A stretch of DNA of 28,748 nucleotides from Candidatus Hadarchaeales archaeon. GTDB taxonomy: Archaea; Hadarchaeota; Hadarchaeia; Hadarchaeales; Hadarchaeaceae. Position 1 is the first letter of the stretch. Every line of letters begins with the position of its first letter. Shown here piece after piece: positions 1 through 28,748 of the stretch. The translations under genes and the position numbers were made by a program. The DNA lies in the NCBI GenBank assembly GCA_038851075.1, contig JAWCLG010000012.1, positions 1 through 28,748 on the forward strand. Reading direction: 5' to 3'. The notes below the pieces were generated by a model. The model did no database searches. It had not been told where the DNA came from and was given only the letters and a program-made list of their open reading frames with translations.

Positions 1-642
1 CTCCACTCCGCCTGCAGTGCGGTTTACCGCAGCTTCGATTGCCGCGCGATTAAAATTTGAATATCCGGGAAAGATGTGCCCGGGCGCAACATCCGTTTTA
101 AGCGCCACATCGGTATGTCTCGGGGCGTAGTGCGGTCCGCCAAAACCGACCGCATTCCTCAAAATTTTTCCATCCGCGGCCGCTTCAATTATGGCAAGCG
201 CAACCGCCTCTCCGGCCCTGCGATCCAACCAGTGCTCGGCAATGCTGCCTATTTCCACAAAAGTCACCGGGACCTCGAGATCACATGGGCCGTGATGCGT
301 GGCCTCCAGCGAAACCGTGTGCGGGAGCTCCAGCTCCTCCCTTGCACGTGCCAGAGCCCTGAGCGCTTTCCACACCGTGCACGGAGATGCAACCGCGAAG
401 ATGCCCTCTTCAGGATTCCCTGGAACGTGAACGGTCAGGGACCGCCTGCCGGACTCGGCCACATGCCTCGAGGCCACTATGACCTCATCCGCCTCCTCAG
501 GGAGCCCGGATAATTTTGTGACGTCTCCAGAAACTCTGGCGAGGCGTAAGTTGTGTTCCCCCCGTGAACGGATGAGGTCCTCGACATGCGACGCTATGTT
601 CATGGCTGCGGGATCATCTCTGGACGCTATGACAAGCTTCAT
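1..642 (-). CDS. dtdA: Archaeal D-aminoacyl-tRNA deacylase (DTD2), runs off window start
   Basis: Not in the ORF track; manual minus-strand translation MKLVIASRDDPAAMNIA...VASRH...LTVHVPGN...SLEATHHGP...FVEIGS...AVGFGGPHYAP gives the hallmark DTD2 motifs; frame open to base 1. Confidence 0.93.
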   Translation of the reverse strand, partial: MKLVIASRDDPAAMNIASHVEDLIRSRGEHNLRLARVSGDVTKLSGLPEEADEVIVASRHVAESGRRSLTVHVPGNPEEGIFAVASPCTVWKALRALARAREELELPHTVSLEATHHGPCDLEVPVTFVEIGSIAEHWLDRRAGEAVALAIIEAAADGKILRNAVGFGGPHYAPRHTDVALKTDVAPGHIFPGYSNFNRAAIEAAVNRTAGGVE

Positions 643-681
643 TTAATCCATCCAAAATGAGGCTCGATTATGTAAAAAAAA

Positions 682-773
682 TGGTGGGCCCGGAGGGATT
701 CGAACCCTCGACCTTCCGGTATCCGACATCGGGTTATCAGCCGAACGCGCTAACCATGCTGCGCCACGGGCCC
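682..773 (-). tRNA. tRNA-Ile(GAU) with 14-nt canonical 37/38 intron (721-734); CCA encoded
   Basis: Acceptor GGGCCCG/CGGGCCC+ACCA, D arm GCGC/GCGC, anticodon stem TTCGG/CCGGA, anticodon GAT at 738-736, T loop TTCGAAT; intron ACCCGATGTCGGAT whose TCGG pairs with C32-A35. Confidence 0.95.
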
Positions 774-860
774 CGAACGAGAATCTCGCTGATAGATTAA
801 AACTTTAGCGAGACCAAAAAGGTAAATTGAGCGCTCCAAAACTTTGGCTAGGGTGGGCAG

Positions 861-2615
861 ATGAGAATAGCTGTCATCAAAAAGGACGATTGCCAGCCGA
901 GGCGCTGCTCTTATGAGTGCCAGAGCTACTGTCCCGGAGTGAGAACCGGTGAAGAAACTGTGGTGGTGGATGAGAAGAGCGGCAAGCCAAGGATAAACGA
1001 AGACCTGTGCAGCGGATGTGGGATCTGCACGCACAAGTGCCCCCTGCATGCCATACACGTGGTCAACCTTCCGGGTGAGCTGGAGGGAAAATGCGTTCAC
1101 AGGTACATGCCGAACGGATTCGCGCTTTATGGCCTTCCGATACCGAGAAAAGGAAGCGTGATCGGGCTCGTTGGAAAGAACGGGACCGGAAAAACAACAT
1201 CCCTGCAGATACTGTCCAGAGCCCTCAGACCAAACCTTGGAAGACCTAACGGAGCTGAAAAGGACGACCTGAACGAGTTCTTCAGAGGATCCGAGCTTCT
1301 GGCTTACTTCAGGGACATCGAAAAATTGAGGCTGATATACAAGCCCCAGAACGTTGACGTCATCCCGAGGCTCACAGGCGGAAGCGTGGGTGAAATCCTG
1401 AGCAGGGTGGATGAAAGGGGCGAAGTCGAAAAGCTGATGAAAGACCTGGAGCTGGATGCCATTTCCGATCGTGATGTTGGAAACCTGAGCGGCGGAGAGC
1501 TCCAGAGGCTCGCAATAGCGGCGGCTGCGGCCAGAGAGGGAGACGTTTACTACTTTGACGAACCCAGCTCACACCTGGATGTCTATCAGAGGCTTAAGGC
1601 CGCACGGGTGATAAGGAAAATCGCGGAAACCGCATCGGTGATAGTTGTGGAACACGACCTCGCGGCCCTCGACTACGTCTGCGACCAGGTCCACGTGGTA
1701 TACGGACAGCCTGGAGTTTACGGGGTCATATCCTCTCCTCAGGGGGTCAGGTCCGGTATAAATTCATTTCTTGACGGTTACCTGAAAACAGAGAACATTA
1801 GGTTCAGAAAGGAACCCATAAAATTCGATGTCAGACCTTCTCTGAGGGCTGAGGGAGGCGGAAAGGAGCTGTTCAGTTACGGGGATCTGAGAAAATCATT
1901 TCCTGATTTTGAGCTGGAAGTCACGCCCGGAAAGCTTTACAGGGGAGAGGTCATTGGAGTGGTAGGGCCCAACGCAATCGGAAAAACAACTTTCATAAGG
2001 ATGATGGCCGGAGAGATAGAGCCCACCTCCGGAACCGTGAAATCGAACCTGAGCATATCGCACAAACCGCAGTACCTTGAAAGAGCGGACGCCGACGTGA
2101 GATCCTACATCCTCTCCGCAGTCGGTGAGTTCGATCAGATGTTCGAGCCCGAAATCGCTGGTCCCCTGGAGCTTTCCCGGCTAATGGACAGACGCGTGGA
2201 AGAACTCAGCGGCGGAGAACTCCAGCGGGTTGCCATAGCGTGCTGTCTCGGAAAACCGGCAGACATCTACCTGCTTGACGAGCCAAGCGCATATCTTGAT
2301 GCCGAAGAAAGGCTGCAGGTGGCCAGGGTAATAAGGAGGATCGTGGAAAAGAGGGAATCGTGCGGATTCGTGGTGGATCACGACATGCTGTGCATAGACA
2401 TAATATCTGACAGACTTCTCGTCTTCTCAGGCACGCCAGGAAAACACGGCAGGACGAACGGGCCTCTCGAAATGCGCAGCGGCATAAACATGTTCCTCAG
2501 CCACGTCGGAGTGACATTCCGCAGGGACCCGCAGACGGGCAGACCCCGCGCGAATAAGCCAGGCAGCGCGCTCGACCGGGAACAGAGGGAGAGGGGAGAG
2601 TACTTTTACCTTTAA
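861..2615 (+). CDS. rli: ABCE1/RLI ribosome recycling ATPase
   Basis: N-terminal 2x[4Fe-4S] Cys motifs (CQPRRCSYECQSYCP, CSGCGICTHKCP), two ABC domains (GKNGTGKTT, GPNAIGKTT, LSGGELQR x2), C-terminal TFRRD...GRPRANK. Confidence 0.97.
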   Translation: MRIAVIKKDDCQPRRCSYECQSYCPGVRTGEETVVVDEKSGKPRINEDLCSGCGICTHKCPLHAIHVVNLPGELEGKCVHRYMPNGFALYGLPIPRKGSVIGLVGKNGTGKTTSLQILSRALRPNLGRPNGAEKDDLNEFFRGSELLAYFRDIEKLRLIYKPQNVDVIPRLTGGSVGEILSRVDERGEVEKLMKDLELDAISDRDVGNLSGGELQRLAIAAAAAREGDVYYFDEPSSHLDVYQRLKAARVIRKIAETASVIVVEHDLAALDYVCDQVHVVYGQPGVYGVISSPQGVRSGINSFLDGYLKTENIRFRKEPIKFDVRPSLRAEGGGKELFSYGDLRKSFPDFELEVTPGKLYRGEVIGVVGPNAIGKTTFIRMMAGEIEPTSGTVKSNLSISHKPQYLERADADVRSYILSAVGEFDQMFEPEIAGPLELSRLMDRRVEELSGGELQRVAIACCLGKPADIYLLDEPSAYLDAEERLQVARVIRRIVEKRESCGFVVDHDMLCIDIISDRLLVFSGTPGKHGRTNGPLEMRSGINMFLSHVGVTFRRDPQTGRPRANKPGSALDREQRERGEYFYL

Positions 2616-2629
2616 CGAATAACTCTCTA

Positions 2630-2917
2630 ATGGGACCGGAAATGGGATTCACCGAGGACATGGAGTGGCTGAAGAGCGACGAAGAAGGACTGAAAAAAAT
2701 ATTTCTGATCGTCGCTGAAGGCAATGGAAGAACAACGCGGGAGATAAAGGAGATCTACGGATCGAAGGAGTGGTGGCCGGTAAAGGTTTATCTGGACGCT
2801 CTTCTGAAGAGAGGCCTCATATTTGAAAAGGAGGGACGCACTTACGCTCTGACGGATAACGGAAAAAAACTCGTTGAGGGGATAAAGGCCATAGGGCGCC
2901 TGCAGGAACTCATCTAA
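2630..2917 (+). CDS. Small winged-helix DNA-binding protein
   Basis: Pattern TTREIKE...YLDALLKRGLI...YALTDNGKK is typical of wHTH; start could be 2642. Confidence 0.7.
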   Translation: MGPEMGFTEDMEWLKSDEEGLKKIFLIVAEGNGRTTREIKEIYGSKEWWPVKVYLDALLKRGLIFEKEGRTYALTDNGKKLVEGIKAIGRLQELI

Positions 2918-3129
2918 ATCGAGAGTTCCCCAACGTTGCCCCCTTTTATCAGGACCACTGCGCGCCTGCCCTCCTTCCCGATCTCCTCCACGTTCTCCAT
3001 AAGAAGGTTCATGTACTCATCGTACTGCACGAGCTTTCCCCTGAACTTCCTGCCGTCCTTCACGGTCACTATCACCGTGGAGTTCAGGAACTTCTCCAGG
3101 CTTCCGGTATCAGGCTGTTCATCCGGCAT
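2914..3129 (-). CDS. Sm-like archaeal protein (SmAP2-type LSm)
   Basis: Sm1 motif VTVKDGRKFRGKLVQYDEYMNLLMENVEE and Sm2 motif IKGGNV. Confidence 0.9.
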   Translation of the reverse strand: MPDEQPDTGSLEKFLNSTVIVTVKDGRKFRGKLVQYDEYMNLLMENVEEIGKEGRRAVVLIKGGNVGELSI

Positions 3130-3174
3130 GCATAAGTAATTTTATCAGGGCATTCAAATAGCTTACCTGAGAGC

Positions 3175-3525
3175 GTGAGGAGGATAAAGATAACCTGCCG
3201 TGACTTTTCGGTCGGCGCGGTGATGCTTGACGTCAGACCGGTGACCGCGATGAGTATATGGGAGGCCTTGCCGCTCGAGGCCGATGCCGAGATATGGAAG
3301 GAGGAAGTGTACTTTGAGATACCGACCAAGATCGAACCCGAGAGTCCGACCCCCAGAACCTCAGCTGGGGATGTGTCCTACTGGCCGGAGGGACCGGGAT
3401 TTTGCATATTCTTCGGAAAATCTCAGCCCATAAGTCCGGTGAACACATTTGCGCGCATAGAGGGCGGGATTGAGAAGTTTAGGAGCGTAAAAAGCGGAGA
3501 CAGGATAAAGGTGGAAAGGTTCTAG
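3175..3525 (+). CDS. Cyclophilin-like fold protein (DUF369-type)
   Basis: Motifs IWEALP, W-x-EEVYF, GDVSYWPEGPGFCIFFG, SPVN. Confidence 0.82.
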   Translation: MRRIKITCRDFSVGAVMLDVRPVTAMSIWEALPLEADAEIWKEEVYFEIPTKIEPESPTPRTSAGDVSYWPEGPGFCIFFGKSQPISPVNTFARIEGGIEKFRSVKSGDRIKVERF

Positions 3526-4568
3526 ATCACACCGGTCATCCTGGCCAGATTCTCCGCAGCCCTTCTGCTGAGCCCGTTTTTGAGAACAGTGTACCTGTCC
3601 GGTCTTATTCTGTGGGCAACTGTCAGCGCTTTTATCACGTGCTTCGGGCTTATGCCCAGCTCCCTTGCCGTTGTGGGTGCGCCTATCGCGCGCAGCGCGT
3701 CCCTTATAGATTCCCAGTCCTCTCCTTGAAGGCAGGCAATCATGATCGCACCCACACCGCACTGTTCTCCGTGAAGGGCTGGCTTTGGAGCTATTATGTC
3801 GAGGGCGTGGCTGAACATGTGTTCCGACCCGCTGGCCGGCCTGCTGCTTCCTGCAATCGCCATTGCAACGCTGCTCGATATCAGTGATTTTACAACCTTT
3901 CTCACGCTCTCCTCGGTGTGTTTCCTTATCACTGCTGCGCTGTCCATCACCAGCTGCGCGCTTACCACGGAAAGGGTCGCGGCATACTCGCTGTATGGCT
4001 CCCCCTTCAGGCGATGTGCCATCTCCCAATCCTTGACCGCGGTGAGGTTTGAAATCAGATCGCCGCAACCGGCAGCGAGAAGTCTGTGGGGCGCCCGCTT
4101 TATTATCAGCGTATCCGCGACAATGGCTATCGGGGGATGGGTTTCGAGTGAGGTTGGCTTCTCGGTTCCGTGAATCGAGGCTCTTGATGAGGCAATTCCG
4201 TCGTGCGAAGCCGCTGTCGGGACCGAAATGAAGGGCTTGTTCTCTAGAAAAGACGCGAGCTTGGCAACGTCTATTGACCTCCCTCCCCCAACGCCTACCA
4301 TGAAATCTATCATGCCGCCCCAGGTTCTCCTTATTCTCTCCACGGTCTTCGTATCGGCCTCTTTTATCACCTCATGGAAAACGCTGAAACCGCTTCGTGA
4401 GAGCATTAACCCGGCCCTTCTTCCGGCAATTCTGTATGTCGTCGGGTCTGAGATTATCAGGGCGCGCTTCCCAGGGCATAGCCGCCCGCACACATCCGCA
4501 ATGTCTTCGAACACGCCTGGACCCATCCAGACCTCGCGCGGAAGCTGAATCCGCTTTGGTTCCTTCAA
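3522..4568 (-). CDS. egsA: NAD(P)-dependent sn-glycerol-1-phosphate dehydrogenase
   Basis: GVGGGRSIDVAK, PTAASHDGIAS, SSRPASGSEHMFSHALD, LHGEQCG, IRPDRYT motifs. Confidence 0.96.
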   Translation of the reverse strand: MKEPKRIQLPREVWMGPGVFEDIADVCGRLCPGKRALIISDPTTYRIAGRRAGLMLSRSGFSVFHEVIKEADTKTVERIRRTWGGMIDFMVGVGGGRSIDVAKLASFLENKPFISVPTAASHDGIASSRASIHGTEKPTSLETHPPIAIVADTLIIKRAPHRLLAAGCGDLISNLTAVKDWEMAHRLKGEPYSEYAATLSVVSAQLVMDSAAVIRKHTEESVRKVVKSLISSSVAMAIAGSSRPASGSEHMFSHALDIIAPKPALHGEQCGVGAIMIACLQGEDWESIRDALRAIGAPTTARELGISPKHVIKALTVAHRIRPDRYTVLKNGLSRRAAENLARMTGVI

Positions 4569-4667
4569 AACTACACCAGACCAGAATTACCCGGTAAACT
4601 TTAAATATGAATAGCCCCTGCTCATTTATGGTTGCTTTTCATGCAACGCTTTTGAGGGTGTACTGAG

Positions 4668-5291
4668 TTGAAAGAGGAAAAGATGGAATACCTGAAGGGT
4701 ACCACAACCGTAGGGATGGTGTGCGAGGACGGAGTGGTGATGGCGACCGACACCAGAGCCACCATGGGTTACGAGGTCGCCAGCAAGACAGCAAGAAAAA
4801 TATACAGGATAACTGACCGCATAGCGTTCACCGTCGCCGGAGGGGTTGCAGACACGCAGCACCTTGTGGACGTGATGAGGGCGGAGGCAGGATACTACGA
4901 GATGAAAGAGGGAGTTCCGATGGGCGCAGGGGCGTGCGCAAGGCAGGTTGCAATGCTGATGAACGCCAGCAGGTTCTACCCTTATCTGGCAAACCTGCTT
5001 GTCGGAGGAATGGACAACGGAAAACCGGCGCTTTTCTTTCTAGATATGGACGGAGGCATGACTGAGGAAAAGATGGTGGCGACCGGATCCGGGTCACCTG
5101 TGGCGTACGGATTCCTAGAAAACAGCTTCCGTGAGGGCATGAAGACAAAGGAAGCCCTGCCGATAGCGATAAAGGCGATAAGGACCGCGATGAAAAGAGA
5201 CATAGCAACCGGTAACGAGGTAATGGCCGCCGTTATAACCGGTGATGGTTACAGAGAACTCACACCCGATGAGATAAAGAGCCTCGCATAA
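4668..5291 (+). CDS. psmB: Proteasome beta subunit
   Basis: Short propeptide then KG/TTTVG autocleavage site; DTRAT, AGGVAD, TGSGS, KRDIATG motifs. Confidence 0.96.
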   Translation: MKEEKMEYLKGTTTVGMVCEDGVVMATDTRATMGYEVASKTARKIYRITDRIAFTVAGGVADTQHLVDVMRAEAGYYEMKEGVPMGAGACARQVAMLMNASRFYPYLANLLVGGMDNGKPALFFLDMDGGMTEEKMVATGSGSPVAYGFLENSFREGMKTKEALPIAIKAIRTAMKRDIATGNEVMAAVITGDGYRELTPDEIKSLA

Positions 5292-5304
5292 ACAAGCTGA
5301 TTCC

Positions 5305-7212
5305 ATGGCCGCTGAAGAACTGCTGAAGGAGATAAAGAGGATAGTCAAGGAAGAGACGCCATTCTCGGACTCGGTGGTAGATATAGACTTCGAGGGTCCG
5401 AAGGTGGTGCTATACTGCGAGAACCTGGACCTTCTCATGGAGAACGGAGACGCGATAAAGGAGCTGGCAAGGAAGATCAGGAAGAGGGTTATACTCAGGC
5501 CGGACCCGTCAATACTCACCGACCAGAAATACGCCGAGGAGAAGATCAGAGAGATGGTGCCCGCCGAGGCCGGAATAACCGACATAATTTTCAACGGTGA
5601 TGTTGGGGAGGTCGTGATCGAGGCGGAAAAACCCGGAGTGGTCATAGGCAAGGGCGGGTCGTTGCTCAGGGAGATAAACTACCGGATAAAATGGACTCCG
5701 CGCGTTATACGCTCGCCGCCCGTTAAATCCGATCTCGTGCGCAAGATACGCCTCTCCATGCTGCAGAGCGCCTCTGACCGGAGGGATCTGCTCAGGAGAA
5801 TAGGCAGAAGGATACACAGGGAAGCCAAGGCCCGCGGAGACTGGGTGAGGCTCACAGCCATGGGCGGGGCGCGTGAGGTCGGGCGTTCCTGTTTCCTCCT
5901 CCAGACTCCGGAGAGCAGGATAATGATAGACTGCGGGATAAACGTGGCATCCGAGGACAGGGCTTATCCGCACCTAGAGATACCGGAGGTCAGAATATCA
6001 GAGCTCGACGCGCTGGTCATCTCCCACGCACACCTGGACCACTCCGGTTTCGCGCCCTACCTCTTCAAGTACGGATTTGACGGTCCGGTTTACTGCACCG
6101 CTCCCACGAGGGATCTGTCCGTCCTCCTGCAGCTCGACTACGTTGAAATTGCGGAGAGGGAGGACAAACCGCTGCCATATGACAAGAAGGACATCATAAA
6201 TTTCCTGTCGCACTGCATACCACTCGAATACGGGGACGTGACAGACATCGCTCCTGACGTGAGAATAACAATGCACAACGCCGGACACATACTCGGGTCA
6301 TCAATAGTGCACTTCCACATAGGGGAGGGGCTGCACAACATCGTGTACACCGGTGACCTGAAGTTCGACAGGTCAAGGCTGCTGTCACCAGCCATCTGCA
6401 CATTTCCGAGGGTTGAAACTCTGGTGATTGAGAGCACCTACGGAGGGGCCGAGGACATACAGCCGCCGCGCGATGACGCGGAGAGAGAGCTGATCAACAT
6501 AATAAATGACACCGTGAGGAGGGGAGGAAAGGTCATGATACCGGCATTCGCGGTGGGGAGGGCTCAGGAGGTGATGGTGCTCCTGGAAGACTCGAGAAAA
6601 AACGGAACAGTTGAGAACGTTCCCGTTTATCTCGACGGCATGATATGGGAGGCCACGGCGATACACACGGCATACCCGGAGTACCTGTCGCAGGACCTGA
6701 GGGAGCGCATATTCAGGGCGGACGAGAACCCGTTCCTCTCGGAGAACCTGGTGAAGGTGACCGGCCCGGACCAGAGGAGTAAGATCATAGATGGCGAGCC
6801 CTGCGTGATAATATCAACGGCCGGAATGATGGCCGGAGGACCCATACTAGAGTATTTCAAGCACCTCGCGCCTGACCCCAAAAACTCGCTGGTATTTGTC
6901 GGATACCAGGCGGAGGGATCTCTGGGCAGAAGGATTCAGGGAGGGTGGAAGGAGATACCGCTCAGGGGGAATGGGGGAAAAGTTGAGGAGGTGAAGGTAA
7001 ACCTTGATGTTAAAACTGTGGAAGGGTTCAGCGGCCACACGGACAGGGCGCGTCTGCTGAACTACGTCAGGAGAATGTCATCAAAGCCGCAGAAAATAAT
7101 AACCATACACGGAGACGAGAGCAAGTGCCTTGACCTGGCAAGCACGCTGCACAGACTTTACAGAACAGAAACCAGAGCGCTGACAAATCTGGAAACAGTG
7201 CGGCTCCGCTAG
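5305..7212 (+). CDS. fttA: KH-domain beta-CASP ribonuclease aCPSF1 / transcription termination factor FttA
   Basis: 635 aa; KH GxxG (PGVVIGKGG), EVGRSC, SHAHLDHSG, NAGHILGS, GFSGHTD, NLETVRL C-terminus; follows psmB. Confidence 0.96.
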   Translation: MAAEELLKEIKRIVKEETPFSDSVVDIDFEGPKVVLYCENLDLLMENGDAIKELARKIRKRVILRPDPSILTDQKYAEEKIREMVPAEAGITDIIFNGDVGEVVIEAEKPGVVIGKGGSLLREINYRIKWTPRVIRSPPVKSDLVRKIRLSMLQSASDRRDLLRRIGRRIHREAKARGDWVRLTAMGGAREVGRSCFLLQTPESRIMIDCGINVASEDRAYPHLEIPEVRISELDALVISHAHLDHSGFAPYLFKYGFDGPVYCTAPTRDLSVLLQLDYVEIAEREDKPLPYDKKDIINFLSHCIPLEYGDVTDIAPDVRITMHNAGHILGSSIVHFHIGEGLHNIVYTGDLKFDRSRLLSPAICTFPRVETLVIESTYGGAEDIQPPRDDAERELINIINDTVRRGGKVMIPAFAVGRAQEVMVLLEDSRKNGTVENVPVYLDGMIWEATAIHTAYPEYLSQDLRERIFRADENPFLSENLVKVTGPDQRSKIIDGEPCVIISTAGMMAGGPILEYFKHLAPDPKNSLVFVGYQAEGSLGRRIQGGWKEIPLRGNGGKVEEVKVNLDVKTVEGFSGHTDRARLLNYVRRMSSKPQKIITIHGDESKCLDLASTLHRLYRTETRALTNLETVRLR

Positions 7213-7760
7213 ATATCGTCGAGATCACTGCCCTGGAGGGGTTTCACCGTCGCCCTCCCGTCAACTATGGCGCTATTTCCTTTTGGGTCCAGTATTATCA
7301 ACTTGGCTCTCTCCTCTCCCCGCTTTATTCTCTCTATCCTGTCCATGTTTTCCCTTCCCCTTCTGCGACCCTCCTGACCGGCACTCTGCGTAGCTATCCT
7401 CATCGCTTCCATGACTCTGTCAAGCACACCCTCAACGTTCGAGACGTATCCCTGGGAGGCGGGCCCGGGCTTCACCACGACCTCGAGCTCAGGAATCTTT
7501 ATCACTCCGGTGCTGGACTTGACCACCCTGACCTTCATATCGTCCTCTGATGTTATCTCGAACTCATAGACCCGGGGTTCCCTGCTCTCGGTCTGCATGA
7601 CGTCGGACTGCCTGAAGCCGCACCTCGTGCATAAAGCCAGCGTTTCCATGATTTCTCCGAAGTACGGTATATCGTCTATCCTTCCTCTGACGCTGAATGT
7701 TCCCTCTGAGCCGCAGAGAGGACATTTCTCCACCGGGAGCGCGAACTCCCGCTTTCTCAT
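7209..7760 (-). CDS. ZPR1-type zinc finger protein
   Basis: CPLC...IPYFGE...CTRCGFR, RVVKS, SNVEGVL, DPKGNS. Confidence 0.93.
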   Translation of the reverse strand: MRKREFALPVEKCPLCGSEGTFSVRGRIDDIPYFGEIMETLALCTRCGFRQSDVMQTESREPRVYEFEITSEDDMKVRVVKSSTGVIKIPELEVVVKPGPASQGYVSNVEGVLDRVMEAMRIATQSAGQEGRRRGRENMDRIERIKRGEERAKLIILDPKGNSAIVDGRATVKPLQGSDLDDI

Positions 7761-7773
7761 CGGTTCACCAAAA

Positions 7774-8154
7774 TCAGGAGGCCTTTTTGAACTCTATGCT
7801 GACGAACTTTGGAGTCGCAATGACCTTGGAGTCCGTCAGGCGGCCGACGTTCCCTCCGATCGCGTGGCATATTCCCTTTATCTGATCTATGGCCCTCTTA
7901 AGCTCCTCCGGGTTCTGGCTCATCAACGCGCTTATCTCGATTACCATAATATTTCCGTTCTTCAGTTCCTCCGCTATCTCCTGCACATCGAGCAGACTGC
8001 GCATCTCTATGCTCTTTATGTATATCGGCTCTATCTCAGCGTTTGGCTTTGAGGTCTTTGAATCGATTTCCACGACCGGAACCTCCGTGGCACCTACCGA
8101 TGGAGAGTCACCGCCAAAAATTCTTCTTATTGCCCTCAACCTCTCACCTATCAC
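7774..8154 (-). CDS. sepF: Cell division protein SepF (archaeal)
   Basis: N-terminal amphipathic helix (LRAIRRIFG); core ELKNGNIMVIEI...LKRAIDQIKGI...GGNVGRL...VIATP. Confidence 0.88.
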   Translation of the reverse strand: MIGERLRAIRRIFGGDSPSVGATEVPVVEIDSKTSKPNAEIEPIYIKSIEMRSLLDVQEIAEELKNGNIMVIEISALMSQNPEELKRAIDQIKGICHAIGGNVGRLTDSKVIATPKFVSIEFKKAS

Positions 8155-8209
8155 TTTAAGTCTCTCATTGCTATTTAACTTTACTGTGCATGACCGAAGT
8201 GCCTCCTAC

Positions 8210-8683
8210 TCACTCCAACAGTTTCCATATGCGGTCACCAACGTGATGTATGGTCCTGATAACCTTGCCTTTCGGCGCAACCATTTCCCCGGAATCCACC
8301 AGAGCAATCCCGACGGCGATCGGTTTTCCGTGTCTCTCGTCCACGACCGCCACGCAGACGCCGGCTACTATCCCGGGATCCGCCCTTCTAACGCCCGGAG
8401 CCATGACATCCGCACCTGCCGCAACGTGCGGTACTGCCCCCATGTCCACCGTCACCCTCGGAAGTACGGCTCCTTCCAAAAGCGCATGAACTGTCGGACA
8501 GAATCTGCCCTCATGTTCGAACAGCAACGGCTTTTTTCCTGCCACGATTATTATTTCACCGCTGTCCAGCTCCATCATCTCTGCATTCTCAAGACTTTCC
8601 GGCCTTATGCCAAAACCTGAAGAAAGGAGCACAACCTCCTTCATCTCCCTTTTCCTCGGCCTGTACCTCCTGATAACTGGCAG
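8210..8683 (-). CDS. DUF1947/PUA domain RNA-binding protein (MCT-1-like)
   Basis: VTVDMGAVPHVAAGADVMAPGV, IHHVGD motifs; ORF track starts at 8644, but a CTG at 8683 behind SD GGAGGTG restores a basic N-terminus. Confidence 0.88.
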   Translation of the reverse strand: MPVIRRYRPRKREMKEVVLLSSGFGIRPESLENAEMMELDSGEIIIVAGKKPLLFEHEGRFCPTVHALLEGAVLPRVTVDMGAVPHVAAGADVMAPGVRRADPGIVAGVCVAVVDERHGKPIAVGIALVDSGEMVAPKGKVIRTIHHVGDRIWKLLE

Positions 8684-8785
8684 TTTCGCACCTCCTGACT
8701 TAACTTTTAAGAATATCTCTGGATATATGCCACCCGGTCTCCCAGAAAGGTTAAAATATCGGTCTGATGATGATGTGATGATTCG

Positions 8786-9010
8786 ATGACGCAGAGACCG
8801 CTAGACGTGCTGAACAGGGCGCTCGGGTCCTCGGTGCTGGTCGGACTCAAAGGAGGAAGGGAGCTGAGGGGAAAGCTCTCCGGATTCGACGTACACGTTA
8901 ATCTGGTTCTCGAGGAAGCCGAGGAGATACAGGGCGGAGAGGCCGTCAAGAGATATGGGGTCATGGTTATCAGGGGAGACAGCGTCGTTTACATTTCTCC
9001 AGCGGGCTGA
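8786..9010 (+). CDS. Sm-like archaeal protein SmAP1
   Basis: RPLDVL...[22 protein letters not shown]...[11 protein letters not shown]; conserved adjacency to eL37. Confidence 0.95.
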
Positions 9011-9015
9011 GGCGG

Positions 9016-9201
9016 ATGGTCAAGGGAACTCCTTCAATGGGGAAGCGTCACAAGGTACAGCACATACGTTGCCGGAGATGCGGAAGACGCGCTTACCACG
9101 CCCAGAAGGGAGTGTGCGCGGCATGCGGCTACGGAAAATCCAGGAAGATAAAACGCTACAGCTGGAAGAACAAAAAGGTCCAGGGACTGCGGCTGAAGTA
9201 A
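9016..9201 (+). CDS. rpl37e: 50S ribosomal protein eL37
   Basis: KGTPSMGKR...[13 protein letters not shown]...CAACGYG...RYSW. Confidence 0.97.
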
Positions 9202-9254
9202 CATCGTTTACCTCCAAAACCATCAAAAGATAAAAGGAACTACACTCTTCTGGT

Positions 9255-9329
9255 GGGCCGGTAGATCAGCCCGGTATGATCGTCCGCTTGGCATGCGGGA
9301 GGTCGCGGGTTCAAATCCCGCCCGGTCCA
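9255..9329 (+). tRNA. tRNA-Ala(GGC), no intron, CCA not encoded
   Basis: Acceptor GGGCCGG/CCGGTCC with G3:U70, anticodon stem TCCGC/GCGGG, GGC at 9290-9292, T loop TTCAAAT. Confidence 0.96.
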
Positions 9330-9337
9330 CCTAACTT

Positions 9338-9351
9338 AAAAACGATTTATA
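9338..9351 (+). promoter_or_regulatory. Probable BRE/TATA promoter of tRNA-Val
   Basis: Purine-rich AAAAACGA then TTTATA (9346-9351), about 22 nt before the tRNA 5' end. Confidence 0.55.
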
Positions 9352-9372
9352 CCGGACTGCCTAGATTCATTG

Positions 9373-9447
9373 GGGCCCGTGGTCTAGTGGTATGACGTCA
9401 CCCTGACACGGTGAAGTTCCGGGGTTCGAATCCCCGCGGGCCCACCA
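9373..9447 (+). tRNA. tRNA-Val(GAC), CCA encoded
   Basis: Acceptor GGGCCCG/CGGGCCC+ACCA, anticodon arm TCACC-CTGACAC-GGTGA, T arm CGGGG-TTCGAAT-CCCCG. Confidence 0.96.
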
Positions 9448-9624
9448 CAAATATTAAAACAGGTTTTTCGCGGGATCGGGCTGGATATGGCTATAAAAGG
9501 TACAGCAACTAGGAATGTGGGGAAACATGGGCGAAAGCGAGTTGATGCCATTCGGTCGCGCGGATAAAAAGACATGCGCATCATCTTCAAACAGGGGTAC
9601 TGTAAAAAAGGACGCCTGACAGCC

Positions 9625-10806
9625 ATGAAGCGGATTCTGCCGGCGTTTATCATCTCATTCCTCATTCTCGCGCTAGCGTCCGGGGCGGCCTTGGCCTCGG
9701 TAGAAAACGCGGGAGTGACCCCAGAGAACGGACCGTGGACTTATGAATTCACGTTCTACATGAGCTACAGGGGCGAGTCTGGAATCGATATTAAACCTGA
9801 ATATCCCCTGCTGTACCTTGATAGCGTCGGGATTCCGATGTCTGAAAACGATCCTTTTGATAATGACGCCTCCGATGGAAAAATCTATGTGCTCACATGG
9901 CGGCCGGGCGCTGAAAACGTCGGCCCGCATTCGTTCTATTTCGTGGCCGTTTTAGAAAACGATGATGTGATAAGATTTCCATCCGAGGGTGAGATCGAAG
10001 GACCGGACGTACTTAGAGTGAAGCCGCTGTTCATCTGTTCGGTTTCAAAAAGTGAGGCCATGCCCGGTGAGAAAGTGACGATCTCGGGAACTGTCGTGAC
10101 AGCTGATGAAAACCTGCCGATCAGCGGGTCCGATCTAGAGGTTTACCAGATGGTATATGAAAATGAGATTCTCGCCGGAAGCACCAGAACCGGGCCCGAC
10201 GGTGAATTCTCGATGGAGGTGCAACCTCAGGAACAGGGCATCTACTGCTACAGGGTCAGGATCACAGATAACCTGCACTACGAGGAACCTGTTTCTAAGA
10301 GGCTTTACGTGTCGACCATAGATAAAGTAACTTTGCTGCTCGGATATTCGGGAGCACTCGCCGTGATAGCCGTGATCCTGTGCGTCCTTATAACATCTGG
10401 CCTTGGAAGAAAGAACGCCATAGCAATCTCTGTGCTCGGAGCAATTATCGGATTTTTGCTGATGTACCTTGGTGCCGGAGAACTTGGAGTGCTCGCAGCC
10501 GGGGCAATATCCGGATACATATGGTCAAAAAACTCACGCGAGTGGAGCAAGCACGTGAGGATGGGAATCGCCACAGGGATCATAATCGTGTTTATAGTGG
10601 GTACGCTTCTCGCCTACCTGCTAACGCTTCCACCGGATTTAATCGGGTTCGTCTTTTCCGTCACGCAGGGAGAGATGACCTCATATCTGATCCAGTGGGC
10701 CATATCATCAATCTTCATGTTTCTTGCGCTCGCGGCACTGGGCGCGATAATCGGGGGGCTCATCCGCAAGCTCTTAAACCCTCAGGTGAAAGAGGTTCAG
10801 CGGTAG
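9625..10806 (+). CDS. Hypothetical membrane protein: signal peptide, Ig-like extracellular domains, C-terminal multi-TM region
   Basis: MKRILPAFIISFLILALASGAALA signal peptide from 9625; acidic beta-rich ectodomain (PGEKVTISG, TGPDGEF); about 5 Gly-rich TM helices. Confidence 0.75.
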   Translation: MKRILPAFIISFLILALASGAALASVENAGVTPENGPWTYEFTFYMSYRGESGIDIKPEYPLLYLDSVGIPMSENDPFDNDASDGKIYVLTWRPGAENVGPHSFYFVAVLENDDVIRFPSEGEIEGPDVLRVKPLFICSVSKSEAMPGEKVTISGTVVTADENLPISGSDLEVYQMVYENEILAGSTRTGPDGEFSMEVQPQEQGIYCYRVRITDNLHYEEPVSKRLYVSTIDKVTLLLGYSGALAVIAVILCVLITSGLGRKNAIAISVLGAIIGFLLMYLGAGELGVLAAGAISGYIWSKNSREWSKHVRMGIATGIIIVFIVGTLLAYLLTLPPDLIGFVFSVTQGEMTSYLIQWAISSIFMFLALAALGAIIGGLIRKLLNPQVKEVQR

Positions 10807-10828
10807 CGGGGAAGTCGCAGCGGGGTAG

Positions 10829-10858
10829 AGCGGGAAGCGCGCGCTTCTCTGCCCCTAA
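10829..10858 (+). other. tRNA-iMet intron 1 (position 10/11, 30 nt)
   Basis: Bulges AG|A and AA|G, central helix GGGT/CCCT with one mismatch, internal hairpin GAAGC-GCGC-GCTTC; a 9/10 register is possible but gives an A10:C25 mismatch. Confidence 0.75.
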
Positions 10859-10887
10859 GGCAGCATGGAGTGCCCGCCGGGCTCATA

Positions 10888-10921
10888 AGGCGTCGGATTT
10901 TGTGTCCGACACTCCTGCGAT
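10888..10921 (+). other. tRNA-iMet intron 2 (canonical 37/38, 34 nt)
   Basis: Bulges TA|A and AT|A, central helix CTCA/TGCG (U:C mismatch), hairpin GTCGGA...TCCGAC. Confidence 0.88.
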
Positions 10922-10929
10922 ACCCGGAG

Positions 10930-10959
10930 ACGCCTGTGTGTAAATCTCAGGCGCCGGAA
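10930..10959 (+). other. tRNA-iMet intron 3 (position 45/46, 30 nt)
   Basis: Bulges AG|A and AA|G, perfect central helix CCGG/CCGG, 6-bp inner helix CGCCTG/CAGGCG. Confidence 0.88.
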
Positions 10960-10973
10960 GTCGGTGGTTCAAG

Positions 10974-11001
10974 AGGGGACGGCAAAAACGTCCTCTGGGA
11001 T
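10974..11001 (+). other. tRNA-iMet intron 4 (position 59/60, 28 nt)
   Basis: Strict BHB: bulges AG|A and AT|T, central TTCA/TGGG, 7-bp inner helix GGGGACG/CGTCCTC, outer helix = T stem. Confidence 0.88.
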
Positions 11002-11049
11002 TCCACCCCCCGCTACCACAAAATGCGGCATGTCTGCATTCGATCAATA

Positions 11050-11673
11050 ATGGTGGGACTGATGCTGACAACCATACTGATAATGATACCGGCCATCTTC
11101 CTGCTCGGTCCAGGAGGAGGGGCGGTCATCGCGCTGAGCAAAGGTATACCCCCGGCCGAAACTATGTTGCTCGTGAGCGCAATACACGCCGGACTGGTTC
11201 CGGTGTGGTTTGGAATTTTCGAACTCATCCACTACACGCTAAGATACAACAAGAGAATAATCGACATGATCTCAAGACGCGTAAAAATCGGGAGGAAAAT
11301 CACGAAAAACGCAAACTCGAACATCCAGGAGTTCGAGAGGAGAGTGGGACAGTGGGGACTAGGGCTCGGCACGGTCGCGTTCACCTTCGTATTCGGCATC
11401 TCATGGGCAGCGCTCATCGCATACATGATGAACATCAAGGAGAGAACGATATTTCTGTCGGTTACTGCGGGGGCCATAGCCTCGGCGATATTCTGGACCG
11501 CTGTTTATTCAGGTCTCACCTGGCTCGTGCCCAACATATGGATGGTCTACGTTGCGGGCTTAATCATGGCCCTCGGAGTGATGACGTACAACAGCGGAAA
11601 GGAACGCAGAGTCGTTGAAGAAATGGCAAAATCTCTCGATAAAATAATAGGCCATGGGCGGAAATCTACCTGA
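11050..11673 (+). CDS. Membrane protein, COG2426/small multidrug export-like
   Basis: GAVIALSKGIPP...LVPVW and GISWAALIAYMM segments resemble COG2426; true start must lie after the tRNA (11023, 11050 or 11062), not 10870. Confidence 0.65.
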   Translation: MVGLMLTTILIMIPAIFLLGPGGGAVIALSKGIPPAETMLLVSAIHAGLVPVWFGIFELIHYTLRYNKRIIDMISRRVKIGRKITKNANSNIQEFERRVGQWGLGLGTVAFTFVFGISWAALIAYMMNIKERTIFLSVTAGAIASAIFWTAVYSGLTWLVPNIWMVYVAGLIMALGVMTYNSGKERRVVEEMAKSLDKIIGHGRKST

Positions 11674-12820
11674 GCATGTCTTTCCTGTAAAGATATTCGG
11701 CAGCGAGAACCGCTCCTCTAGCAGCTCCGAGCTCCGTGTTGTGCGATAGTACCGTGTACTGGAAGCCCCTCTCGAATGAATTTGCCTCCACACCTCCAAT
11801 GGCAACGACCATTCCTCCACCGATCATGCAGTCGAACCTTGGCTGCGGCCTGTCTCTTTCTTCCATGACCACTATTGGTCTCTCAGGAGCGTTTGGCAGC
11901 TTCAACCTCTGGGGCTCGCTCACATAATTCATCCATGCCTCTTTCAGGTCGGCCACATCGCACCTCTTGGAGGTCTGAATGAAAACAGACTCGGTGTGTC
12001 CGTGAAGCACCGGGACCCTGTTGCACTTGCAGGTTATCCTGAACCCGGCGGGCTCTATTCTGCCATTTTTCAGATTTCCAAGTATTCTAACGGTTTCCCT
12101 TTTCACCTTATCTTCCTCCTTCTCGATGTACGGTATCACGTTTCCCTCAAACGTACCCGGAACAAAGGAATCCTGCTCGAAAGGAAGACCGGGCCCCTGG
12201 GCCATTCTCTGCTCCTCCCACCTGGAAACGGCAGCGTAACCAGCTCCTGAAACCGCCTGCATTGATGCCATGATCACGCTTTCCAGCCCGAAGGCATCGT
12301 AAACCGGCTTGAGCGAAAGGGCTAGTCCTATGGTCGTGCAGTTAGGCTGCGGCACGACGAATCCCTTCCAGCCTCGGTTTTTCCTCTGGACCTCAATCAT
12401 GTCAAGGTGGGACTCGTTAACCCCGGGAAGATACGTGAAACTGTCATCGAAATAGCGAAACGCAGAGGCCGTGCTGACCACCGGTTTTTTCTTCGCCACC
12501 TCCCCCTCGACCTCCAGCGCAACTTCGGACGGTAGGGCTGAGAAGAACACATCCGCCTCATCCGCCTTAACTTCACCGACATTTCCGACTCTGATCTCAA
12601 GCACATTGCTCTCGGGTTTTGCATTCAGGAACCACCTTGAATTTTTTCCACCGTAATCAAGGGCTTCCGCGTATGACCTGCCCGCGGACCTGCCCGAGGC
12701 GTACAGCGCAACTATTTCGAACCATGGATGCCTCTGAAGATTGAACACGAACTTTTGCCCGACCTCTCCAGTTGCACCCAGAATTCCCGCTCTGAGCCTA
12801 TCCATTGACATCCGAATCAT
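11666..12820 (-). CDS. asd: Aspartate-semialdehyde dehydrogenase (archaeal/eukaryotic type)
   Basis: GATGEVGQ, HPWFE, FSALP, catalytic PNCTT, QAVSGAG, NVIPYI, RVPVLHGH, RPQPR, SHN..GAA. Confidence 0.95.
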   Translation of the reverse strand: MIRMSMDRLRAGILGATGEVGQKFVFNLQRHPWFEIVALYASGRSAGRSYAEALDYGGKNSRWFLNAKPESNVLEIRVGNVGEVKADEADVFFSALPSEVALEVEGEVAKKKPVVSTASAFRYFDDSFTYLPGVNESHLDMIEVQRKNRGWKGFVVPQPNCTTIGLALSLKPVYDAFGLESVIMASMQAVSGAGYAAVSRWEEQRMAQGPGLPFEQDSFVPGTFEGNVIPYIEKEEDKVKRETVRILGNLKNGRIEPAGFRITCKCNRVPVLHGHTESVFIQTSKRCDVADLKEAWMNYVSEPQRLKLPNAPERPIVVMEERDRPQPRFDCMIGGGMVVAIGGVEANSFERGFQYTVLSHNTELGAARGAVLAAEYLYRKDMLR

Positions 12821-12858
12821 TTACAACACCTCTGATAAAAAAGATACGGGGAAAAGAA

Positions 12859-12981
12859 ATGCCACGAAGGAAGTACGGACACATGGTTGGACCTCTGCCA
12901 ACACCGCCACCGCCTGAAAAGTGCAGGTTCTGCAGGCGCGGGATTCCATGTCCATACCACAAAAAAGCTGAAAAACGGTGA
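12859..12981 (+). CDS. Putative 40-aa basic zinc-finger microprotein (CxxC-x5-CxxH)
   Basis: Manual translation MPRRKYGHMVGPLPTPPPPEKCRFCRRGIPCPYHKKAEKR*; lies wholly in the dapB-asd gap; GATAAAA about 20 nt upstream. Confidence 0.55.
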   Translation: MPRRKYGHMVGPLPTPPPPEKCRFCRRGIPCPYHKKAEKR

Positions 12982-12998
12982 GCTGAAAGCCGTGCGTT

Positions 12999-13775
12999 TT
13001 ATTTGAGTCCAAGGACGTCCTGCATATCGTGTACTACTCCAGGCTTTCCGCTTTTCACCACGTAACGGATGGCCCTTATAACTCCTGCAGCGAACGCCTC
13101 CCTGCTGTGCGCCCTGTGAGTAACCTCTATTCGCTCCTCCGGCCTCGAGAATATCACAGTATGGTCCCCCACAATCTCTCCTTCTCTGATTGACCGAATC
13201 TTTATTTCTCCAGCGTCTTTTTTCAGCGCTCTCGCTATCATTTGCGCAGCTTTTTTTGCAGTGCCGCTCGGTGCATCCTTTTTGTGAATGTGGTGGACCT
13301 CAACAATCTCCACATCGTACTCGTCTCCAAGCATCCTGGCCGTGTTCTCCACGGACCTGAAGAAAACGTTTACGCCGACAGACATGTTTGGAGATATGAC
13401 TGCACGTATCCTTGACCTCCTGATGGCCCTGCTAATCGTTCTGAATTGATCCTTTGTGAATCCCGTGGTTCCAACCACCACGGAGACTCCTTCATCCGCA
13501 GCCGTTTTTATGTTCTCAACCGCGGCTGTGGCGTTGGTGAAATCAACCAGCACATCAGGCTTTGATTTTCTGATCACGGAAGCCAGATCATCAGCCCCAA
13601 CTATTTTGACACCAAGCCTCCCAGCTCCGGTCATCTCACCCGCGTCCTTTCCTATGTCCTGACATCCTGGGGCATCAACTGCGCCAACCAACTTCATATC
13701 CCTCTGCCTAGATATGCTCCGGATTATTAACTGTCCCATCCGCCCGCACGCGCCGCAGACAACTACTCCTATCAC
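12999..13775 (-). CDS. dapB: 4-hydroxy-tetrahydrodipicolinate reductase
   Basis: GACGRMG, VDFT, VGTTG, PNMSVG, EVHHIHKKDAPSGTA, GDH, HRAHSREAFAAG. Confidence 0.96.
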   Translation of the reverse strand: MIGVVVCGACGRMGQLIIRSISRQRDMKLVGAVDAPGCQDIGKDAGEMTGAGRLGVKIVGADDLASVIRKSKPDVLVDFTNATAAVENIKTAADEGVSVVVGTTGFTKDQFRTISRAIRRSRIRAVISPNMSVGVNVFFRSVENTARMLGDEYDVEIVEVHHIHKKDAPSGTAKKAAQMIARALKKDAGEIKIRSIREGEIVGDHTVIFSRPEERIEVTHRAHSREAFAAGVIRAIRYVVKSGKPGVVHDMQDVLGLK

Positions 13776-14656
13776 TTTCGCACCAGCTTCATCTCGACCA
13801 GCAGCTTGCGCAGCTTTTCTCTGTTTTCAGACTCCATCTCAACAAGGGGGAGCCTGAGACCCCCTGCCGGCATTCCCATCATGTTCATAGCAGTCTTGAT
13901 TGGGGCTGGATTCGTCTCTATGAAAAGCGCCTTGAAAAGCGGCGCCAGCTTTTTGTTTATCTCCTCAGCTTTTTTCACGTTTCCTGACCTGAACGAATCT
14001 ACAAGATTCACTATCTCGCCCGGCACTATGTTAGATGCAACAGAAACCACTCCCACTCCCCCAAGTTTCATTATCTCAAGGGTGTCAGAGTCGTTTCCTG
14101 ACGTGACGACAAAATCCTTCCCCCTGGTAATCTCGATTATCCTAGAAACCTGCTTCATGTCACCAGTGGCCTCCTTAACCCCGACGACGTTTTTAAGGTC
14201 TGCAAGCTTCGCCATTGTTTCAGGGAGCATGTTCACTCCTGTCCTTGACGGGATATTGTAGATTACCTGCGGGATGTCCACCTCCTCAGCGATTTTCTTG
14301 AAGTGCGCATACAAACCGGCCTGCGTCGGCCTGTTGTAGTAAGGCACAACGATCAGAGCACCATCTGCGCCGACCTCCTTCGCATGCCTTGTAAGCATGA
14401 TTGCCTCCCACGTGCTGTTGCTTCCTGTCCCCGCAAGCACAGGGACTCTGCCACTCGCAGCCTCAACAACCAGCTCAACAACACGATTGTGCTCCTCGTA
14501 CGATAGAGTTGAGCACTCCCCTGTGGTCCCAACCGGAACCAAGCCATGTATGCCGTTTTTTATCTGGAACTCCACGTTCTTTTTAAGCCCTTTTTCGTCT
14601 ACCTCTCCGTCCTGACCGAAGGGAGTAATCATCGCAGTATACGCTCCTTCAAACAC
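13772..14656 (-). CDS. dapA: 4-hydroxy-tetrahydrodipicolinate synthase
   Basis: GTTGE, PYYNRP, YNIPSRTG, catalytic VKEA, ETNPAPIK, LRLPL. Confidence 0.96.
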   Translation of the reverse strand: MFEGAYTAMITPFGQDGEVDEKGLKKNVEFQIKNGIHGLVPVGTTGECSTLSYEEHNRVVELVVEAASGRVPVLAGTGSNSTWEAIMLTRHAKEVGADGALIVVPYYNRPTQAGLYAHFKKIAEEVDIPQVIYNIPSRTGVNMLPETMAKLADLKNVVGVKEATGDMKQVSRIIEITRGKDFVVTSGNDSDTLEIMKLGGVGVVSVASNIVPGEIVNLVDSFRSGNVKKAEEINKKLAPLFKALFIETNPAPIKTAMNMMGMPAGGLRLPLVEMESENREKLRKLLVEMKLVRK

Positions 14657-14666
14657 CGGGCCTCAC

Positions 14667-15887
14667 CTAAACCTTCATCATGCCCTCTCTGAAAAGCTTG
14701 AGCGCTCTTTCTCTGTCCTCCCATTTGACAAAAAAGCTTATCGAAGCTCTGCTCGAGAGTATCTCGACTATGTTGATTCCGGCTCTCGCCACGGGCTCCG
14801 TGAGCTTTGCTATAACTCCAGGAGTGTAGATGAACTTCTCGCTCTGTGCAGTTATCATGGCAAGGCCGTCCTCACTTGTAACTGCCTTCATGTGCCTATC
14901 CCTTACCACAACCCCGTGAACAAGCTTCAATGCCCTTTCCGCGTCCTCGCCTGAAACGTAAACGGAAAACGACCTGGGACCTATGGAGACGCCAAATATA
15001 TTGACCCCGGCCCGGCTCAGCGGTGTGGCAACCTTGGTCAGAATGCCCGGAGTGCGCTGCATCTCCTCTCCGACAACAGTCAGCATTGAGAGCATTTTAC
15101 CGTAAAGCTCGACTCCCTCGGCCTCATTCTCCTTTGGTCCAACTATAACAGTCCCCTCCGCACTCAGATTTCCGTGCCTGAAGTGTATAACCTTTGCTTT
15201 TATCTTTGGATCTTTGTAGTTCATTGCCCTGGGGTGCATTACCTTGGCACCGAACCTCGCCAAATCCCTCAGCTCCTCCACTGTTATTTTAGGGAGGATC
15301 TTGGCCTCGCTTACGATATTCGGATCTGTGGTCATCACTCCATCAACATCCGAGACAATTATCGTCTCATCTGCGCCTATGCATTTTCCCACCACGAATC
15401 CGGTGATGTCACTTCCGCCTCTCCCTATCGTCGTTATGTCCCCGGATCTGGTGCGTCCTAGAAATCCGCATATGACCGGCACGATTCCTCTCCTGAGCAG
15501 GGGGACGATGTACTTCCTCGTCCTCCTGACCGTCTCCTCTATGTCGATATTGGCGCTGCCGAATCCGTCATCCGTGATCACCGGCCATCTTCCGTCCCTT
15601 GGGTCAATAAACTCTGACGGGACGCCTAACCTTTGTAATGCTGCTGAAAACACCCTGACGCTGGACCTTTCCCCGAGGGCCATTATGAAGTCCAAGTCTT
15701 TTCTATCCGCAACGCCGCACCTCTTCGCTGCTTCTATAAGGGCATCTGTCGTGTGGCCCATAGCAGAAACTACCACGGCGACCCTGTTTCCCCTCCTGTA
15801 TTCTCTCTCAACCGCCCTAGCGCAGAGAAGAACACGTTCAACATTTCCAACGCTCGTACCGCCGAACTTTACGGATATTGTCCTCAA
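14667..15887 (-). CDS. lysC: Aspartate kinase with two ACT domains
   Basis: KFGGTSV, VVSAMGHTTD, GRGGSD, DVDGV..DP, GAKVMHPRA; C-terminal ACT repeats. Confidence 0.95.
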   Translation of the reverse strand: MRTISVKFGGTSVGNVERVLLCARAVEREYRRGNRVAVVVSAMGHTTDALIEAAKRCGVADRKDLDFIMALGERSSVRVFSAALQRLGVPSEFIDPRDGRWPVITDDGFGSANIDIEETVRRTRKYIVPLLRRGIVPVICGFLGRTRSGDITTIGRGGSDITGFVVGKCIGADETIIVSDVDGVMTTDPNIVSEAKILPKITVEELRDLARFGAKVMHPRAMNYKDPKIKAKVIHFRHGNLSAEGTVIVGPKENEAEGVELYGKMLSMLTVVGEEMQRTPGILTKVATPLSRAGVNIFGVSIGPRSFSVYVSGEDAERALKLVHGVVVRDRHMKAVTSEDGLAMITAQSEKFIYTPGVIAKLTEPVARAGINIVEILSSRASISFFVKWEDRERALKLFREGMMKV

Positions 15888-17192
15888 CTACAACCACCGG
15901 GGTATCCTGTCAAGCTGCGTTATGTATTCAAACGTCTCTCTTTCACGTATCAACTCGGCCCTTCCACCTTTAACCATCACAGCTGCGGGGCGCGACTGGG
16001 CCGTGTGCTGGTTCGACATTGAAAGCCCGTATGCTCCCACATCGAATATTGCCGCAATGTCTCCTTGCTCAGGTCTCTGAAGCATTCTTTCCTTTCCCAA
16101 GAAATCGCCTGACTCGCACAGGGGCCCGGCAACGTTCGCCAGCACATCGTTTTTATCTGAAATCTTGTTTGCAAGTTCTATGTGGTGGTAGGCGCCGTAT
16201 AACGCCGGCCTGATCAGGGCGTTTATTCCTCCATCCACAGAAACCCACACCGGCATTCCCGGTCTTTCCTTCACATAACCCACTCTGGCAAGCAGCACCG
16301 TGGAGTCTCCGACAATGTATCTGCCCGGCTCAAAGCAGAGCGTGATGTCCCGGATGCCTTTTTCCTCGGCCACCCTTCTGACAACCTCGACCATCGCCTC
16401 TGCCACTTCACCGGGCTGCAGCTCCTTATCCTCGGGCCTGTACGGGATTCCTATTCCGCCTCCAAAGTCAACGTGAGAGAGATTTATTCCTGCTCTGTCC
16501 CTGATCTCAACCACCAGTGCCATCAGCTTCTCCGCCTCCTCCACAAACGGGGCCACATCCAGAAGCTGCGACCCTATGTGAGCATGAATCCCTACCACCT
16601 CGACCTCCTTCATTCTCGCGGCCGTTCTATACGCCTCCAAAGCCTGTCCGCTGGGAACATCAAAGCCGAACTTGCTCTCCCTGAGACCGGTCGCTATGTA
16701 TGGGTGCGTGGAGACCCTCACATCGGGGTTTACGCGAAAACTCACCCTGGCGCGCTTTCCGAGCTTGGTAGATATTTTGCCGACAAGAGAAAGCTCCTGA
16801 AAACTGTCAACATTTATAAGCACCCCGTTTGCTATCGCCATCTCAAGTTCTCTCTCCGTCTTATGGTTTCCGTTGAAAACCATTTTATCCGGATGAATTC
16901 CGGCCTTAAGCGCTATTCTGAGCTCGTTAATCGAGCTCACATCCGCTCCTGACCCCTCGCTCTGAAGCACCTTCACTATAGCGCTGTTGAAATTTGCCTT
17001 AAGCGCGTAGAAAACCGTCACTTTCGGCCATCTTTCAGAAAATGCCCTGTAAAATCTGCGGTACTTTTCCCTTATTCTGTCCTCGTCCGTGACGTAGAGC
17101 GGGGTCCCGTATCGCTCCGCAAGGTCAACGGCGTCCGCCCCGCCTATCACGAGGTGTCCGCTGGTGTTTACGCTGAAGTGTGATTTCAGCAT
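15888..17192 (-). CDS. lysA: Diaminopimelate decarboxylase
   Basis: YGTPLYV, PLP lysine YALKAN, SKFG, HIGSQ, GGG, EPGR, GPLCESGD, GAYG; ATG 17192 overlaps upstream stop (GTG 17198 possible). Confidence 0.96.
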   Translation of the reverse strand: MLKSHFSVNTSGHLVIGGADAVDLAERYGTPLYVTDEDRIREKYRRFYRAFSERWPKVTVFYALKANFNSAIVKVLQSEGSGADVSSINELRIALKAGIHPDKMVFNGNHKTERELEMAIANGVLINVDSFQELSLVGKISTKLGKRARVSFRVNPDVRVSTHPYIATGLRESKFGFDVPSGQALEAYRTAARMKEVEVVGIHAHIGSQLLDVAPFVEEAEKLMALVVEIRDRAGINLSHVDFGGGIGIPYRPEDKELQPGEVAEAMVEVVRRVAEEKGIRDITLCFEPGRYIVGDSTVLLARVGYVKERPGMPVWVSVDGGINALIRPALYGAYHHIELANKISDKNDVLANVAGPLCESGDFLGKERMLQRPEQGDIAAIFDVGAYGLSMSNQHTAQSRPAAVMVKGGRAELIRERETFEYITQLDRIPRWL

Positions 17193-18541
17193 CAGCACCT
17201 GCGCTCGACCTCCCTTATGGAATCCTCCAGTATATCAAGGCCAAGCTCCAGATCTCTCTCGGGGATAGTTAGAGGTGGGGCGATCCTTATGGATGACTTT
17301 CCTCCTCTAAAGAGCAGCAGTCCGCGCCTGAGCGCCTCCTGCATGACCATTTCTCTCTGATCTACACCGGGCTCCTTTGTCCTTTTGTCGCTCACGAACT
17401 CGAGCGCCATCAGAAAACCGAGACCCCTCGCCTCTCCAACTATCCTTGAACTCTGCTCAATCTCCTGGAGACGTTTCAACGCCTTGCTGCCGAGCCTTGC
17501 GACCCTATCAACAAGATTTTCCTCCTCAATGATCTTCAATCCCTCAACGGCTACCGCACAGGCCAGAATGTTGCCGCCGAAGGTGGATGCGTGCGCTCCA
17601 GGCTTCCAGTCCATGACCTCCTCTGAGGCCACTGTGGCTCCGAGCGGTGCAATCCCTCCCGCCAGTCCCTTCGCCAGGCATATTATGTCCGGGACAACCT
17701 TCCAGTGATCTATGGAAAACATCTTCCCGGAACGGCCGAGACCTGCCTGCACCTCATCTGCTATGAATATCCAGCCGTTTTCCTCACACAGCTCTTTGAG
17801 CATCGGATAAAAGTCCGGCGGTGGAATGATGTATCCGGATGTTCCCTGCACGGGCTCTGTTATAACGGCTGCAACCTCGTCCGCCGGAATCCTGTCCTTT
17901 ACTGCCTTCATTATGTACTCTATGCACATATGTGAGACCTCTGATGGCTTCCATCCCATCGGAGGCCTGTAAGGATTCGGAAAAGGCATGAAGCTCACCC
18001 CGGGAACAAGCGGGGCGAACTTCTCCGAGTATTTCACGTTGCTGGTCAGGCTGAGCGCGCCCATCGTACGTCCGTGGAAACCTCCTTCAAACGCTATCAT
18101 CCTCGGGCGCCCGGTGTGCCACCTAACGCACTTGAAAGCTGCCTCCACGGCCTCGGTTCCGCTGTTCCCGAGGTAGACTCGCTTATTGAACTTCCCTGGA
18201 GTGATTTTAACGAGGCGCTCCGCAAGCTCAACCTGCGCCTCGTAGTAATAGTCAGTTCCGGCGAAGTGCGTGATCTTTCTGAGCTGCCTCTCTGCCGCAC
18301 GGATGATACGTGGATTCGAGTAACCATAATTAACAACGAACATTCCTGAGGTCAGGTCAAGTATGACGTTACCGTCCACGTCTCTCAGGTAGCATCCCCA
18401 TCCCTCCTCGGCGACCACCGGTTCAGCCCGTGTGTATGACTGCGATATCACCTTCTGATCCCTGGCAAGAATCTTCTTGGCCTTTGGGCCTGGTATCTGT
18501 TTTACTATCTTCGGACCTCTCCCAAGCCACTTTGGCTTCAC
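17192..18541 (-). CDS. Class III PLP aminotransferase (GABA/ornithine aminotransferase-like), first gene of lysine operon
   Basis: IPGPKA, DVDGN, AGTDYY, NSGTEA, FHGRT, DEVQ, AKGL, STFGGN, IRIAPPL; atypical EPVQGTSG. Confidence 0.9.
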   Translation of the reverse strand: MKPKWLGRGPKIVKQIPGPKAKKILARDQKVISQSYTRAEPVVAEEGWGCYLRDVDGNVILDLTSGMFVVNYGYSNPRIIRAAERQLRKITHFAGTDYYYEAQVELAERLVKITPGKFNKRVYLGNSGTEAVEAAFKCVRWHTGRPRMIAFEGGFHGRTMGALSLTSNVKYSEKFAPLVPGVSFMPFPNPYRPPMGWKPSEVSHMCIEYIMKAVKDRIPADEVAAVITEPVQGTSGYIIPPPDFYPMLKELCEENGWIFIADEVQAGLGRSGKMFSIDHWKVVPDIICLAKGLAGGIAPLGATVASEEVMDWKPGAHASTFGGNILACAVAVEGLKIIEEENLVDRVARLGSKALKRLQEIEQSSRIVGEARGLGFLMALEFVSDKRTKEPGVDQREMVMQEALRRGLLLFRGGKSSIRIAPPLTIPERDLELGLDILEDSIREVERRC

Positions 18542-18684
18542 TTCAACACCTTCTTACAAATCTGCTCTGCATATTTAAAAAACAGGGAGATGTTGCCTAT
18601 AAGCCCATATTGTGGAGGTCCTAAAATGAAGGGCCCACTGGGTTGTTTTATTTACCTGTAGAACTGAGATTTTCTGGGTTCACA

Positions 18685-19584
18685 TTGGGAGAATACGTAA
18701 AGTGCGAGATGGTGAGGCTGATCCTCAAGAGGAGAGACCCTAACTCGCACAAAGGTGATTCTGGAAGGGTGCTCGTCATTGGAGGCAGCGGAAGATATGT
18801 TGGTGCCCCGGCTCTGGCGGCTCTTGCCTCGCTCAGGTCAGGGTGCGACCTTGCAACAGTTGCTGCTCCGGAGAAAACTGCCTGGGCCATAAACACAATT
18901 TCTCCAGACATCATCACTGTAAAGCTCATGGGGGAAAATATATCCCAAGAATCGATCGACGGGATCATGGACGAAGTAAAAGCGGCAGATTCACTGGTAG
19001 TGGGTCCTGGACTGGGCAACGATATTGAAACGATAAAAGCTGTTGGATCCCTGCTGCGCGATATCAGGCTGGACTTTCCATCACTGCCGGCGGTGATAGA
19101 CGCCGACGCGCTGAAAGCCGTGGCTTCTGCTGAAGGTGTCGTTAAAGGTGCGCCCTGGGTTCTAACACCGCATGCCGGCGAGTTCAGCATCCTCACCGGG
19201 AGAACAGTGCCGCAAGAAACCGACGAGAGAATAAAAGCGGTGAAACACGCATCCGCAGACCTCGGCTGCGTTATTCTGCTGAAGGGAAGGGTTGACATTA
19301 TATCATCTCCGCGCGGGGAGGTCAGGCTAAACTGGACCGGTAATCCTGGAATGACCGTTGGAGGCACAGGGGATGTGCTCTCGGGAATAATAGGATCCCT
19401 GCTCGCCCAAAAGGTTCCTCCTTTCCAGGCTGCATGGGGGGGTGCCTGGATATGCGGCAGGGCTGGTGATATGTGCATGGAGGAAAAGGGTTATGAATTC
19501 ATCGCGTCAGATTTACTGGATAAAATACCGGACGTGTTCAGAGAGGTAAGGAGGAAGAAACGTGGCAAAGTTCGAAGTGGCTGA
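18685..19584 (+). CDS. nnrD: ADP-dependent NAD(P)H-hydrate dehydratase (YjeF C-terminal domain only)
   Basis: [46 protein letters not shown]; start 18685 (TTG) favoured over 18643 because a TATA-like TTTTATTTA lies at 18646. Confidence 0.92.
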
Positions 19585-19708
19585 AAGGCGAATATTCGGC
19601 GTGAAGATATGCATGCGCTGTAAATCACACAACCCGCTGAAGGCCACGAAGTGCAGGAAGTGCGGTTATTCCGGGCTAAGGCCGAAGTCGAGGGAGCAGC
19701 GTGCCTAG
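19562..19708 (+). CDS. rpl40e: 50S ribosomal protein eL40 (missed by ORF track, 48 aa)
   Basis: [48 protein letters not shown]. Confidence 0.95.
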
Positions 19709-20456
19709 TGTGGAGGAAAAGCTCCGCTCTGTCATAAAAAAAGACGGAGCCGCCCACCTCACTCTGATAGATCCGGAAAAGCAGGACCCATATGACGCCG
19801 GGATGATTGCGGTTGAGGCAGAGGACGCTGGCACCAACGGAATAATGGTGGGTGGATCCACTCACGCGACCGGAGAGGTCCTTGACCAGACCGTCTTATC
19901 CATAAAGAAAAAAACCGATCTTCCAGTGATACTGTTTCCACCGGGAGAATCCGGGATATCAAAACACGCCGACGCAATATTCTTCATGAGCATGCTGAAC
20001 TCAACAGACCCCTACTTTCTCTCGGAGGCACAGGCGAGGGGGGCCCCGCTCGTGAAGAAATTCGGGATAGAGCCGATACCCATGGGATACATTTTGATAG
20101 AACCGGGGGGAACTGTGGGAAAGATCGGTAAGGCCAAGCTGATCCCGAGAAAAAGCGTTGATCTCGCGGTTTCGTATGCGCTGGCCGCTCAGTATTTCGG
20201 CATGCGATTTGTTTATCTCGAGGCCGGATCTGGGGCTAACGCTCCCGTACCCATTGAGATGGTAGAGGCGGTAAGAAAAAACACAGATGTGACATTGATA
20301 GTCGGTGGCGGTATAAGAACCCCTGAGGCGGCAAAAGAAAGAGTGAAAGCTGGTGCCGATATAATAGTTACCGGGACGATAGTGGAAGATGCAGGCCTGC
20401 GCACAAAAATGCTCTGTGAGATAATAGAAGCTATTAAATCATGCGCCTGTGCTTAG
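19701..20456 (+). CDS. Geranylgeranylglyceryl phosphate synthase (group II)
   Basis: [56 protein letters not shown]. Confidence 0.95.
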
Positions 20457-20658
20457 CGCAGGATATGCATGCATAGGCCTTGACATCAGGTAGAAACACT
20501 CTCCTTCTATCGAGTCCAGGAATGTTTCTGAGATCTCCCAGTCCGTACCTTTTTCTCACCGGTACAGCTTTTATCCTCGGGACCATGCGCCCGCAGTATA
20601 CGCACGAAACAGGCTGACTTCTGCCTCCTGCCTTATAGAGACCCCACTTCTTGCCCAT
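20434..20658 (-). CDS. rps26e: 30S ribosomal protein eS26
   Basis: GRSQPVSCVYCGRMVPRIKA...[11 protein letters not shown] matches eS26 zinc-binding pattern CxxCG...PRDKA...YCxSCA.H. Confidence 0.85.
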   Translation of the reverse strand: MGKKWGLYKAGGRSQPVSCVYCGRMVPRIKAVPVRKRYGLGDLRNIPGLDRRRVFLPDVKAYACISCAKHRRMI

Positions 20659-20713
20659 AGTTCACCTTAATGACTCCGGCTTTGAGGTATAAACTATTTG
20701 GGTTCTCTGAAAT

Positions 20714-21298
20714 TCAGTATTCCTCGCACTTTACCTGGTAGAAGCTCCTCGGGTGCCCACACGATGGACACACCTCCGGAGGCTCTGTGCCGTAGTGGAC
20801 GTAACCGCACTCCCTGCAGACCCACCACACCGGCTTAGGCTTCTTGAACACCGTGCCCTCCTTGACCTCCTTAAGGAGCTTCCTGAACCTCTCCTCGTGG
20901 TGCTCTTCTGCCTTTGCTATGGCCCTGAGCCTAGCAGCGACTTCCGGGAATCCCTCTTTTTCAGCCACATCCGCGAACTCTGGATACATTTTCGTGTGCT
21001 CGTAGTTCTCTCCGGCTATGGCCGCCTCAAGGTTCTGAGCGGTGTTTCCAAGAACCGTCGGGACCCCAGCATCAACCTTTATCTCTTCCAGCTTTTCCCC
21101 GCTCTTTGCCTTCAGCTCGTTTATCAGCTTGAACAGCCAGCTGGCGTGCTCCCTCTCGTTGTCCGCGGTCACCAGGAATATCTCGCCGATCTGCTCGTAT
21201 CCCTCCTTCCTAGCGGCCTTTGCGTAGAAAGTGTACCTGTTCCTCGCCTGCGACTCTCCTATGAACGCCTTTGCCAGGTTTTCAATCGTTTTCTTCAT
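20714..21298 (-). CDS. rbr: Rubrerythrin
   Basis: [29 protein letters not shown] diiron ligands and C-terminal CRECG...CPSC rubredoxin domain; start 21298 or 21304. Confidence 0.95.
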
Positions 21299-21347
21299 AT
21301 CCATCCCAAGCTCGTTTGGTGCAACCACATAAAGCCTTTTCCGAGGC

Positions 21348-21643
21348 GCCGGCGTGCTGGCCGTAACCCACCTTTTGTTTTAGGCGACATTCAGCTCAGC
21401 GGGCTACCACCCGCCTCCGGCAGGCGCTCATCGGCGGAAACTTGCCCTTGCATCCCGCGGGTTGGCCGTTTCATCCTCGCCGGAACAACTTCAGCCTTCC
21501 GGCATCATCATGCACGGACCGGGAGGTCTCGTTTCTGTTCCATTGCCCCAACCTCTCGGCTGGACCCTTGCGGGCTCGCGGGCCTGCCCGATGGGTGGAG
21601 TTTCCTCAGGCTTCGCCCGACGGTCGCCCACCAGCTCGCCGGC
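21348..21643 (-). ncRNA. rnpB: RNase P RNA, archaeal type A
   Basis: P1 GCCGGCGAGCTGG/CCAGCACGCCGGC; CR-I GAGGAAACTCC, CR-II ACAGAAA, CR-III TGAAAC, CR-IV GAATG, CR-V ACAAAAGGTGGGTTA; P8 (GCCC-GCAA-GGGT), P9 and P6 (GGCAGGC/GCCTGCC) present; TTTTATT about 27 nt upstream. Confidence 0.95.
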
Positions 21644-21760
21644 ATTGTAAATTATGTGAAAACTGCCCAATAAAAGGCTCGATAATCTGCAGTGAAATCG
21701 GACAATTCTGCTGGAGCCGAAGACCAGACATTTACGAAATTCAGCAGGAGGCCACATATT

Positions 21761-22501
21761 TTACTCATTCAGAACTATGATGTTTCCCCTTCCCTTCTTG
21801 ATCTTTCGTACCAGTCCGCGGTCTTCTAGGTCCGATATCATCAGGCTGACCTTGGCCTCAGAGTAGGGCAACTTTTCACGTAACTCCACCTGATTTATCC
21901 TCCCGCCGCTCTCCCTTATCACATCCACAACTCTCCTTAGATCATCCGGTAGCGTAACTACCTTCACGGGTCTCTCAGCCTTTTCAATCAAAGCGTGCTT
22001 CCTGCGGCGAGCCTTCACATAATAGGATGCAGCAACTCCGGCCGTCGCAGAGGCAATCGCAATCATCAGGATGATTATCCCGCTCCCATCTCCGTCGCCC
22101 TCGACATCCGGCAAATCATCGTAACTTTCAGGGAGCACATTTTCGTCATTTTCCAGAGCAGGAAACAGGATCAGGTCGAGCATGAGGTTTTCGCCTCCGG
22201 CCAGCACAACGTTTTCCTCAGCATAGGAGGAGAGGATGGATCCTGTGTAGTGACACGCCCTTATCGTGTAGGCCCCCGGCTGTAGTTCAAGCGAGTATGC
22301 GCCATCCAGAGAAACCGTCTGAATCCTGAGAGCCATCTCCGAGTACACCTCGATCACGACGTTGTTCTGAGGCTCAAAATTCCAGAGATCATAAATTATT
22401 CCGTAAACCGTTGCGGTATTCTCCTGCGAGGAAACAGCGGGGGCACACCGGACTATCAGGCAGAGCATGATGAAACCAAGCGCTGGAATTCTCCATCGCA
22501 A
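21761..22501 (-). CDS. Membrane-anchored winged-helix regulator (COG2512-like)
   Basis: Signal peptide, carboxypeptidase-regulatory-like ectodomain (DGAYSLELQPGAYTI), acidic linker, one TM helix, cytoplasmic GGRINQVELR...SEAKVSLMISDLEDRGLVRKIKKGRGNII; TTG 22501 follows AAGGAGG (ATG 22525 possible). Confidence 0.85.
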   Translation of the reverse strand: MRWRIPALGFIMLCLIVRCAPAVSSQENTATVYGIIYDLWNFEPQNNVVIEVYSEMALRIQTVSLDGAYSLELQPGAYTIRACHYTGSILSSYAEENVVLAGGENLMLDLILFPALENDENVLPESYDDLPDVEGDGDGSGIIILMIAIASATAGVAASYYVKARRRKHALIEKAERPVKVVTLPDDLRRVVDVIRESGGRINQVELREKLPYSEAKVSLMISDLEDRGLVRKIKKGRGNIIVLNE

Positions 22502-22727
22502 TGGGCTGGCCTCCTTTACGGTCATAAAAAATTTATTCACATTATAAAGTAATCGCGGGTGAAATAAAGCTTTGTAAAGGATTAAGGGGATTTTTAGCGC
22601 TTGTTTTTATGCCCGGATATAAAGTTTATTTAAATCATTTTTCGGACGAGGTTTAACCGTAATCAATGAACCCGCGCGCGATAGGGGCCGCGGTGGGAGC
22701 TTGACCCGAAAGAAAAAAGGTGAAAAA

Positions 22728-23945
22728 ATGAACGCAAAAATCGGGGCAATTGCGATGCTGGTGCTGGTAGCGACGGCAGCTGTGCCTGCTGTCGGAGCTG
22801 ACACCTACGAGGAGGCAAGAATCAGATATCTGACCGAGAGGGCTGAACTTCTGCAGCAGATTTCCACATGGGAGACCGCAAGAGCCGGATTCCTGCAGGC
22901 TGTATCTAACTGGAGAGGCAACCGAACAGAGTCGAATCTGAATCAGGTCATGCAGGCGGCCAAGAGTTCTGTAGCGGCCATGGGGGACGTTATGATCCAG
23001 TATATGGAGATGCTGAAAATCAGGATAGAGGCCACAAGAGGGCTGTCCGACGAGGAAAAGACCGAATTCTGCGATGAAATAGACGGTTACGTTGATGCGC
23101 TGGAGGGGATGAAGATCTCGGTGCAGAACGCCGGGAACGCGCAGGAGATCAGGACAACCACAAGAGCGCTTTGGAACCACTGGCTGCAGATCCGCGTCAG
23201 GCTAAAGTACATTACCGGCAGGGTGTTAATCGCGGATGCTGAGGCAGCTCTCTGGAGAGTCCAGGCATTTGCGGCGCGTATTGAGGCAAAGATTGCGGAG
23301 CTACAGGAAAACGGCGTTGACACCTCTGCGCTTGAAAGCTGGCTCGCAGAATTGAACTCCAGGCTGGAGACTGCGGAGCAGAGAATAGAAAATGCAAAAT
23401 CCAAAGTTGAGGAGATCACGGACAATATAACCTTTCTGCAGATGTTCGCCGCTGCAGACGCCTACATCAGGGATGCCATCAGATACCTCAGGGAGGCGCT
23501 CAGAAACCTGCAAGAGATAATATTTGAGATGATATCCGGCGGCCACACTGTGACGGTCAGCGGGTCCGGCACGCTCGTTGCCTGGGGCAACGGTAGCGCC
23601 CACATCTCCGTCACGGGCGCAGTTCACGTCAGGGCAAGAATAGAGGGAACCATGATTGTCTCACCGGACGCAAACGTGGTGACATCCGGAACCGGAACTA
23701 GGACTGAGCTCGAAAACGGCTGGGTGCAGTACGAAGGATACGGTGGTGCGGTTGTGACTGGAAATGAGATAACAGTTGACATCAGCGGGACTGGCATCCG
23801 TCTGGTCGTCTGCGGAACGGGGACAGCGACCCTGACCGGGACCGGAGGATTCAGAACTTACGGAGTTAGCCGCTACGAGGCGGAAAACTGGAATGCAGAG
23901 GGATACACAGTTGACCTGGAAACGGGCGGTTACACCTCTACTTAG
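22728..23945 (+). CDS. Hypothetical secreted protein: long helical/coiled-coil region plus Gly/Thr-rich beta domain
   Basis: SD AGGTGA before ATG 22728; signal peptide MNAKIGAIAMLVLVATAAVPAVGA; amphipathic helices then repeated (L/V)xAxGxG strands. Confidence 0.8.
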   Translation: MNAKIGAIAMLVLVATAAVPAVGADTYEEARIRYLTERAELLQQISTWETARAGFLQAVSNWRGNRTESNLNQVMQAAKSSVAAMGDVMIQYMEMLKIRIEATRGLSDEEKTEFCDEIDGYVDALEGMKISVQNAGNAQEIRTTTRALWNHWLQIRVRLKYITGRVLIADAEAALWRVQAFAARIEAKIAELQENGVDTSALESWLAELNSRLETAEQRIENAKSKVEEITDNITFLQMFAAADAYIRDAIRYLREALRNLQEIIFEMISGGHTVTVSGSGTLVAWGNGSAHISVTGAVHVRARIEGTMIVSPDANVVTSGTGTRTELENGWVQYEGYGGAVVTGNEITVDISGTGIRLVVCGTGTATLTGTGGFRTYGVSRYEAENWNAEGYTVDLETGGYTST

Positions 23946-23956
23946 GAGTGGGATGC

Positions 23957-24193
23957 ATGGGAAAGAAGCTGGTGGCAGTTGCTATAATCGTGGGCGTGGC
24001 GCTGGTTGTTGCCGGAGCTGTCCTGACGCAGAGAGCACGCGTAAATGAAACTGGAGGAAACCAGCAAGAAACCGGTACAGGAGCCTCACTGGACCTTGGA
24101 GACATCGACAACATGCTCGACGAAATCGAGGATTACCTGACGTTTGAAAATCAGGATGTCCTCTCAGGGCTGGAGTATCCGGAGTGGGACTGA
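23957..24193 (+). CDS. Small single-pass membrane protein with acidic C-terminus
   Basis: MGKK + 21-residue hydrophobic stretch, flexible linker, DLGDIDNMLDEIEDYL acidic helix; directly follows previous gene. Confidence 0.7.
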   Translation: MGKKLVAVAIIVGVALVVAGAVLTQRARVNETGGNQQETGTGASLDLGDIDNMLDEIEDYLTFENQDVLSGLEYPEWD

Positions 24194-24206
24194 AAAATCC
24201 CGCTCC

Positions 24207-24219
24207 TCTTTTTATTTTT
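24207..24219 (+). terminator. U-rich archaeal terminator
   Basis: CTTTTTTATTTTT about 14 nt after the 24193 stop. Confidence 0.5.
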
Positions 24220-24296
24220 GAAAATACCGTGTATCAGTCGTAAAGCCCGGCCCGATAAAAGATTAAAGTGACCAAACAAACGGTAAACTGAGTAAA

Positions 24297-25043
24297 ATGA
24301 CCGAACTGCTGTGGATCCTGCTGGCGACCTTCTTCGTTAGCCTAATTTCCCTCGCCGGCGCGGTAACACTTGTTCTGTCAGAGAAAATGCTCAGACGTCT
24401 TCTTCTGGTTCTCGTCGGATTCTCTGCAGGAGCTCTCATAGGCGGTGCTTTCCTCCACCTCCTTCCTGAGACTATAGAGGGCGTGGCCGAAGGTCAGCTT
24501 ATAAATGTTTTTCTTGTGCTCATCTCTGGATTCGTGCTGTTTTTCGTCATGGAAAAGCTCCTCTGGCGCCACTGCCACGAGAGAAAATGCCCTATTCACA
24601 CTTTCGCCTATCTGAACCTGCTCGGCGACGGGGTACACAACTTCATAGATGGCCTGATAATCGCGGCGAGCTTTATTGCCAACTTCCAGCTTGGTCTGGT
24701 CGCAACGCTGGCGGTGGCAGCCCACGAGGTCCCGCAGGAGCTGGGGGACTTCGGCGTCATAGTCTACGGCGGTATAAAACCGAAGAAGGCGCTGAGTATG
24801 AACTTCCTAACAGCGCTTGCGGCCGTTGCCGGTGGCATTTTAGGATACTGGCTCAACCCACACCTGGGCAACCTGATGATATTTCTGCTTCCTCTAGCCG
24901 CCGGCGGATTCCTGTACATAGCGGCCTCCGATCTCGTGCCGGAGCTACACAAGGAAAGGGAAAGAACCAGGGTTGTCGCATCCTTCTTCGCCTTTATCCT
25001 GGGTATCTTTTTAATGTGGGCAATAAAATATGTTCTCGGCTGA
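24297..25043 (+). CDS. ZIP family metal (zinc) transporter
   Basis: GAFLHLLPE, RHCH loop, DGVHNFIDG, HEVPQELGDFG, AAGGFLYIAASDLVPELH. Confidence 0.94.
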   Translation: MTELLWILLATFFVSLISLAGAVTLVLSEKMLRRLLLVLVGFSAGALIGGAFLHLLPETIEGVAEGQLINVFLVLISGFVLFFVMEKLLWRHCHERKCPIHTFAYLNLLGDGVHNFIDGLIIAASFIANFQLGLVATLAVAAHEVPQELGDFGVIVYGGIKPKKALSMNFLTALAAVAGGILGYWLNPHLGNLMIFLLPLAAGGFLYIAASDLVPELHKERERTRVVASFFAFILGIFLMWAIKYVLG

Positions 25044-25071
25044 TGAACGGTTAACCAACGGTGATGATGAA

Positions 25072-26091
25072 ATGCAGCGCAAAAAAACCTTGATGGCCGC
25101 CCTGGCGTGGTCACTCCTGCTCTTCGGCCTGTTCACGATAGTCTATCACAGGGTAACCGGCAGCCCCCTCTTTCCGGTTTACGACTATGGAGATCTGAAG
25201 TCGTATCACCCGGTCTTGATCCCCCTCGTATACGTGGCCAACTACATCAGCAGGGCATGGGGCGCTTTCCTGTTTGCCTTCATGCTCGGGGGATTCATCG
25301 AGGCCTTTGTGTCTCGGGAGAGGATGAGGGGTTACCTCTCGAGCAGGAGCGCGAGGTCCTATGTTCTGGCCGCACTTTTCGCCCCCGTGCTCGCGGTGTG
25401 CTCCTGCAGCATGATACCCATCTTCGGAGGCATACTGATGGCGGGGGCAGGGCTAGGCCCGGCGCTCACATTCCTTCTCATGGCACCGGCCGGAAACTTC
25501 CTGGCCATACTCTTCACCTCGGAGCTCATCTCACCGGTGATCGCGGGCGCCAGGTTCGGCTTTGCGTTTCTGGGGGCCATCGTGATAGGCTTCCTCGCAG
25601 CGAGAACTCCTTGGGGGAAGTCGGTCGAGGAGAGGTTCGCAGGACTCTCCGCCAAGTCAGCAGAAACTGTGAATATGGGATTAAGGGACAAGTCCGTAAG
25701 CGCTGTGCGGGAGGCGTATGTCCTCGTGAGGATGGTGCTTCCATACCTCATCATAGGTGTGGCGGTTGTTAGCTTCATAGATGCATACATGCCAAGAGAC
25801 ATCATCGGCGCGTACTTCACCGGTCCCCTCGGGGTGATCCTCGGCGCTGCGATAGGAGTCCCGCTGTACACCCCGACCCTCGTTGAGGTTTTCTTTGTGA
25901 GGTCGCTGGTTGGACTCGGCATGTCGGCTAGCGCCGCGCTCGCCTTCCTGCTCGGTGCCCCCATGTCATCGGTGCCCTCCATGATGGGAGTTTCCAGGAT
26001 CATAGGATGGAGGACTGTGCTCACGTATGCCGTGCTCGCCATCCTCTGGGCGATGGTCTCCGGTTTCGTGTTCATGATCTTCGCAGGGTAG
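25072..26091 (+). CDS. DUF318/ArsP-family permease
   Basis: VCSCSMIP motif, ALTFLLMAP, GVPLY, ALAFLLGAP; ATG 25072 after GGTGATG. Confidence 0.85.
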   Translation: MQRKKTLMAALAWSLLLFGLFTIVYHRVTGSPLFPVYDYGDLKSYHPVLIPLVYVANYISRAWGAFLFAFMLGGFIEAFVSRERMRGYLSSRSARSYVLAALFAPVLAVCSCSMIPIFGGILMAGAGLGPALTFLLMAPAGNFLAILFTSELISPVIAGARFGFAFLGAIVIGFLAARTPWGKSVEERFAGLSAKSAETVNMGLRDKSVSAVREAYVLVRMVLPYLIIGVAVVSFIDAYMPRDIIGAYFTGPLGVILGAAIGVPLYTPTLVEVFFVRSLVGLGMSASAALAFLLGAPMSSVPSMMGVSRIIGWRTVLTYAVLAILWAMVSGFVFMIFAG

Positions 26092-26120
26092 ATGTAAAAA
26101 ACGAAAGGAGGTGAGGAGCA

Positions 26121-26357
26121 ATGAAAATAGAGGTGTTCGGCAGCGGATGCCTGAAATGCAGAAGGACCGAGGATAACTTCAGGAAGGCGGCAAAGGAACT
26201 CGGTCTGAACGCGGAGATAGTCCACGTGTACGACTTTGCGGAGATCGTGAAAAGGGGAATCACGGGCACCCCTGCGGTGGCGGTAGACGGAAGGCTCGTG
26301 GTGAGCGGAAGGGTGCCAGAGGTTGAGGAGATAAAAAAGTGGCTCAAACAGGAGTAA
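26121..26357 (+). CDS. Small thioredoxin-like protein (MTH895/ArsE family)
   Basis: MKIEVFGSGCLKC...GITGTPAVAVDG...GRVP; strong SD GGAGGTGA. Confidence 0.92.
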   Translation: MKIEVFGSGCLKCRRTEDNFRKAAKELGLNAEIVHVYDFAEIVKRGITGTPAVAVDGRLVVSGRVPEVEEIKKWLKQE

Positions 26358-26429
26358 AATACGCCAAGCTGCCTCCGGGCCGCGCTCGGACAAAAATTTT
26401 ATTAGTAGCATCGCCCCATCTCTAACGTC

Positions 26430-26963
26430 ATGATAGAGGTAAGATTTCACGGACGCGGGGGACAGGGAGCAGTAACCGCCGCAAGGCTTCTGGCCCAGGC
26501 CGCCTTTTACGAGGGAAAATATTCCCAGTCATTTCCTTTCTTCGGCGCGGAGAGAAGGGGGGCGCCGGTGCTCGCGTTTGCGCGTATAGATGACAGGCCG
26601 ATAGGGATAAGGACGCAGATATACGAGCCGGACTGCGTGGTCGTGCTTGATTCGTCTCTTCTGAAGTTCGTCAACGTGGCGTCCGGGATAAAGAGGGATG
26701 GAAAGATAGTGCTCAACGCGAAGGAACCGGTGAAGTTCCCGGGCGCCAGCACATACGTAGTCGATGCCACAGGAGTCGCCATGGAGACGCTGGGCGCGCC
26801 GATAACAAACACCGCGATGCTGGGGGCCTTCGCCAGGGCGACCGGAGCGGTGGGACTTGAGTCCGTCATCAGGGCGATCCAGGAGTATTTCCCCTCAAAA
26901 ATCGTTGAGAAGAACGTTAATGCCGTGAAGGCAGCATATGAGAGGACGAGGTCGGTTGAATGA
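26430..26963 (+). CDS. porG: Pyruvate/ketoisovalerate:ferredoxin oxidoreductase gamma subunit
   Basis: [33 protein letters not shown]. Confidence 0.94.
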
Positions 26964-27232
26964 GCTCGAAGAAGACAACTGTTGGGGCGGTTGTGCTGGA
27001 GCCCGGTAACACGGTTCGGAACGAGACGGGAAGCTGGAGAAGCATGAGGCCGGTCGTAGATGAGTCCAAGTGCACTGGATGCGGCATATGCTGGCTCTAT
27101 TGCCCGGATGCGGCCATAAGCAAGGAAAAGCCGGTGAGAATAGATTACAGCCACTGCAAGGGCTGCGGCATATGCGCAAACGAGTGTCCTGCCAAGGCGA
27201 TAAGGATGGTGATGGAGGAGGAGGGGAAATGA
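26960..27232 (+). CDS. porD: Pyruvate/ketoisovalerate:ferredoxin oxidoreductase delta subunit
   Basis: [34 protein letters not shown]. Confidence 0.94.
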
Positions 27233-28413
27233 AGGAGTTCATGAACGGCAACGAGGCGGCCGCGCTAGGCGCCAAGCTCGCGAGGGTGAAGGTCATCTCC
27301 GCCTACCCGATAACCCCGCAGACGGTGGTGGTTGAGAAGCTGGCCGACTACGTGGCGGATGGGGAGCTAGACGCAGAGTATATCAAGGTGGAGTCGGAGC
27401 ACAGCGCGCTGAGCGCCTGCATAGGGGCAGCGGCAACTGGAGTCAGGGCATTCACAGCCACATCCTCCCAGGGCCTGATACTGATGAGCGAGATAATGTA
27501 CATAGCCTCGGGGCTGAGGATCCCCCTTGTCATGGCAAACGCCAACAGATCCCTTTCCGCTCCACTCTCAATATGGAACGACCAGCAGGACTCCATGGCG
27601 GTGAGGGACAGCGGATGGATCCAGATCTACTGCGAGAACAACCAGGAGATACTTGACTCGGTGATCCAGGCATTCAGGATAGCGGAGGAGGCGCTTCTTC
27701 CCGTGATGGTGTGCTACGATGGCTACATACTATCCCACACGTCAGAGCCTGTGGATGTGCCCTCTAAGGAGGATGTGGACGGGTTCCTGCCCCCATACAG
27801 ATATCCCCACCCCCTCGACCCCGAGCGTCCGGTCACCATCGGCGCGGTCGGTGTCCCCGAGTACTATGAGGAGTTCAGGCACCAGCTCCAGGAGGCGATG
27901 TTGCAGGCGAAGTGGATCGTTGCCAGAGTTGGTGACGACTACGGAAGGACGTTCGGCAGAAAATATGGACTCATGGAATGCTACAGGTGCGAAGACGCGG
28001 AGATAATCGCTGTGACGATGGGATCCCTCGCAGGCACCCTGAGAAAGGTCATCGATGATTACAGGAAGGAAGGGAGCAAGGTGGGTTTGGTAAAGCTCAG
28101 GCTCTACAGGCCCTTCCCGGCCGAGGAGCTGGCGCAGGTCCTCTCCGGGGCCAGGGGCGTCTGCGTGATGGAGAAGGACATATCACCCGGTGCGACCGGT
28201 GGATTATTCTCGGACGTTGCGTCGGCGTTTGTCAACAGGAGGGATGCCCCGGTCATGCTGAACTTCGTCTGCGGGCTCGGAGGGAGAGATGTAACCGAGG
28301 AACAGATAAGAGAGGCCCTGAAGGAGACGTTTGAGGCGGCGAGGAGCGGGAAGTCGGAAAAAGTGGTGAGGTGGCTCGGGTTGAGGGAGACCGTGGTGGG
28401 TGATATTGAATGA
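27229..28413 (+). CDS. porA: Pyruvate/ketoisovalerate:ferredoxin oxidoreductase alpha subunit
   Basis: [40 protein letters not shown]; true start ATG 27229 overlaps porD stop. Confidence 0.94.
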
Positions 28414-28748
28414 GCGCGATGACCGCTGTGCCGGATGAGGAGCTGTTCGCGCCCGGGCACAGGGCGTGTGCCGGCTGTGGGGAGGCGCTGGCGATAAGGC
28501 TCATCCTGAAGGCGCTGGGGAAAAATGTCATAGTTTCGTCTCCCACGGGCTGCATGGAGGTGATAAGCACACCGTATCCGGAGACGGCGTGGAGGGTTCC
28601 CTGGATACACGTTGCATTCGAGAACGCGGCCGCGGTGGCATCGGGTGTATCGAGGGCGCTGAAGGTTCTCGGCAGAAGGGACATCAAGTCGGTTGTTATT
28701 GCTGGGGACGGCGGGACGGTTGACATAGGATTCCAGGCGCTTTCGGGG
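28410..28748 (+). CDS. porB: Pyruvate/ketoisovalerate:ferredoxin oxidoreductase beta subunit, runs off window end
   Basis: Manual translation [24 protein letters not shown]...PTGCMEV...[10 protein letters not shown]...[16 protein letters not shown] (TPP-binding GDG). Confidence 0.94.

Follow-up and report, generated by a model that had tools for sequence, protein, structure and literature searches.

A Hadarchaeota initiator tRNA gene with four predicted BHB-type introns, one of a series of orthologues with zero to six

A multiply interrupted initiator tRNA gene in a hot-spring archaeon

We analysed a stretch of 28,748 nucleotides from an archaeal contig (hereafter the window, meaning the whole stretch) and found that 200 bases of its plus strand, at 10819-11018, correspond to an initiator tRNA-Met(CAT) gene made of five exons and four inserts. 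Very probably, this is the functional and sole initiator tRNA-Met(CAT) gene of a genome of ca. 1 Mb, and its four inserts would be protein-spliced introns of the bulge-helix-bulge (BHB) type.

The window is part of an assembly of 1.009 Mb in 29 contigs, with 52% G+C and 88% completeness. It encodes a transcription termination factor, FttA, that is 68-75% identical to proteins from metagenome-assembled genomes labelled Hadesarchaea or Hadarchaeota. The host is a hot-spring archaeon of the Hadarchaeota, and the FttA similarity bears out the suggestion, made earlier from the letters of the window, that the lineage is not one of the Thermoproteales.

Exon 1 (10819-10828, 10 nt) carries tRNA positions 1-10, exon 2 (10859-10887, 29 nt) positions 11-37 with the anticodon CAT, exon 3 (10922-10929, 8 nt) positions 38-45 and exon 4 (10960-10973, 14 nt) positions 46-59, all four delimited from the spliced product and the alignment of orthologues. 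Exon 5 (11002-11018) carries positions 60-73 and a genomically encoded CCA (11016-11018), which is counted in its 17 nt. Intron 1 (10829-10858, 30 nt) lies in the D-stem at 10/11 in standard numbering, as deduced from the spliced product, its fold and BHB scoring, and intron 2 (10888-10921, 34 nt) at the canonical position 37/38, from BHB scoring and pairing in orthologues. Intron 3 (10930-10959, 30 nt) interrupts the variable loop at 45/46, with a canonical HBh' motif, and intron 4 (10974-11001, 28 nt) the T-loop at 59/60, with a strict hBHBh' motif; pairing in orthologues agrees with both. A previous examination of the window by a model that had only the letters and the open reading frames (the sequence-only reading) had placed these four inserts exactly to the base, with the same insert sizes and the same lengths for exons 3 and 4.

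The joined exons amount to 78 nt, and ARAGORN calls this product tRNA-Met(CAT) with a full cloverleaf, comprising a 7-bp acceptor stem, a 4-bp D-stem, a 5-bp anticodon stem and a 5-bp T-stem. In computed folds each of the four inserts forms its own hairpin, and the 5' junction AG|A is common to introns 1, 3 and 4, two features that had also been noticed in the sequence-only reading. Archaeal initiator tRNA-Met is marked by the anticodon CAT, an A1:U72 end pair and a run of three G-C pairs that closes the anticodon stem. In the joined product, A1 faces U72 and positions 29-31/39-41 form three G-C pairs beside the anticodon loop, which we take to identify it as an archaeal initiator. The elongator tRNA-Met is encoded by a separate gene (C4:26569-26680) with two introns and a G1 start.

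As had been anticipated, the gene is masked by open reading frames on both strands (10380-10943 and 10870-11673 on the plus strand, and 10883-11071 on the minus strand) and escapes standard finders. ARAGORN reported no initiator gene in the raw DNA of the window, and Rfam missed it in raw DNA at the gathering score and gave 0 matches with lax filters (E<=10) on positions 10760-11060.

Orthologous genes contain from zero to six introns

A DNA search yielded matches in 36 of 41 related genomes, and a motif search of 66 genomes of the phylum located the core of exon 2 in 53, with a single occurrence in 51 of these. The second matches, in G033 and G029, were discarded as a contig-end duplicate and a chance coding match, respectively. 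We reconstructed 52 orthologous genes by spliced alignment, all of whose spliced products were called tRNA-Met(CAT). They contain 0 introns in 10 cases, 1 in 12, 2 in 2, 3 in 6, 4 in 14, 5 in 7 and 6 in 1, with inserts recurring at 10/11, 30/31, 37/38, 45/46, the T-loop, 13/14 and the acceptor stem. Because zero to six inserts occur at such recurring sites, they are additions to an otherwise identical gene. The sequence-only reading had proposed looking for the same intron positions in relatives, and the four-site arrangement of the window was indeed found in three other species-level genomes, G001 (locus L002), G022 (L003) and G042 (L193).

These counts exclude L127 (the contig-end fragment of G033), L210 (the chance coding match) and L203, a gene cut by a contig end in which at least four introns are visible, and they include the 5'-truncated L125 as having 0 introns in the part present. 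The first "intron" of L015, L195, L197 and L200, of 48-49 nt, spans an upstream duplicate of exon 1, and introns of 87 and 111 nt in L204 and L205 are alignment artefacts of an acceptor-stem intron of ca. 37 nt; neither circumstance changes the counts. A tolerant setting for spliced alignment was rejected because it passed over the 8-nt exon 3 and so fused introns 2 and 3, and was retained for L123 and L129 only, where the stricter setting misplaced the T-arm. The acceptor-stem introns of relatives were read by eye, since their motif needs leader bases and hence cannot be scored with a simple BHB scorer.

Two junctions follow the textbook motif and two deviate from it

In BHB geometry, as described in the text of a recent preprint, the central helix joins four exon bases preceding a 3-nt 5' bulge to four intron bases preceding a 3-nt 3' bulge, each bulge is cut behind its second base and the flanking helices have at least 2 bp (10.64898/2026.10.13.758758). 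We scored each intron against this geometry and estimated the role of chance as the share of 20,000 shuffles per intron that reached the observed central-plus-inner helix.

Intron 4 has a strict hBHBh' motif with 4/4 central pairs, an inner helix of 7 bp and five outer pairs, which are those of the T-stem; no shuffle (0/20,000) reached the observed helix. Over 21 orthologues, 91.2% of cells are paired in this register, versus 38-65% when it is slid, and 7 of 13 pairs show two-sided change. Likewise, intron 3 has a canonical HBh' motif with 4/4 central pairs (CCGG with CCGG), a 6-bp inner helix and no outer helix, which was reached by 1/20,000 shuffles (0.00005); 95.3% of cells are paired over 16 orthologues, versus 30-43% slid, with two-sided change in 5 of 12 pairs.

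Intron 2 has 3/4 central pairs, an interrupted inner helix and an outer helix that is the anticodon stem, with a shuffle fraction of 0.018. The mismatch, U33 opposite C, is found in 11 of 13 orthologues, over which 84.8% of cells are paired, versus 31-56% slid, and 3 of 14 pairs change on both sides. The covariation score was reached by 0/500 shuffles for introns 3 and 4 and by 1/500 for intron 2.

Intron 1 is the most irregular fit. Its standard register has 3/4 central pairs, a 5-bp inner helix and no outer helix (shuffle fraction 0.0026), and over 15 orthologues 81.5% of cells are paired, versus 36-79% slid, with two-sided change in 1 of 9 pairs; U8 is paired in 0/15. A variant with a 4-nt 5' bulge, a 3-nt 3' bulge, a 4-bp central helix on G4-G7 and a 2-bp outer helix to the D-stem raises the paired cells to 93.9% and keeps both helices intact in all 15 orthologues. 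A competing continuous helix of 9 bp, devoid of a 5' bulge, reaches 98.5%, above both BHB models. The columns of intron 1 hardly vary, so that covariation cannot choose among these models; its junction sequence is conserved across the 15 orthologues.

The sequence-only reading had drawn a BHB at each junction. This stands for introns 3 and 4, which appear as textbook motifs, and has to be amended for introns 1 and 2, which seem non-standard, with three of four central pairs each and with 10/11 fitting the variant only. On its own, the relaxed 3-of-4 motif is weak evidence, as it arises by chance (class>=1) in 34% of intron 1 shuffles and 10% of intron 2 shuffles. The same weakness is stressed in the preprint, in its text on the motif (10.64898/2026.10.13.758758).

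The predicted endonuclease of the lineage is of the alpha4 type

The host assembly contains a gene for RtcB (C8:40403-41710; PF01139, 601.9 bits). EndA was not found in this 88%-complete assembly, from which the two genes that flank EndA in a genome of the same genus are also absent; a gap in the assembly probably accounts for this. Among 41 related genomes, 38 have EndA as a single ORF, that of the same genus being one of them; 37 of these 38 have a single PF01974 match, and G001 has two near-identical copies on two contigs. The same-genus protein has 179 aa, of which residues 15-179 align to EndA from Methanocaldococcus jannaschii (1A79; 1a79_A residues 9-171, E 1.1e-40), with no insertion longer than two residues and with the residues of the catalytic triad, Tyr, His and Lys, conserved at the corresponding motifs. 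EndA is also collinear, and free of indels in its catalytic half, between intron-rich (G003, G001) and intron-free (G039, G035, G030) lineages. With a single subunit of ca. 180 aa, one catalytic domain, no gene for a second subunit and collinearity with 1A79, the EndA of this lineage is predicted to be of the alpha4 type.

Splicing by the EndA/RtcB pathway is the most likely route, as deduced from these genes and motifs. Transcription would yield a precursor of at least 200 nt, in which the 3' part of each intron would pair with the four exon bases lying two bases upstream of the 5' splice site, forming a central helix flanked by bulges. The single alpha4-type EndA of ca. 180 aa would then cut in both bulges and RtcB would join the exons, with the leader trimmed by RNase P and the CCA already supplied by the gene.

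For its central helix, intron 3 draws on positions 40-43, on the 3' side of the anticodon stem, and intron 1 on the 5' side of the acceptor stem, so the cloverleaf and all four motifs cannot coexist. Moreover, the motif of intron 3 is incompatible with the outer helix of intron 2, which is the anticodon stem, and hence intron 2 would be removed after intron 3, or after the motif of the latter melts. Excision would thus be stepwise, ordered or with dynamic refolding, with intron 3 leaving before intron 2 and intron 4 behaving independently. That the gene is transcribed, and where, in what order and by which enzyme its introns are excised, is all inferred here from sequence.

It is unlikely, but conceivable, that some inserts, chiefly that at 10/11, are not cut by EndA at a BHB, and leave by another route or after a protein or RNA chaperone has remodelled the precursor. 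The lack of U8 pairing in any of the 15 orthologues in the standard register would fit this, as would the continuous helix lacking a 5' bulge as the best-fitting structure of intron 1, and the enzyme itself looks like the alpha4 type of strict specificity. However, the variant with the 4-nt 5' bulge pairs both helices in every one of these orthologues, and the conservation of the intron 1 junction among them is what one expects of a recognition site. We know of no other system for removing tRNA introns in archaea, which also counts against such a route. The strictness at issue comes from the classical view, found in the relevant passages of two accounts, that alpha4 enzymes cut strict BHBs only (Yoshihisa 2014, PMC4090602; Kaneta 2018, PMC5829648).

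The 5' leader contains a copy of the acceptor strand

A 7-nt duplicate of the 5' strand of the acceptor stem occupies positions 10805..10811 of the plus strand, 14 nt upstream of the tRNA start. It is either part of a leader removed by RNase P or a vestige of a 14-nt insertion. Some 27-34 nt upstream of this copy, and within the 3' end of the upstream ORF, an A/T-rich, TATA-like box was read, with uncertainty, from the plus strand at 10771..10778, and many orthologues have a similar box at a similar spacing. This box is a possible promoter; in the orthologues it also belongs to the coding part of the upstream gene, and its conservation is therefore no proof of promoter function.

The copy raises the question of whether the gene has a fifth insert, in which case the true 5' end would be at 10805-10811 and the 14 nt that separate the copies would be excised to give the same mature RNA. 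The copy is preceded by ggt, as is the true 5' end in intron-poor orthologues, it is spaced from the conserved C-terminal coding box of the upstream gene as intron-poor tRNA starts are, and an equivalent copy is retained in most intron-rich orthologues. Nevertheless, in by-eye readings no BHB could be drawn around the copy, either for the 14 nt of the window or for the corresponding 18 nt of orthologues, the hairpin partner present in orthologues is deleted in the window, and cleavage by RNase P beside the proximal copy explains maturation with no extra splicing. We consider a fifth insert quite improbable and retain the gene with four introns and a leader. The RNA component of archaeal RNase P is itself encoded in the window (21352..21639, minus strand; Rfam RF00373, 208 bits, E 6.4e-61).

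On the 3' side, the downstream ORF has a weak, sub-threshold match to the Pfam family Sm_multidrug_ex (27.9 bits versus a cut-off of 30.7) that starts 83 residues in. An in-frame ATG at 11023 begins a stop-free frame of 216 residues ending at 11673.

The gene is present in single copy and its spliced product is conserved

Whether this is the only initiator tRNA gene of the genome had been posed as a check in the sequence-only reading, and the assembly answers in the affirmative. The host assembly has a single occurrence of the 14-nt exon-2 core, BLAST of the joined product against the assembly retrieved only the pieces of this locus, with no second or intronless copy, and a contiguous initiator-type anticodon arm was found nowhere else in it.

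Compared with the genome of the same genus, the exons are identical at 74 of 75 positions and introns 1 to 4 at 27/30, 20/34, 20/30 and 16/28; two genomes of another genus give 74-75 of 75 identical positions in the exons and 15-20 of 29-34 in the introns. Over the relatives compared, intron identity ranges from 52 to 90%, and in orthologues the T-stem pairs that straddle intron 4 have changed on both sides. Conserved exons, diverged introns and two-sided changes in the T-stem together indicate that selection acts on the spliced product.

A decaying pseudogene should have lost the constraint on its tRNA body and coexist with a functional copy elsewhere, and we found neither. The genome is 88% complete, which leaves room for a working initiator tRNA in the unassembled part, and no other gene located in this genome has as many as four introns. 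This reading is nevertheless very improbable, given exons that are nearly invariant among relatives while the introns diverge, the same four-intron arrangement in G001, G022 and G042, and an exon-2 core that is single-copy in 51 of 53 genomes with products that fold in 52 of 52 cases.

Misassembly, named in the sequence-only reading as grounds for giving up the gene, is contradicted by sequencing runs. A search of runs for 10600-11300 gave four DNA runs, all from the same hot-spring study, and no RNA run, and contigs of three of these runs show 0 differences over 10679-11300, 10655-10960 and 10646-10875. The source is a metagenome-assembled genome, and one run contains a second contig, from another strain in the sample, whose exon 1, intron 1 and exon 2 are variant; that assembly or binning stitched tRNA fragments together is barely credible when the three contigs are identical at every base of the junctions within their reach and dozens of genomes assembled independently show orthologous arrangements. 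In all, the comparisons indicate that the gene is real, and not a product of chance, a pseudogene or a misassembly.

Other tRNA genes of the host

We carried out a partial census of tRNA genes in the host assembly, using as references 42 of the 47 tRNAs of G010, which are compact, and leaving out the five that bear introns; several references matched the same host gene or a neighbouring isoacceptor. The other tRNA genes located have 0-3 inserts, and none found in this partial census is as interrupted as the initiator gene. Two census alignments were discarded as artefacts: that of the Phe reference at C10:4118-4512 and that of a Gly reference (L190) with nine "introns". Rfam gave 36 tRNA-like matches in the assembly, many of them compact.

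Comparison of the four introns with the host assembly (blastn-short) gave only chance matches of up to 14 nt, and no mobile intron family was found.

Comparison with other multi-intron tRNA genes

In the text of a 2015 review, the maximum is three introns per archaeal tRNA gene, as in tRNA-Glu(UUC) from Pyrobaculum calidifontis, of the Thermoproteales (Kanai 2015, PMC4390854). Like the multi-intron genes described for Thermoproteales, among which relaxed HBh' motifs also occur, the Hadarchaeota gene combines several short BHB-type introns, including those at 45/46 and 59/60. Unlike them, it has four introns rather than three, in a host from the Hadarchaeota, and the enzyme of Thermoproteales is described as an (alpha-beta)2 type with a specificity loop, whereas a single alpha4-like EndA is predicted here. 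Transposing intron families have been described in Thermoproteales, in contrast with the lack of related copies found in the host assembly. Sites 30/31, 45/46 and 59/60 are listed among recurrent non-canonical positions, in a list that ends in "etc." and does not include 10/11 (Yoshihisa 2014, PMC4090602).

Asgard archaea offer a closer numerical parallel. In Asgard genomes, 92-95% of the tRNA genes are reported as interrupted (PMC11291895), and a 2026 bioRxiv preprint describes, in its text, as many as five intervening sequences per gene and D-arm inserts that annotation misses (10.64898/2026.10.13.758758). According to these sources, the Asgard genes share with ours the multiple inserts, the BHB-compatible sites and the D-arm inserts that standard annotation overlooks, but they belong to another phylum and habitat, and nearly all are interrupted, versus 0-3 introns in most of the host tRNA genes located here. 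The reported Asgard maximum is five per gene, versus six in one Hadarchaeota orthologue of the initiator gene.

For Hadesarchaea, Kaneta et al. predicted the tRNAs of one member, YNP_N21, and noted tRNA disruption; their text gives proportions of categories for YNP_N21, with no per-gene intron counts or initiator structure in those passages, and assigns its enzyme an L3 loop, in contrast with the same-genus EndA examined here, which has no insertion longer than two residues relative to that of M. jannaschii (Kaneta 2018, PMC5829648). The sequence-only reading had suggested that four introns might be a new extreme. This has to be abandoned, because an Asgard gene with five inserts has been reported, Hadesarchaea were already flagged in 2018 and orthologues of this very gene reach five introns in seven cases and six in one. 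In the literature searched, supplementary tables aside, we found no archaeal tRNA gene with at least four introns outside the 2026 preprint, no account of Hadarchaeota tRNA introns outside Kaneta et al. and no description of this gene, of any initiator tRNA with at least four introns or of any six-intron tRNA gene.

A further analogue is eukaryotic. The nuclear tRNA-Ile(UAU) gene of the red alga Cyanidioschyzon merolae has three introns, those in the D-stem and T-loop being removed before that at 37/38, as stated in the source on experimental grounds (PMC3728597). It resembles the Hadarchaeota gene in combining D-stem, 37/38 and T-loop introns and in a comparable order of removal, which is experimentally proven there and would be an inferred one here.

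Implications

The interest of this gene lies less in the number four than in the zero-to-six series to which it belongs, in the relaxed motifs set against an alpha4-like enzyme and in a blind spot of annotation. Every protein of the host starts with this one tRNA, and ARAGORN and Rfam give no initiator tRNA for its genome.

We suggest, tentatively and with somewhat more doubt than conviction, that the initiator gene of Hadarchaeales is the most interrupted prokaryotic tRNA gene on record, with six introns in one species, five in seven others and the whole range from zero to six within one order, in a lineage whose only splicing endonuclease would be an alpha4 enzyme like that of M. jannaschii, lacking a visible specificity loop. 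In the six-intron gene, the insert at 15/16 has 2/4 central pairs and that in the T-loop 3/4. If the suggestion is right, alpha4 EndA must be much more permissive than is usually taught, or else these precursors are remodelled by some unknown helper. A single-copy gene that is essential, and from which four introns would have to be excised accurately with imperfect motifs at two of them, constitutes a stringent natural test of an alpha4-type endonuclease.

The acceptor-stem introns of relatives may add a constraint on the order of events, because their central helix, as read by eye, uses the last two bases of the leader, which would force splicing before RNase P. In all, a series from zero to six introns with recurrent sites would allow intron gain, intron loss and splicing order to be studied gene by gene in a further lineage that is independent of Thermoproteales and Asgard archaea.

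Initiator tRNA with six inserts in a relative

The initiator tRNA orthologue L017, from the related Hadarchaeota genome G003 (G003:C41, locus ~1348-1605), carries six inserts, which are located in the acceptor stem, at 15/16, 30/31, 37/38 and 45/46, and in the T-loop, and measure 41, 28, 20, 36, 30 and 26 nt, respectively. Its product was called as tRNA-Met(CAT) after insert removal. By simple scoring, the bulge-helix-bulge central helix has 2/4 pairs at the 15/16 insert and 3/4 at the T-loop insert. This number of inserts may be above every published count.

Other tRNA genes and processing machinery

Interruption is not universal among the tRNA genes of the Hadarchaeales genome under study. 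Those for tRNA-Ala(GGC) (window 9255-9331, + strand) and tRNA-Val(GAC) (window 9373-9447, + strand) are compact, and the one for tRNA-Ile(GAT) (window 682-773, - strand) is interrupted close to the anticodon loop by an intron of 14 nt. Reference-guided alignment located further multi-insert genes in this genome. One that resembles Lys(CTT) carries three inserts (C6:19964-20078), and two each occur in the genes for elongator Met (C4:26569-26680; inserts at 9/10 and in the anticodon stem), Glu(CTC) (C23:2817-2933) and Arg (C5:25978-26081), the last found with a CCT reference and called as TCT by ARAGORN.

The window also encodes a full-length archaeal RNase P RNA (21352-21639, - strand; RF00373, 208 bits). 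The splicing endonuclease EndA and both its neighbouring genes are absent from the whole assembly of this genome. A second match resembling the RNA ligase RtcB is split, with two stop codons separating its pieces, and lies at a contig end (C3:103233-104972); it could be an intein-bearing or a broken copy. In the related genome G001, two near-identical EndA loci occur on separate contigs (G001:C49 and G001:C10), which suggests that the bin contains two strains.

The 5' leader and acceptor-stem introns

Upstream of the initiator tRNA gene, a membrane-protein ORF (window 9574-10806, + strand) stops 12 nt short of it. Because its C-terminal coding box is kept beside the tRNA gene in many orthologues, the synteny of both genes is old, and any promoter would sit inside coding sequence. 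Within window 10802-10828, the 5' leader holds a second copy of the acceptor 5' strand, which in many orthologues lies within a hairpin GGTAG ... CTACC; in one genus, a duplicate of the complete 10-nt exon 1 lies 8 nt upstream. The leader copy appears to be a remnant left either by an acceptor-stem intron or by partial gene conversion.

Acceptor-stem introns are present in nine orthologous loci (L009, L010, L017, L114, L115, L202, L204, L205 and L206), all with a 4/4 central helix when read by eye. The same by-eye reading places the putative cuts at 4/5 and pairs the last two leader bases, together with A1 and G2, to CTAC or CTAT near the intron 3' end. Since this helix uses leader bases, splicing would have to come before RNase P trimming.

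Follow-up and report, generated by a model that had tools for sequence, protein, structure and literature searches.

Tetrahydrodipicolinate (THDP) is converted to meso-diaminopimelate (meso-DAP) by four textbook routes, namely the succinylase, acetylase, Ddh, and DapL pathways. A class III aminotransferase already has a place among them, as the class III enzyme ArgD doubles as DapC in E. coli; this precedent was overlooked in the original prediction for the locus described here. D-phenylglycine aminotransferase is also a class III enzyme. In Pseudomonas stutzeri, it is described as taking L-glutamate as the donor and yielding a D-amino acid in one step (PMC3503884). The archaeal enzymes PH1423 (P. 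horikoshii) and TK2101 (T. kodakarensis) are described as transaminating the omega-amine of L-/D-ornithine and L-/D-lysine with 2-oxoglutarate (PMC9986279), and dual substrate recognition in omega-aminotransferases (OAT, GABA-AT, YgjG, and ArgD) is attributed to a Glu-Arg switch, E235-R413 in hOAT (PMC9136103, PMC4244111). PH1423 has no racemase activity, and D234 is essential in the racemase PH0782, whose D234A mutant is inactive (PMC6047364). A PLP-dependent substitute for DapF is described as well, namely DapF2 of the alanine-racemase family (PMC13759103). The literature search returned no paper that dealt with a class III aminotransferase in DAP synthesis, and none on how Hadarchaeota make lysine.

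Lysine operon and its conservation

The analysed window is a stretch of 28,748 nucleotides from a Hadarchaeota MAG (G000) of 1.0 Mb, assembled into 29 contigs and 88% complete. The minus strand at positions 11666-18541 carries a class III aminotransferase gene (AT), lysA, lysC, dapA, dapB, and asd, as assigned from the ORF list and the NCBIfam and Pfam profiles (Table 1). The original prediction had described these genes as co-oriented, mostly overlapping or abutting, with a gap before asd, and the profiles confirmed all six. There is a 7-nt overlap between AT and lysA, no space between lysA and lysC, a 10-nt spacer between lysC and dapA, and a 4-nt overlap between dapA and dapB. The dapB-asd gap has T-runs after dapB and a T-rich stretch before asd, and might act as a terminator or promoter. 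Upstream of the AT start codon (GTG) are a TATA-like TTTAAATA, at a distance of about 35 nt, and a GGTG at 6-9 nt; this is the likely promoter region of the operon.

Table 1. Features of the lysine operon region in the window.
Feature	Position	Strand	Evidence
AT, class III (fold-type I) PLP aminotransferase, 449 aa	17192..18541	-	PF00202 379 bits vs gathering score 30.5; NF004426 'acetyl ornithine aminotransferase family' 554.3 vs cut-off 552
lysA, diaminopimelate decarboxylase	15888..17198	-	TIGR01048 500 bits vs cut-off 298; PF02784 + PF00278
lysC, monofunctional aspartate kinase, two ACT domains	14667..15887	-	NF005159 482 bits vs 379; Pfam AA_kinase + ACT
dapA, 4-hydroxy-tetrahydrodipicolinate synthase	13772..14656	-	TIGR00674 382 bits vs 206
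dapB, 4-hydroxy-tetrahydrodipicolinate reductase	12999..13775	-	TIGR00036 279 bits vs 122
dapB-asd spacer, 178 nt, without ORF	12821..12998	-	Sequence read
asd, archaeal-type aspartate-semialdehyde dehydrogenase	11666..12820	-	TIGR00978 355 bits vs 301; NF006416 366 vs 232
Likely operon promoter region	18547..18580	-	Sequence read; putative function

The comparison set comprised 65 genomes of the class (coded G000 etc.), including 25 of high quality. Near-full-length AT orthologs (identity of 52% or more) were found in 55 of the 65 genomes, or in 56 with a fragment in G050. Synteny in relatives, proposed earlier as a check, was borne out: the juxtaposition of AT and lysA is far beyond chance, as 51 of the 55 genomes with an ortholog have AT immediately upstream of lysA. 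Two orthologs are truly separated from lysA and two lie at contig ends; AT stands apart from the operon in G030 and G031. The six-gene order is whole in four of the five families, and the fifth (G061 and G064) retains the AT-lysA pair only. No third conserved neighbour emerged, the isolated pair of G061 being flanked by glutamine synthetase, HisF, and other unrelated genes. A CsaB-like pyruvyl-transferase gene lies between dapB and asd in the relatives G024, G012, and G015; considered as a conserved partner from its place in G024 and G012, it was rejected, being absent from G000. A paralogous class III clade (42-47% identity, QGAGG) was likewise rejected as a general partner, as it occurs in about 24 of the 65 genomes and not in G000. 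Suspected AT pseudogenes in genus g14 proved intact: the stops apparently inside the genes of G051 and G049 are the natural stop codons at residues 447-448.

Known DAP routes and their relation to the aminotransferase

As stated in the original prediction, dapL, dapD, ddh, and dapF are missing from the window; they were not found elsewhere in the genome either, and the genome-wide profile search that had been suggested gave no DapF, DapL, Ddh, or DapD/DapH over the family cut-offs. In G000, there was no match to DapF (TIGR00652 and PF01678) or Ddh (TIGR01921). The best matches to DapL reached 212 bits against a cut-off of 593 (TIGR03540) and 68 bits against 365 for the plant type (TIGR03542); the best-matching gene for the DapL profiles is AspAT-like and located on contig C9, and the other match is HisC. 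The best DapH match of G000 (53 bits against 232) is a gamma-carbonic-anhydrase-like protein. Over the cut-offs, DapD was found in none of the five and DapH in none of the six genomes tested, G000 included among the latter, and the LysW carrier of the aminoadipate lysine pathway was absent from five of five genomes at E 0.01 or better. G000 likewise has no LysW over the cut-off. A bona fide ArgD, separate from AT, is encoded in G000 (TIGR00707, 470 bits against 410), while AT reaches 332 bits on this profile, below the cut-off. The sole M20 protein of G000 is ArgE-like (C10:33499-34494, ArgE/DapE family; NF006370, 460 bits against 412; TIGR01910, 270 against 218).

Other sources of an epimerase were sought and rejected. 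The alanine-racemase/DapF2 family (PF01168) is matched in G000 by LysA itself only, and its matches beyond LysA-type genes are confined to G008, G009, G012, G015, G021, and G024. The Asp/Glu racemase family (PF01177) was over the cut-off in 7 of 65 genomes, and PhzF and proline racemase were each found in none of five. Of the two PF01063 genes of G000, considered as fold-type IV D-amino-acid transaminases, one is IlvE (448 bits) and the other a PabC-like gene adjoining PabB.

Across the class, LysA was over the cut-off in 59 of 65 genomes and DapL in none. DapL-profile matches at E 1e-70 or better were lacking in 16 of 65 genomes, including G000, and outside genus g14 the best of them scored 240-300 bits. 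With DapF in only 6 of 65 genomes (4 of the 25 high-quality ones) and Ddh in 3 of 65, the missing known routes are therefore not an assembly gap. An archaeal class thus keeps DapA, DapB, and LysA, nearly always without the four textbook routes and DapF, and has AT joined to lysA.

Only three genomes have an intact operon that lacks AT: G012 and G015, which encode Ddh, and G048, which encodes a DapL-like protein and DapF. These are three of the eight genomes with a complete known route, versus none of the 51 without one. G021 carries AT and Ddh together. In blastn, the flanks were about 90% identical, and positions 7850-9137 of G021, where the AT gene spans 7824-9179, had no counterpart in G015 and G012. 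These two Ddh genomes show a clean deletion of the AT gene, and the displacement is found in three states: AT only, AT with Ddh, and Ddh only. In genus g14, four to five genomes also carry AT alongside the DapL-like protein and DapF; together with G021, these genomes show that AT is not strictly exclusive of known routes. The loss events are few (two to three), and the genomes are kin, so the events are not independent. LysA from the Ddh-only genomes shares 92-93% identity with its counterpart in the AT-only G024, and none of the 452 columns of the LysA alignment separates seven AT-only LysAs from three of alternative-route-only genomes. By this measure, the LysA substrate is the same in both groups. 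The presence of DapF and AT in G057 is consistent with AT forming LL-DAP and depending on an epimerase; in the other genomes, no epimerase was found.

Active site and probable function of the aminotransferase

The Pfam search assigned AT to PF00202 only, with a full-length match over residues 41-441. Its key residues are K291 (PLP Lys), D262, R158, R419, T234 (in place of the switch Glu), M67-F68, Y72, Y74, D97, and R412. In the alignment of AT with its 120 best homologs, K291, the PLP-binding Lys, and D262, the Asp pairing with the pyridine N, were invariant (121/121), and GNSGTEA at residue 125 corresponds to the phosphate-binding GxSGxEA motif. The closest solved chain is PDB 7vno (402 bits), whose title, in P. 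horikoshii style, suggests that it is PH1423. It has the AGTDYY motif in common with AT (residues 94-99), in agreement with the resemblance to Thermococcales ornithine omega-aminotransferases noted in the original prediction.

Of the Glu-Arg switch pair, AT keeps the Arg and has the Glu replaced. R419, the Arg partner, was present in 121/121 aligned sequences, and residue 234 was T/S/N in 109/121, T in the window's AT; E occurred there only in canonical homologs 47-49% identical to AT, and no member of the lysA-linked clade has an acidic residue there. Position 234 lies 57 residues before the PLP Lys, a spacing that matches the residue numbers described for hOAT (E235/K292) and YgjG (E243/K300), and aligns with the E of QGEGG in the ArgD of the same genome. 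Among 80 metagenome homologs, none of the 75 with Glu at the switch position adjoins lysA; four of the five with S/N do, and the remaining one is truncated at a contig end. In the tree, the lysA-linked AT clade was monophyletic and set apart from canonical homologs. By alignment, then, the active-site signature is specific to the lysA-linked clade. R412 as a determinant unique to this clade was weakened: the own-genome ArgD aligns an Arg there, and R412 is missing in 20 of the 121 sequences, 14 of them from the lysA-linked clade, with Pro in some orthologs.

From gene content and alignments, AT is probably a non-orthologous THDP:glutamate aminotransferase that feeds LysA and replaces DapL, DapD/C/E, or Ddh in Hadarchaeota. 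It would be a neofunctionalised class III aminotransferase derived from archaeal ornithine/lysine omega-aminotransferases, with L-glutamate aminating ring-opened THDP (L-2-amino-6-oxopimelate) to diaminopimelate, which would pass to the translationally coupled LysA. Loss of the switch Glu may leave Arg419 free to bind the carboxylate that DAP/THDP bears on its reacting carbon, and R158 and D97 may hold the distal L-amino-acid end, as for ornithine or lysine. The D-centre of meso-DAP could come from AT itself, through a D-forming binding mode or side epimerisation, or from another or promiscuous epimerase. It is possible, if doubtful, that the single class III enzyme converts THDP directly to meso-DAP with L-glutamate, either by flipped keto-acid binding (stereo-inverting, as in D-phenylglycine aminotransferase) or by epimerisation of the LL product that it has formed.

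The earlier idea that AT fills the THDP-to-DAP gap was strengthened by comparative genomics (class-wide absence of known routes, coupling to lysA, and loss only with Ddh or with DapL-like and DapF), which left the choice between transaminase and epimerase unsettled; the comparative pattern alone would be equally well compatible with an enzyme that only epimerises DAP. In that case, AT would be a fold-type I racemase relative replacing DapF, and THDP would be aminated by a promiscuous class I aminotransferase with other duties. We consider this unlikely. DapF is indeed the most consistently missing enzyme (59/65 genomes), the AT family includes racemases (PDB 9wqz, an Ala/Ser racemase, 296 bits; 9wrf, a broad-specificity racemase, 288 bits), the losses of AT would also be accounted for if one gene had been exchanged for Ddh or if AT were redundant with DapF, the missing switch Glu would also fit an enzyme for alpha-amino acids only, and DapF2 offers a described precedent. 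However, the racemase catalytic Asp (QGDxG, 57 residues before the PLP Lys; D234 of PH0782, PMC6047364) is Thr234 in AT and T/S/N in its clade, and the epimerase reading, also raised in the original prediction, is therefore left without its known hallmark. In addition, the racemases lack the FHGRT Arg that AT has as R158, the closest characterised homolog, PH1423, is itself no racemase (PMC6047364), no class I aminotransferase of DapL grade was found in the 65 genomes, and G057 would hold two epimerases.

An ordinary ornithine/lysine/GABA omega-aminotransferase without a DAP role (e.g., in proline/ornithine metabolism or lysine turnover), merely co-transcribed with lysA, is quite improbable. 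Among solved structures, AT is best matched by a chain of the archaeal ornithine delta-aminotransferase type, the NCBIfam name says only 'acetyl ornithine aminotransferase family', and AT stands off the operon in two genomes, all of which would suit such an enzyme. Against this, the Glu of the switch, as that role is described (PMC9136103), is missing throughout the clade, canonical homologs beside lysA number 0/75, AT has been deleted or is lacking precisely in genomes that have another route from THDP to meso-DAP, and 51 genomes with intact dapA, dapB, and lysA would be left without an aminating step. A DapC-type N-acyl-2-amino-6-oxopimelate aminotransferase of an acyl (succinyl/acetyl) route, with an acyltransferase and a deacylase too diverged for detection, is very unlikely. 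ArgD as DapC in E. coli, the ArgE/DapE-family deacylase of G000, and the carboxylate borne by the reacting carbon of N-acyl-DAP too would speak for it; DapD and DapH stayed below the cut-offs in the five and six genomes tested, however, and the M20 deacylase is not conserved in the high-quality genomes G024, G043, and G061 (21-25-bit matches only). G000 already has its separate ArgD, AT being sub-cut-off on that profile, DapF would still be required, and Ddh replacement took out the AT gene alone from the operon.

If AT is the THDP aminotransferase, it would represent a new DAP-pathway variant and a new enzyme activity, and would correct the automatic 'incomplete lysine synthesis / auxotroph' calls for Hadarchaeota MAGs. 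The three states would offer a natural example of non-orthologous displacement, and the loss of one gate residue could convert an omega-aminotransferase into an alpha-aminotransferase. If the single-enzyme formation of meso-DAP is true, AT would be the transaminase counterpart of Ddh and define a fifth, DapF-free DAP-pathway variant in almost a whole archaeal class.

Comparison with described enzymes

PH1423 and TK2101 resemble AT in the class III fold, the H(F/A)AGTDYY motif, the FHGRT Arg, the PLP Lys, and the C-terminal Arg. Their signature is only partly preserved: AGTDYY is kept, whereas QGEGG is changed to QG(T/S/N)(S/A)G and GIxV.N.G(H/L) to GMFV.NYGY in the AT clade, R412 is gained, and linkage to lysA is found for AT and not for canonical homologs. 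DAP is lysine with a carboxylate on the carbon bearing the omega-amine, which, with the substrates of PH1423 and TK2101, was counted in favour of the DAP reading. The fold-type I racemases, namely PH0782 (Ala/Ser racemase), PH0138 (broad-specificity racemase), and Lactobacillus Ile 2-epimerase, belong to the same family, lack the switch Glu as AT does, and work at the amino-acid alpha-carbon. They differ from AT in the essential Asp where its clade has T/S/N and in the loss of the FHGRT Arg (YHGQT and YHGMT), which AT keeps. D-phenylglycine aminotransferase, acting on an aromatic substrate, is likened to AT by reaction, not by sequence.

ArgD/DapC is, like AT, a class III enzyme on a DAP-pathway keto acid, and the own-genome ArgD has the Arg at 412; unlike AT, ArgD/DapC keeps QGEGG and needs DapD and DapE, both absent here. 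DapL (EC 2.6.1.83; TIGR03540 and TIGR03542) catalyses the reaction proposed for AT, THDP + L-Glu to DAP + 2-oxoglutarate, in one step and without acyl intermediates. However, it belongs to a different aminotransferase class, presumably the class I/II family PF00155 versus PF00202 for AT, and works with DapF, which is absent in G000. Ddh (TIGR01921) was interchangeable with AT in evolution (G012 and G015) and needs no DapF, but it is an enzyme of unrelated fold that carries out NADPH-dependent reductive amination with ammonia.

The DAP-lysine operon and the canonical enzymes in the genome

The genome (G000) has 1,009,249 bases in 29 contigs and is rated 88% complete; the window is one entire contig (C12). 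Where a source gives a name, the nearest relatives of its proteins come from MAGs labelled Hadarchaeales, Hadarchaeota or Hadesarchaea. The original prediction described a co-oriented operon of an aminotransferase, lysA, lysC, dapA, dapB and asd, and ORF calls, NCBIfam and Pfam bore this out in every particular. All six gene identities were unambiguous (11666-18541, minus strand). The class III aminotransferase (AT) gene overlaps lysA by 7 nt, a TATA-like TTTAAATA was read in the sequence ~35 nt upstream of the AT start, and the AGTDYY motif ascribed to the protein is present at residues 94-99. The operon is flanked by divergent or convergent housekeeping genes. The dapB-asd spacer (12821-12998) is empty in the window; at this site some relatives carry a CsaB-like pyruvyl-transferase gene (L029:5045-6100 in G024, L046:14072-15115 in G012; TIGR03609, 80 bits, under cut-off), and none was found in G000. 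The window ORFs 9574-10806, 10870-11673, 22701-23945 and 7889-8620 had nil or sub-threshold family matches (DUF5518, 20 bits; Sm_multidrug_ex, 28 bits).

Coordinates of the operon genes and of related features in the window and in relatives
Feature	Location	Strand	Basis
Class III aminotransferase AT	17192-18541	-	PF00202, 379 bits
lysA	within 11666-18541	-	TIGR01048, 500 bits vs cut-off 298
Aspartate kinase, monofunctional	within 11666-18541	-	NCBIfam, Pfam
dapA	within 11666-18541	-	NCBIfam, Pfam
dapB	within 11666-18541	-	NCBIfam, Pfam
asd, archaeal-type, beyond 178-nt spacer	within 11666-18541	-	NCBIfam, Pfam
GGGP synthase	19701-20456		archaeal marker
Second LysA-family genes	G061:C1:399231-400478; G043:C4:24888-26135; G059:C9:23422-24684; also G062-G064		TIGR01048
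PF01168 genes	G012:C19:5322-6023; G015:C10:7271-7972; G021:C10:33119-33820		PF01168
G030 split loci	L167:4277-5086; L165:4720-6075

The HMM search for canonical dap genes elsewhere in the genome, proposed as a check on the prediction, gave no match in G000 for DapF (TIGR00652, nor PF01678 at E up to 1) or Ddh; DapD and LysW were absent too. DapL and DapH stayed under cut-off: the best DapL matches were an AspAT-like gene (212 bits vs 593) and HisC, plant-type DapL reached 68 bits vs 365, and the DapH candidate (53 bits vs 232) proved to be a gamma-carbonic-anhydrase-like hexapeptide protein. Other candidates were likewise set aside. The other class III gene, on C1, encodes a regular ArgD (470 bits vs 410), the sole M20 protein is ArgE-like, and of the two fold-type IV enzymes one is IlvE and the other a PabC-like protein whose gene adjoins pabB. 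Since LysW was not found, the aminoadipate lysine route is unlikely in G000 and G043. The AspAT-like gene on C9 of G000 has a homocitrate/IPM-synthase-like gene as its neighbour (L001:2692-3948). Adjoining the DAP operon of G043 are genes for homoaconitase/IPM-isomerase subunits and IPMS/homocitrate-synthase-like and isocitrate/homoisocitrate-dehydrogenase-like proteins (L030:1985-6146).

Distribution, linkage and loss of the aminotransferase in the class

Because the G000 assembly is incomplete, 65 genomes of the class were put to the same search. LysA exceeded the cut-off in 59 of them, DapF was found in six (five of the seven of genus g14, plus G057; 4/25 high-quality genomes), Ddh in three (G012, G015 and G021), and DapL above cut-off in none of the 65. 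A DapL-like gene (390-409 bits) directly adjoins dapF in five g14 genomes. The near-closed genomes G024, G043 and G061 (3, 9 and 4 contigs, respectively) lacked every enzyme tested, and therefore the gap between tetrahydrodipicolinate (THDP) and DAP belongs to the lineage and not to this assembly. The DapF of G057 shares just 35% identity with that of g14, and the two probably arrived separately. Several relatives also have a second, off-operon LysA-family gene above the TIGR01048 cut-off (445-479 bits).

An AT ortholog of at least 52% identity was present in 55 of the 65 genomes, and G050 has an additional C-terminal fragment, located where a contig stops. The synteny check suggested with the original prediction was run on these: by coordinates, 49 of the 55 have AT directly upstream of, and co-oriented with, lysA, and in G006 and G007 lysA starts just before the contig end, which brings AT-lysA adjacency to 51/55. 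Contig ends cut the AT locus in G052 and G060. In G030 and G031, of one genus, the lysA-to-asd block has been relocated directly behind an XdhC-like gene and AT was left alone, still adjoining a neighbour that it also has in the window, the NAD(P)H-hydrate dehydratase gene. Four of the five families preserve the entire six-gene order, and the remaining one (G061, G064) has kept just AT and lysA together.

Ten of the 65 genomes had no ortholog-grade AT match, one of them being G050 with its fragment. Six of these (G013, G014, G022, G023, G027 and G032) were not assessable, because lysA was absent or at a contig edge; intact operons beginning at lysA, without AT, occur in the Ddh-bearing G012 and G015 and in G048, which has the DapL-like protein and DapF. 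AT was thus missing from 3/8 genomes with a complete known route vs 0/51 assessable genomes without one; these genomes are related to one another and reflect no more than two or three events. One event stands out for its clarity. G021 (AT and Ddh), G024 (AT only), G015 and G012 (both Ddh only) are colinear at ~90% nucleotide identity, and the sole difference at that locus is the stretch 7850-9137 of G021, gone in G015 and G012; the AT gene of G021 spans 7824-9179. The LysAs of the Ddh-only genomes are 92-93% identical to that of G024, and none of the 452 alignment columns separates seven AT-only LysAs from three of genomes with an alternative route only. Meso-DAP is the only product of Ddh; with no column telling the LysAs apart, meso-DAP is most likely the end product of the AT route as well. 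The Ddh-bearing genomes share a PF01168 alanine-racemase-family gene (~411-440 aa, 47-52 bits), and a comparable match (61 bits) is present in the Ddh-less G024.

Affinities and active site of the aminotransferase

AT is a Pfam class III member that failed the tests for the omega-aminotransferase switch, ArgD, racemases and DapL. The solved chain nearest to it is 7vno (402 bits), with 2eo5 next, followed by an Ala/Ser racemase (296 bits) and a broad-specificity racemase (288 bits). Its characterised Thermococcales relatives PH1423 and TK2101 transaminate the omega-amine of L-/D-ornithine and L-/D-lysine with 2-oxoglutarate (PMC9986279), and PH1423 showed no racemase activity (PMC6047364). The lysA-linked proteins form one clade in the tree, whose sister group consists of canonical Thermoplasmatota/Methanomassiliicoccales homologs; ArgD and a second Hadarchaeota paralog clade lie elsewhere. 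This second class III clade (L060-L069, e.g., L064:5004-6353) is 42-47% identical to AT, carries the motifs GIAVTNVGH, NSCDFY and QGAGG, and occurs in ~24/65 relatives and not in G000.

In the alignment of AT with its 120 best homologs, K291 (PLP Lys), D262, R158 (FHGRT Arg) and R419 (C-terminal Arg) are invariant in 121/121 sequences, and Arg stands at position 412 in 101. In the lysA-linked clade the pocket motif GIAV.N.GH is changed to GMFV.NYGY and the switch motif QGEGG to QG(T/S/N)(S/A)G. The altered switch position corresponds in the alignment to the Glu of QGEGG in the ArgD of G000 and precedes the PLP Lys by 57 residues, exactly the spacing of the pairs E235/K292 (human OAT) and E243/K300 (YgjG). 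In both enzymes this Glu is salt-bridged to a conserved Arg and acts as a switch, keeping the Arg off the omega-amino substrate and freeing it for the alpha-carboxylate of 2-oxoglutarate (PMC9136103, PMC4244111). Without the gate Glu, the Arg of AT would be free in both half-reactions, which would suit a substrate whose reacting carbon bears a carboxylate; DAP, being lysine plus exactly that carboxylate, would fit. An independent set of 80 metagenome homologs was inspected for DAP genes in the fetched flanks: Glu was kept in 75, none of them flanked by lysA or another DAP gene. The remaining five have S or N; lysA follows in four, and the other one is cut off by a contig edge. The switch signature thus tracks lysA linkage perfectly in these 80. 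In the g14-like subclade, which has the DapL-like protein and DapF, D97 is replaced by His together with loss of R412 (10/10 sequences), which suggests drift with a second route in place.

Origin of the D-centre and comparison with known enzymes

It had been predicted that AT may fill the THDP-to-DAP gap, either as a transaminase or as a PLP-dependent epimerase. Comparative genomics and the alignment support the main point, which we consider somewhat better than an even prospect. Some activity must create the D-centre of meso-DAP, and no member of the known racemase families searched (PF01168, PF01177 and, in five genomes, PhzF and proline racemase) fills this role. AT might form LL-DAP, which an unrecognised or promiscuous epimerase would convert. 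The co-occurrence of AT and DapF in G057 would fit such an arrangement, and dapF-lacking E. coli is reported to grow normally, apparently through an epimerase of this kind (PMC13759103). Alternatively, AT itself might make or equilibrate meso-DAP, a single-enzyme solution favoured by the one-for-one swap with Ddh. F155 of AT would occupy the position of the Tyr used by caprolactam racemase. The Asp required by the family's own racemases (PMC6047364) does not occur in AT in the alignment. D-phenylglycine aminotransferase offers a precedent for transamination that starts from L-glutamate and inverts the stereochemistry (PMC3503884).

The literature search found no description of the proposed DAP role of AT. 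The GapMind 2026 paper gives new DapE and DapF2 enzymes and, in the available passages, no such aminotransferase, and its text has zero occurrences of 'class III' and 'Hadarchae'. There is a real chance that AT represents a new enzyme activity. Its closest functional likenesses are to DapL, which catalyses the same reaction as that proposed for AT, and to Ddh, with which AT has been interchangeable in evolution.
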